A stretch of DNA of 55,976 nt, counting the filler, from Basidioascus undulatus (lineage: Eukaryota), in the NCBI GenBank assembly GCA_000826855.1. It is 4 parts of 4 records of this genome, joined end to end, with 100 filler letters (N's around TTAATTAATTAA, not from the genome) between each part and the next. Parts side by side here need not be neighbours in the genome. Positions count along the whole stretch, not along the records: positions 42,085 to 55,976 come from JTLS01000773.1; 3 more parts are not named here. One strand, written 5' to 3'. Positions 1 through 55,976 of this stretch are shown piece by piece. Made by a program: the position numbers and the translations under genes. How positions within the stretch are numbered: the first letter of the stretch is position 1; every line of letters begins with the position of its first letter. The notes under the pieces are model-generated. The model was not told the DNA's origin, did not search any database, and saw nothing but the letters and a program-made list of their open reading frames with translations.

Positions 1-94
1 AATTTACCACCCATTTTGAGCTGCATTCCCAAACAACTCGACTCTTAGAAAGCGTATCACAGAAACACTGGTAGCCCACGTAAAGGACAGGATT
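1..94 (-). rRNA. Fragment of nuclear LSU (25S/28S) rRNA, end of D1 region; probably a displaced, degenerate copy
   Basis: The reverse complement reads ...AATCCTGTCCTTTACGTGGGCTACCAGTGTTTCTGTGATACGCTTTCTAAGAGTCGAGTTGTTTGGGAATGCAGCTCAAAATGGGTGGTAAATT, the conserved fungal LSU segment. Similarity stops abruptly at about 94. Confidence 0.85.
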
Positions 95-269
95 GGTTTG
101 TCAGCCTGGGGCTGTGACCCATCCTGTGATGTCAAGGGTCAAGACACCTCTCAGGATATTGCCTGCTAGTTCATCACCAACATCTTGTGTCTCCACAGCC
201 TCCCACATGACATTGTCTCTGACTGTGGCCTTCTCTACCAAATGGAGAGTTTCTGTCTGTGTCATTGCC

Positions 270-700
270 TGGGTCCATGTTCATGTCCATGTCTGTGTGC
301 ATTTCCTTCTGCATGTCCATTTGGTTGTCATGTCCATGACAATGTCAGTGTCCATGTCTATGAGGATGTCAGTGTCCATGTTTCACTGGATGTCTGTGAG
401 GATGTCTGTGTGGATGTCTGTATGAATGGTGGATGTCTGTGTGGATGTTTGTGTGGATGTCTGTGTAGATGTTTGTGTTAATGTCTGTGTTAATGTCTGT
501 GTCCATGTCTGTGGATGAGGATGGCCTGTGTGGTGTTTGTGGGGATTTTTGTGAAGATGACCATGTCCATGTCCATGGGGATGTCTGTGAGGATCCTGAG
601 GATGTCTCTGTTCATGTCTTTGTACATGTCTGTGTACATGTTCCTGTACTGTCCATGTCCAAGTCCAAGTCCAAGTCCAAGTCATTATGGATGTCACAAA
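270..700. repeat. Degenerate 6/12-mer minisatellite (TGTCCA / GTGGATGTCTGT), CpG-depleted
   Basis: Repeated GTGGATGT(C/T)TGT and (A/C)TGTCC units, with (GTCCAA)4 near 657-682. The ORFs called here are repeat artefacts. Confidence 0.85.
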
Positions 701-714
701 TACACATGGCTATT

Positions 715-1480
715 TCTTGAGACACATGTCAGTCCAGCCAGATGCACTCTGTCTTGAATTTCAGGCATGTCTATTTTTCAGACCAAACCACCCTATCTTA
801 TTTTTCAGACACATATCTATCTAGTCAGACATATCCAGTCTAAAATTCTAGACACATGACTATTTGTATGATGCATGTCTATTCTTTCAGAAACACCCCC
901 TCTGGAAATTCAAACACATGTCTCTTCTTCTTTCAGACAAGTGTCTACTTTTCCAGACATGTGTCTATCCAGGCAGACACACTCTGTCTGGAATTCCAGA
1001 CACATGTCTATTTTTCCAGACACATGCTGATTTTCCAGACAAATGTCTTTTTCTTCCAGATGCTACTTCACTTAAATTTTGGACACATGTCTATTTCTTT
1101 GAACCCGTGCCTGATTCCTTGCATGTCTGCCCAGCCTGGCATGCCCTGTTCGGAATTTCAAGCACCTGTCTAGTTCTTCAGACACATGTCTATTTTTCCA
1201 GACATGCATCTATCCAGCCAGACACACCCTGTCTGGTATTCCAAATACATGTCTATTTCTTCAGACACATTTCTATATTTTCAGACACCTGTCTGCCCAG
1301 CCTGGATGCCCCCTGTCTGAAATTTCAGACATGTGTCTATTGTTTTCAGACCTATGTCTACTTTTTCAGATAGGTGTCTGTCCAACAGATGCATGCTTCT
1401 GAAATTTCAGACATATGCCTGTTTTTTCTGACACATGCCTATGTCTTCAGATTCTCAGACATGGCTTGTCTGCACCTGGG
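715..1480. repeat. Degenerate ~20-nt tandem array, core TTTCAGACACATGTCTA
   Basis: Many copies of CAGACACATGTCT or CAGACATGTGTCT, usually flanked by T-runs, with GAAATTTCAG sub-units. Confidence 0.85.
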
Positions 1481-1559
1481 ACATGAATCATCTCAACCTG
1501 AGTCTTGATGTGTCTGCACCTCCGCCGTGACTTGTCTTCCCCTCAGCTCAGACATGGCG

Positions 1560-1712
1560 TCTCTGGTCTGGTCTCTGGTCTGACAGTTTGGTTTGGTCTG
1601 AAGCTGTGATCTGGTCTGATGGTCTGGTTTGCAGTCTGGTCTGGTCTGAATTTGCAGTCTGGTCTGATGGTTTGGTCTGGTCTGATGGTCTGGTCTGATG
1701 GTCTGGTCTGCG
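1560..1712. repeat. (TCTGG)n / CTGGTCTGATGGT microsatellite-like array
   Basis: Directly visible 5- and 13-nt periodicity. Confidence 0.85.
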
Positions 1713-1714
1713 GT

Positions 1715-2015
1715 GTTGTAGACAGGGGCTGTGTACAGGGTGTCTACCATACACAGGCACTTCTATGGGGTGTCTACAATTCACAGGTGCTATCTAACAG
1801 GTGTTGACCATAGACATATGCTGTCTACAGAGTGTCTACCATAGACAGAGCCTGTCTATAGGGTGTCTACCTAGAAAGGAGCTGTCTATGGGGTGTCTGC
1901 CCAGGCAGCCACTGTTTATTGAGTGCCTACCATCGGAAGATACTGTCTATGGCGTTTCTACAATGAACAGGTGTTGTCTACCAGGTGTCAGTCTACATGT
2001 ATCTACAAGAGACAG
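1715..2015. repeat. Degenerate ~30-nt array with core GGGTGTCTAC
   Basis: GTGTCTAC recurs about every 30 nt (about 1740, 1770, 1832, 1863, 1893, 1922). Confidence 0.7.
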
Positions 2016-2290
2016 GCCCTGTCCTGTCTGTGCCTCAGCCATGGCCTGTCTGACCCTCACCCATGGCTTGTTTGACCCTCAGACATGGTGCATCTTCAGC
2101 TCAGATATGCCTGAAGCCCAGACACACTACTTCTTACCCTCATGACAACTATAAGCTGTCTGTCAGGATGACAAGCACAAGCCATTCTGTCAGAACAACA
2201 ACCATGAGACAATCAGTACATAGTGGTGACCAGGCAGAATTTTGTCCGGATGATAACCCAAAGGGGTTCCATCCAAATGACACTGAGATG

Positions 2291-2450
2291 GACTGCCTTC
2301 CGAAGGAGAATCAACCCTTCTGAAGGAAACATCAGCCTTCTGAAAGGAATGGCTACTTTCTGAAGGAGAATTTAACCTTCTGAAGGGAAGGATCACCTTC
2401 TGAATAAAAAGGACTGCCTTCCGAAGGAGAAGCCCACATTCTGAAGGAGA
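2291..2450. repeat. 8 x ~20-nt tandem array with palindromic core CCTTC(C/T)GAAGG
   Basis: TTC(C/T)GAA recurs every 20-21 nt from about 2298 to 2445. Confidence 0.9.
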
Positions 2451-3581
2451 CATCAATGTTTCACTGCGACATGGGCGACAATGCCAAGCGGGATTCGGTC
2501 AGCCATGAGGCTTTTGGTTGGGTGGGAGTGGTGTCAGTGTGTGCAGGAGAGGAGAATGGAAATCTGTTGAGTCCTTCCGGGTGTAGTCTCGTACCCAGAC
2601 GGCCCTCGTGCGCGAAGTTGACAAAAGAGGAAGGAGCGAGTTCTGCAAGGGCCGTCTGGACCACTTCATGCAGGCGCCTTGCGGCCAGATTGCTCGAAGG
2701 CCTCTGCAGAGCCATTCTGGCCAACCACAGCCGCATTCCGTCCGCCTCTTCGCTTTTTCTGCACCACTCGTCCTGGCTCATTTCGCATAGCAACAATGCC
2801 GGGCAAAAGGTGGAATGGCAAGAATGGATGTAAAAAAGATCACCAGACCGGTAGACCCTTAATAAAAGCGAAGTCGCCCTCAAAAGCAAACATGAGCAGA
2901 GTAATTCTGGCCGCAGAGCGCACGCACGAAATGGACCAGACGGTCCCTTGCCAACAGGTCCCTCTCCTCTGCACTGTCAAAGCATGTGTTGCTGTCTCGC
3001 TGTCTGTCTGGAGCGAGGGCGTCTGGGTTCGAGACTAGCGGGGTGGCCGACAAATGTTTCGAAAGGAGCCGGTTGGGTGAGGACTCTGAGGAGCAAGTGG
3101 ACAAAGTGCGGGATGACGCAGGGGGACACCACGCGGAACACAGCCGTCTGCCTCGGCCGCGGAAAGCTTTTAAAAATTCAGTCCAAAGGTTTCCGATAGC
3201 AAATCGTGAAGCATAAGAACAAGAAGTCCGTCTGGCTGATGGATGGCTGTCCTACAATCTTCACTGCACAAGACATTGCGGGACCCATAAGCTATCCTTT
3301 TGTTGATGAGAGCGCTCCTCATACCTTTCTTTCGCTCACCCTGTGTCTTTCTGTGGTAAGTGAAGTATTTAACGGACCATCAGGCAATGCGCCGACAAGC
3401 GAAGTGGCGAGCATATAGTGCGTGCCATTCCTCGCTCCGCATCCGGTTCCGCATCGACTCTTTCGCCCTCGTCGTGCTCTCCCCTCTTTCCCTCTCGCCA
3501 CTCGCTTCGCCGTCTAAGATTCCTCCCCATCCCTTTCCAGATCCCTACCCACAAGATAGCAAGACACACCACCTCAACACT

Positions 3582-3966
3582 GGGTGCCTCTGCGCACCAC
3601 CGTTCCTTGGCCCTTCTTTTTTGGTGCCATGCGCACTACGTTCCGCTGTTTCCTTCTTTTGTCGGGTGCTTCTACGCACTACGTTTGCCTTTCCCGTCTT
3701 CGAGGGCGCCTCTGAGAATTACTTGATTCTTTCGGGGTGCCTCTGTGCACTACTGTCCTTCCTTCTTCCTCCAGGTGCCTCTGCGCACTACGTTCTGCCG
3801 TTTCCTTCTTCGAGGGTGCCTCTGCGTACTACGGTTTTTTTTTTGTTGGGGTGCCTCTGTGCACTCCGTCCTTCTTCCCCGTGTTCCTTACGCACTCGCT
3901 TACTCTTCTCTGGGATACCTCCGTGCTTTTCATCTTCTTTCTCTTGGGGTGCCTGCGCGCACTCCT
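3582..3966. repeat. Array of ~11 copies of a conserved ~19-nt motif (GGGTGCCTCTGCGCACTAC) separated by variable pyrimidine-rich spacers
   Basis: The motif starts at about 3582, 3623, 3664, 3704, 3735, 3774, 3814, 3849 and 3947, with degenerate copies at 3881 and 3912 and an outlier at about 4064. The period is 31-41 nt. Confidence 0.85.
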
Positions 3967-6766
3967 TACTTCTTGTTCGTATCGCTAGTCGTCACCCCGT
4001 TGTTCTTCGTTTCTAAAAGCGAAACGGTATATAATATTTCACGTCCTTTACTTCCCTTTCCTCGGTGCCATCGCGCACTGGTCCTCCCTCCGTCGAACCT
4101 TGACTCCTTCCCGCAGGACTATCTACTGCTGAGAGCGTCCCTCGAGCAGTCGTGTAGTGCTTATCACTCGCTTCAGTAGGGATGTTTCGGTTGGGGTGGC
4201 ACTGCTCAATAACGTACCCTCTTCCTTCTTTCTCTCGGTATAGGCCGCCGCGCAGTGCTCCCGTTCCTGTCTACGCAGTCATCGCACGCGGCAAGTCAAT
4301 CCCCTCCCTCAGGTTCTTCCGCGCTGCAGGCGATCGTACAGGCTGGAGTCAACTCGCAATCGTGTCCTCGGTTTCTGACGAAGTACCGCTGCACCTGACC
4401 AGCTTTTCGTCCCCCTCTTCCCACTTGCCTCTGTGCAGCTACGGTCTCCTCGGGTCTCTGTCCTTTCTTCCTCCCCAAGGTTACTGCGTGTACTGCCTTT
4501 CCTTTCTCTCAATCCTCTGGAAACGCGAGCGTGACTGCGTTCCCAAGGTTGCACCCACCACCCGTCAAACCCGTCCTTATATCGCTCGTATGAACTGCCA
4601 CTCGCATAGGTACCTCCGACCCCTTCCCTTGCGGCCCTCCATCTCCTTTTGGTCTGTCCCTTATGCGATTCGTCCACGATTTCCTGCCCGTACCTCGCCG
4701 TACCCCGCAGAACGCAGTGGTTGACCCCCTTCCTGTCTTTCTAGTATCTCACCGGCCTGCAGGCGTCCCTCAATAGGCCTCCGCACGCGACAGGCGACAG
4801 GCTCGGGCCTTGCTGTGTTCAGCGCGTGAGCAGTTGTATAAATCACTTCGACATCCTCAGCCCACGCGGGGAAAAGTATTCATCTGAAGCGGGCTCGCTT
4901 GCAGGAAGCCGTGGCGGGCCTCGAAGCCCCTCAATGTCGAGGAAGGCAGTCGTCTCAAGGGAGACCTCAAGGACGGACTGCTTGCAGGGGATGGCATGTG
5001 TAAAGGAAGGCTGTTTCGGCAAGAAGATCTTGGCGCATTTGCAGAAAGGTCGATGCGCTGGAATGTATTGCTACAGGGAGGAGGTCCGAAGGGAGAGAAG
5101 CTCGCGCCAGACGGCGGGATGTCAATTACTGTAGTCGTGTACGAGCAGCATTCTCAAGGAAATCGTCCCGCGCGGCAGCTGTATCGCAGGGCGAGTGAGT
5201 CCGTAGTATGAGTTGGATATACAGGGTAAGCGTCCCTCGCTGGCGGTGCGAGGGACGTTGAAAGGATAGCCGGAGCGACCACCGGCGCTTACGACTAGAA
5301 CACCCACGAGCTGTCTGCCACTGTGACAGCGTACCAAATTTTTCCGGTGTCTCCCGACCTTTTGGAGGGCGTTGCTGCTAGTTGCGGATGGACACGGATC
5401 CGAACACGAACTATGCAGGAGAGCGAATCGATCGGGCGGCAGATGGGCGTGTCGTGTCCGGGTAAGATTCGAGCAGTCGACAAGCAAAGTTTGAGAGGTC
5501 TGCAAGCACGGTAATTTATTTCGGAATGGAATAGCGTGAGAACGGGCAGGGAGAGGAGCGTCGTGCCACGCGCGAATTGCGGACGGCATGGCGCGACAAG
5601 CGGACTGAATGGAGCGACTGTGAGCTGTGCGAGGCAAAGGGGACAAAGAGTGTGAATGTCCAAGGGCGAAGATCGTGCGGACAGCCGAAAAAGACTGGGA
5701 TGGAGAGGAGAGCGACAACGCGAGGGTGGGTGATCAGCACGGAATCGATATCCCGTTCTGGGCGCTACTGAGCGGACTATTCGCAAGGACGGGAAACGCA
5801 TGGATGGCGTCAATAGGATCAGGTGCATTGCAAGACTGTGCCGAAGCAGCACTGAAGTGTCTAGGGCCAAACGGACGAATGTCGTGCCCCTCTGAAGCGT
5901 CGTCTCGGAAGCATGTCGGGCCGGGTGCTGTCTGCGCGTTTGATCGTCTCGCTATTTGCCTGAGCGAGCTGTAGTCTGTGGAGATAGATTCGAATGTCGA
6001 CTTGATGCTCGCGTCACGCGGGGGTGGGGCGGCGGCCGGTCGGTCGCAGGCTTGCAGAGTAATGTACGCAAACTACGAGCAGAAAGACGGAATGATCAGT
6101 ATAGCTTCGCTTGACTAACGCGCGTGGGACGTCGGGTTGTGCGTAAGAGACAGGGATGCGAAGTGTGAGCGGGGCGACGACGGGGATCGAAGATGCGATG
6201 CGATTCCGGTGTGGATCGAGCTGAGTTGCCCAGCGCAGGTCGAAAGGTCCGCCAGCATGCGCGATTTGGAGATCGCGACGAGATGTGTGTGCGTGAGCGG
6301 GGTGCAGGTTTGGATCAGAAAACTACGAGCGGGGAACGAAAGGGCCGCAAGCTCGAGATGAGTGAGTAGACTGGATCAGGGGGAGTGCGAGGAGGTTGTG
6401 CAAGCTGTAGCTGTAGGAAGGTGTGAGGAGTGGATGCGTATCGAGGAGGGTCCGATGGATGAGGGACGAAGGACGATCAAGCAGGATCGAAGGGAGAGCG
6501 CGACGACAAAGGATCAGTATCGCGGCCCGACCGGTGAGCGCTCCGCCCATCCCCCGTCCATCCTGCAGCCGCAGCGCTCCGAGCACCGACGCGACGAGTC
6601 CAAAATGCGACGGGTATGTGCAAACAGGGCCCCAACGCGAACGCCTTCTTCCGTCCCTTCCACCGCCGTCCTTCCCCCCAACCGTCCCTCGCACCTCCGC
6701 CCCACTCACCCCCGCGCCTATATGATGCCCCGCCCCACCGACCCTGCCAGAAGGAGGAGAGGAAGA

Positions 6767-7237
6767 TTAGGCGTGGGAGGGCGAGTGCTTCTTGGCGGCG
6801 TGCTCGATGAGCTTGGCGAGGTCGAACTTGGGGTCTTTGGGATCGGTGATGACTGGTCCTCCGCTATCTATCTCAGCACCACATCTAACAAACCAAAAAC
6901 GAGTGAAGGAGAGGAGAAGGGGACGCACGCTCCTCCGCCTTCTCCTTAGTCTTCTCCAGCGCCTCCTTGCCCTTGCTCTTGACCTTGTCCTCCCACGCCT
7001 GCTTGGCCTGCGCGTAGAGCTGCTCCTTGTGCTTCCGCTCCGCGTCCGCGTGCGCCGCGTGCTGCTCCCGCTGGACGGACCGCAGGTGCGTCGCGCCGTA
7101 CGCGATGCCAGCGAGGAGGGCGGTCCAGCGGACGATCTGCGCGACCCCACCCATTCCCACAGTCAGACGCCTGGGCTGCTTCAATGTTCCCGGTAGTGGT
7201 CGAGAGTGCAACCCACGTTTTGGGTAGAAGAAGCCAT
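6767..7237 (-). CDS. TIM11: Mitochondrial ATP synthase subunit e (3 exons)
   Basis: Spliced product is MASSTQN/IVRWTALLAGIAYG...LYAQAKQAWEDK.../GPVITDPKDPKFDLAKLIEHAA. It has a GxxxG transmembrane helix, a coiled coil and the fungal ITDPxDPxFDL motif, with GT-AG introns. Confidence 0.88.
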
Positions 7238-7446
7238 CGCGAAGAGAGAGAGTGGAGTCTGGAACGACGAAGGCGACAACGACGAGATGGAAGACGCTGT
7301 GGAGAGCGGCCGGCCGTTCTCGGGACGGCAGGCTGGTCAATCGGTTTGGGTTAAGTCGTTAGGACCGATAGGGCAACCACGCGACTTCGCGGACTCCCAG
7401 CGCGTCTTCCTTGGAATATCGCTCGCTCGCGATTTGGAACGACAAG

Positions 7447-7743
7447 ATGGACGACGAAGATGATTTCCTGGTGCGCATTATGTTGTTTTGTTGAAGAGGG
7501 GCTGAGCTGACTTGTATGGAGGACAGTACGGCCCCTCCGTGCCTGCTGCTCCCCCTCCCGCTCCAGGTGCGCCCCATCTGCGTTCCCAGCACCCATGTTT
7601 GCTCATATCTCTCAGCACCGGCAGCAGTGAAAGAAGAGACCCCCCTGCCCGCTCTCCCCACTCCCACCCTAGCGGAGGAGGACGTGCCCGCTCCTGGCGG
7701 CGCGGCGGGGACGGGCGGGGAGGAAGGCGAGGGAGAAGGCGAC

Positions 7744-7775
<32 letters not shown>

Positions 7776-9698
7776 TGAAGAAGAGGAGTCGGAGGAATCT
7801 GTACGTCTGCGCAGGTTGTTTCTCATGCATGGCTTTCTATGAATGAAACGTGTTGATGCCGGGCGTGTGGGCGCAGGACATCGAGTTCGTCATGGACGCG
7901 CCGCAGCAGCCGCGGACTGCCGATTTCCGGTACATCTTCCTCTCCTCTTCCTCCCCATCCCACTCCTCTCACTCCTCCGCGCGCCCACAGACCTCCGGGC
8001 AGCCGACAGTCCTTCGGCCGTCCGCCCAGCGGTACACCAGTGAAGAGTACATCCTCCCCTGCCACCTTCCCCCGGCCGCTCGCTTACTCTTCGCCGACAC
8101 GAACAGCCCCCGCTCCCCCATCGAACCTCACCACCGAGTACACCCCGCGCGAGCGCACCGCCGCGCCTCCAGCGGTGCCCACCCCTCCTCCCGCAGGGGC
8201 AACCGCAATCGCAACCCCCACGCGCGAGCCGTCCGCGTCTGTGGCCCCTTCTGCCGTTCCCTCCGGCGCTCCCCCGCCGCGCGCGCCCGCTCCCACAACG
8301 CAGCAAGCCGCCGATGCAGATGCGCAAGAAGCCGCAGCCCCCGCCGCGCCGCCCGTAGACGAGCCGCCCCACGCCGCGTCCACCGCCCCGGAATTCCCCC
8401 TCTCCGACGAGGCGCTCGACCCACAAGCAGTGTACGACCTCGACCTCTCTCTCCTCTCCGACGCAGACGCCGGCTGGCGCCGCCCGGGGGCGGACCTGTC
8501 AGACTGGTTCAACTACGGCCTGGACGAGTCGACCTGGCGCGAGTACGCCGCGCGGAAGCGCGACACCGCGGGTGTCGTTAGTGGGTTGAGCGGCGCGGCG
8601 TTTGGGGTCCAGAACCCGGAGGAGGCGATTGCTAATTTGCCCCCGGAATTGCGTGAGTTGATGGAAGGGGAATGGGGAGGGGAGAGGAGGGAAGGCTGAT
8701 GAGATGGAGGGGTGGGAAGGGGCAATGATGAGCATGATGCAGAATGGGGGGATGATGGCACAGGGGATGATGCCCGGTCCGCACGGTACGTCTCTTGTTC
8801 CCTTTTCCCACCCTCCTCTTCATCTCATCTCTTCCTTCCCTCCTCCCTTCCCTCACTCCTATCGATGGCTCACGCGTTCCTCTGGCAGGGTTCGACATGG
8901 GCGCGATGAACGCGATGGGCATGCCCGGCATGCCTGGGTTCGGCGGCGGGTTCCCCGGCGGTCCAGGCGGGCCGGGGATGGACGGGTTCGGACCGGGGCT
9001 GGGCGCGCCGAGTGGACCGGGAGGAGGAGGGATGGGGGGGTTCCGTGCGTCTCGTTCCTCTTCCTTACCGCCTTCCCCTCTTCCCCCTCTTCTACTCTTT
9101 CCCTTTTCATCTCTTCCCCTCTTCACCCCTCACCATCTTCCTTCGTCTCCCGTCTCCCGCACGTATGCTGACCTCCCCGCCGCTCCCAACCTAGGCGCTC
9201 CGCCCCCCGCCGGCCCCTCAGGCGGCAACAAGCCCCCTCCCTCCGGCCCCGGCGGCGCGGCCGAGCAAGTTAAGACTGAGCCGTCCACCACGCCCGGCGG
9301 GGAAGAAACCCCCGGCGCTGGCGCTGGCGCGGATGGCATGGAGGGCGCTGAGGGGATGGCTGGCATGGGGATGGGGAGGGGGTTGGAGGGATGGGGGGTG
9401 TGTCTTTCCTTCTTTCTGTTGGGATACGAAGAGAGGAGGGGAGAGGGAGAGGAGGAAGCTGATATGTGTGTGTTGTGGGTGGGAAAAGCAGGACTATACG
9501 AACCCCATGGCGTTCGCGGCGATGGCTGCGGTCGCTGCGGGGGGCGCAGGGTCGCCGATGGGCGGACGGGGAGGAGTGGGGCAGCGAGGGGGGAGCTGGG
9601 AGGAGGGCACTGGGAGGATGAGGTGGAGGGGGAGGGGGAGGTGGATGACGACGATGGGCTGGATGAGGAGTGAGGGGACATGCATGCAGCTCGGATAA
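7447..9698 (+). CDS. FIP1: Pre-mRNA polyadenylation factor Fip1 (multi-exon; 3' end approximate)
   Basis: Acidic N-terminus MDDEDDFL/YG, a poly-E tract and DIEFVMD, the Fip1 motif YDLDL...WRRPGADLSDWFNYGLDESTWREY, then an M/G/P-rich tail. Confidence 0.92.
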
Positions 9699-9935
9699 TG
9701 TGCGAGCGAACATGCGAAGTGTGGGCGGTCACTGCGCTCCACGCCTACGGAGAGTTTCCAGTGGAACCGTGCTATTCTGCCTTTGTTGATGAACTTGATG
9801 TTCCCCGAGGAACGCTGCACTATGATGTTATGAGATGTGTGGTTCCACGCAAAGGCGCTCCCGCCGCTCAGCACCCCAAGCGCAAGACCGTCACGGCGCT
9901 GGACTTTTGATGCCCTTGCCTCTCTCTCTACACAG

Positions 9936-9993
9936 TATACCATTTTAAAATACATTATACCATTTTAAAATACATTATACCATTTTAAAATAC
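9936..9993. repeat. Perfect AT-rich 20-mer repeated ~2.9 times (TATACCATTTTAAAATACAT)
   Basis: Directly visible tandem triplication in the FIP1-seipin intergenic region. Confidence 0.95.
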
Positions 9994-10170
9994 TTGCGAA
10001 ATGAAGGAGTGTTGTTTCCCTCAAATTGCATAGGCTGTGAGAGGCAGCGTTTGGGGATAAGCCCAACTCGGAGTCTTTCACGTGCAAGCCGACGCCTGTC
10101 CTCCGCGTCCTCTCCACCGTTCTCCCTCTCGCTCTCACGGCCGGCATCACCATCACCACCACCCGCCGTC

Positions 10171-12034
10171 ATGCCTCCCCTTAAACCTTGCTCCCAGTCC
10201 CAGCCCAAACCTTCTCTCCTCTCCCGCACCGCGGCCCTCCCGCTCGCGCCCTTCCGCTTCCTCGCCCAGCCAGCGACCACGACCGTGCTCGTACGCTCCA
10301 CCGTCCTCGCCGCGCTCACGCTCGCCAGCCTCTCCGCGGCCTGCGTGGCGTTTGGCGTCTTCTACTGGTGCTACGTGCCGGTCAGGGGGTGGAGCGATGT
10401 GGCTTATCTGCAGTTCGGGTGAGTCTACGCATTCAGTCCGCACGTTTCGTCGAACCCATGTCGGTTGATCCTCCCCTCGCAAATAGGCTCCCCGAACCGC
10501 CCTTCGCGGAGCTCGCCCTTCCCAAGCACATCATCTTTCCCGACCAGCCGTACGACATCAGCCTCTCGCTCGACGTGCCCAACAGCGAGCACAACCTCAA
10601 CCTCGGTCAGCCCCTGCCCGGGCCCCAGCCGCCGCGTGGCATTCTCCCTGGCTGACCCTCCAGAACGCTGCGTGTTGACGAGTCGGCGACACAGGAAACT
10701 TCATGGTCTCGCTCGAGCTCAAGACGGCGGCAAATCAGTCCGTCGTGTCCTCCCGGCCCGTACGTCTTCCTGCCGTACCTCCTTCCCTCCGTGACAAGCT
10801 CAGAAGCGCTCCACACCTGCAGGCTATCCTCCGCTATCGCCCCCCGCCGGTCATCTTCCTCCGCTCGCTATTCCTCCCCTTCTCCTCAAACGAGCGCCAG
10901 ACCATCGTCCTCCCGCTGCTCGAGAAGCACGTCCTCCGCCCGACGGCGCGCGCCGCGCGCGCCGCGCGCGCGAACGAGGCTGTTGCCGCGCGCGTGAGCG
11001 TCGGGCGCAGGGACTGGAAGGCCAGCGGGCAGAACAAGGAGCTACAGGTATATAGCGCGCGCGTGCGGTTCGATGCGAATCTGCAGGGCATCGGGTGCGC
11101 GCATCTCTATTCCTCTTCGACCCTTTGCGCAGTCTTATTTGGATTCCTTCGCAAAACCAGATATCTGCTCTACCACCACCCCATCCTCTCCTTCGCCTTC
11201 TTTGCGACCCTATCCTTCTTCACAACGCTCATCACCGCCCTGCTATCATGGTACATCCTCACGCCTTCCACCGCCCCCTCCACCCGCGGGCCCGCCGCCC
11301 TCCGCCCGCGCGACGCCCGCGTCCAGCTCGAAGCGGCCGACGAGCGCGACGCGGCGGAGCGCCGGGCGCGCAGGCGCGAGCGCGACGAGCGCTATGCGAG
11401 GAGGATGGACCTCGTGGATGTTGGAGGGGAGCAGCTGGAGGAGCGCGATGAGAAGGGGTGGGAGACAGATGAGGAAGAGGTGGGGGAGGAGGAGAGGGAG
11501 AGGGAGGAGAGGGAGAGGGAGGAGAGGGAGGACGAGGACGAGGACAAGGACGAGGAGACAAAGACTCAGTCGCCGACCCAGTCGCCCGTACTCGTTTCTG
11601 CACCGCAGCCAGTTACTGTCAAGCCCGAGCCGCCCTTGGACGAGGAGGACGACAGCCTCTCGATCTCGCACGGGGTGCGTGCCTTCCTCCTCCTTCCCTA
11701 TCCCATCTCCCCTCTCCCATTTCCCATTTCCCATCTCCCTCCTTCCCCTTTCCTCTTCCTCCTCTTCGGCCAACACCCAAATAACTCACCCCTCTCCCCC
11801 TACCAGTCCCAAACCACCCGCGCCCCGCCCTCCTCCTTCGGCCCGACCCTCCGCTCCTCCTCCTCGACCTCCTCCCCGCCCAGCTCGCGCTCGCCCAGCC
11901 CTGAGCCGGCGACGTACGCGGACGTGCTGGATGACGTTGATATGGGCAAGCGAGAGAGGGGGGCGAGGCGCCGCAGCAGGTCGGGAAGGTGGGGCGACGA
12001 TGAAGAGGAGAGGGAGGGGGGGAGGAGGCGGTAG
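10171..12034 (+). CDS. SEI1: Seipin (lipid-droplet biogenesis, BSCL2/Sei1 family), multi-exon
   Basis: Transmembrane helix then FYWCYVP...YLQFG, QPYDISLSLDVPNSEHNLNLG/NFMVSLEL, LQVYSARVRFDANLQGI/RYLLYHHPILSF, a second transmembrane helix and an acidic tail. Confidence 0.92.
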
Positions 12035-12112
12035 GAGAGGGGAGAGGAGGAGATGGGAGATGGGAAGAGGGGAGAGGGAAGAGGAAAGAGGGATAGGAAA
12101 GAAGGGACGTAC

Positions 12113-13247
12113 TTGCACATCCGCAAGTTGGCGTCGAACGCGTCGAACGACGGGGAGAGGAAGGAGCACTTTTCCTTGACCTCCTCGATCACGTGAGACT
12201 GGTCCATGAGGTTCCACTGCCGGAAAGAGACGAGCTCTTTTAGGTGGTTCGTCAGGAGCTTGCCGCCCATATCGATGCTGGTGGGCCCGGGGGGGCGGGG
12301 GTTAGCACGGGCTTGGGAGGGAGAGGACAGGGGAGAGGAGGAAAAAGGACGCACCGCCTCACACCGCTTTCGATCACCCGCCCCTGTATGACGGGCACGA
12401 CGTGCGTAAAGCTGAACCCTGTGTCCACGACGAGGCAGCACTCGGGCGCGGGCGTGTCGGGTCCGAAAGTGTTCCCGTAGGAAAGCAGTGCAGCAGCTGT
12501 CCTCCCGCACCGCTGACATCGATCAGCCAGGAAGCACGGGGCAGCAGAGGCTGAAGGGGAGGAGAGGACAATATAGGGGAGGAGGGAGAGCGACGCACCC
12601 GGACAAGCATAGTACGCCGGGAACTCGTACTCCTCAAAGACTATCTGGTCGTACGACGCGAGGATGTTGGGCGGTGTGAGGGGCGGGACGGTGAGGAGGA
12701 GGGGGGTCGTGTGGGGGTCGACCTGTCCTCCTACCTCCACAACGTCAGCCTAGTCGGGGGGAGGGAGTGGAGAGAGGACGGACGTTGAGGGACTGGGGAC
12801 CCAGAAGACGGTCCCACACTCTCTTTTCGTTGTCCCAGTTCGTGAGCATGCCCTGCGGGAGCATCAGGCTTGTCAGGGTTAGGGGAGAGGAGGGGGAGGA
12901 AGATCCGAGGGTGGGGAGAAGGAAGAACGCACGCGCTCGAAGGCCCTCCGATAAAGTAGCCCCGAAAAGTCCTTGCACTCGTCGACCTCGTCCCCGACAT
13001 AGGTCGTCGCCTTGCGGTCCGCCTTAGAGCGGAAGATGGCGTTGGGGAAAAGCCTGTTTTCGGGCGGTGGGTGGTCAATCAAACGAAGGGGAATGGTGAG
13101 GGAGGCGAGAGGGAAGAGGTACTTCGGGGAAGGGTCCTCGGCCGTTGATAGGCCCGCTTTGATCGTGTGTGCGCCGTTGTCGAGGATGAGGACCAGCGGT
13201 GGGCCGGGAGGCGCTTGGGACGAGGAGGCGGTGGACTTGCGCGGCAT
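12113..13247 (-). CDS. ARP6: Actin-related protein 6 (SWR1 complex); only the N-terminal ~60% is present
   Basis: LILDNGAHTIKAG, LFPNAIFRSK, YRRAFERGMLTNWD, YDQIVFEEYEF, CLVVDTGFSFTHVVPV, IDMGGKLLTNHLKELVSFRQWNLMDQSHVIEEVKEKCSF. The donor after 12113 has no matching downstream exon. Confidence 0.92.
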
Positions 13248-13545
13248 GAGGGTGAGCGAATGGGCCGGGATGCGGGCCCGATCGAAGAGGTGTTAGTGTT
13301 TGAAGAGGGTAAAACAAGATAGTGGGGTTGATGTTGAGATGTTTGGTCAGTATCCGAATGAAGAGGATGAACGGTGGGCGTGAAAGAGCAAGACGCGTCG
13401 AGGTCGCGTCGGGTTGAAGTTGGTTGAAGTCGCGTGGCTACTATCGATACTAGTGTCGTCTAACAAATCTTGTAGCGGCTTCTTTCCCGCGCTGCCTTCC
13501 TCTTCCTGCTTGCCTGCTCACCCTCAACGTCTCCATCCCCCCGCG

Positions 13546-13776
13546 ATGACCTCCCTGTTCTCCCCCGCCGAGACGTCCTACACGCTCGCCGGGCTGCTCT
13601 CCACCCCGCCCGCGCGTTCCGACGGCCGCGCCCTCGCAGAGTACCGGCCCCTCCGCGTCGCCCGCGCCGTCAGCCAGCAGGCCAATGGGTCTGCCCGCGT
13701 CACGGGCGCGGGGTGCGACTGGCTGGTGGGCATCAGGGCGGAGGTGGGGCCTGGTGAGGGCGGACTAGAGGTCGGG
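13546..13776 (+). CDS. RRP42: Exosome RNase PH-like subunit Rrp42, first exon only (contig end)
   Basis: MTSLFSPAETSY...RSDGRALAEYRPL...QANGSARV...LVGIRAEV is typical of the Rrp42/EXOSC7 N-terminus. A GTAAGG donor follows at 13777. Confidence 0.82.
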
Positions 13777-13941
13777 GTAAGGATGGTGAATTGCTGAAGC
13801 GGCAGAAGGGGAGAGAGGAGCGTGAGGAGGAGGTGAGAGAGGGTAGCGGGGGGGATGGGGGGCAGGGTGGGCGAGTTTTGGGCAATGGTCAGGCCGGCAG
13901 CGCCGCTGCCGATGACCAGAACATCGTGCTAGAAGTGGTGG

Positions 13942-14041
13942 NNNNNNNNNNNNNNNNNNNNNNNNNNNNNNNNNNNNNNNNNNNNTTAATTAATTAANNN
14001 NNNNNNNNNNNNNNNNNNNNNNNNNNNNNNNNNNNNNNNNN
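13942..14041. other. Artificial contig linker N44-TTAATTAATTAA-N44
   Basis: 100-bp spacer whose palindromic core places stop codons in all six frames. Confidence 0.99.
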
Positions 14042-16159
14042 GGACGAGGAGGCCGATGCGCGCGGCTTCGGTGTATGCCGCTGACGGGGAGGAGGTGCGC
14101 GCGGCGGAGGAGGAGGAGAGTGAGATGAGGAGCGTGAGGTAGAGCCTGTGTAGGGGAATGGACGGGTGCGAGGACGGGGGGAGGTGCGCGCGGAGAGGCT
14201 CCAGATGCGGGTGCAGCGCTGCGAGGGCCGCAGCTGGCTCTGTGGGCCGTTTAACGTTCGTCAGCCCGTTACAATCTCCCTCAACGTCCAGATGATGGAG
14301 GAGGTGGTGCGACGCACTGCTGAACTCCAGTTTCTCAGCCTTCTTCAGTGCCCTCGCCGCTTTCCGCCGCACCTCCTCCGCCTTCTCCCGGTCCACGCCC
14401 GGCAGTATGCGCTCACGCGGATCGTCCTCCCTGGGAACGGGCGAAGGGCCAACGTCAAAGAAGTACCGCTCTTGAAGGTCTTTGCGCTGCTCTTCGTGCG
14501 GGATAGCGAGGTCCACGTAGGATGTGAGGACCTGTGACAAGCAATTTCATGTGTCAGTCTGGCGCATGGCACCAGGAGATGGGAACAGGGACAGGAGAGG
14601 TAGAGGAACGGACCTCGGAGCCGGGCGGGATTTCCTTGATCGCTACCACCTCCATCTTGCTCCCACCGTGCGGGAAGACGACGACCGCGTTGGGGGTGAA
14701 CGAGTGATTGATGAGCGCAACGGTGGGGCAGATGGCAACGCCAATGTTGGACAGGTCGGGGGAGGTGAGAGAAAAAGAGTTGGTCGTGAACTGAGATCTC
14801 ACCCGGGTTCTGAGCATTCCGCACTTCTCGCGACCAGCGAGAGAGCGGTGCGTGCGAACGTACCTTGGCGATGAGGTCTAGCAGTGCGGCTGGGGAGGGC
14901 AATCCTAGAGAGGCAAGGTCCACCGGCGACGAGGCGGATGGGGAGAGGTACCGCGAGAGGAGGAGTGCGAGCTGCGCGTGCGATTGGGAGGTGTTGGGCG
15001 AGAGGGAGGAGCGGTCTGCTAGGCGGTTGTGAGCTTTCACCGCGCACGTTAGACTAATGGGCGGAAACCCGCACGAGATTGCATGTCCTCGACTTCCTTC
15101 CACTGAACATGGTCCTGCACATCAGTCGACGGCTTGAGTGAAACTGAGCCCAGCTTTGAGAGACGCACCCAGGCCGCATCGTGCTTTTCCTTCCCCCACA
15201 CCAGTCGCGCGAGCGCTCTCACAGCCTCTCCAGGCACTCCAGGTACACCCTTGCTCTTGAAGTCCGGATGAAGCGGATCGAAGTTACCGTCCTCGGAGCT
15301 GGGCGGCACCGGCGCCGGCGGTGCGCTGCGAAAGGAGCGGAGAGCTTCGCATTCTGGGCGATGGGCAGCCCAGTCGGCGCGCTGGGCTTCCTTCGATCGC
15401 GTGAGCGACGAAAGCCAAATCAAGTCAGTCTACGACGCGAAAGGCGAAGCGTGAGTGGCTGACTTTCGAGCTGTACTTGACGGTCTGGCATGCCATGCAA
15501 GCGAAGACTTTCGGCTGTGCAGCGGGCGAGGGAGACGTAGGCGGCGGTGCGAGTTCGCCGGGTTCGAGAAAGGTGGTTGAGCAGCGGATGGGAAGGAGGT
15601 GCGAGGAGAGGACGGCCGCATGGGGCGTGAGGGAGAGGAGGGTAGTGCCTGTACGAGACAGGTTGATCAAGTGAGTGTCGAGTGGGAGGCCAGCAGTCTG
15701 GGCATGCATCGTGCAAGCGGGGCAGGTCGCAACATATTTATTCAAATTCGTCGACTAGTCGTCGAGCAGGGGAACAGTAGGATTCCGAATGGAGGGCAAG
15801 GATACAGAAGACACAGACGCACCAGGCTTGATGGCACTCTGCCTGTCCTTCTTTACCCAAACACCCCTCCCCCGGCCTTCCGTCCTCCGCACCTCCAAGT
15901 CCTCCGTCAAACCCCGCAGAAGTTCACCCTCATCCGCCTGCTCAGGCTCGTCCTCCCCCGGTGCTGCAGCAGGCGCCATCTCGACCTCGGGCGTCGCCTC
16001 GAACGCCTGCGCTACCGCCTCGCGGATTTCTGGCGGCGTCTGCTCGGGCACTACGACATTGCCGTAGTCCGATGCTGTTGGGATTGGTTGCTCTGTGAAT
16101 GCTGGCTTGGAGCCGAGGCGGCGGTTGCGCTGAGCTGCGAGGGAGGCGAAGGAAGACAT
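14042..16159 (-). CDS. SMYD-type SET and MYND domain lysine methyltransferase (3' end cut by contig edge)
   Basis: LEVRRTEGRGRGVW (SET-N), a MYND-like insert CMACQTVKYSSK/EAQRADWAAHRPEC, FTTNSFSLTSPDLSNIGVAICPTVALINHSFTPNA, and IKEIPPGSE/VLTSYVD...LQERYFF. Confidence 0.9.
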
Positions 16160-16296
16160 GATTGTGCGAGGGCAAGTCCCCCAAGGCTCAATAAGCTTGA
16201 AATACTAGGCACGACTAGTAGTCGGAGTTCTAGCCCTCTCGAGCGTCTTCTCTCGTGCCTTGCCTCTGACCGTCATCCCCCCTGCACCCTTTCGCC

Positions 16297-16763
16297 ATGC
16301 TCGCCCCTTGCACCCGCCTCCTGCGCTCATCACCCATTGCGCCCCGCTCAATACGTCTCACGCGCTCGTACGCGGCTAAGGCGGCCCCGGCGGCAGCGGC
16401 CTCCGACGCGCCTGCCGCACCTGCTGCAGCAGCCGAAGACAAGCCTCCCGGTTCGTCCAGGCGCACCCTCACCCCTTCTCTCCAAGTCTTAGCGACCCAA
16501 CAACACTATCCTCGACAGTATCCCGCTCCTCCTGCCTCGCCGGCACCCCTCTTCCTGGCCTCGAGGTCCTCAAGACCGACACCGAGATCGTCGCGCAGCC
16601 CGACTCGGCGTACCCCGACTGGCTCTGGACGATCCTCACCCCAAAGCTCGGCTCTCATCAGCCTGTCGCGGATGGGAAGTTCGACCCTGTGGCGGAGAAG
16701 AAGAAGTTGAGGGCGAAGAACCGGGCGGACATCAAGGCGAAGAACTTCTTGAAGGCGACCTAG
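16297..16763 (+). CDS. MRPL37: Mitochondrial ribosomal protein mL54 (yeast MrpL37), 2 exons
   Basis: Mitochondrial presequence, then SSCLAGTPLPGLEVLK...IVAQPDSAYPDWLWTIL...KKKLRAKNRADIKAKNFLKAT*. Confidence 0.9.
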
Positions 16764-17989
16764 AGGTGTTCGGGAGCGAGGGATGGACATTGCATTTGGG
16801 TTGAGGAGCGTTGGAGAGGCTGTGAGTGCTTGTGGGGGGACTTTCTCGGACCTGGAGGGATGGTGTCCTAGCAGTCCCGTGGCTTGGTCGAGCACCCCTT
16901 GCTCACAATATAACCCACCACTCGACTCAGCTCACTCCCCATCGAATACATTTCTCTTCGATCTCTTTTGATCTTCTCATCCCTCTACTTACCCGTGCCC
17001 AACTTCTCGCGCCAATTCGCTCTTTCGTCGCTGAGGGCTGCTCAAGAGCCCTTCGCCCTTTACTCACCTGGCCCCGCCTCCCGCCCTATCGCCTGAGCGC
17101 GACTCCGCACATTCCCCTTCCTTTTTCCCCTCTCAGCTCCTCAATCGAAGAGCGCAGTTGCTCATCGCCCGAAGCACTATCGCCTTCGGAATCTCCGTGC
17201 AGCGCTCGTGTGCCGACCGCCCTACATCAGTCACAATGCACTCGGACGTTTGTGCGTACACAAGAGAGGCAATGGGACGCCGCCTCGATCACACCATCGA
17301 GCAGCTACCCACGCGCAACCTGCCGCTTGTGCCAGTCGGTGCTGATTGAGCGATTGCAACGACCTTTTTTTCCGCAGCTCACAGCTCAACCACATGAATC
17401 GAATAACAGCGGTAACCAGACTGCGACGGGCACAGGGAATGGTTGCGAATGCTCGTGAGAAGAGATGGTATATCTTGGAACAGAAAGACACATCCACCCT
17501 CGCCCACGAGGATGCAGGTCACCCTTGAACAAGCGAGACGCGAATAGGAAGCTGGAGACCCTCTGATTCTCGTCCTATTACGAGGGGCAACAGAATCGCG
17601 ATGTGGGCTTGCTTGATCATCACGTCAACGGGATGGAAAACGGAGTTGCGGATGCTGGTAGAAAATTCGTTAGGTCGATCTATTCTGGCCGACCGTCGAA
17701 GTTCGTCACTCACAGGTAGGCCAACATCATCTGATTGACGAGCGTTGAGCTCGCTATCGACGACTTGCGCTGCCAGGAAATGCGTAGTGGTGCCTTGAAA
17801 CGCCACACGGTGGTCTATACAAGCGTCTCGCATCCACGCCCTTTATCTTCTCTGTCGGCTTTCGGGCATTGCTTCTGCTCACTTGGATGTCTCGCAACAT
17901 CAACTGCAACGCAACCCTCAAAACGACACATCTAAGTTGTGGACCCGATTTTTAGTCAATAATGCCAGTGGTCCGGCTTACCCGTTGCG

Positions 17990-19060
17990 ACCCAGATGTT
18001 CTACGGCTTCAGTATGACACTTGCAGCTCGCTGTTGGCGATCCGGTGAGTTTTTATGCCGGTCTAGCAAGTTGTGAAGCTCTAACCATCGGTGCTTCAAG
18101 GTGCATCGTGAGCTGGAACATGAGCATCGTGCTTTCTGTCCTGGCACCTCTTTGTGCAGCGGTGCAAGTGGCACTTTGGATGAAATATAAGTGTGTCATG
18201 TATTACACACTGATGTTCAGTTTGTTAATGGTTGATTTCAGCGGCCGTAACTGATACGGCCTATCTCATCGAAGGAACGGGCCGAAACATCATCGTGGCC
18301 CGAGATGAGTGATGCGGCGCTTCAACGAGCTTTCTCACTGAAAGTTTCCATGCAGACCGTTTGATTCCTATCATTTACAGCAGGTCTCATTATGGTTGCC
18401 GCTCGAATAGTGGTCACTGACAGTCATGCTTTCATCAAGTCTTCAGTACGCATTTGCAGCACCAGACCCGGTGCCCAGAAGCTCACCCTACGGTACGGTA
18501 CATCCACCAGCTATGATGGGGTAGTGGGGCTTTTTGTTGGTATCCACTCCTTTTCTCACTACCTCTGCTCAACACTGAAGATGGCAGATCTTGCTTCTAA
18601 GCGCTTCGAAACTTTGGCTTTCTTCACGGGTCCTGCAGAGCAGGCCAACCGTGACTCAAACACTCATACGTGATGGCATCATGTACTTTTCGGTTACGTA
18701 CGCATGTTACCTTTTTCAAACTACAGCAGACGCCGACGTGACGCTGTGAACAGGTTCGTTGTAAATGTCATTCAAGTCGTCATGAACATCTCATCTTTCC
18801 CCAATGATTTGCGCATGATGGTCGGGGTGAGTGACAAGTATCTTTGTGTCGGAGTCGAAAGCTTACTCTTGTAGCAGGTTACATCTATTGTAATCAGTAC
18901 AATAGGTCTGACACTTTACTGCTCAAACCGGTTCCTGAGACAAGTGACACATTGCAGATGGCAGCCACGCGGGCTGTCCGTCATCTCGCTAAATTCGGCT
19001 TCGAATCCAACGGATCGTACGTTCTGAATTACACAAAAGACCCTGTCGATTCTGTATTCT
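17990..19060 (+). pseudogene. Probable decayed, spliced multi-pass membrane protein gene
   Basis: Canonical short introns (GTGAGT at about 18044 and 18827, GTGTGT at about 18191, GTACGC at about 18698) flank hydrophobic exons such as RCIVSWNMSIVLSVLAPLCAAVQVALW and FVVNVIQVVMNISSFPNDLRMMVG/VTSIVISTIGLTLY. No continuous ORF could be assembled. Confidence 0.35.
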
Positions 19061-20063
19061 GAGTAACCGCCGCCACCCAGAACTCAGCCTGGACTGCGAA
19101 GCTCAAATCATAGCAAGTCATCGGCGACGAGGAAATCCCCATTCTATGAGCAGTCAACCCCTGGTATGTGACTTGATGGTTCATCAAAGGATTCTCAGCT
19201 CTAATTACATACAGAGGGAGTAATAGGGGAGTATACGAACTTTCCGGAACGTACGCCACGTCTCCGCTGACTCTCCGGAGAACATTTTCAAGTCTTTCGG
19301 CTGAACATCCACTTTCTTTTGGGCCCCCCGAGACTTCAAGCCTGCCGAACCAAGCGTAAACAAGAGCTTCGTCAGCACTGACAATCCCAATGACCCACGG
19401 CCCTTTCCCCCTGTTTGATATTCGACGTGGTTCATTTTCCGAAATTGTTACAACCCGACTATTTCCTCTGCTGTTCATGTCGTCGCCCGCACCATTGATG
19501 CGTATTGGACGAGCTTTGATGTGCTTGACTGAAATTCTTCGCTTCCAGTTCTCTGTGGGACCCATTATTAATGGACTCGGGGTCAGAGGCACCGGGAAGA
19601 TGACCCAAGTCTCCTACCGAAGAGGAATGAAATGGAATAAGAGCCTCTGCCTTTCTCTGCACACAGGAAGCTCAAATGCGATAGGGCGGAAAGACGGAAG
19701 TGCACATGCAATCGTCAAGACGACCGTGCCGTCGAGCTCCCTCTCTCGAGCGCCCAACATGCTCCATCCCCTGAAGTCGAGTCGGGAATCATTCAGCCAG
19801 AAGATGTAGTTTGAATTGATCAACATCAGTGATGCTTTCGCAAATAAGGAACGGCGGTGCAATGGAAGCCGCTGACTTTCATACAGTGTACTCTGTAGCT
19901 TTTCCAGTGCCGCACGAAGGTTGTACACGGGCTGCTCAATCCTATTAGCTGCAACAACCTCAAGCAGTCTATAGACCACCCAGTTGGGTAGGCCAACAAG
20001 AAAATCTACATCCATGGGATACACTTCATGTTCAAAATCGTATCGCCAGCTGTTGTCTCCCAC
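19029..20063 (-). pseudogene. Unknown ~340-codon reading frame interrupted by one TAG
   Basis: ORFs 19614-20063 and 19029-19592 are in the same frame, broken only by the stop at 19614-19616. The composition is protein-like, but no family was recognised. Confidence 0.3.
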
Positions 20064-20076
20064 ACTCCGACATCCC

Positions 20077-21146
20077 TCACTTCACCTCCATCCCGCCCCA
20101 CTCAAGCACCCTAAACTTCCCGTCGTCTCCGAAAGCCACGAGCTCCTCCTTCACGTCACCACGCCAAACCAGTCCACCAGCTTCCCTCTCGCCTCCTCCC
20201 ACTCGCCCACATCTTCAGCGCGAACGCCCTGGAAAAGCATGACAACGCTGACGACAGCGTTCGCGCGGGCAAGACGTCGAGCTTGGCCCAGGGGGAGTAG
20301 ACGACTGGCGGGAGGAACGTGAGGGCGGTGTAGGCGTGCTTGAGGATCGCCGGGAGAACAGTACCTGGTGAAGAAGAAGGCAAGTCAGCCGCGCTGTGAC
20401 TTCAGCAGGATTGAAAGCTGCAAGGCAACGGACTTGATGAACGACGTACGCGCCTCGGTGTGCTGCCCAAGCGAGAGAAGCGCTTTGTAGAGGTAGATGG
20501 GTGCCTCTCTCGAGGCAAGGAGGACGGCGACAGCGGGAGAAAGGTGCATGTGCGGACGGGAGGGGTCGAAGACGTTCAGGCCGGGGAGTCGGCAGGCGGC
20601 GTGTCCTGACAGGGCGAGTCCTGCGAAAGTGGGGTGAGCGGGCCCATCCACGCCCTTGACTTCCTCTATCCACGGAGAAACAGTGTCTGCCTTATTCGGC
20701 TTCCCAGAACAGACAGCTTGCCTCCAGCCCGGCGCGATCCTTCAGCACCCTCCTTTCTCCGGCCTAACCTCCCACTCGACGCTCCCACCCTCGCCGCCCT
20801 CGACCCCCGCCTTGACAGGAACACCCGATAGACGCCCAAGAAGTCCCACTGCTGGACCAGCGAGAGGTTGACGGAGACGTCGAGCGACGCGGGCAGAAGA
20901 GGTAGATGACCGGCTGGCCGCCGCAACGGCGCAGGAACAGGTGTGCACCGCCGCCTCCTCGATTCCGTATTGGTCAACAGTGCGGTGATCCTGCAGCTAC
21001 TTCCCTGCAAAGATGAGGCGTTGCTGGTCGGGCGGGATGTCCCTCTTCTGCTGGATGAGGCTCTTGAGGTCGTCGACCTTGTCCCACGGCCAGACATCGT
21101 AGGCGATTCGCTCCGCCGTCTGCGTCTTGACAAAGATCTCCAACCC
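20077..21146 (-). pseudogene. Pseudogene of a ubiquitin-like domain fused to a 'KPVIYL...HTEARTSFI...FRVLEWGGMEV' domain (basidiomycete family)
   Basis: LEIFVKT...[40 protein letters not shown] has a TAG at 20997-20999. Frameshifted downstream pieces read HLFLRRCGG-QPVIYLF, VSVNLSLVQQWDF, LGQHTEARTSFI, LPAILKH and FRVLEWGGMEVK*. Confidence 0.85.
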
Positions 21147-22269
21147 TGGTAATTCGGAGTGGACCTGCTCAGCCGATCCACTTTCAAAGAACTTTCAGGA
21201 TCGCAAATAGCTTACCACCAGGCATCTGACTGGTCGTTTCGGGCCGATGCGACAACGGGGAGATCAGCCTGATAGCCGCGATCTGCTCGCCCAGATCTCG
21301 GGGAAGATCTCGGCCAAGTGGGCGCTCTCCTCATAGGAGTCGAGAGGAGCGACTGGATCGAAGCGTTTGGAGCGGATGCCTCGAGCCTGCGTGTTCAGGG
21401 GTTATCGCAAACGATCAGGATCAAGCTGCTTGGGTATAAACCTGGGAGTTTACTCACATAAAAATCCGATGACAGACTCGTGCGAGGCACAAAGAACGTG
21501 CGCGCACCGCAGAGGAGGAGGAACAGGGGCGGCTGGTTGGATGCCATTGTGAGAGCTGCGGAGATGATGGTACAGGTGGACATCTGGTTTTAACCCTATT
21601 TGACTAGTAATCCGGAGCGAGGGGGGTGGTGGCGATGGGGAAATGAAGTGTCCGGCGTCACGTTCGCCACCGGGGCGCGAGCTCGAGCTCACACTCTTTG
21701 CTCGTCCTCGGTAACTTTTGAAGGGGATGCCCTGCCCCGTTGACTGGCAGTGTTCGAACTATTTGGACTCATAACCAGCTCAGCCTTTAAGTCACTGCTC
21801 TAATGGGTTGCGGGGAGGGGCTAACCAAAGAGTCTTCCGGCAACTGAGATACGGAACTTCGAAAATGCAGACGCTCAGAACTTCTCAAGGCCGTCTACCT
21901 TCGATATGACTGGGCTACCTGGAAGATCTCCCTGGGTTTCAATTGGCCCGACTGGCACATTACGAATACGCGCGAATGTTGTTCAAGTCAAGAGTTAGAG
22001 GGCGGGCCTCACAGCTCGCAGCTGCCTTGTATCGAACTCGGTCCAAACACGTTTGCAGCTTTGAGCGCTAAGGGTCGAGAAGTTTTCTACAACAATTGGG
22101 TATGCTTAAACACTCTAAAACATAGATATGTTGACAGCGTCTATTGGATCAAGCACCGTGGCTGAAGAATCTCGAGACGATCGCTGGTACGGCTGTCGAA
22201 GGCGTCGGCCTGACCTTGAAGACGCTGAGGGGGTGTGGTGTGTTCCTTGGAAATAATGTGCCTCCATAA

Positions 22270-22760
22270 AATTACAACCACCCCGGTGCACAAGTACCAT
22301 TCTGCTGGTCCACCAAAGTTACTTACAACAGCTGCAGGGCATGACTGCGGTTCTGGCACAGAGCAGACATCTGTGCCCACGCCATTTCCCAAATGAGATG
22401 GAGTCCAAAGTTGAAGACTTAATCTGTGAATATATATAAATCCATTGGAGTTTCTCATACCTACGAGCTGTTCAGGCCTGCAGCCAAGGCGTGTAGGGCG
22501 ATGCATTCCAGGCTCGAGCAGTCTGATTGGAGCGACTCAACTGGACCCACAAAGATTCCCTTTACATGATACACCTGTTTTGTTCTTGCACAAAGGAGCA
22601 GGAAACCAACATTTCTCCCATCACATGCGTTGGTGGCGACAAACTCCACAGTGTGCCACCGAAAACGATTGCTTGGATTGCCCCCTGACGCCAGACTTGC
22701 CAGTGGGCATCCTCCAGAGTATGCGTGCAGGCAAAACCATACACTTTATTTCAAACTCGC
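22270..22760 (-). pseudogene. Degenerate MYND-type zinc-finger gene relic
   Basis: GHRCLLCARTAVMPCSCC(K) followed by a GTAAGT/GTAACT-like donor and WYLC. The upstream frame contains in-frame stops. Confidence 0.45.
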
Positions 22761-23182
22761 ATGTGAATTTCTCAGAATACTAGACTACGCATTCGTGGAG
22801 CGTGTTCTCTGTCTGCAGGCCAGGACTCCCTTTACCCGATTCCCCACCCACGCTGTGCCGAGCAGTTAGCAGCCTGAAACAAATGCAGAAAGCTTGTGAC
22901 ATCTTTGTATTCCTGAAGCAAAATCATTGATCTAGTTACAGAATTTTGCGTCGCTGAGACTGTTGCGAGTCACACTTTCGACGACCAGACAAGGCGCCCG
23001 AGGTTCCAACTACTACCCCACCCAACCAGATCTCTCAACATGCCTAGAAGCGCAACGTACTGGCACGATGGGGCACTCCACGAATATTCTCATTTGATTG
23101 CATGCCCTCGGGATGCTCCCTTTTCCCTATGCGCTGATCCTCAAGGTATATGGTGTACCGCCCATCCTACACTATCCACCAT

Positions 23183-25775
23183 CTACTCGCCTGGCACCTT
23201 CTGCACCGGCGTTCCCAATAACCCATCAAGCAGCACGACATGCTGCGGCCCGAGCTCGGCGAGGCTCTTCACTCCAAGAAGCCTCAGACCGGTCTGAATC
23301 TCCTCCTCCATGACTGTCGTGTCGCGCCGCGCCGCGCACCAAACCCCATCAACGCAATGCCCTCTCGTCCAGAAGCACCCGGAAAACAGACTTACTGCTA
23401 ACGACCCTCTTCACCCCCGCCTCGCCATAGCAGCTCTGGGCGTACAAGAACGGCCTGCCGAGCCCGACGCCCTTCGCCCCCAGCGCGAGGGCTTTGAGGA
23501 CGTCCGCGCCCCTTCGGACGCCTCCATCGACGTACACCTCGAACCGGCCCCCGTGCCCGTCCTGCCGGAGGAGCTCGGGATGCTTGCACCGGATCTCGAG
23601 GAGCGTTGCGAGCGGTGGCGGAGCACCATCGAGCTGCCTTCCGCCGTGGCTGTTCCGGCAGTCCAGAAGGTCAATTTCAAGGGGTAAATAGAGGGCAAAG
23701 TGGATAGGAACGAGGGAATGGTCAGGAGCGAGGAAAGAGCACGGGGGGAAGGGAGAAGGAAGGGGAGAAAGGGAGATTGGCATGGGGAAGGAGCGCGAAT
23801 GACGCACTTGGACAGAATCACACCCGCGCAGCCGTGCGCTTTCGCAAGCGCCGCATCTTCGGCAGTGGCTGTCCAGCAATGTGCATACGATCTCTTGAGT
23901 GAGTTCTGAGATAGAGGGGGGAGGGGAGAGGAGGAGGGCACCGACACCCTTGAGCATGATCGGCACGCCGGGCGCGACGGACTTGAGCCACGAAATGTCC
24001 TCCCAGTTCAGGTCGGCGTCGTATGGGACGGACCACACCGCCGCGTCGCCCTGCGCGCCGAGTGCAGCTTTTGATCGGCGGTCCGCCTCGCGCTTGCCCC
24101 TGTACTCCCTCAGCGTGATCAGCTTTCATCGAATAGAGAGAGATGCGACACGAATGAAACGCACAAGACAGGCAGGTCGACAGTGAGGAGGATCGCCTTT
24201 GCTCCGCCACTGTCGTTGCGGGCGCGTCAGTCAAGGATTCCACTTTGATATATATAAAGAAACAACCCACGCGACAGCCTGCTTCACGACCTCCTCCGTC
24301 CGCTTATGGTCCCGATCCACATAAAGCTGGAACCACCTATCCGCTCCCCATCCCTTCCTCCGATCAATCATCCCTCCTCGTCTCGCTGAGACCCAAAGCA
24401 CACGCACAGCGCAGCCTCCTTCCCGGACTCCTCCTTCACGCGATCCCGCTCGTCGAGGATCTCGTTGAGGCCAAGCGAGGCAGACGATGAGATGCCCTGC
24501 ACGATGCCCGTTGCAGCCGCCCCGCGTGTGAGCGTCCGCTCGCCGAGCGGGTGGCCGGCGCCAGCCTGCAGGTAGTGCGAGAGCTGGTGTTCAGCAAGCC
24601 CAAGGAGGAGGGGAGCGGGAAGGAGCGCGGAGACGCACACGTGCCGCCGGGGCGATAAAGATCGGCAGAGGGGAGGGGTGGCCGAGGAAAGTCGTGCTGG
24701 GATCGACCTCCGCGACGCGCTTCAACACCCTTGGGCGGAACCGCACCAAGTCCCAGCTCTCCCTGTTCGCCTTGAACGCTGCCACCCACCCTCTCATCAG
24801 TCTCCCCTCTCCTCATGCACCCAACTCACCACTCACCCTTCCCATCATCCGCCCACGAGTAGTAAAACCCCCAAGCCGAGCTCTTCTCGCCCAGCACCTC
24901 CCGCGCGAGCCCCTCGAACTCGTCCAGGTTCACGACCGCCCCCAGGGGCGGGAGCGCCTCCCGCCGCGCCTGGACGGCCGCGAGCGCGTCTGCGTCGAGT
25001 GGGAGAGATTGCGCGAGGAGGTACGCGTCGGTTGGGTCGATGCGCCCCTTTAGGGCAGTGGGGGGCAGGTTGGAGGGGAGCGTGCCCGACGGGTGAATGG
25101 GCAGGAAGGCGCTGGTCGCGTCCCGCGCGGCGAGGGAGAGGATCGCTTGGGAACCGCCCGGCTGCGGGAGGGGCGTGGGAGTTAAGAGGACGCGGGACGC
25201 TGGAACGGAGGAAAGAGATGTACGTGGGTGGGGACTATGGACGTCACGCTGCGAGATGTTTCAAGTGTGAGTATCGCAATCTAGCCTGTTTAGCAGAAGC
25301 ACAGTCACGCACTCCCAGACTTCATCATCCACCACGACCCAGACGCTCTCCGGCCCCGCATGCTGTGCGCTCCCTCTTCGCTCAGCTCCCACCCTCACTC
25401 ACACCTGACTCCCATCCCACCCCGCTTTTTTACACACCTTGAGCACCTCCCTTGCGCTAATCAACTGCAGCTCGTCCTTCTCCTTCCGCACAGGCGCGGC
25501 ATCCAGCTCGAGCGGCGTGTGCGAGAACGCGAGCGTCGCGGCGATCTGTCCCCCTCCCCGGCCCACGTTTCTCAGTCCCACTTTCGGCCTTTCTGTTCGG
25601 TATGGGAACAAATACGCACAGTGCCTCCAACAGCAGCAGCCCCCCAAAGAAACCTCCTCCCCAGCCGGGCCGTCGCGTCCCCTGCCCCTGCGCCGATCCC
25701 AAAAGCGCGCTGATGCAGCCGCGGAGACCGTGCACCTCGAGCGACAAACGAGCGGGTGGTTCGAGCGAGCATCAT
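23183..25775 (-). CDS. CYB2: Mitochondrial flavocytochrome b2 (cytochrome b5 + FMN 2-hydroxyacid dehydrogenase; L-lactate/L-mandelate dehydrogenase family)
   Basis: Presequence and transmembrane helix, b5 domain ([23 protein letters not shown]), [78 protein letters not shown]. Confidence 0.93.
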
Positions 25776-26635
25776 GAGTTGTGATATCGTTGAAATCAAG
25801 AGAAGGGGGTATCGGGATGAGGAGGATGGGATTGGGTCGGGTCGCACAAGGCACGCGAGGAAGATACCCCGAGCACGCTACTAGTAGCGGTTAGAGGCGG
25901 GCCGACGCCGGTGCCGGGGCGGGCGCCCGGAGGGACGGATCATGAGGCGAATCATGAGGGTTCAGGGGGGTTGATGGAGTGGAGGAGACGATAGAAGGCA
26001 AGGAAAGGAAGAGGTTGCGATTTTGTTTAGAGAGCTGCGACGAGAAACGAAGGGGGAGAAGGCAAAGAAGGGGAAGAGGGCGATAAGATTAAACTACAAG
26101 CGGAGATCATTTTTTGTTCCTGAATGCATACAAAAGCTCCCATCCTGTGCAGGCGCAGTACTGAAGGTATTCTTCACGCCGAACACACTGTAATTCTGTT
26201 CCCTCCATTTGCGTCCCCTACAAGTCTCCCCTCCCTTTCCCCTGCTCGCTCGTGCGCCCACTCACTGCCCGGCCTGCCTCGTCCCGCTCGAGCTGCGCCA
26301 GGCGGCTTTGATGCATGAATGCGACATGGACTATGATCGGCAGATGTGGGAGACTAAGAGATAAGGTATGCGAAGAGGTGGGATGCGGCGAGGTACAGTG
26401 CAAAGGAGGCGGTGCGAGGAGGGACGATGCGCGGAGAGAGAATGGGAGGGGGCGGAGAGAGTAGGTGAGAAGATGAGGTGCTTCGTGGAGGCGGCCGATA
26501 ACGGAGCGGGGTAAAAAGAAGGGCGTGCTGGTTGTAAAGATGGACCGTGGCCTGGGGCGGACAGCACCGCAGATGGTGTGCATGCAGAGGGGCGCCCCAC
26601 CGTCGATCCTGGAGTGAGATAAGTGATCTATGCAT

Positions 26636-27486
26636 CTACCCTCCCCCCGCCTGGCCCTGCTCCAGCTTCTCCCTCTCTCTCTTCCTCTTCTGCATCCCCA
26701 CGCACCCGTACCCACAAAGCGTCAGCCTTCCGCCTCTCGCCGCTCTCCTCTCTGCCCTCAAACGCACCTTGATCTTCCTCTCCATCTCCAAGAACGCGCG
26801 CATGCTCGGATCAAGCTCGCGCACGAGCCGGTCCGCCTCCTTCTCCGCGCGCGCCTCCGCGTCTTCAGGCGCGCCGGTGTCCTCCACCAGGTCCGCTGGC
26901 CACTCGCCCATCGGCACGCCTGCACGGGAGAGCGCGGCGCGGGTTTGGGGAAGCGAGGAGAGGTAGGATTGGAGAGAGGCGGCGTAGAGGTCGTATGTGC
27001 AGTGGACGCAGCCGGACATGCAGCATTCTGGCTTGCCCTCCCTGAACATTAGCGTGTCCTCCATTGGAGTGGCGGGGAGATGGGAGACGCACCGTCCGGT
27101 GCAGGCGGATCTGGTTTGATGGGTATCTCCACCCCTCCCAGGACAGTTGGTTTCCTCCTCTGACTCGCAATGAAGCCCTGCGCGGGCTCCCCGGCCGCCG
27201 TGCCCTCCCCCTTCCCCGTCTCAGCCGGCAGCCCCCCGCTCTCGCGCCCCTCGCGCGCCTCCTGCGCGCTCGGGATGCTTTGAAAGCTCGTGGCTGCTGG
27301 CTCCGTTGCAATTGTGGTATTGGAGGATGAGTGTTCTGACTGGTCTTGCGGGGGAGGGGGCCGGACGCCGTGCGAGTAGAGGAGGAGGAGGTCGCGCCCT
27401 GTGCGTGGGCGCGGGGGGCGAGTGTGGATGGTCCGGAGGAGGTGGGAGGTGGGTATGGGGAGCGGCAGGAAGGTGCGTTGGATCAT
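26636..27486 (-). CDS. Oxidoreductase-like domain protein (OXLD1 / Oxidored-like family), probably mitochondrial
   Basis: GVEIPIKPDPPAPD/ECCMSGCVHCTYDLY...EWP...LDPSMRAFLEMERKIK, with an N-terminal presequence-like segment. Confidence 0.88.
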
Positions 27487-27749
27487 GGTATTGACATTGA
27501 GAGGATTTGGATAGCGAGAGCAGGCGAGGGTGATGGTCTGAGGTTGAGGTTGAGGTTGAGGAGAGATGGAGAGTGGCGCAGGAGAGAAGACACGGACGGG
27601 AAACTCGTAAGCTCAGCTACGTCATAGCCGGACGAGCGTGGGAATCTGCTCTCACAGAGGCTTGCTTGAGATGCTGTGTTGCTTGCAACCGCAGTCAGCT
27701 TGGCTCTTATCCTTCGACCATCAACATCCCAGTCAACGCATCTGCCAGC

Positions 27750-27976
27750 ATGGATCTACCCCCGTAGGTCCCCCCAGTTGCCCCTCCCAAACCTCCCGCT
27801 AAAAGTGACCAAACCGCAGAGACTACGCCCTCGTCGCAGCCTACTATGCTCCCGCCCCAGGCGGCTTCGTGAACTCCACGTCTGCCGCGGGCGGGCCCAC
27901 GGGCGATGCGTGGGTGGACGACCGTTCCGCACACGCAAAAGAAGCGTTCATGTCCGTCTCATTCCCCCCCCCCCCC
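27750..27976 (+). CDS. 5' end of an unidentified spliced gene, truncated at the contig end
   Basis: ATG GAT CTA CCC CC|GTAGGT...CCGCAG|A GAC TAC GCC gives MDLPPDYALVAAYYAPAPGGFVNSTSAAGGPTGDAWVDD with GC3-rich codons. It is divergent from the OXLD1-like gene. Confidence 0.45.
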
Positions 27977-28076
27977 NNNNNNNNNNNNNNNNNNNNNNNN
28001 NNNNNNNNNNNNNNNNNNNNTTAATTAATTAANNNNNNNNNNNNNNNNNNNNNNNNNNNNNNNNNNNNNNNNNNNN
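27977..28076. other. Artificial contig linker N44-TTAATTAATTAA-N44
   Basis: Same 100-bp spacer. Confidence 0.99.
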
Positions 28077-31000
28077 TGATCCTGACGTCACTTCGCACCT
28101 GCCGAGGGCCAGCTAATCATTTACATCCGCCCCGCTCGCAGTGCAAAGTATTGAACACTTCACCTCCTCGGCTCTCCTCCTGAACATGGGACGGCCTGCA
28201 TCGCGCCTCTCAGGATCAAGCAACACAACACGGAACCTCGAGTCGGGCGCATGCGATACCCGCGGCGCTGCGATCTTGGCTGACCTGCGAGGAAAGACCG
28301 CACTTTAAAGACGGCCAATCTCTGCCTCCGCACGGAGTGGAGCTCCCCTCAGGCCGGTTCGTGAGTGGCTGTGCGAGCTGGGTGAGATGGTGAGCGAGCA
28401 CAAGGGAGCAAGCGCCGAATGTTCCAGAAAGACACTCTACCAGAATGGGCAAGTAGCAGGGCCGCTCGAGATACGTGTCCGGTTTGGGTGACTTGAACGG
28501 CACGCCCACCCGCTGGGACGCAGCCTGTTTTTGCTTTGCAAGTGTAATTTACTGTAGAGGTGTACTGTGACTGTACTATAGGCTCTGTGTCACACTCAGA
28601 CGAGCAAACACTCAATGGTGCGCGCTGTCCGCGCAGCTGTGGAAAGATCGAGGAGCTCCACCGATGGTCGCAGGCTGCAGCCAGTCGAAGGCCAGAACCA
28701 CGCGGCACCCCCCGGGGGCACCTGCAGCGGGCCTTGGTCGACTTCCACCGCTGCAAGGACTCTCCGCGGAAACAGGATGGAGGTCAACTTTCGTTGCTCG
28801 ACCGCATAGCAAGCGCAAGCAAGTATTCATTGAGACAGCGCCGCCTTTGTGACCTCCAGATTCCAGAGGCGCAAATTCAAGAAAGGCGTACCAGTGTCTA
28901 TAAGGAAGGGACTGCGTGATCACGTAGGAGAACCGGGATATTCATGAAAAGAGGCTCTGCTGCTCGGACGAAGCGTGTCGAGAGGCTCTCAGGTCATCCC
29001 TGGCCGCCATTCCAATTGGGCTTCAACTGGATGCGGAATTATGTACTCAGAGGACAGGTACCCCTGTATCTCATCCATACGCACATTCTAGAGAGCGAGC
29101 CCAAGTGTGCAGTAAGCAACTTGAAACTGGTGGCCCCAGCCCGAGGGAGAACTCACACTGCAGTGTGCCTAGTGCTGAAGTACGCTGCACCATGCTCTAC
29201 TCCGCAGCAGACCTGGATCGCGCAATGAATTGCGTCTTTCTCAAAGAAGGGCTCATACGGATCCGGAGTGTGTTCGATGGTGGGGAGAGGGAGCATGAAA
29301 ACTGGCTGGCGATAAACTGAAGGCTGCAGTGGAACGAGGCTGTCCCTAACAGGAATCTCCTTACTTTTATCGATGTTCAGCAGATTATAAAAATATCGAT
29401 AGACTTGTCGTCATTATTAGAAGGGAATCCGTGCGCCTACAGGGCCTTGTGGGTTAGATCAGGCTGATGGCTCGCCGTCGCGAGGGCCCGCTCGCAAGTC
29501 GCTCCGAGTCTTGAGCCTCAATCGTTTGTCTGCTGCCCCTATGTCTAGTCTTGGACTTTCGCCATGCAATTCCAATAGCAAAAGCAGCGATCTGTCTGGG
29601 GTTAAAGAACCCGCCCGAATCCAGCGCGGCCGGCCTGCACACGTAGCGCCAGCCTGCCACTTCACAAGCGCCTGGTCAGGACAAGCTCTGATTCCTCAAA
29701 AAAATTACCAACTATTCAGGTATTCCCTCCTATCCTGCACCGCAGTGCATTTCTGTACAGGACTGAATTCAGTAACATAGCGTTCGGCAGGGTGAGATCT
29801 GAGATGGCAAAGGTAGACCTGAGCTGCCGAACGCTGTCAAGTCACACATATAGAGCAGTTGAAATTTTGTGCAAGTAGTTACCTCCACAAGAATTCAGCT
29901 TCCATCGGGTACCCGCTTAACCAAGCGCATTTTTCGCTCCACTCCCATCAGTCGATCCCGAGCTCCTGGACTGTCCCCTCCTGGTGCGAGCATCGAAGTG
30001 GATTGCTGTAGTAGGACGAATTCTCTATCAGTGCCGGGAAATATTTGTTGAATAGGAAAAGGGAAAAGGCGAAAGGTGCATGCCACAGTGCGGTATGAAG
30101 TCGAGGCAATATGGCGTCTCCCCTCTGCTCTTTTCCGTTGACTGCGGATTGAACGGTCGTCGCTAATGGCAAGATTGAGAGGCTCGACTTGGTTGATGAT
30201 TTTCTGAAGGTCTTGAATTAATGTCCTATAGTCAAAGCCCAGTTCACACCAGGGACATGCCTTATCCGAAGTGTACGCGCGAGGCCGGATTTCCGATGAA
30301 GCGGCGCAGGCACCACAAGGCACCGGCTTCTCGACGATGAGCCTCAGAACAAGAGGAAGCTTTGGAGCGGGGACTATGAGTGAGACTGATGCTGCTGCGA
30401 TGAATGTTTGACATTTGTAACTGAAAGTCATTGAGCAAGTACTGGCGGTAGCTTGGAGGCGACGGCGCAAACGGATTGTCGTGCACCCCGGCGGGCTACA
30501 ATGCACCAAGACGAGCTTCTGCTCACGCTACCTGCCTGCTGCGTAGTGTGTCCTCGTCTTGATACTGTATGTACTAAGAAAAATTGGGGAAAAACAGCGG
30601 TTGAAACTTTGCACCTTGAGCATTGTGCTGTAGTTGAAACGGCCTCTGCTGTCAACAGTGACCCCTCAAACTATTTATGAAAGTTGATGCTGTCCGTTCG
30701 CCTTGTACCTTGCCCTCTTGCCGCGAGTCAGATCCACGCGACCTCGCCTCCTTCGTCTCAAGCGCGGCAAAAATATGGCACTGCCAGGTTGGAGCACGTA
30801 CTGCACTGTGAGCCCGTTCATATGGCTTTCCAACACTGCGGCCCGGACCTCTGTGAACGCTGACTGGCTTCAAACCCGCTCTGGACGCCTTGAAGCTCTC
30901 TGGCAGTCAGGAAGAAGCCTGCAAATTTAGCGAGTCCTCTGCAAGCACATCACGCGCCCCCACTCGCTATGTTGACAATATGAATCCAGGTATACCGCAT

Positions 31001-31116
31001 CTTCACGCAGGACCTCTAGGTGGACGCCGACGGAGACGACCAAGCGGCGCCTTGGCCGCACCAGGCCATGCTGAAAGCGCTTTGCGCCTCTCGAAAGGAG
31101 GAATCGCGGGCTGCGA

Positions 31117-32204
31117 TGGACCTTGTGCTCGTTGATCGGCGAGGACGGTGGAAACCTGCTGGACTTCTGCAAAGACCCGGGTGAGACCCTGCACGCGCTT
31201 CACACCCCTTTCCCCTGGAACTGAAATTGCTTTGAACGTCGGAGCTGTGTAGAAGTTCTCGACACTGTAGACCGCGCAACAATCCGTGCCGTGTACGATA
31301 TCGAGCGCAACCCGGGAGCGCACATCTACGGCGGCTACTGCTCCCGCGTCGAGCCCCATAGCTACGCAGTCGGACCGAGGGCGCGCTCATCGCCCAGCTC
31401 ACATCGTACCGCATCCTGCTCGGCGCGGCGCCGCGCGTCACCCCGCGCGTGCTAACCCTCACGGGTCCGCACACATCGACGTCCGACTGATCCGGCACAC
31501 GTAGGAGCAGTTTGTCTGCCCACCCGGCGTGACGGACGTCGAGGGCGGCGGGGCACCAGGGGAGATAAATCGATTGTGGAGGGACCTTTTGTTGAAGAGC
31601 CACGAGGGTGCGACGAAAGAGGAGATTTGGGAGGAGGCGTGGATGGGGAAGGGGAATCTGTGGGTATTCAGGCGACCTGACCGGCACGTTCACCACTGCA
31701 CCTCTTCAGATCGATCATTCTGAACCGCTTCTCGGACCGCACAGCTTCCCAGTCGCCTCAGCCTTCGCCTCGCCTCTTACCCTCTCGACCCTTCCCGTAC
31801 GGGCGAATAACATCTCTAATTGCCCCACACTCTCCAAGCTCCCTCCGGAGATGGTCGTCCTGATCGCTTCCCACCTTCCCCTTTCGTCGATCCTCTCCCT
31901 CCTCTGCACCAGCACCTATCTCCGCGCTGCCCTCCTCCCGTCCCTCCCACTCCTCGCAGAAGCAAGCATCGACTCCTTCGAGCCGTGGCTGCTCCCGCAC
32001 GCGGTCGAGGGGAAGTACGGCCGGGGGGAGGTCGAGTGGTGGGAGGAACAGGTGAAGATCGACGCGCGGGCTGGGAATAGAGAGGAGTTCCCGTGGCTGG
32101 CGTATGCGAGGGCGTGCAGCAGGAGCCCGTCGATGCGCAATTGGGAGAGGATCTGGGGGATCGCGAAGCAGATTAAGCGGGAGGCGGAGGAAAAGGGTTC
32201 ATGA
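31117..32204 (+). pseudogene. F-box protein (C-terminal F-box plus SMRNxxRIW family), apparently disabled
   Basis: WVFRRPDR/FP, F-box LSKLPPEMVVLIASHLPLSSILSLLCTSTYLR, EPWLLP, FPWLAYARAC..SPSMRNWERIWGIAKQI. There is an in-frame TAG at 31502-31504 and frameshifts upstream; the 5' limit is approximate. Confidence 0.72.
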
Positions 32205-32507
32205 GCGATGCCATGGATTTGATGGATGCCGGCAGTTTTGTGCGTGCTTGCGCTTGTTAACACTCATGCGGCCTGTACATGTAAACGCCGCAAGAAAGAC
32301 CTCGACATCCCTCAACTTCCTTCCGCCATGTCATCGAACGGGTCGTCTTGCAAAGCATCCATGTTCTGAGCAGCTCGCAGTCTACGTCTCTAAAGAAATG
32401 CAGAAACAGTACGTAATGGCATGCGCAGTAGCCCACAACTAACAACACCTCTCTATCTCCCCACGTGGAACCCCCCGGGCCCTCCCCCTCCCTCACAGCG
32501 CCGCCTC

Positions 32508-36075
<3,568 letters not shown>

Positions 36076-38233
36076 GGGAAATTTGATGGAGAATTAAGGG
36101 AGGTAGGTTTCTATCGGGAAAGGGGAGAGGCGAGTATGGCCAAAGAGTGAGCGAGAGAGGGTGGCGGCAATGGCCAACATTTTGATACGTGCAGTGCCTT
36201 GAGAGGCCCGGCAGTCCCTGTGCTGAGTCTCGTACGGTTTACCAAATTGCCAATTAATATCCTTCGCACACAGCACACACAGATCTGGCAGGCATTTTGT
36301 ATACATTTTTTTGTTTGTCTTATATCAAGAGTATACGTTGGACGGGGCCACGGGGCTCTCTGGGTAGCTTCAGGGAGCTTCGGTAATGACAGGGTGGGGC
36401 CCGCTCACTTAATTCACTCCGCTCCGTCGCTTACTTGCTGCAATCAGCAGGCTCCCCATGACCACCCAGACATTCTGAAGAAAACTATCCCAGCTGGAAG
36501 GACGGCTTTCACTGGGCTGGCCGGTGAGCTGCTTGTCTCATGCAGGTTTGCAGTCTATGGGGTTCCTCACAAGGTTGGACCATCCATCTCAGACCTTGGC
36601 TTCTTTCTGAAAGGTTCCACCGAATCTTACATTTTTGCCTTACATGGAAACCCGAGACAGAATGTTAGTACTCATCTCATGATGGACAAACCTGTTTACC
36701 GGGTTGAGGATGGAGTGTGGCCGCCAACCTTCCCCGAAGGTCCCTAAAGCGCTCTTTCGCTCGTCCTATCCTCCTATGAGTCGCCACAACAGGGACGTAT
36801 GGGTTATGAGTATGATATAACTTCCGGTCCATTACCAGTTTCAGGCGAAATTGCAAGAGAGCGATGGAATCACTAACCCATGCCCTGTGAGCCGACCATT
36901 TTTTCCCGGCAGATGCATACTCTTGATCATCTTCTTCACTGTTCTACCCCATACTGCCTGGAGTTCCTGAAAAGGGCCACTCCCGAAATTCTGAACATAC
37001 TTGGTCATCATGAGCGGACGAGCATCATAGCGGGCCCTGGACAAGAAAGACAGCATTGCATCGGGCATGCGCCGCCTGTTTTTGCTTCGCACTCCAACAC
37101 TTGTGGTGTTAAAGGCCTTTTGACCAAGAATCAAATGCTAGAAGCCATTCCCATTTAGAGGAATTTCGCTCGCCTTTCCTGTCCTCCTCTCCTTGCTTTG
37201 AAAGGACAGGATTTCCCCTTGCACATTGCCAATCTCAACGGCCATTGCCCACTCTTCGGTGCTCGACTTCGAAAAATTCGAGCCTATTATGGCACTGTGA
37301 ATGCACAACCTGAACAGTCCACCGAACATTCTGGTTGAAAGTCGCTTCGGTGTCGCGGTTCGGGTCGCTGTTTGGGGTCGAAGCAGGCGCAGAGGACTGG
37401 ACAACTGCACACGTGTCTTCGGTCTAGTGTCGATGCCCGAGAACGGAACTCAGAAATACTTTCCTAGTTACATCTCTACCTAATTGAATATATTTAAACT
37501 TGCCGTTTGAAATGAAGTCTTGATGGTAAAGCTGACGATTTGCAGAATGTTCAGTCACTGCGAAGTCACTGCCAGTCACGCGTGTCTACTAGGTTGGCAC
37601 GGGCTTCCGGAACCTCCACACCGCGTCTCGTTCAGGTATTTTTGGGCTGCTCGCAGTCTCACCAACTTGGGCCTTTACGCTCTTCAGCGGTGGGGATGTG
37701 TGGCATCAGCATCAGAGATGCATGAAGTGTTTTTGAAAAGATGGGGTGCAAAAAGAGCAAATCCGAAAGCTAGGCACCAAAAAAGGAGTCCGCCTTCACC
37801 GGCGGCGGACTGGTTGCCCACCAAACCCAACGGTCGCCACGCGCCGTCTGTCTCGGAGCTGGCGCTGAGGACTCCGTCCCCGAGGTCGGCCAGGTGATTC
37901 GAAGACTCGAACTCCCTTCCTTTGTATCGACGCTATTCAAAAATCATACCCACCACTCAATCAGTGGGCTATACACTGCCCGGATACCTACATAGTGTCA
38001 GTGTTTAACCTTCAAAGGAGACAGTTCCTGGCTCGGGTGTGGTGCGGTGAACTCGGTTCGGTGCTCGGTGAACTCGGTGGTCGGGCCCGCGAGCCAGGGC
38101 CGAGCGAGTCCAGGTCAGATCGAGGTTTGTCAGATCTTACACGCCTCTTGACCAGGGCCATAAGCGACTTGCCTGACGCAAGTTGTTCATTTCCCCATAT
38201 CCTCCCTCACCCCTTCTACTATCCCCCGATCAA

Positions 38234-40434
38234 ATGTCACTGGCACCCTCGACACGACGCGCGAGCAGTGCGACCCAACACAGCGACTCGGCGGAGCAGG
38301 CGATAGCGAAGCAGCCCGCTGAGATCGTGCCCCCTGAGCACGAGAAGCCCCAGGCGGACGAGGAAATGGGCGGCGTGGGCCCGAGGAAGATGCTGAGGGA
38401 GTTTGGTCATGGCTGTGAGTACTTGTGATCCTGAGATGTGGTGGGTGCAGGGTTGAACGAGCAAGGTTTACCCTGCAGTCTTCGACCCTGAGCTGGCGCC
38501 TCTGCGAAAGATCTACTTCAAGATCTTGGGCGGGACGGTCTTGTGGGTTCTTCTTCCTGCTTTCGAGCGTGGGTTTGGGGCTGAACAAATATTTCTGCAG
38601 TATCACGATCATTGTCATCTGGGCGTGTTTACCCGTTTATTGGGCATCTCTCAACTGGCAGCCGTCGTCCGCCCACCAAATGAACGCGCTTATCGTCAAC
38701 CGTGACCAAGATACCCTCGGTACGTTGGTTACTTCAGCTCAGCGCAAGAGTGCTCTCTAGCTAACGAAATGCTGGATGTGTAGGCAACACCCTCGAGCAG
38801 ACCCTTCTCGCCTCGCGTAACAACAACCCTCATCTCGGCTGGAACTCGCGGGAGCCGTCCACTCTGAGCAACGACGAGATCGAGCACCTCCTCGTGCACG
38901 ACGAGGCCGCCTGGGTAGTCGTCGTCGGTGCGTGTTCTCGCTCTCTTCCCCTGCGTTCCGATGTTGACGTAACGTCTTCCTCACACACAGCCGAGGAGGC
39001 CGCCACCGCCCGTCTGCGCTCCGCCCGCGAGAATGGCGACGCGTCCTGGGACCCGTCTTCCGGCGTGACGATCTACTACAGCCAAGCGCGGAACGAGCTC
39101 GCGACCGGCAACTATGTCCTCCCGCAATCGACCGGACCTACCAATGCAGCGCTGGCGCAGGTCGCAGCGCAGCTCTCGCAGGAGTACTTCTCTGCGCATA
39201 GCGGCAACGCGACGGCCATGGAGCTTCTGTCTCGCGCGCCGAGGACCGTGGCCCAGCCGTTCGTGGTCAGGATGGTCAACTTCCGTGTGTCGCTATCCCA
39301 ATCACTTCACTCCAACCCCATAGCTGACTCCTCTCTGCGTCTGTCAGGCCCATACAACCAAGCCGTCGCTCAAGCGGTCACGCTTGTCGGCCTGATCTAC
39401 TTGCTTGTGCGTTCCATTCCCCCAACCCATCACGATTCCATACAATGATGTACTGATCAACTTCCATTTCCAGATCCTCGCCTTCATCCAAACCATGGCG
39501 CACACCGGCGCGCGCGCGATGATCGGGCCCAAGCTCCGCCTGCGCTCGTACATTGTCATGCGGATCGTCGTGCCCCTGATCATGTACATTCCGCTGTCGC
39601 TCATCTTCGCGGTACGTCGATGGCTCCCCACAAGACCTACCTATCCGACACGAAGCTGACGCTGCAGTTATTTTGGGCGCATGTAGATGATCTCCCTGCC
39701 GTTCCACGTCAAGTTCGACGCGCACTTTGACTCGTACGCGGCAGGGTTCTTCTGCTGCTGGGCGTTGTTCTACGTGTGTACCTCTTCTCTCCTCGGAAGT
39801 GTTTAGGGAAGCGTCAACTGACATACAAGGACTGCAGGTTGGCATGGCTGCTCTCGGCTTGGCTGTACGTTCCCTACACTTTGTCCCGCCACTCCTGTGT
39901 GCATTTGCTGACTCTGCTACATGCACAGACCGAAGCGATGGTCACCATCCTGACTGTCCGGTTCATGGCCTTCGGACTCATCGCCTTGATTATCGCCAAC
40001 GTAACTCGCGCTCACTTTCTCACCCTTCCTTCCACACACTGACTCAGCTTCTCACCCATATCAGGTCTCCGTCGCCTCCGTTCCCACCGACCTCCAAGTA
40101 TGGTTCTTCAAGTATGCGCCCGCGATGGTCTTCTACCAAGTCGGTCGGGGCGTGCGGACCATCATCTTCGGTAGGCCCCTCTTCCCGCTGCTCCTTGGGC
40201 GTAGACCGATTCTAACATACTAGCTGCGCCGTAGACGTCAAGAACGAGCTCGGCGAGAGCTTCGGCGTCTGCATCGCTGTATGTTCTCTTTCCCATTTGC
40301 TCGCGAGAAGTAGCAGGCAAGCTGATTGGCATTCCGGGTGGATCTCCGCAGTGGATCGCGTTCTCCTGTGCCATCTCCATCCCCCTCTTCACATGGTTCG
40401 TGCGTCGGCAGGAAATCAGGGAGCACGAGAAGTC

Positions 40435-40471
<37 letters not shown>

Positions 40472-40474
40472 TAG
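38234..40474 (+). CDS. SNG1/DUF3533-family multi-pass membrane protein with a C-terminal poly-Q
   Basis: FDPEL...LPVYWASL, AWVVVVAEEAATARL...WDPSSGVTIYYSQARNE, AVTLVGLIYLL, PLIMYIPLSL, GMAALGLA/TEAMVTILT, IIANVS, WFFKY. It ends RRQEIREHEKS-Q12*. Confidence 0.85.
40436..40471 (+). repeat. (CAG)11CAA microsatellite encoding the terminal Q12
   Basis: Directly visible, immediately before the TAG at 40472. Confidence 0.95.
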
Positions 40475-41915
40475 AACGCTTCTGGGACCCCGTATAACAG
40501 AACCCTTTAGATGTAATCATATTTACGGACCTCGTCGCGTACACTTTTTTTTTTCGGCAACGTCGCATTGGGTTACCCCATAATTCACAAGTGTATTATC
40601 TATGCTAAATGTACCGCATTGGATGCAATAGACTTCGCATCAAAGGCTGGGTGGTGAATGCCCGACCTGCGAGACCGTCGACTACGACTGTTCCAAAATC
40701 TGCGCAGAATCGCTCCCATTCGAACCTGTCAGTCCCTCTGCGTTGATTACGCGTTCTTGATGCTTCAAGGTCAACTACTCAAACGTTATGCACCTACCTT
40801 GATACGGCCGCTCTCCATAGCGACACTGCGAGCGACCTCCTGCTACTCCTCCCGGTCACGACTTATCTCACTCTCCTCTTCGCGGAGAACGGCCTGATAA
40901 AGTCCTTGATCAACCATCCCGAACCGGGACAAGGACTTTGGATCATCCTCAGCTTGATTATCGAAGCGTTTGTCTGTTCTCGACCGGTATTGGAGTTTGG
41001 TAAGTCCGCACCATCTATTAACGGACGCTCCCGTGCTGACTGGCGTGCGCGGAACAGCCTCCTCGTCGCAGGCTTGCGAGCGCTTTCGGAGTAGGTGGTA
41101 TTTTGTTGCATTCTGATGTTCTACGGAGTGAATCTCCATAAATAGTATTTGTTGACTATATGTACTTTTTGTTACAGAACGGACGACGAGTCTGACATGG
41201 CTAAGCAAGAGGCCGACCTCGAGTTGGGCTTGCTTTGATCGTCTTGCGCACACCGAGATTTCCGCCTAGACCCGTAATCGAATTTTATGAGATGCTTGAA
41301 TACACCCATGTTCTTTTTAATCTGAAATGTATACGACGTGACGGAATGTTCTGCATAAACACCCTCCTGCACTTCTTGTTTAGCTGGTGGTGCGATGATG
41401 GTCAACCGGGCATCGTTTCCAACGGCATCACTCGCCAGCTTACATTTACTGGATTTAAGCGTTAAGTCTCCAGAGAACACAATATCTTGGAGCCTTGAGT
41501 CCTCCCTCAATGTTTCAAAGACACACTCGGAGCGGCAGACAGTGGAAAAGGCAGACGTGACGCCGAGGACGGGCTGCAGGACAGGCAGTAGGTCGAGCAC
41601 GCCATGCTCAGCGCTCTACCCGATTTTCTGACTTCATGCTTGGTATTACAGGTCTATGAACCTAAAAAGGCCAATATCGCATGCGCTGACCGCGGCTAAG
41701 GCATGGAGGTGTCTTGCTGGTGGATGTACCGATACTGCAGGTCTGTTATCAGCCTTGAAAAGAGACCTAACTGCAGGCAAAGACCCCAGCATGATTCTTT
41801 CCAATTTGTGTGTCGCTTGCGGCTATCTACTCCAGCATTGATCACGTAGGTCCGACTCCGTTTGCACTTTATTTAGGTGTCTCGACATAAATACGAGAGG
41901 CCGAAAATATTATAA

Positions 41916-41984
41916 GTCGCTGTAGTATAGTGGTTAGTACATCACGTTGTGGTTGCTTTGATCCGTGAAGACGGCAGTTCGATT
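41916..41984 (+). tRNA. tRNA-His(GUG) with a 10-nt intron; 3' end cut by the contig edge
   Basis: GTCGCTG acceptor 5' strand, D arm GTATAGTGGTTAGTAC, anticodon stem TCACG/CGTGA with loop TT-GTG-G[intron 41953-41962]C, T arm GGCAG-TTCGATT. Confidence 0.9.
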
Positions 41985-42084
41985 NNNNNNNNNNNNNNNN
42001 NNNNNNNNNNNNNNNNNNNNNNNNNNNNTTAATTAATTAANNNNNNNNNNNNNNNNNNNNNNNNNNNNNNNNNNNNNNNNNNNN
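41985..42084. other. Artificial contig linker N44-TTAATTAATTAA-N44
   Basis: Same 100-bp spacer. Confidence 0.99.
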
Positions 42085-42086
42085 CG

Positions 42087-42101
42087 CCGCTCTTCCGATC
42101 T
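42087..42101 (+). other. Illumina adapter remnant CCGCTCTTCCGATCT
   Basis: Matches the 3' end of Illumina paired-end adapter/primer sequence and lies at the very start of the contig. Confidence 0.85.
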
Positions 42102-42705
42102 AGAGGGAGTAGAGGGCGGGGGGCGGGAGGGGAGGCGCGGGGAAGAGGAGGAAGTAGGGATGAGAAGGGGGAGTCCTGCTTCGGTTCTCGCTTTGGGGTT
42201 CATGTCATGTCTTTTAACTCGTGCTTGTGCCTGCGGTTGGCATCGCTGTGGGACCCGTGAATGCAAAATGTGGCGGCCAATTTGGGTAAGGAAGGCTGTC
42301 CACAGGAACGCGGTTTCGAGTGAAATCCGCCTTGCCAGACCAGACGAAGTAGGCGGCTCGCACGCTCGGCTAGCGCGGAGCCGGCAGCACAAGTGCTGTA
42401 CATATGAAGCTGGTCATTCTAGTTCAATTTTCCCATCTATTTCTCTAAATACGTTTTACGCGTGCGTACATTGCGGGCCAAACCGACCGTCGCAGAAAGG
42501 CGAAAGGCGAAAGGAAGGCGAAGTCGCAGTTTCGTGGGAAACCTTGCCTCGCTTAGGTAAGCCCGCCCCTCGCTCAAGAAAAGTCTCTTGCCGTCTTCTC
42601 TCCTCCGTCTCGCTGTGGCTCGCTCTCCTCTCCTCGCTCTCCTCCCCGCCTCCCCCCTCCAGACCCCCCTTCCCACCACCTCCTCCACTGCCACCGACGC
42701 CTGCC

Positions 42706-44880
42706 ATGTCGACTCTCGCGGACCAGCAAGCCACGCAAGACCTGACGATCAAGCCGTCCGCGTCCGCGCCCACGCTCGACACGTCCCAGTGGCCACTCCT
42801 GCTCAAGAACTACGACAAGTTGCTCGTGCGCTCGAGCCACTACACGCCGATCCCCCATGGCATTAGCCCGCTGAAGAGGGATCTGAAGAGCTATATAAAG
42901 TGAGTGGCGCTGCCCAGCCTTACTCGAGTCTTTTGGGGGGCAGTTGGGAAGATGGGAGAGAGGGACAGGGGGAGACAGCGATGGAAGGATGAAAAGCGCT
43001 TCATAAACAAATCAACTAGAAGGCTGTTTATGAGTTCCTTTGGGAACGACGACCTTAATCACGCTTCTGATCATCGCACCTTGTCATCGCACCTTCCTTC
43101 GAACGCATGCTGACTTTCGCCCCCTCCCCCTCTTGCGTCTTGCCGCGTCTGAAGGTGAGTTTTCTTCCTGTTTGTGGTTTGAAGAGAGTTGGTGGCACGG
43201 TGTGGTATGGTGGGAGACGAATTGGAGGACGATAACCTTGCTTAAAAACAAATCAACTAGAAGGCTGTTTATGAGCCCTCGGGCACTGAACATACCTCTT
43301 AATCTGACTCAATCTCTCCCACCCACACTCCTCTCACCCGCTGTCGAAGCGTCCGCTAACTGTCCTACCTGGGCTGGTGTGTATTGGTGATGGCACAGAT
43401 CGGGCGTGATCAACCTCGACAAGCCCTCGAACCCGTCCTCGCACGAGGTCGTCGCGTGGATCCGGCGCATGCTCCGCGTCGAGAAGACCGGCCACTCGGG
43501 GACGCTCGACCCGAAGGTTACGGGGTGCTTGATCGTCTGCATCGACCGCGCGACGAGGCTGGTGAAGAGCCAGCAGGGGGCTGGTGCGTTTTCCTTTCTC
43601 CTCCCTCTTCCCCCTCATTCCCGCCTTGTCCGTTCCTCCGGATCTGAGAAAATGCAAGGGATGCTCACGTTCATCCGCCCGCAGGTAAGGAGTACGTTGC
43701 TGTCCTGCGCCTTCACTCGAAGCTGGACCAGCCCGCCGCTCTCCCCCGGGCGCTGGAGACCCTCACCGGCGCCCTGTTCCAGCGCCCGCCGCTGATCTCC
43801 GCCGTGAAGCGCCAGCTCCGCATCCGGACGGTGCACGAGAGCAAGCTGATCGAGTTCGACAACGAGCGCGGGCTTGCAGTCTTCTGGGTCTCGTGCGAGG
43901 CGGGCACGTACATCCGCACGCTCTGCGTCCACCTCGGCCTCCTCCTCGGCGTCGGCGGCCACATGCAGGAGCTCCGCCGTGTCAGGAGCGGGGCGATGAG
44001 CGAGAATGATGATATTGTGACGATGCATGATGTGCTGGATGCGCAGTGGCTTTATGACCAGACGAGGGACGGTGCGTTGCTCTTTCGTCTTCTGTCCTTC
44101 CCCTCCTTGCCTTTTCGATCCCGCCTTTTGTCGGAGACTGACTTGAGTTCCTTGGATCGCCCGCTCAGAGTCGTACCTCCGCCGCGTCATCCGCCCGCTC
44201 GAGTCCCTGCTCGTCGGCTACAAGCGCATCGTCGTCAAGGACTCGGCCGTCAACGCCATCTGCTACGGCGCGAAGCTCATGATCCCCGGTCTCCTCCGCT
44301 ACGGTTCGTCCTCCATCCCTTCTTCCCTCCTCCCCACCTCCTTGCCACCCCTTCCCTTCCCCTTCCCTCTCTTTTCTTCTGACTTTCGTTTGATGCACAC
44401 AGAGGCCGACATCGAGGTGAACGAGGAGGTCGTGCTGATGACGACCAAGGGCGAGGCGGTCGCGATCGGTGGGTCACACTCCCTCTGTCCTCGCCTTGAA
44501 GATGACGGTGGCTGATGCGGGGAGGGGGGTACTTTGTGTGGTGGTCCAGGTATCGCCCAGATGTCGACCGCCGACCTCTCGTCCTGCGACCACGGCGTCG
44601 TCGCCAAGGTCAAGCGCTGCATCATGGAGCGCGACACATACCCGCGCCGGTGGGGTCTGGGGCCGAAGGGTGCGTCGTCGTCGTCCTCGCTCTTCCCTCC
44701 CCCTCTCCGCATCTCTTCCCTCTCTATAACTCAAGCTGACGAGATGATGTACGCCCGTCCGCAGCCCAAGAAAAGAAGAAGCTCATCAAGGACGGCAAGC
44801 TGGACAAGTTCGGGAAGAAGACGGACGCGACGCCCGACTCGTGGAAGAAGGAGTACGTCGACTACCGGAACGACGAGGAG
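42706..44880 (+). CDS. CBF5: H/ACA snoRNP pseudouridine synthase Cbf5/dyskerin (C-terminal tail missing or garbled after ~44880)
   Basis: [90 protein letters not shown] domain, [19 protein letters not shown]. Confidence 0.97.
42978..43077 (+). ncRNA. Putative intronic box C/D snoRNA, copy 1 (LSU rRNA guide, SNORD95-like element)
   Basis: Terminal stem GCGATG/CATCGC, box C AGGATGA at 42986-42992, antisense element ATCAACTAGAAGGCTGTTT, D' ATGA at 43030-43033, GTTCC-TTTG-GGAAC hairpin, C'-like ACGACGA, box D CTGA at 43067-43070. Confidence 0.8.
43109..43160 (+). other. Putative recursive splice site (zero-length exon) inside CBF5 intron 1
   Basis: Branch point GCTGAC at 43109-43114, a polypyrimidine tract, and the first downstream AG at 43153-43154 immediately followed by GTGAGT at 43155-43160. 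Confidence 0.7.
43209..43323 (+). ncRNA. Putative intronic box C/D snoRNA, copy 2 (paralog of copy 1)
   Basis: Terminal stem GGTGGGAGA/TCTCCCACC plus ATTG/CAAT, box C variant AGGACGA at 43226-43232, identical 30-nt guide plus D' block at 43246-43275, GCCC-TC-GGGC inverted repeat, box D CTGA at 43304-43307. Confidence 0.78.
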
Positions 44881-45764
44881 ATCCCCTCCCACCCCCCGCC
44901 CTCTTCTCCCTCTCCCGCCTCTTCTCCACCCGCTTCGCCTTCGCCTTCTTCCTTGTCGCTTTCCCCTCATACGGCCCACCGCCGACCTTCTTCTTCCCCG
45001 CCCCACCCGCCTTCGCAGCCTCTTCGGCCGCGCGCTTCTTCTTCAGCAAGCGGCCTGACGAGGGCGGCGGGGACGGTGCCCGCTCGGGCGGAGGGAGGGA
45101 GGAGGAGGGCGCGGAGGGGTCGAAGTCTTCGATGATCGTTACGGTCGCGTGGTGCTCGTCGTCCGAGTAGGCTTCTTCTTTCTCCTTCTCGGAATCGGAC
45201 GCCTCCGCGTCTGCCGCAGAAACAGGGTCGATAAAGGCGCTTTTGCTAGACCCTACCCAGCCGTCCCGACACTGATTAGCCACGCTGGGAGTGAACGAAC
45301 GAGAGAGGGAGGAGAAGAAACGCACCCGCCAGCGCCCCATACTGCATCTCCACCTCCCGATAATTCTCCTCCGCCTGCTCTTTCCGTGCCTTCCTCGTCT
45401 ATCCATCCCTCCCCGTCCACATCAGCCCCACCACCCGTCACCTCCTCCCCCCAGCCAACCCGCCGTCCCAGACTCACCTCCGCCTTCTCCTTCCTCTGCT
45501 CCTCCTTATCCCTTGCCTTCGCCTTCGCTCTGCGCTCCTCGATCCGCGCTTGCTTGCGCTTCCGGAAGCCCGTCAAGTACTCGCTAGCACCCCCACCCAA
45601 CGTTCTTCTCAGCATCCTAAACCCGGGAGCAAGACACAGGGCCCAGGGACGCACCGCCGCGCATCGTCGTCAAACAGGACTTCCTCCACCCGTCCCTGGC
45701 GCGCACGCTTCTTCGCGCGCACGGCGGCGTGCTGGGTGGACAGGAGCTGGGAGTTTGTGGGCAT
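44786..45764 (-). CDS. RRP17: Nucleolar protein Rrp17/NOL12 (Nop25 domain); true stop codon uncertain
   Basis: MPTNSQLL...[30 protein letters not shown]...[19 protein letters not shown]...YEGKATRK. Confidence 0.88.
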
Positions 45765-46294
45765 GTTGGAGTAGTTATGTGTGTGGAATAGAATGTGTGG
45801 ATGGAGGTGGGTGTGGGAGGTGGGAGGCGACGAGGATTATTGAAGCCGATTCCCACGCCCTTCGGCGGCAAGGGAGTTCATTCTGAGACGCGAGACGGGG
45901 GCGGCGAGCGAGAAGACGCTCGCACGCTTCCTTTGTGCTAACGCTCATCTTACACTACTCGGCGGTGGCGAACTCGGATTTGGCTTTGTGGTTACGTATT
46001 GGATCGCAGGGACCAGGTGAATATTGTGGTTTGCAGAGTCTGGGTGGGTCGGTGGGTGGGCGAAGTCGCTGATACGTTCTGGGATTGGGGGTGCAGCCTG
46101 GTTATTGAGGACCCGCTGCGATTTGCGTTGGTCGGAGCCAAGAGCGTGGTAGTATTTGGGTGGATATTGGAGTAGGTGAGTTGGCGTTTCTGCACTGGGT
46201 GGCAGTGCGACGGTCTGGATGGCGTGGGCACGTTCGGGCGGCGGACTGACAGCTCTGCCACACCCGCAGAAGGCCACACCGTCTTTCAAGCACC

Positions 46295-48619
46295 ATGGTC
46301 CTCCCTCGACCAGCCCGCCTCGGGCGACTGAGCGCTCTGCGGTCCCGCGCCGCCCCGTCCCTGCTCGCCCCATCCCGACCGACCCCCACACCACAAACCC
46401 TCGCACCCCCGACCCTTCCCGCCGCCGCTTCCGCCTTCTCCACCTCCCCCTCCCCCGCCGCCGGCTCCCGGCGCGACGGGCCCACCTTCACCGAGTTTCT
46501 CAAAATTCTCTTCAAGGGCACGCCCAAGAAGCCCACTTCCTCCGAGCGCCTCTCAGCCTTCACGGCAGCCGCCACCTCCTCCTCTCCCGACCGGCGGCTC
46601 ATCTCCCAAACCTACCTCGAGCTCAAGACCCTCCCCTCCCCACCCGCGCCGCTCCCGGACGTCCTGCGCAATGCAATGCGCGTGCTCTGCGTCTCTCCAC
46701 ACAAGCGGGACCTGCGCGTCCTGCAAGACATGTTCGACGACCTCCACTCGCTCTGGGCGATCCCCTACACGCTGGACGACGCGCACGCGCTCCTGCGCGG
46801 GCTAGCACGGCACGCGCGCGCGCGCGAGACGCTGCGCGTCCTTCGCGCGCTGGAGGATGGCGTGTACGGCGAGCATGTCCGCCCGGGGCTGATGGACTAC
46901 AATGTCGCGCTGGCTGCGTTTGCGCGCGCGGCGGACGCGGACGGCGCGCTGGAGGTGTGGGCGCTGCTGCGCGCGCATGGGGGGAGCCCGGACCGCTTCA
47001 GCTTTAACTCGCTCCTCAGCGCGCTGTTCCGCGCGGGGCGCGGCGTGGACGTGCCTGCCGTGCTGGAGGAGATGGAGCGCGCGGGGGTGAGGAGGGATTT
47101 GGTCACGGCAACGACGATCCTGGATGGGTTTGTCAAAGCGGAGGAGTGGGAGAAGGCGGGCGAGGCGGAGGCGCTCGTGCGCGAGCTCGGGCGGGACGGG
47201 CTGGATGCCCGCGCGTGGGCGGGCCTCATCGGACTCGCCGCGCGCAGGGACGGGTTCGATGCTGGCCTGGCGACGCTCCGGGAGTGCGTGAATGCCGGGG
47301 GGGATGTCAACGAGGTCACGCTCGCGACGCTCCTCCGCGTTGCGCCCCCGCTCACGACCTACGCCGAGGCGCGTGCACTCCTCGACGACCTCGCGTCCGA
47401 GACGGGCGTGGAGCCCGACCTCCGCGCGCATTCCATCCTGCTCAACAACCTCCTCTCGACCTCCTCCCTCTCCGCCGCCCTAGAGCTCTACGATTCCTCC
47501 CCTTACCCGCGGGACCTCCCGCTCATCCAGCCCCTCATGCATGCTCTCACATCCAACCCTGCAACGCGGGACCTGCCCCGCGCGCTCAAGATCTACGGTG
47601 ACCTGGACGCGTCCTCGAACCCGCCCGATGCACCCCTCTTCCGCACGCTGCTCCATGCGTGCGCGGCGGAGGGGAACGTCGGCGCCGCCGTGCGCCTCCT
47701 GGGGGACATGAAGGCCGCGGGCGTCTCGGTCGAGCCCGGCCAGGTCGTGAGCACCGCGATCGCGCTCATGCGCGCGAGCAGGGACCACGCGCAGGCGTTT
47801 CAAGCCTACGCATACATACTGAACCTCAACCGCGTCGGCGTGGACGCAGACGGGTTCGCCGCGCTCATCTCCGCGTTCTCGAACCTCTCCTTCACGCGCC
47901 TTTCCCCATCCCCCACCGCGCCATCCAAACCCGTCCGAGGCACGGCTCCGCCGATCCTCTTCGCTGAGATCCTGAAGGACATGCGGGCGGCGGGGCACCC
48001 CCCGACCGCGCGGACATACACCGTGCTCCTGGACTACTACGCGCGCGTGCGGGACCGGGAAGCAGTGCGCAAGGTGCACGCGCGCCTGACGATGGACCTC
48101 TCCCTCCGGCCCGACACGCACCTCCACAACGCGCTCATGAACGCGTACAACCGGTCCGGCGAGCCGGCGCGCGCCCTCGCTCTCTGGGACACGCTCCTCC
48201 TCTCGAACGCGTTCGACCACGCGAGCGTGAGCATCGCGCTTGACGCGTGCGGGCGCGGGGGCGCGACGGCGGGCTTGGGCAAGGGGAGGGGGATCGTGGA
48301 GACCCTGGGGGCGAGGAGGTGGAGGATGAATAGGAGGAACTGGGAGAGCTGGGTGGAGGCGCTTGTGAGGCTCGGCAGGCCTGCGGACGCGGAGGAGGTG
48401 TTGAGAGTGAGAATGCCTAGGGAGGGGTGGGAGGTCGATGAGAATGGCTTGAGGACCCTGTTGAGGATGGTTAGGGCCTTTGGGGGAAGGGGGTTGGATG
48501 AGCTGAAGGATAGGTTGAGGGAGGCGTACCCGGAGCTGTGGGAGAGCGTGAAGGACATTGGGGAGAGGGAGAGGGCGGTGGAGCCGGAGGAAGCGAGGAG
48601 ACGCGGAGATGCACGATGA
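46295..48619 (+). CDS. Intronless pentatricopeptide-repeat (PPR) protein, 774 aa, probably mitochondrial
   Basis: Presequence-like N-terminus and PPR motifs: PDRFSFNSLLSALFRAG, RDLVTATTILDGFVKA, PDAPLFRTLLHACAAEG, PTARTYTVLLDYYAR, PDTHLHNALMNAYNRSG. Confidence 0.92.
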   Translation: MVLPRPARLGRLSALRSRAAPSLLAPSRPTPTPQTLAPPTLPAAASAFSTSPSPAAGSRRDGPTFTEFLKILFKGTPKKPTSSERLSAFTAAATSSSPDRRLISQTYLELKTLPSPPAPLPDVLRNAMRVLCVSPHKRDLRVLQDMFDDLHSLWAIPYTLDDAHALLRGLARHARARETLRVLRALEDGVYGEHVRPGLMDYNVALAAFARAADADGALEVWALLRAHGGSPDRFSFNSLLSALFRAGRGVDVPAVLEEMERAGVRRDLVTATTILDGFVKAEEWEKAGEAEALVRELGRDGLDARAWAGLIGLAARRDGFDAGLATLRECVNAGGDVNEVTLATLLRVAPPLTTYAEARALLDDLASETGVEPDLRAHSILLNNLLSTSSLSAALELYDSSPYPRDLPLIQPLMHALTSNPATRDLPRALKIYGDLDASSNPPDAPLFRTLLHACAAEGNVGAAVRLLGDMKAAGVSVEPGQVVSTAIALMRASRDHAQAFQAYAYILNLNRVGVDADGFAALISAFSNLSFTRLSPSPTAPSKPVRGTAPPILFAEILKDMRAAGHPPTARTYTVLLDYYARVRDREAVRKVHARLTMDLSLRPDTHLHNALMNAYNRSGEPARALALWDTLLLSNAFDHASVSIALDACGRGGATAGLGKGRGIVETLGARRWRMNRRNWESWVEALVRLGRPADAEEVLRVRMPREGWEVDENGLRTLLRMVRAFGGRGLDELKDRLREAYPELWESVKDIGERERAVEPEEARRRGDAR

Positions 48620-49509
48620 GCTTGCACGCGCTTGAATGATATTTGATAAGGCTCGGAAGGGGGTGATCAAGTTCCCAGAAAGCTGCGTGCCGGCGGGCAT
48701 TGGGCAGGGCGTGGCGGCTGCGTTGTCGCATCGCCGTCTCGTGCACGTCCCCCCGTACGCCCCCATATTTCGACTCCCCTGGCCGGCCATCTCTCTGCAA
48801 CTGGCCCAGAAGTTTTTGCTCAAATATCCCGAAAGAGTGCATCTCGAGGGTTCTCACCCGCACATTCGCTTCAAGGCGTGAAGCGGCTCGGCGTCCGCGA
48901 GCCTGAACATGTCCGCTCGCCCGGCGCCTCAGTATCAGATAACTTACCGCTTGAGAAAGCTGGAATTTTCTGATGCAAACTGTCGGAAAGGACGCGTGCT
49001 TGTGTTGACGAGGTCGTTCTTCGGAATCTGCGTGGAAAGTGCACCCAAGGCACATGCGGCGCTGTGAAGAGCAGCTGAAAGAGCTATCGCCATAATCCTC
49101 TTCGAGATCTCAAAGCCTCTTTATTGTTTTTACACATCTTGTTTTACAAGGCGACTTGAGGAATACAGACAATGAACCTGTTGCCGGCATGGTATTTGCG
49201 ATCCCACACTGCAGCTGTGCCTCTTGCAGTTCTTTCCGTTGACACACTTTTCTCTGTGTCCTTCCGCTTGGTTATGCTGAGAACTACAGGAAGAGGTACC
49301 CAAAACAGCCCCCGGCGGAATGGAGTATTGTCGCGCTCCATCGCAAGGAGGTACGCGCCAAACTCCCCCGTCGAGTTTATAGGGTCACGGGTCTCCAAAA
49401 GTGTGCGTAATTGATCGATGATAAGTCTGCAGAACCAATTTAAAGTGTATGTTGAACATCAAACCGCTGTGAGGAGGTTGGATTCCTCCCAACGTCACGG
49501 TCTACGCGG

Positions 49510-51122
49510 GTGACATGCTCGGCCCGGGAGGCGGCGGCGACGCCTCTTTCCTTCCTACCATCACCTACTACTCACTGCCTTCCAACACTGACCCAGCCCT
49601 TCAGTCGTCATGGTGTCCAGACTATCAAGAAGTTCTTCGAGACCCCTGACCCCCGTATTTCAATCCCTGACGGCGTGAAGCACCTCGCCGTCTATGAGCC
49701 CGACTGTGCCCTACTCCCAAACAATACCTCAGGCGTCCTGGATAGCACTTCGGGTCCGGCGGGTTTCGCACTCAACGAAATCTACCGGCAGATGCTCGTC
49801 GTTCTTTACAATGGGACTGGCCGCATCGGGGTGGCACGCATTGCAGAGGCCACTCGCATCAACAAGGACGTCTTGGTCACCTTCTTCCGAGGCCCGGGGA
49901 CTCCCAGCCTCGTTTGCATCTCACCATGTGGACCGCATGGAGTGGCTGGAACAGTACTTGAGGGGATGGGCGAAGATGCAGGCGCTGCAGTTGATGGGAC
50001 TGTCGGAACAGTGCGTTGGCTACCATTTCCACTTGCTCGCCTGCCTTCGATGCTCACAAGATGGGCGGAGACAGCACCGTGAAAACCGCACAGCGCAACC
50101 TCCTCTGGCTTTAGTCCCGACCCTCAACCACCTCACGTGCCCTCCACGACATCGCATAGGATACGGTCCCCTTCCACACTTTTCCGCCTGTCTTCCCTGC
50201 TTTCGCATCTGCCCAGGCCCGGCTTCGCGCATCCCGCGTCACCCGAGCTGCGATACAGGGCAAAATTTAGCTGGGTCGGCGTGACTATGAGGGGATCTTT
50301 CGGCAGCTTGAGATGGCTATTCGAGGTGGATAATTACTCTCGTGATCCAGTGTCAGCTCGTACTCACTGCGGGTGCTTGTTGTCCAGAGCAACCCAAGCT
50401 GTGCGCCTACACGGTCTCTCAGGACCCTGACGAACTGTTGATTCCTGATAGCTCGGTTTCTGATCCATTCGAGCTGGTGCGCCACCCTTTCATTCTCTTT
50501 TACCGGAATCGACATCATGTTGGTCTCGTCTAGGCTGACCGTGTACTGCTCAACAGCATATCATTGGGCAGGGGCGCCTTACGCTTCCCGCAGCCCTTCA
50601 ACACGTCGTCCACGTTCATCAAAACCTGCTTCACAACGACTTTTACAAGCTGCTACACTCTATGATATACTCATTGCCGCTTTCAGCCATCCGGGTTACC
50701 TAGTAGATTCCGCGTATGTCGCTGTCTCCCCTTTTCATCTTTCCGTCGGCCCTGCATTGAGAGCAAATTACATAGGTCCTCTGCAGCCGCTGTAATCGGA
50801 TGTCGAAAGACAGAACGGTACTCTCACTTCAAACGCTACCACTTAATCTGCACTGCCCCCGCAGGTCCCCGTCCTCGCATCCCTTATCTACCTCAACGCC
50901 TACACCTACCTCAGCAGCCGAGCCGTCATCTTGCAGTGCGTCCAGATCAGCCTAATTTCCCCATCTACAGCACCATCCACTCACAAACTTTTAACATCTA
51001 GAACAAACGGCCAAACACCTATCTCCGCCATCGCCGGCCTGCGCCAGCACGGCGGCACGCACCCGTCTCTCCGCGGCGCGTACGCCTGGCCGCGCAGCGA
51101 GGCGGAGATGGATGCAATTTAG
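49510..51122 (+). CDS. Unidentified spliced gene or genes (possibly decayed)
   Basis: Globular-looking exon (KKFFETPDPRISIPDG...SGPAGFALNEIYRQMLVVLYNGTGRIGVA...CISPCGPHG) with a GTGCGT donor at about 50011, and a terminal exon after CCCGCAG at about 50864. No coherent gene model was obtained. Confidence 0.4.
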
Positions 51123-51210
51123 GGAGGACACAATATGGAATCGGGGGGCCATGGGGCGGGCCTTATGGGGCGGAATCAGGCAGTTGGAAGGATTAAAGGG
51201 AGGTGAAATA

Positions 51211-51370
51211 AAGTTTCGAGACAATTCTGCCGATGGCAGTTGTAATTTGCCGGGGCATCTTCTGCCCGTGTCGGGCTCAACGGAGGTTTAGAAAGAAAGT
51301 CTCGCGGGATGCAGAGTGCTACGTCGTTCGGCAAACTACAACTGCCATCGGCAGAATTGTCGCGAAACTT
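51211..51370. repeat. 160-bp inverted-repeat (hairpin/MITE-like) element with 42-bp arms
   Basis: 51211-51252 is the reverse complement of 51329-51370 with 2 mismatches, and each arm contains the palindrome CTGCC-GAT-GGCAG. Confidence 0.9.
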
Positions 51371-52579
51371 CCTATCGGAAGACGCGGCGTGGACGCATAC
51401 CGCGCTGCACAATTGTAGTACGGATGGGCAAGTCGCGCCGTGCAGTGAACAGTACCGCTCCATACCCTTCTACGACACTGATCATTGACTGGGCCAATTT
51501 CCAAGACGCGCGAGGATAAAATCTCGGAGTGGTTTGCTATTTGCTAAGGAGGAGCGGTTGTGTATCGAATGCTGCATTGCGCATCCCGCATCGACTTCAA
51601 GACTGCTTCGATTGGTAGGCCGTCCCTCGCCACGGCCGATTCTTGGACTTTAAAATACGTCTTAAACCGAAGAATTCACCTACCAAGGCCAAGCTTCGGC
51701 CCTTAGCGCTGGGCTATTAGCATTTTGTGAATTGACGTGATTCTAGCTTGCAGTGCTGTGACCTGCTTAGCTCATGACAATGTGCCACTGTGCCTTTTGC
51801 TCTGGCCGGTTTTATGTGCAAATACAACTCACACAGCGGGCTGTAGAAAAGATTCGACATCTTGCGCATTCCCAGACATCCACAGAAAATATGAAGCAGA
51901 GTTTTAGGCCAGGTAGACACCCTTGGCCTGCTCCTCTTCTTAGAACATCGGTGCCGTCCTTTATCACCTGCTCATCTACGACTGGAAAAGACTCACCAAA
52001 ACAAACAGATATGGCAAACATGAGGAGAGATTAAGTGGGTAAGTGGTAATCAGTCTGAGAAATGTCATTGAGGATTATAGGAACTTCGCAACGTGAACAC
52101 ACATTAAGTTTATAGTCTGAGTAGCCCGTCGCTAGTGGATGTTGAAGAGTAATGCAGCCGGAGGGTCGCGCAACCTCAGACTGCAACTTGCGACGCAATT
52201 CCGCAACCTTTGAGCCCGGGGTGTTGGTGTTCTTTTTGCTTAGAATGCAAATTCCCTGCCTCCGAGATTGTTTTCATGCACACTTATGCAAGCTGCTACC
52301 AGCTGCCAGTGGCCACGGATGGCTGTGCCAGCCAGAGTGTCGTCGGTGATCGCACGATGGTGACACAGGCGAACAGAATGCTAATATTCTTTCGAAGCAA
52401 GAGTAAGAATTTTGTATGAGCTTCCGCTTGATTGCTTGCACTGCAATGCAACGCAGTCCACAACAGCCCAAAACTTTTGGCATGGCGGCCCGTCTCGTCC
52501 TTTTCATTCCTTTTGCCGTCACCCACAAGCGCCACGAGTATTTGCTGGATAATTATTACTCTTACCACGTCGCTAAACC

Positions 52580-53347
52580 ATGTCCACACTTCGCAAAGAC
52601 TACAAGTTTCCCAACGACCTATGCAGCCACTGGGACAAGCCAAAACAGCCGAATGGCCCAAAGCACAGGATCTGCGGACGCTGTCAGCGAAGTTCGTCAG
52701 CCCGTCCCTCCGCTGTGCTGACTATCTGGCACTTTCTGCAGGTCAATACTGCTCTAAAGAGTGTCAGCACCTGGCATGGCCTGCCCACATAGCCCTCTGC
52801 GACGCAAATGTCTCCCTCTTCACCTCCACAACCGCCTCACCGAAGACCTTTGGCAGTCATCAGGGCGCTGGAGGCAACGCAGGCGGCCCACGCTGACGAC
52901 TTCACCTGCTCTGTATTTCGGGCTTTACAGCTGTACCTCGACGGCTTCAACGGCGCCCGCCACGCTCTGCGCATCCGCGTCTGCCCATCAGCCTTTACTC
53001 CCCCGCGCTTCGAACTTATCGATTACACGGTGGTGCCTTTGATGAAGGTGAAGGATGAGTATGGGGAGACGAGTGGTACAATTATGGAGTCGTTCGAGCG
53101 TTATCATGTAGATGGTACGTATCTCGTGATCTTGGGGGTTGGGGAGGTCCAGGGACTGATACGTAAACGATGGGTCAGAGGTAGCTAAAGGTGGGCAACG
53201 CATGGCATTGCTCATGCTCCAGGCCAGAACCGTGGTCCAAGTTATGACCGTAGTTCCGGGGAGGTATTTCTTCCGTCAGTACGTCCCTGTGTCGGAGCAC
53301 TGGTGGGACACTCTGCGGGATGTGCTGGACGGGCCAGCGGGCGAGCG
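52580..53347 (+). pseudogene. MYND zinc-finger protein gene, frameshifted
   Basis: MSTLRK...LCSHWDK...ICGRCQR/SQYCSKECQHLAWPAHIALC, then a frameshift near 52845 into LAVIRALEATQAAHADDF...RFEL. Canonical introns are present. Confidence 0.75.
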
Positions 53348-53961
53348 GTGAGTGCGACTGCTTATTCCCGTAAGGAACATGGGTTGACGATTTCCCCGGA
53401 GATTAGGAAAGGGCTGGGGTGGGGACTGCGACCAGACATCCGTACCTGCTGTTCAATGCATCTCACACGTGATTCCAGCTTGTGCTCCAACGTTTGTCAA
53501 TAGTAATGGGTGAAGAGAGGCTTCCAATTTGTATGTATTGTATATATGGTAATCATGTTTTTTTTTGTAATCCGGAAGTAATGCTCAGTAGTATTCAACG
53601 GGTGACTTGGTCTCCGACTACAAGCGAGGTTCTTACAACCGCTGCAGTGACATTCCAGCCTGCTGTATCAGGTTGAAGTATCTGAACGGCCTCAATCACC
53701 AACACTAACGGTATGAATCAACAATCGTGTTTTGTTACAGACGACAATTGGAAACAAGAGGGAAGGAACTCCACAAGTGGAAGGTACTTAAATACGCTTT
53801 ACACAGACTACTGGTGCTCTTTAGATTGAAAGGTTTATGCAGAGTCATTCTTATTTTGGAATTTCCACAAGGATGAATCTAAATGGACCTTGTTTCAAGA
53901 ATCACTAATGTTAAGGGCTGAGATCTGCTTATTAAATTTATTAGTGGAAAGAAACACTAAT

Positions 53962-54035
53962 GGCCGCTTAACTCAGTTGGTTAGAGTGTGGAGCTAATAA
54001 CTCCAAAGTCGCAGGTTCGACCCCTGCAGTGGCCA
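53962..54035 (+). tRNA. tRNA-Ile(AAU), intronless
   Basis: Acceptor GGCCGCT/AGTGGCC-A, D arm ACTC..GAGT, anticodon stem TGGAG/CTCCA with loop CT-AAT-AA, T arm GCAGG-TTCGACC-CCTGC. Confidence 0.96.
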
Positions 54036-54039
54036 GCTG

Positions 54040-54048
54040 TTTTATTTT
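54040..54048 (+). terminator. Pol III oligo-T terminator of tRNA-Ile
   Basis: TTTTATTTT a few nucleotides downstream of the tRNA. Confidence 0.7.
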
Positions 54049-54431
54049 GGAACAATTTTGCACCTTTCAAAATATCACTGGCACCTACCCACACTCGCTA
54101 CCAAACCTGCCATGGGTGGTGCATTCTTTTACCGACCATCACTGAAAACCGTACACAGCGATGACTGTCCAGCACACAAAGCCCAGCTGCTCCAAGGCAG
54201 CCAGCAGTCAATTTGGTTCAGGTTTCCAATCTTGATTTAACCATCCAACGGTCAAAACGCGGAGCTGTATACAAAAAAGGCACGTTACAGGGTAGTTGAG
54301 CAGCATAGCGTCAGTGAGCACAACAACATTCCGTAGACAAACCCATCACGACCTATCGTGAACTGCCAGCAAAGTCCCCAAGGAACGGAAAAGAAAAGTC
54401 CAAAACAAACAGAGGCGGACATGCCTGCCGC

Positions 54432-55976
54432 TCAGTCAACCCCGAACCCCGAAACCTTCTTCATCCACCGTTTCATGAGCACGTCCAGGTCAGCCAGAAC
54501 GAATCGGCACACGACGCTGCCGAAGAAGTCGGCAGCGCGGCGGAGGCGCGCGTCGATCTGCGCGCGCGTGTCGGGCGGGAGACGCGCGTAGGAGGACGGG
54601 GATGAGGCCGGCGGGTGCAGGCTCACGAGATGCTGATCTGCGAGGGCGAGAGGAGTAGATGAACAGGTGGGGAGGGGAGAGGAGGGATGGGGACGGACCG
54701 AGTGTTTGGGCTGCTTGGAAGACGCGCGTGAGGGTGTAGACGTAGGCTGGTAGGGAGTCGCTGCAGTGTAGGAGACTGGTCAGACAGAGTGGGAGGATAG
54801 CGAAAGGCGAGCAGAGTAGAAAGAGGGCAACGTACTCTTTACGTCCATGATGATGCGAGACACCCAGCGACCTAGCCATCTTCGACGTCCACACGCCCAT
54901 CTGCCAGCGCTACGTCAGTACCCACTTAAGTTCCCTTCACAGAGCGCCCTGCAGTTGACAGAAAGACTCACCGAACCCGCCTTCCTCCCCTTGACCGTCT
55001 CGTACCCCAACTTCTTCGCAATCTGATCCTGCGCGTCGTCGAGCCCCGCACAAAACTCCGCCAACACGCGCGCAAAGTGCCCCGCAGCCTGCTCCATCCG
55101 CAAGCTCGTCGGTTCTTCCCCTTCCTTCCCCTCGCGGAGAAGCCGCTCGCCCGCGCGCTCGACCTCGTGCAGCCCGACGAGAACCGCCTCGAGCGTGCGG
55201 ACTTTCACGTCGAGATAGTCGAGCTTCACCGCCCCGCCCGCGCGCCACATCTCCGCGCTGATGTACAGCCTCCGCGTGAGGTACCCGCCCGCGAGCATGG
55301 ACGCGCGCAGCTGGCGCATGAGGTGGAACGGCCGGCGGAACGCGGGCGAGGGCGGGGGCCCGTACGCTGCTGGGGCGTGCAGGGGTGCGTCTAGCCCTTG
55401 CCCTAGCCCAATGGGGTGGACGAACAGCCCGGCGGGGGCGTCTAATGCGGGGGTCAGAGCTACGAAGGACGGCGTGAACGGCGTCCAGAGCAGTCCGGTG
55501 GCGGGCGGCGGCAGAGCTCGTTCTGCGTCGTTGGGAGTCCGCAACGAGCGGAAGGTGGGGACGGGCGGGGGCGCGCCGACGGGCAAGGGCGACGAGATCG
55601 AGCCTCGCAGACTCGGACGGCGGGCCGGGTTGGAGAGTGCGCGCATGCGTCCGCCTGGCGTAGGGTTGTTGCGGAAGAAGGACGAGGGCGCGTGGGTGAC
55701 GGTGCGCGACGGCGAGGTCGTGCGGAGGGTCTCGTCGGATGCCGCGCGGCTGATGGTGAGGGTGGAGGTGGGCGATGAGGAGGACAGCGAAGGGCGAGAG
55801 TAGCGAAGAGCAGGTGGGGGCGTTCCGTTCGGCCTCTCCATCTGGCTCTGCCGCCGCTGCGAAATCGTCCCCTCCCTCACGCTCGGCGAGACGAGCAGCT
55901 GCCGCGCACGCTGTGCCGCCGCAGCGGTCCCCACCAATCCCGCCGTTTCCGGCAGCGCCGGCAGCGCTGGCTCGCC
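54432..55976 (-). CDS. C-terminal part of a conserved fungal protein, usually annotated as MIT-domain-containing; 5' end outside the window
   Basis: S/P-rich linker, RRPFHLMRQLRASMLAGGYLTRRLYISAEMW..GG..KL...DVKVR, and terminal LRRAADFFGSVVCRFVLADLDVLMKRWMKK. The MIT domain itself is not visible here. Confidence 0.7.

Follow-up and report, generated by a model that had tools for sequence, protein, structure and literature searches.

The first intron of the CBF5 gene of Basidioascus undulatus is fairly likely to consist of two complete spliceosomal introns lying end to end (255 and 244 nt), with zero exon bases between them and one of two related box C/D snoRNAs hosted in each. It lies in a window of 55,976 nt, by which we mean the whole stretch of DNA analysed (four parts of four records of assembly GCA_000826855.1, joined end to end with filler between them). 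The two-unit anatomy of the intron is real and far from chance. The arrangement of the signals suggests that both internal splice sites are used, and a possible order in which they would act.

The CBF5 gene and the anatomy of its first intron

The host gene was identified as Cbf5/dyskerin. Pfam places a DKCLD domain in exon 1 and TruB_N and TruB_C_2 domains in exon 3, and the alignment to solved yeast Cbf5 (3u28_A) runs uninterrupted over the junction of exons 1 and 2. In that alignment the product of exon 1 covers residues 2-57 (E-value 2.6e-22) and the product of exon 2 covers residues 59-119 (E-value 2.1e-34). Exon 1 ends in TATATAAA at 42899 and is followed directly by the intron donor GTGAGT at 42900-42905. 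The last full codon of exon 1 corresponds to residue 57 of the yeast protein and the first full codon of exon 2 to residue 59. The codon split between them (AA/A, the slash here and below marking a splice junction) is residue 58, and thus no additional exon is required between exons 1 and 2, as an initial sequence-only reading of this locus had held. ORFs within the intron 1 region (43040-43387 on the plus strand and 43337-43657 on the minus strand) gave zero Pfam matches.

That reading had also called the intron unusually long, and within this gene it is: all five of the other CBF5 introns are 81-101 nt, and intron 1, at 499 nt, is about five times that norm. Its proposed division into a 255-nt and a 244-nt unit was borne out, with a donor, a branch point and an acceptor found in each, and every coordinate given for these sites proved correct when the sequence was re-read.

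Table 1. Features of the CBF5 exon 1 to exon 2 region, in window positions
Feature	Position	Strand	Remarks
CBF5 exon 1	42706..42899	+	ATG at 42706; last two bases begin a Lys codon
Unit 1, complete intron-like, 255 nt	42900..43154	+	Donor GTGAGT, branch GCTGAC (A43113), pyrimidine tract, acceptor AAG
Box C/D-like snoRNA 1 with terminal stem	42978..43077	+	C box 42986-92, D box 43067-70; from motif scan and fold
Identical 30-nt block, copy 1 (putative first guide with D'/C' boxes)	43005..43034	+	z 16 against shuffles
Putative zero-length exon	43153..43160	+	Acceptor AG at 43153-54 and donor GTGAGT at 43155-60, no base between them
Unit 2, complete intron-like, 244 nt	43155..43398	+	Donor GTGAGT, branch GCTAAC (A43359), acceptor CAG
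Box C/D-like snoRNA 2 with long flanking stem	43199..43331	+	C-like box 43226-32, D box 43304-07; from motif scan and folds
Identical 30-nt block, copy 2	43246..43275	+	Identical to 43005-34
CBF5 exon 2	43399..43583	+	Opens with the final base of the Lys codon; SGVINLDKP... follows

The six signals of the two units are in the correct order and of consensus quality, and the internal donor has the same six bases as the donor of exon 1. The branch motif of unit 1 spans 43109-43114 and its acceptor 43152-43154; those of unit 2 span 43355-43360 and 43396-43398. In both units the stretch from branch point to AG is free of AG, with a distance of 41 nt from A43113 and 39 nt from A43359. Removal of unit 1 recreates the donor junction of exon 1, as had been claimed, since the sequence on either side would then read AAA/GTGAGT. 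The layouts of the units are alike: in units 1 and 2, respectively, the donor lies 86 and 71 nt from the C box of the enclosed RNA, and the D box lies 43 and 52 nt from the branch point adenosine. The spacer that separates the two RNAs is precisely where the internal AG/GT falls.

Splice signals were compared among the six CBF5 introns; an automatic catalogue of introns for the whole window was too noisy for this purpose (61 overlapping candidates). Among these introns, the last 30 nt of unit 1 are the richest in pyrimidines (80%), and CTGAC-type branch motifs are present also in introns 3, 4 and 6. The internal acceptor is AAG, whereas the acceptors that flank exons in this gene are CAG in six out of six cases. 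The distance from branch point to AG is longer in both units than in introns 2-6, where it is 17-34 nt. Elsewhere in the window, near 15391 on the minus strand, the SMYD gene carries a candidate AAG acceptor preceded by GCTCAC.

How often such a set of signals arises without any function was estimated with a strict motif, defined as CTRAY, then 10-50 nt without AG, then AG/GTRNGT, and with 20000 dinucleotide-preserving shuffles of the interior of CBF5 intron 1. The short sequence AGGTRNGT is by itself not rare, as it occurs at 20 sites on the two strands of the window and in 698 of the 20000 shuffles. This is what could be said for the idea that an AG/GTGAGT and a branch-like motif happened to fall, without consequence, inside an ordinary long intron. 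The strict motif, however, was found only once on both strands of the window (112 kb), with its AG/GT at 43153-43160, and in 42 of the 20000 shuffles (0.2%), and these figures do not yet count its position between the snoRNAs or the matching layouts of the units. We regard mere coincidence as very improbable.

The two box C/D-like RNAs

Box C/D snoRNAs carry a C box of consensus RUGAUGA close to their 5′ end and, towards the 3′ end, a D box of sequence CUGA. In the first RNA the C box is AGGATGA, the D box is CTGA and a 7-bp terminal stem pairs 42978-42984 with 43071-43077. The second RNA has a C-like box, AGGACGA, a D box that is again CTGA, and a long interrupted stem (approximately 43199-43225 with 43308-43331). 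Against this consensus, the C boxes match at six of seven positions in unit 1 and at five of seven in unit 2, and the D box is exact in both. A terminal stem that brings the C and D boxes together is present in each. An Rfam search with both RNAs gave zero snoRNA family matches at the gathering score or at E-values up to 10. The sequence-only reading had assigned one C/D snoRNA to each unit. One box C/D-like RNA with a D box and a stem does occur in each, and the part of the assignment that stands less firmly concerns the C boxes, which depart from consensus, and the family identity, given the zero Rfam matches.

The two RNAs share an identical block of 30 nt, which comprises a putative first guide and the D'/C' boxes. 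A short hairpin is predicted after C' in both copies and is made from differing sequences. The sequence upstream of box D, where a second guide would lie, differs between the two RNAs, so the suggestion that the arrangement doubles the output of a snoRNA is too simple. Beyond the half of the snoRNA that runs from the C box through the guide to D'/C', the alignment of unit 1 with unit 2 does not rise above shuffles (z = 1.75 for the 5′ flank, 0.54 for the 3′ flank and 1.57 for the second guide).

These features bear on whether the internal sites might be a relic, with unit 2 (or unit 1) left over from an old duplication and holding a decaying snoRNA copy. Such a unit would yield no functional RNA but would still be spliced out, as it must be in an essential gene. 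The imperfect C box of unit 2 and the zero Rfam matches are what such decay could leave behind. Yet the 30-nt block has remained identical, although in their flanks and second guide the two copies are no more alike than expected by chance, which argues for selection, or gene conversion, acting on both copies. The D box, the terminal stem and the hairpin after C' have likewise been kept in both, the hairpin despite its different sequences. We consider a relic quite unlikely; on the favoured reading both RNAs would be functional snoRNAs.

We also asked whether the units behave as separately folding modules, and dropped this idea. Fold stability showed no excess over shuffled sequences for the whole intron (z = -0.01), unit 1 (z = -1.0) or unit 2 (z = +0.72), and pairing between the flanks of one unit was no better than pairing with the flanks of the other unit or with shuffled partners. 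The pyrimidine tract of unit 1 is predicted to pair with the purine-rich 5′ flank.

The motif scan returned further C/D candidates in the window, and none was accepted as a snoRNA. Those at 512-2363 were rejected as they lie inside tandem-repeat DNA, and one at 44438 was rejected as it lies inside a coding exon. Another candidate spans 10911-10800 on the minus strand. A 19-mer from the core shared by the two intronic RNAs was searched against metagenome contigs and matched one, which has neither a C/D context nor CBF5 and was taken as a chance match. The same 19-mer had zero matches in genome contigs and viral contigs.

Proposed splicing route and known systems

If both internal sites are used, the donor at 42900 would pair with branch point A43113 and with the AG that follows it first, at 43154. 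Exon 1 would thereby be ligated to 43155, rebuilding the donor junction described above, and the rebuilt donor would then use branch point A43359 for splicing to exon 2, which starts at 43399. The opposite order of the two removals is also possible on the arrangement of the sites. In either case the mRNA and the protein would be unaltered, and each snoRNA would lie in a lariat of its own, at the usual distance upstream of the branch site, from which it would be released by debranching and exonuclease trimming. Exonuclease trimming alone cannot separate two snoRNAs in one lariat, and a splice junction between them therefore makes functional sense. Moreover, the lengths of the other CBF5 introns imply that short units are normally recognised in B. 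undulatus. For Neurospora crassa, where 45 of 55 C/D snoRNAs are intronic, it is given as a rule that an intron holds a single snoRNA (PMC2780460), and the same rule is given for animals (PMC11028025).

An alternative to this route is that all 499 nt leave at once, with A43359 as the branch point, and that the internal sites are used seldom or never. An endonuclease would then have to cut the spacer to part the two snoRNAs, or they would be kept together as a snoRNA-ended RNA of about 350 nt, similar to a sno-lncRNA. Yeast and plants are known to process polycistronic snoRNAs by endonuclease cleavage. The internal AAG is weaker than the CAG acceptors used throughout the rest of the gene, and the predicted pairing of the unit 1 pyrimidine tract with the 5′ flank could mask the site. 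Intron-derived lncRNAs with snoRNA ends have been described in animals (PMC11028025), and the organisation of snoRNAs in clusters is mentioned in PMC2780460, in the portions of these papers available to us. On the other side, exactly between the snoRNAs stand a consensus branch site, the best pyrimidine tract of any CBF5 intron, the AG that comes first after it and a perfect donor, a combination that the shuffles rarely reproduce. With introns of 81-101 nt as the norm, splicing by intron definition should also recognise the nearest complete set of signals, and were the intron single, snoRNA 1 would sit 289 nt from its branch site, A43359. Single-step removal thus seems rather unlikely to us, and the two-intron reading is the one we carry forward.

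The sequence-only reading had assumed that examples of ratchet-point splicing come mainly from very long introns of animals. This premise is outdated, as zero-length exons are described in fungi in the available parts of four reports (PMC3596301; PMC5033589; bioRxiv 10.1101/226894; bioRxiv 10.1101/224170). Zero-length-exon splicing of abutting snoRNA introns is thus already known in fungi, and the CBF5 case is probably a further example. According to the accessible text of two of these reports, juxtaposed snoRNA introns, termed "intron-intron" complex introns, occur in the clusters snR57-55-61 and snR41-70-51 in Candida, Debaryomyces, Yarrowia and Pezizomycotina (PMC3596301; PMC5033589), and the exon between them has a size of zero in the Candida parapsilosis group and Debaryomyces (PMC5033589). 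CBF5 intron 1 resembles these polycistronic hosts in that the introns are short, abut with zero exon bases between them and hold a single box C/D or C/D-like snoRNA each. Stepwise removal with a rebuilt donor is described for them, and in CBF5 it is proposed from the sequence. The available text further presents these hosts as non-coding and explains their arrangement by the loss of small internal exons, whereas CBF5 is an essential protein-coding gene, and unlike theirs its two snoRNAs are paralogues of each other.

Two other fungal introns are close in scale, as far as the available parts of the reports describe them. In Schizosaccharomyces pombe, a zero-length exon lies inside the 336-nt intron of SPNCRNA.445, the host of snoRNA61 (bioRxiv 10.1101/226894); like CBF5 intron 1, this is a snoRNA-linked fungal intron of a few hundred nucleotides in which a 3′ splice site adjoins a 5′ splice site, but its host is non-coding. 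In the basidiomycete Cryptococcus neoformans, the 375-nt intron of BOT1 (CNAG_07884) is recursively split into 210 and 165 nt (bioRxiv 10.1101/224170). Here the likeness extends to an essential protein-coding gene, an exon of zero nucleotides and halves of about 200 nt, but the accessible text mentions no snoRNA in this intron. The S. pombe case was demonstrated by spliceosome profiling and RT-PCR and the C. neoformans case by profiling of junctions, branches and 3′ ends, whereas the CBF5 case is proposed from its DNA sequence.

As described in the available parts of the sources, ratchet points in Drosophila and vertebrates likewise use an AG/GT site that regenerates the 5′ splice site after the first ligation (PMC5126111; bioRxiv 10.1101/226894; bioRxiv 10.1101/224170). 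An AG directly abutting a GT inside one intron, and a branch site for each half, are among the features by which recursive splicing is recognised, and both are present in the sequence of CBF5 intron 1. The animal recursive introns, however, are reported to be tens of kilobases long and often to include an RS-exon, and the purpose proposed for them is the removal of long introns, not the separation of snoRNAs. Host introns of animal ratchet points measure from kilobases to hundreds of kilobases, far beyond the 499 nt of CBF5 intron 1.

Stwintrons of filamentous fungi share with the proposed route two consecutive splicing reactions that clear one intervening sequence. In a stwintron, however, one signal of the outer intron (its donor, its branch site or its acceptor) is broken up by the internal intron (PMC9024468), whereas the CBF5 units are each complete and no signal of either is split by the other. 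The sno-lncRNAs of animals are similar in that a single pair of exons encloses two snoRNAs. Their snoRNAs are not separated by a splice junction, and the spacer is retained as lncRNA (PMC11028025), whereas the CBF5 spacer holds a complete acceptor and donor.

Our literature search, in which sources were available in part, returned no report of two abutting snoRNA introns inside a fungal protein-coding gene, and none of snoRNAs in an intron of a Pucciniomycotina CBF5. Scanning genome contigs with the exon 2 protein gave 80 loci, 79 of which were taken as archaeal cbf5 (identities of 58-69%). The remaining one is a eukaryote-type CBF5 locus with 92% identity, and it has no intron at the homologous site.

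Possible origin and significance of the two-unit arrangement

The sequence-only reading had proposed that an entire intron with its snoRNA was duplicated in tandem to give the two units. Similarity above chance is confined to the 5′ half of the snoRNAs, and with the flanks and the second guide aligning at the level of shuffles we do not endorse that origin. Exon loss is ruled out as a source, since the CBF5 protein is contiguous across the site. It is possible, if doubtful, that an essential coding gene here uses a zero-length exon to give each of two paralogous snoRNAs its own lariat, and that the arrangement arose by the gain of a whole snoRNA-bearing intron exactly at an existing intron border. 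The route may have been an exact duplication, or the "excised and inserted" behaviour that the available text of PMC3596301 proposes for snoRNA introns.

The loss of small exons cannot explain the CBF5 case, and the case therefore bears on how snoRNA-bearing introns are gained. Should the proposed gain be true, introns that carry snoRNAs would be units able to multiply inside coding genes while leaving the protein untouched. Use of the internal sites would extend a fungal peculiarity of non-coding snoRNA hosts to an essential coding gene. The arrangement also couples two putative box C/D guides to the expression of the H/ACA pseudouridine synthase. Coupling of snoRNAs to the expression of ribosome-biogenesis genes is common and in itself unsurprising. 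If the internal sites are used, the rule of one snoRNA per intron would apply even to a pair of snoRNAs enclosed by the same coding exons, and the annotation of this and related genomes should show two introns at this position, not one.

Gene model and splice signals of CBF5 intron 1

Exons 1 and 2 of CBF5, when joined, translate as a continuous Cbf5 protein reading across the junction. In the alignment to the solved yeast Cbf5 (3u28_A), the last full codon of exon 1 is residue 57 and the first full codon of exon 2 is residue 59. The split codon is thus residue 58 of the yeast protein, and all 499 nt are intronic. Our re-reading of the sequence bore out every coordinate that the sequence-only reading had assigned to this intron. 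The gene model has 401 codons of open frame, with Pfam matches to DKCLD (exon 1) and to TruB_N/TruB_C_2 (exon 3). The remaining five introns are 101, 97, 99, 81 and 95 nt, versus 499 nt for intron 1. Towards the CBF5 3′ end, a long minus-strand ORF (44786-45406, 206 aa) overlaps the stretch beyond 44880 in which the CBF5 frame is still open.

A protein scan of genome contigs with exon 2 identified PBDU01000015.1 (2700-3400), labelled as a Methanobacteriota MAG, which encodes a eukaryote-type CBF5 that is 92% identical to the window exon 2. This gene has GT-AG introns near its 5′ end and none at the position homologous to 42899/43399. This suggests that the contig is eukaryotic and was placed in the archaeal MAG by binning.

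Intron 1 had been read as two abutting introns with a zero-length exon between them. The two halves, unit 1 (42900-43154, 255 nt) and unit 2 (43155-43398, 244 nt), are built alike, with 86 and 71 nt from donor to C box, 43 and 52 nt from D box to branch A, and 41 and 39 nt from branch A to AG, respectively. The 30 nt preceding the unit 1 acceptor are 80% pyrimidine, the top value among all CBF5 introns.

Features of CBF5 intron 1 and a tRNA gene in the window (slash, splice junction)
Feature	Position	Strand	Details
CBF5 exon 1	42706-42899	+	Ends in first two bases of split Lys codon
First donor	42900	+	GTGAGT; sequence reading
Putative snoRNA 1 (unit 1)	C box 42986-92; D box 43067-70	+	AGGATGA; CTGA; 7-bp terminal stem
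Unit 1 branch motif	branch A43113	+	GCTGAC; then 38 nt AG-free
Internal acceptor	ends 43154	+	AAG; sequence reading
Internal donor	43155	+	GTGAGT; directly abuts AAG
Putative snoRNA 2 (unit 2)	C-like box 43226-32; D box 43304-07	+	AGGACGA; CTGA; long interrupted flanking stem
Unit 2 branch motif	branch A43359	+	GCTAAC; sequence reading
Final acceptor	ends 43398	+	CAG; sequence reading
CBF5 exon 2 start	43399	+	Begins with third base of split Lys codon
tRNA gene	53962-54035	+	Rfam RF00005, 65 bits

We defined a strict motif as CTRAY, 10-50 nt without AG, and AG/GTRNGT. Its single site in the window's 112 kb (both strands) is the internal site of CBF5 intron 1, and dinucleotide-preserving shuffles of the intron interior reproduced it in 42 of 20000 cases. 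AGGTRNGT alone was far more frequent (20 window sites; 698 of 20000 shuffles), so the signal is the combination and not AG/GT per se. AG/GT alone is also common at normal CBF5 exon starts, since at two ordinary acceptors (43682-43690, CAG/GTAAGG; 44547-44555, CAG/GTATCG) the exon begins directly with GT; neither has a full donor consensus. Counting against use of the internal site, the acceptors flanking CBF5 exons are CAG in six of six cases, whereas the internal acceptor is AAG. The other AAG acceptor mentioned in the sequence-only reading belongs to a candidate minus-strand intron at about 15391-15470 (GCTCAC...AAG end), just before an exon reading EAQRADW..HRPEC.

Fold predictions also count against the two-intron reading: neither intron 1 nor unit 1 or unit 2 was predicted to fold more stably than shuffles. 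The MFE drawing shows two separately folding modules. We rejected this picture as lacking statistical support, since pairing of the purine-rich 5′ flanks between units is as good as pairing inside a unit. The MFE fold of the intron places the unit 1 pyrimidine tract in a paired region, which could mask the internal acceptor.

The box C/D-like RNAs and possible origins of the putative intron pair

Both RNAs are putative snoRNAs, so labelled on the basis of boxes, stems, size and intronic position. Rfam searches with the two gave zero family matches, even at E up to 10, and both C boxes are off-consensus, which counts against the label. A 30-nt block is identical in the two RNAs (43005-34 and 43246-75) and lies where a first guide with D′ and C′ boxes would be expected. 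Each block has a short hairpin on its 3′ side, and the two hairpins differ in sequence. Only the C-box-to-C′ half aligns better than shuffles between the units; outside it, z is 1.57 for the second guide region, 1.75 for the 5′ flank and 0.54 for the 3′ flank. From this we infer that the RNAs are paralogues that share their first guide and differ in their second. Matches of the C/D-box scan in window 1-2450 were discarded as false, being tandem-repeat DNA. This region has a GC content of 42-50%, versus 54-59% further in, and several different tandem-repeat arrays occupy the first 2.4 kb (periods 12, 20, 31, 48, 83 and others). A satellite of scaffold-end or subtelomere-like type is one possibility, and foreign sequence attached during assembly is another.

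Tandem duplication of the whole intron, as had been proposed, goes beyond the demonstrable homology, which covers only about 50 nt of snoRNA. Three origins would match the sequence data to the same degree. The whole intron may have been duplicated long ago, its flanks drifting since then to chance-level similarity; the snoRNA alone may have been copied, with new splice sites arising later; or an intron already carrying a snoRNA may have inserted at the edge of an existing intron. Luo et al. report snoRNA introns that follow an "excised and inserted" pattern (PMC3596301). Exon loss has been invoked for abutting introns of non-coding host genes, but the uninterrupted protein across this site rules it out here.

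Proposed splicing route and its fungal counterparts

Given the sequence signals and known rules, two introns are the most likely reading of the 499 nt, with odds somewhat better than even; the earlier interpretation is partly supported. Exon 1 would first be ligated to 43155 via the internal acceptor, because the internal signals are the nearest complete set after the 42900 donor and introns of this fungus are normally about 80-100 nt. Ligation would rebuild an AAA/GTGAGT donor, which would then be spliced to 43399. Each snoRNA would lie in its own lariat and be released by debranching and trimming. Were there a single intron, 289 nt would separate snoRNA 1 from the branch site used, and exonucleases alone would not separate two snoRNAs within one debranched intron. 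Mammalian work by Hirose and Steitz in 2001 reportedly found that an upstream snoRNA is best placed about 70-80 nt from the 3′ splice site. An N. crassa survey states that the snoRNA-to-3′ splice site distance matters for processing of intronic snoRNAs, and reports the one-per-intron mode for 45 of 55 C/D snoRNAs (PMC2780460). In animals, introns with two snoRNAs are described as yielding snoRNA-ended lncRNAs (PMC11028025).

The view that ratchet-type splicing is mainly animal is outdated: zero-length exons have been described in fungi, for which the mechanism is not new. For juxtaposed fungal snoRNA introns, Luo et al. give 18, 14 and 10 of 42 products among ESTs; ESTs and RT-PCR fit stepwise 5′-to-3′ removal, and alternative acceptor use was also raised as a rival reading (PMC3596301). 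Three other sources describe recursive splicing with an "exon size of zero" in the snR57-55-61 cluster (Donovan et al., 2016; PMC5033589), a zero-length exon within a 336-nt intron of the S. pombe snoRNA61 host (spliceosome-profiling preprint, 10.1101/226894), and a zero-nucleotide exon dividing a 375-nt intron of the Cryptococcus coding gene BOT1 into 210 and 165 nt (companion preprint, 10.1101/224170).

CBF5 intron 1 resembles animal ratchet points in neither size nor purpose. It also differs from a stwintron, as abstracts define that term, because no signal of either unit is interrupted by the other. Among the partial texts covered by our literature search, we found neither a coding essential host with one snoRNA per half of a juxtaposed intron nor a Pucciniomycotina CBF5 intron that contains a snoRNA. 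CBF5 intron 1 is a probable further instance of a known fungal arrangement, and would unite two of its themes, in that the host gene is coding and essential and each half carries one snoRNA.

Follow-up and report, generated by a model that had tools for sequence, protein, structure and literature searches.

Probable CD_28 Box C/D snoRNA Paralogues with a Bulged Guide in an Apparently Duplicated Intronic Interval of CBF5 in Basidioascus undulatus

The CBF5 Host Gene and a Repeated Block

The 55,976-nt stretch of Basidioascus undulatus DNA analyzed here (the window) carries the gene for CBF5/dyskerin, with the Pfam domains DKCLD, TruB_N, TruB_C_2, and PUA found in its exons. Exon 1 (42706..42899, + strand) begins with the ATG at 42706, ends in ...KSYI followed by the AA of a split lysine codon, and matches positions 1-39 of the 58 positions of DKCLD (E 4.5e-16). 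The A that completes the lysine codon opens exon 2 (43399..43583, + strand), which reads on in frame and covers DKCLD positions 41-58 and TruB_N positions 1-38. Since DKCLD thus runs from 1-39 to 41-58 across the 499-nt non-coding interval between the two exons, no coding exon is missing from it. Two snoRNA genes lie in this interval, both on the sense strand of CBF5.

The original prediction described a 30-nt block that occurs twice while its flanks have diverged, and this is indeed the case: positions 43005-43034 (copy 1) and 43246-43275 (copy 2), both on the + strand, are identical over their full length (100%). The block, AAACAAATCAACTAGAAGGCTGTTTATGAG, comprises a guide and a D' box, with the second copy 241 nt from the first. 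No other match with up to three mismatches is found on either strand of the 55,976 bases, and none of 100 dinucleotide shuffles contained at least two matches. The two halves of the interval are otherwise only 61% identical upstream of the block (a score reached by 0 of 300 shuffles) and 63% identical downstream of it (13 of 300). Neutral decay of the flanks to 61-63% is very unlikely to have spared 30 nt, which argues that the guide and D' box have been under selection in both copies. A role for the block as a protein-binding or CBF5 splicing element was considered and rejected, because the same guide occurs together with C/D boxes in unrelated introns. In the literature searched, 16-nt strings of the guide had no match.

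Anatomy of the Two snoRNA Copies

The boxes and terminal stems that had been listed for the two copies are all present in both. Copy 1 (about 100 nt, 42978..43077) and copy 2 (about 110 nt, 43210..43322), both on the + strand like all of their elements, were delimited by sequence, fold, homologue alignment, and a profile match. The terminal stem of copy 1 is formed by GCGATG (42978-83) and CATCGC (43072-77), and it encloses a C box AGGATGA (42986-92), the guide (43011-43029), a D' box ATGA (43030-33), a hairpin GTTCC/GGAAC (43034-47), a C'-like ACGACGA (43046-52), and a D box CTGA (43067-70). In copy 2 the terminal stem is long (GTGGGAGA..GAATTG / CAATC..TCTCCCAC, with GTGGGAGA at 43210-17 and TCTCCCAC at 43315-22), and the C box AGGACGA (43226-32), guide (43252-43270), D' box ATGA (43271-74), hairpin GCCC/GGGC (43275-84), C'-like CTGAACA (43286-92), and D box CTGA (43304-07) follow in the same order. 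Both D' boxes read AUGA, a variant shared with Nc CD28 of Neurospora, and the short hairpin that separates D' from C' differs in sequence between them. As for the C' boxes, the candidates ACGACGA and CUGAACA are weak, degenerate matches.

Both copies combine a CUGA D box with a terminal stem, GCGAUG/CAUCGC in copy 1 and GUGGGAGA/UCUCCCAC in copy 2, and each stem is kept in the MFE fold (-27.9 kcal/mol, z -2.48 for copy 1; -29.1 kcal/mol, z -2.24 for copy 2). It was also anticipated that an internal stem would be present in copy 1 and largely missing from copy 2; a 9-bp UCAUAAACA/UGUUUAUGA hairpin does fold in copy 1 and is absent from copy 2, although the difference in function suggested on that basis is conjecture. 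Compared with the consensus RUGAUGA, the C box of copy 1 (AGGAUGA) has a single deviation, a G at position 2, and that of copy 2 (AGGACGA) has two, the additional one being a C at position 5, a change expected to weaken the k-turn. Both C boxes align beneath the UGAUGA of the homologues described below.

A search of 42880-43420 against Rfam 15, one of the checks proposed with the original prediction, matched no snoRNA family with a threshold of E 10; three matches to lncRNA fragments within the interval (E 3.2-6.6) were treated as chance. Six homologous loci described below likewise gave no Rfam family at E up to 1. Over the whole window, the only Rfam match at gathering score is one tRNA.

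Predicted rRNA Target and Guide Pairing

Complementarity of the guide to the LSU rRNA sequence AACAGCCUCUAGUUGAU, with one bulged A, had been proposed, and it is supported on the rDNA of other fungi, a surrogate that was retrieved by the very pattern under test. The guide pairs with G-AACAGCCU-CUAGUUGAU through one G·U and eight Watson-Crick pairs beside D', followed by a bulged guide A (43020 or 43021 in copy 1) and then nine further pairs. On one such surrogate rDNA (L043), the best duplex has -26.3 kcal/mol and falls at the predicted site, with the next best at -17.9 kcal/mol; shuffled guides averaged -17.0 (sd 2.1), and none of 100 matched the observed value. The fifth pair from D' places T43025 opposite the A of AAC-A-GCC in the surrogate rDNA, the nucleotide to which the D'+5 rule had pointed. 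On L043 this is the A at LSU position 1859 (context GGTGAACAGCCTCTA), and its wider rRNA context is GGUGAAC-A-GCCUCUAG.

In genome contigs, the 17-nt complement without the bulge had 41 matches, 22 of them with rRNA flanks, and all six of the rRNA-flanked matches tested are LSU_rRNA_eukarya. The remaining 19, which lack rRNA flanks, were set aside as chance matches in bacterial DNA; four loci in viral contigs, found with the bulge made optional, belong to no Rfam family and were treated in the same way. The contiguous helix adjacent to D' (eight Watson-Crick pairs and one G·U) is short for a methylation guide, and at other LSU sites, too, the guide can form 8-10 uninterrupted pairs once G·U is permitted.

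For the D guides, no target in the 3' part of the SSU, 5.8S, or the 5' two thirds of the LSU was better than those of shuffled sequences in either copy: the best duplexes, at -17.3 and -13.2 kcal/mol, were equalled or surpassed by 39 and 80 of 100 shuffles, respectively. The second target of the CD_28 family (Am1859 in Neurospora, Cm2811 in human) lies inside the rRNA searched and is not matched by these guides, which appear to be orphan.

Homologues and the CD_28 Family

The identification of the site as that of SNORD95/U95 finds support in a known family. Nc CD28 of Neurospora is an intronic snoRNA assigned to 26S-Am1845 (through D') and Am1859 (through D), with snoR33 and U95 as homologues (PMC2780460, Table 1), and the authors of that survey regard snoR33 of Arabidopsis and U95/SNORD95 of human as its equivalents. 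The sites given for SNORD95 are 28S A2802 and C2811; for the first of these, human 28S Am2802, a RiboMeth-seq table that names SNORD95 reports scores of 0.83 and 0.77. By-eye comparison with the Nc CD28 sequence (PMC2780460, Additional file 1) finds 13 nt, AGGCUGUUUAUGA, common to it and both window copies. As the 3' end of the guide and the D' box match those of Nc CD28, the fifth pair falls on the same A. The surrogate rDNA is consistent with the offsets between sites given in Table 1 of PMC2780460, with an A at +14 and, at +21, the U assigned there to Nc CD22/snR62/U34. Paralogues of CD_28 are reported to persist in Sordariomycetes (PMC5824354). The snoRNA family, its target site, and the retention of paralogues are therefore already in print, a point overlooked in the original prediction; the window copies are probably two CD_28 paralogues, largely ordinary as snoRNAs, in an uncommon gene layout.

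Relatives were sought in metagenome contigs with the guide sequence, leaving any nucleotide open at the bulge and at two positions flanking D'. Fifteen loci were found, and 12 of them, representing six distinct sequences (L048/L046, L052, the L059 group, L050, L058, and L055), carry AGAAGGC together with C/D boxes. The other three (L049, L053, and L060) lack C/D boxes, carry a C in place of the bulged A, and were dropped as unrelated. The homologues share one layout, in which a C box UGAUGA (GGAUGA in L052) lies 21-24 nt upstream and is followed by a D' box of the form NUGA and a D box CUGA. Within a few tens of nucleotides upstream, each of the six has a GTRAGT, and five of the six have a CTGAC branch site downstream. 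That such UGAUGA/CUGA relatives with the same guide are intronic in other fungi supports the claim that the two copies encode box C/D snoRNAs. With a sequence profile based on the six homologues, and on no window sequence, just two matches are obtained in the 56-kb window, both at the snoRNA copies: 43226-43309 in copy 2, from C box through D box (E 5.7e-10), and 42988-43043 in copy 1 (E 1.2e-8). The bulged A is present in all eight extended-guide sequences, a count that is uninformative on bulge-less relatives because the search pattern itself required one nucleotide at that position.

With variant C boxes, degenerate C' boxes, D guides that do no better than shuffles, and no Rfam match, one might suspect that at least one of the copies, and then chiefly copy 2, is a pseudogene in decay that no longer assembles a stable snoRNP. 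We consider this improbable. The 30 nt that remain identical between flanks of about 61-63% identity point to a guide and D' box selected in both copies, and the D box, the terminal stem, and the D'-C' hairpin have been kept in both while the sequences of stem and hairpin differ. GGAUGA, moreover, is found not only in L052 but also in the cloned Nc CD50 (PMC2780460, Additional file 1).

A coupling of C/D and H/ACA snoRNP supply through co-expression with CBF5 had been suggested, and the homologues give it no support: none of the six distinct sequences is hosted by CBF5, one of them (L058) lying instead in PRP19. The CBF5 N-terminus had no tblastn match at E 1e-3 in the 15 metagenome loci. With CBF5 hosting none of the six, its role as host looks incidental, and the presence of the same guide in unrelated hosts indicates a conserved function in trans. 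Location of these snoRNAs in CBF5 was not reported among the matches listed from the literature searched.

The same observations bear on whether these RNAs are methylation guides at all. They might instead be folding chaperones for pre-rRNA, or act mainly in cis as regulators of CBF5 splicing in the manner of SNORD86. The duplex is unusually long, with 18 pairs and a bulge after pair 9; the guide of copy 1 can be hidden in the 9-bp hairpin; and SNORD86 in NOP56 provides a precedent for cis regulation of a snoRNP protein gene (PMC11028025). Recurrence of the guide in hosts unrelated to one another, with CBF5 found at 0 of 15 loci, argues against an action in cis, and the guide lies in exact D'+5 register on the A to which Nc CD28 and U95 are assigned. 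A chaperone or cis-acting role therefore strikes us as very improbable, and a guide RNA that directs a methyl mark onto one LSU adenosine is probably what each copy encodes, as judged from sequence.

Two Abutting Introns or One

Each snoRNA appears to have an intron of its own, since an internal branch site is followed by an AG directly before a GTGAGT. Putative intron A (255 nt, 42900..43154, + strand) would start at the 5' splice site GTGAGT (42900-05), have its branch site in GCTGAC (43109-14, with the branch A at 43113), and end at the AG at 43153-54, the first AG past the branch A. Putative intron B (244 nt, 43155..43398, + strand) would run from a second GTGAGT (43155-60) past GCTAAC (43355-60, branch A at 43359) to the AG at 43397-98. 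Between them, at the AG/GTGAGT junction (43153..43160, + strand), a candidate 3' splice site with its own branch site directly abuts a 5' splice site, which is the arrangement of a zero-length exon. On the + strand of the window there are two occurrences of the string AGGTGAGT; the composite of CTRAC...AG and GTRNGT is found just once when both strands of the 56 kb are counted, precisely at this junction. An internal branch site with the AG-GTGAGT layout around these snoRNAs was not reported in the literature searched.

We lean towards removal of the 499-nt interval as two introns in two-step splicing, a reading drawn from these signals. Another view takes all 499 nt as a single ordinary intron, in which the internal AG/GTGAGT and GCTGAC are unused relics and both snoRNAs derive from a single lariat. 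The outer splice sites do suffice for the correct reading frame, and the internal signals could be disused remnants of a duplication. Yet a single lariat requires an endonuclease cut between the snoRNAs, or else leaves a sno-lncRNA, an RNA of about 345 nt that is capped by snoRNPs at both ends, and release of one snoRNA per intron is the mode reported for N. crassa (PMC2780460). Distances within the interval speak against a single intron as well: from the D box to the branch A there are 43 nt in copy 1 if the internal site is used, compared with 289 nt to the outer one, while copy 2 has 52 nt and the five homologues with a branch site have 37-56 nt. Lastly, GTGAGT has been kept at the start of both halves despite the divergence of the sequence beside it, and the branch site and AG-GTRNGT composite found once in the window falls exactly where two introns would meet. 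We regard a single intron as unlikely.

Proposed Mechanism and Significance

Taken together, the two blocks are likely to be the D' guides of two CBF5-hosted CD_28 paralogues that would guide methylation of an LSU adenosine, residing in a tandem-duplicated interval that is probably made up of two introns. What the analysis shows is the anatomy of the sequence, the identity of the host, a kinship with intronic C/D snoRNAs elsewhere, and a guide complementary to the LSU rDNA of fungi; from these we infer expression, methylation, and two-step splicing. The 499-nt interval would most likely have arisen when an entire intron, together with its snoRNA, was duplicated in tandem. Both snoRNA genes would be transcribed within the CBF5 pre-mRNA, and splicing at 42900-43154 and 43155-43398 around the zero-length exon would keep one snoRNA per intron. 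Each snoRNA may then be freed from the excised intron RNA by debranching and subsequent exonuclease trimming up to the assembled snoRNP. Pairing of the D' guide would put fibrillarin/Nop1 on the A of AAC-A-GCC, at the fifth pair from D'; this A is the equivalent of 26S-A1845 in N. crassa and of 28S-A2802 in human. The nine pairs past the bulge are most likely an accessory clamp.

A more far-reaching version, which we put forward tentatively, is that the duplicated intron has made two-step splicing of CBF5 obligatory, with one guide RNA from each intron and selection on the signals, and that the bulged A splits the guide helix from the clamp. Were this true, the internal splice signals would be selected to uphold a rule of one snoRNA per intron, failing which a sno-lncRNA would form. 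The bulged A would likewise separate a methylation-competent 9-bp helix from a 9-bp clamp and represent a defined solution to the limit on guide-substrate helix length in C/D snoRNPs.

What value the locus has is modest and lies in its layout, not in the snoRNAs themselves. If splicing does proceed in two steps, the locus would be the second case of a zero-length exon in a fungus and, in our search, the first with a protein-coding host. Nature would also have supplied a clean illustration of how an intron is gained when an existing one is duplicated whole and in tandem, with the release of an intronic snoRNA as the driving need. With its single bulged A after pair 9, the guide may help to test how eukaryotic C/D snoRNPs accommodate duplexes longer than about 10 bp. 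Neither the layout nor the bulged guide bears on a long-standing open question.

Comparison with Known Systems

Nc CD28 is the closest described counterpart in anatomy. As given in PMC2780460, it is an intronic C/D snoRNA with an AUGA D' box preceded by AGGCUGUUU (13 nt identical). Its predicted target is the same A of AAC-A-GCC as for the window copies (26S-Am1845 in Neurospora, 28S-Am2802 in human). Unlike them, it has a canonical UGAUGA C box and a second guide, at D, to Am1859, and in the sequence of Additional file 1 its guide is contiguous, with neither the bulged A nor the AUCAACUAGA extension. The six metagenome snoRNAs, which are likewise intronic, have an 18-nt guide identical to that of the window copies down to the bulged A, and their boxes follow in the same order at matching distances. 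They differ in being single copies, each within its own intron of a different host, in having CUGA or UUGA in place of AUGA as D' box, and in mostly canonical C boxes where the window copies have variants.

With regard to the host, human SNORD86 in NOP56 is similar in that the gene of a snoRNP core protein carries a guide RNA in one of its introns, and there the RNA takes part in cis regulation of that gene (PMC11028025). SNORD86, however, senses a snoRNP protein of its own class, whereas the window has C/D RNAs inside the gene of an H/ACA enzyme. Because of this mismatch of classes, and because the host is not conserved among the homologues, no feedback on CBF5 is implied.

With regard to splicing, the counterpart is SPNCRNA.445 (snoRNA61) of S. 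pombe, for which a zero-length exon in a snoRNA host intron is described (10.1101/226894). Here too a 3' splice site lies immediately beside a 5' splice site in a fungal snoRNA host intron. The zero-length exon of SPNCRNA.445 has the support of spliceosome profiling and RT-PCR and belongs to a non-coding host, while the putative arrangement in the window, read from sequence, is set in an essential protein-coding host and has a paralogous snoRNA in each half.

The CBF5 host gene and its repeated block

The exons that enclose the two snoRNA copies carry the Pfam domains DKCLD, TruB_N, TruB_C_2 and PUA, which identifies the host as CBF5/dyskerin. From translation and the Pfam matches, exon 1 was placed at 42706-42899 (+) and exon 2 at 43399-43583 (+), the second joining the first in a continuous reading. 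Exon 1 matches positions 1-39 of the DKCLD profile, and exon 2 positions 41-58. With the domain near-continuous across the junction, the 499-nt interval 42900-43398 is wholly non-coding, with no coding exon missing from it. Further upstream, the filler between joined parts appears as three pairs of 44-nt N runs (13942-14041, 27977-28076, 41985-42084), ~14 kb apart and with 12 bases within each pair; the last pair lies ~620 nt from the CBF5 start codon.

An identical 30-nt block, AAACAAATCAACTAGAAGGCTGTTTATGAG, occurs in this interval at 43005-43034 and 43246-43275, spaced by 241 nt, both times on the sense strand of CBF5. With up to 3 mismatches allowed, both strands of the 55,976-base window contain only these 2 matches, a result reached by 0/100 dinucleotide shuffles. 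The original prediction had described an identical block within diverged flanks, and this is what the alignment of the two halves gives: 61% identity upstream, above shuffles (score reached in 0/300), and 63% downstream (score reached in 13/300). With flanks so diverged, thirty identities in a row argue for selection acting on the block.

Anatomy of the two copies

The elements of a box C/D snoRNA can be laid out on the plus strand of both copies. From sequence and fold, copy 1 is closed by a terminal stem of GCGAUG (42978-83) and CAUCGC (43072-77), and copy 2 by GUGGGAGA (43210-17) and UCUCCCAC (43315-22) with an inward extension GA(A)UUG/CAAUC. The remaining elements were assigned by sequence. 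The C boxes, AGGAUGA at 42986-92 in copy 1 and AGGACGA at 43226-32 in copy 2, are both variants, copy 2 being the more deviant; GGAUGA is also found in cloned Neurospora crassa CD50. The D' guides (43011-43029 and 43252-43270) lead into AUGA D' boxes (43030-33 and 43271-74), followed by a D'-C' hairpin (GUUCC/GGAAC, 43034-47; GCCC/GGGC, 43275-84), a poor C'-like element (ACGACGA, 43046-52; CUGAACA, 43286-92) and a CUGA D box (43067-70; 43304-07). Stems and internal hairpins thus stand in the same places in both copies with different sequences.

The minimum-energy folds keep the terminal stem in both cases, at -27.9 kcal/mol for copy 1 (z -2.48; 2/200 shuffles as good) and -29.1 kcal/mol for copy 2 (z -2.24; 6/200). 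In longer folds, extra external stems form between purine-rich and pyrimidine-rich stretches, with z of only a modest -1.9 and -1.7. As first proposed, predicted folds allow a 9-bp hairpin over the guide, UCAUAAACA/UGUUUAUGA, in copy 1, while it is impossible in copy 2. A purine-rich arm just 5' of copy 1 (42959-42978) and the pyrimidine tract immediately 3' of the internal branch site (43114-43133) show 80% complementarity. In the models, this pairing may loop out copy 1 together with that branch site, or it may reflect mere base composition.

An intronic box C/D family

Metagenome contigs were scanned with the guide, leaving free the bulge position and the two positions before UGA, and 15 loci were returned. 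Three of them (L049, L053 and L060), with a C where the guide bulges and lacking C/D boxes, were dropped as relatives. The other 12, comprising 6 distinct sequences, carry AGAAGGC. In these six relatives the C box lies 21-24 nt upstream and reads UGAUGA in all but L052, which has GGAUGA; the D' box is CUGA or UUGA and the D box CUGA. A GTRAGT donor precedes the C box by 31-68 nt in 6/6, and a CTGAC branch site follows the D box by 37-56 nt in 5/6. A sequence-only profile was built from the six with the window sequence excluded; it matched exactly two places in the window. At 43226-43309 (E 5.7e-10) the match covers positions 5-87 of the 90-position model, from C box to D box; the other match is 42988-43043 (E 1.2e-8). 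At the level of sequence, these independent matches to box-bearing intronic relatives settle copies 1 and 2 as members of an intronic box C/D snoRNA family.

The Rfam check suggested with the original prediction matched no snoRNA model in the copies at E up to 10, and at E up to 1 none matched the six relatives either. The sole Rfam match in the window at gathering score is a tRNA gene at 53962-54035 (+), with 65.1 bits.

A CBF5 N-terminus is absent from 15/15 metagenome loci (tblastn, E 1e-3), which shows that CBF5 is not the usual host of the family. The host of one relative (L058:1277-1832, +) is a PRP19 homologue, whose U-box and Prp19 domains are encoded by the exons on either side of the snoRNA's intron. 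Intronic placement in CBF5 implies co-expression with it. With relatives in unrelated hosts, there is no sign of a selected linkage to the H/ACA enzyme, even if feedback between a snoRNA and a snoRNP protein gene can exist, as described for SNORD86 and NOP56 (PMC11028025).

The rRNA target

The target was tested on the rDNA of other fungi as a surrogate for the rRNA of Basidioascus undulatus. The 17-nt bulge-less guide complement matched 41 loci in a bacterial/archaeal genome collection, 22 of which share the rRNA flanks ...CAGGTCTCCAAGGTG|AACAGCCTCTAGTTGAT|AGAAYAATGTAGATAAGGG... All 6 loci tested are LSU_rRNA_eukarya (1750-2229 bits), which marks them as contaminants from eukaryotic rDNA. Having been fetched by the guide pattern itself, these loci show the presence of the target in fungal LSU rRNA, not its universality. 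As contamination of the public record, 22/41 matches (within L006-L045) are short fungus-like LSU rDNA contigs in bacterial assemblies or MAGs, some also carrying 5.8S and SSU.

One such contig, L043, covers the SSU 3' part, 5.8S and the LSU 5' two thirds. The best duplex of the guide on it, -26.3 kcal/mol, falls at the target site and the next best reaches -17.9. For shuffled guides the mean is -17.0 (sd 2.1) and the minimum -25.0, with 0/100 reaching -26.3. Outward from D', pairing consists of one G·U and 8 Watson-Crick pairs, one unpaired guide A and 9 more pairs, so that only nine contiguous pairs adjoin D'. The fifth places T43025 opposite the A of AAC-A-GCC (LSU 1859 in L043, 1856 in a second surrogate, L007). 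On the surrogate rDNA, both the complementarity with one bulged A and the A chosen by the D'+5 rule agree with the original prediction. Around LSU 1412-1418 of L043 (also in L007 and L028), GAACGGCCUCUAGUG resembles the target GAACAGCCUCUAGUU and allows 8 contiguous pairs including one G·U; judged by sequence, the guide might also bind weakly there as a secondary site.

The D-box guides of the two copies do not beat shuffles on the SSU 3' part, 5.8S and LSU 5' two thirds of L043 (39/100 and 80/100 as good). The D guide of the PRP19 relative ends ...AAUCAACUAU before CUGA. Read by eye, it could form 8 bp with the rRNA target stretch UAGUUGAU and thereby be directed to the U at +9, which corresponds to human Cm2811.

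One interval, probably two introns

The interval contains internal splice signals. A GCTGAC matching the branch-site consensus lies at 43109-14, with its A at 43113. The first AG beyond it (43153-54) runs directly into GTGAGT (43155-60), the very hexamer that forms the donor at 42900, and the second half is equipped with a GCTAAC of its own (A at 43359) and the acceptor at 43397-98. Across both strands of the window, the composite CTRAC + 10-50 nt + AG|GTRNGT has a single occurrence, at this site. The D box lies 43 nt from the branch A in copy 1 (internal site) and 52 nt in copy 2 (outer site), compared with 37-56 nt in five of six relatives; copy 1 to the outer site would be 289 nt. The other CBF5 introns examined are ~100 nt each. 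On these signals, we lean slightly towards two introns, with the internal sites used in splicing. Should those sites be unused, a single lariat would bear two snoRNPs, an arrangement described as a source of sno-lncRNAs in mammals (PMC10557570). The simplest history is that an entire snoRNA-bearing intron was duplicated in tandem, which would set acceptor directly against donor and create a zero-length exon. Such an exon, with recursive splicing, was shown experimentally for the 336-nt intron of SPNCRNA.445, the S. pombe snoRNA61 host (10.1101/226894).

Beyond the sequence anatomy, we infer each step of the mechanism from established box C/D snoRNPs. Both RNAs would be supplied through CBF5 transcription, with Snu13, Nop56, Nop58 and Nop1 assembling on the C/D and C'/D' motifs. 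Splicing (probably two-step), debranching and exonuclease trimming would release two RNAs of ~100-110 nt. Each D' guide would bring Nop1 to the LSU A that corresponds to N. crassa A1845 and human A2802, the 9 pairs past the bulge contributing binding energy. The feature is real, and the original reading of it is essentially right.

Comparison with CD_28 and U95

The closest known system is N. crassa CD28, a 78-nt intronic snoRNA listed for 26S-Am1845 via D' and Am1859 via D (PMC2780460, Table 1). The same report gives Arabidopsis snoR33 and human U95 as homologues and none in budding or fission yeast. Its sequence runs UGAUGA, ...GAGAGGCUGUUU, AUGA (PMC2780460, Additional file 1). Compared by eye, it and both window copies have the 13 nt AGGCUGUUUAUGA in common, so that the same target A is selected. 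The offsets agree with the rDNA: +14 is an A (Am1859) and +21 the U of N. crassa CD22/snR62/U34 (Um1866). SNORD95 is tabulated for 28S A2802 and C2811 (PMC3511933), and for human Am2802 the RiboMeth scores are 0.83 and 0.77 (PMC5597630, table). The proposed identity with the vertebrate SNORD95/U95 site is thus supported through the CD28 assignment and the A2802 listing. Since Nc_CD_28 paralogues are also reported to persist in Sordariomycetes (PMC5824354), family, target and paralogy were already in print.

In contrast to the window copies, N. crassa CD28 lacks both the bulge and the AUCAACUAGA extension, which makes the extended bulged guide a subfamily trait; because the metagenome scan demanded a single nucleotide where the bulge lies, it is uninformative on the frequency of bulge-less forms. 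Among the titles and abstracts listed in the literature searches, CBF5 is an unreported host for CD_28 snoRNAs, and it is this host, the probable arrangement as abutting introns and the conservation of the bulged guide that give the locus its interest beside the known members.
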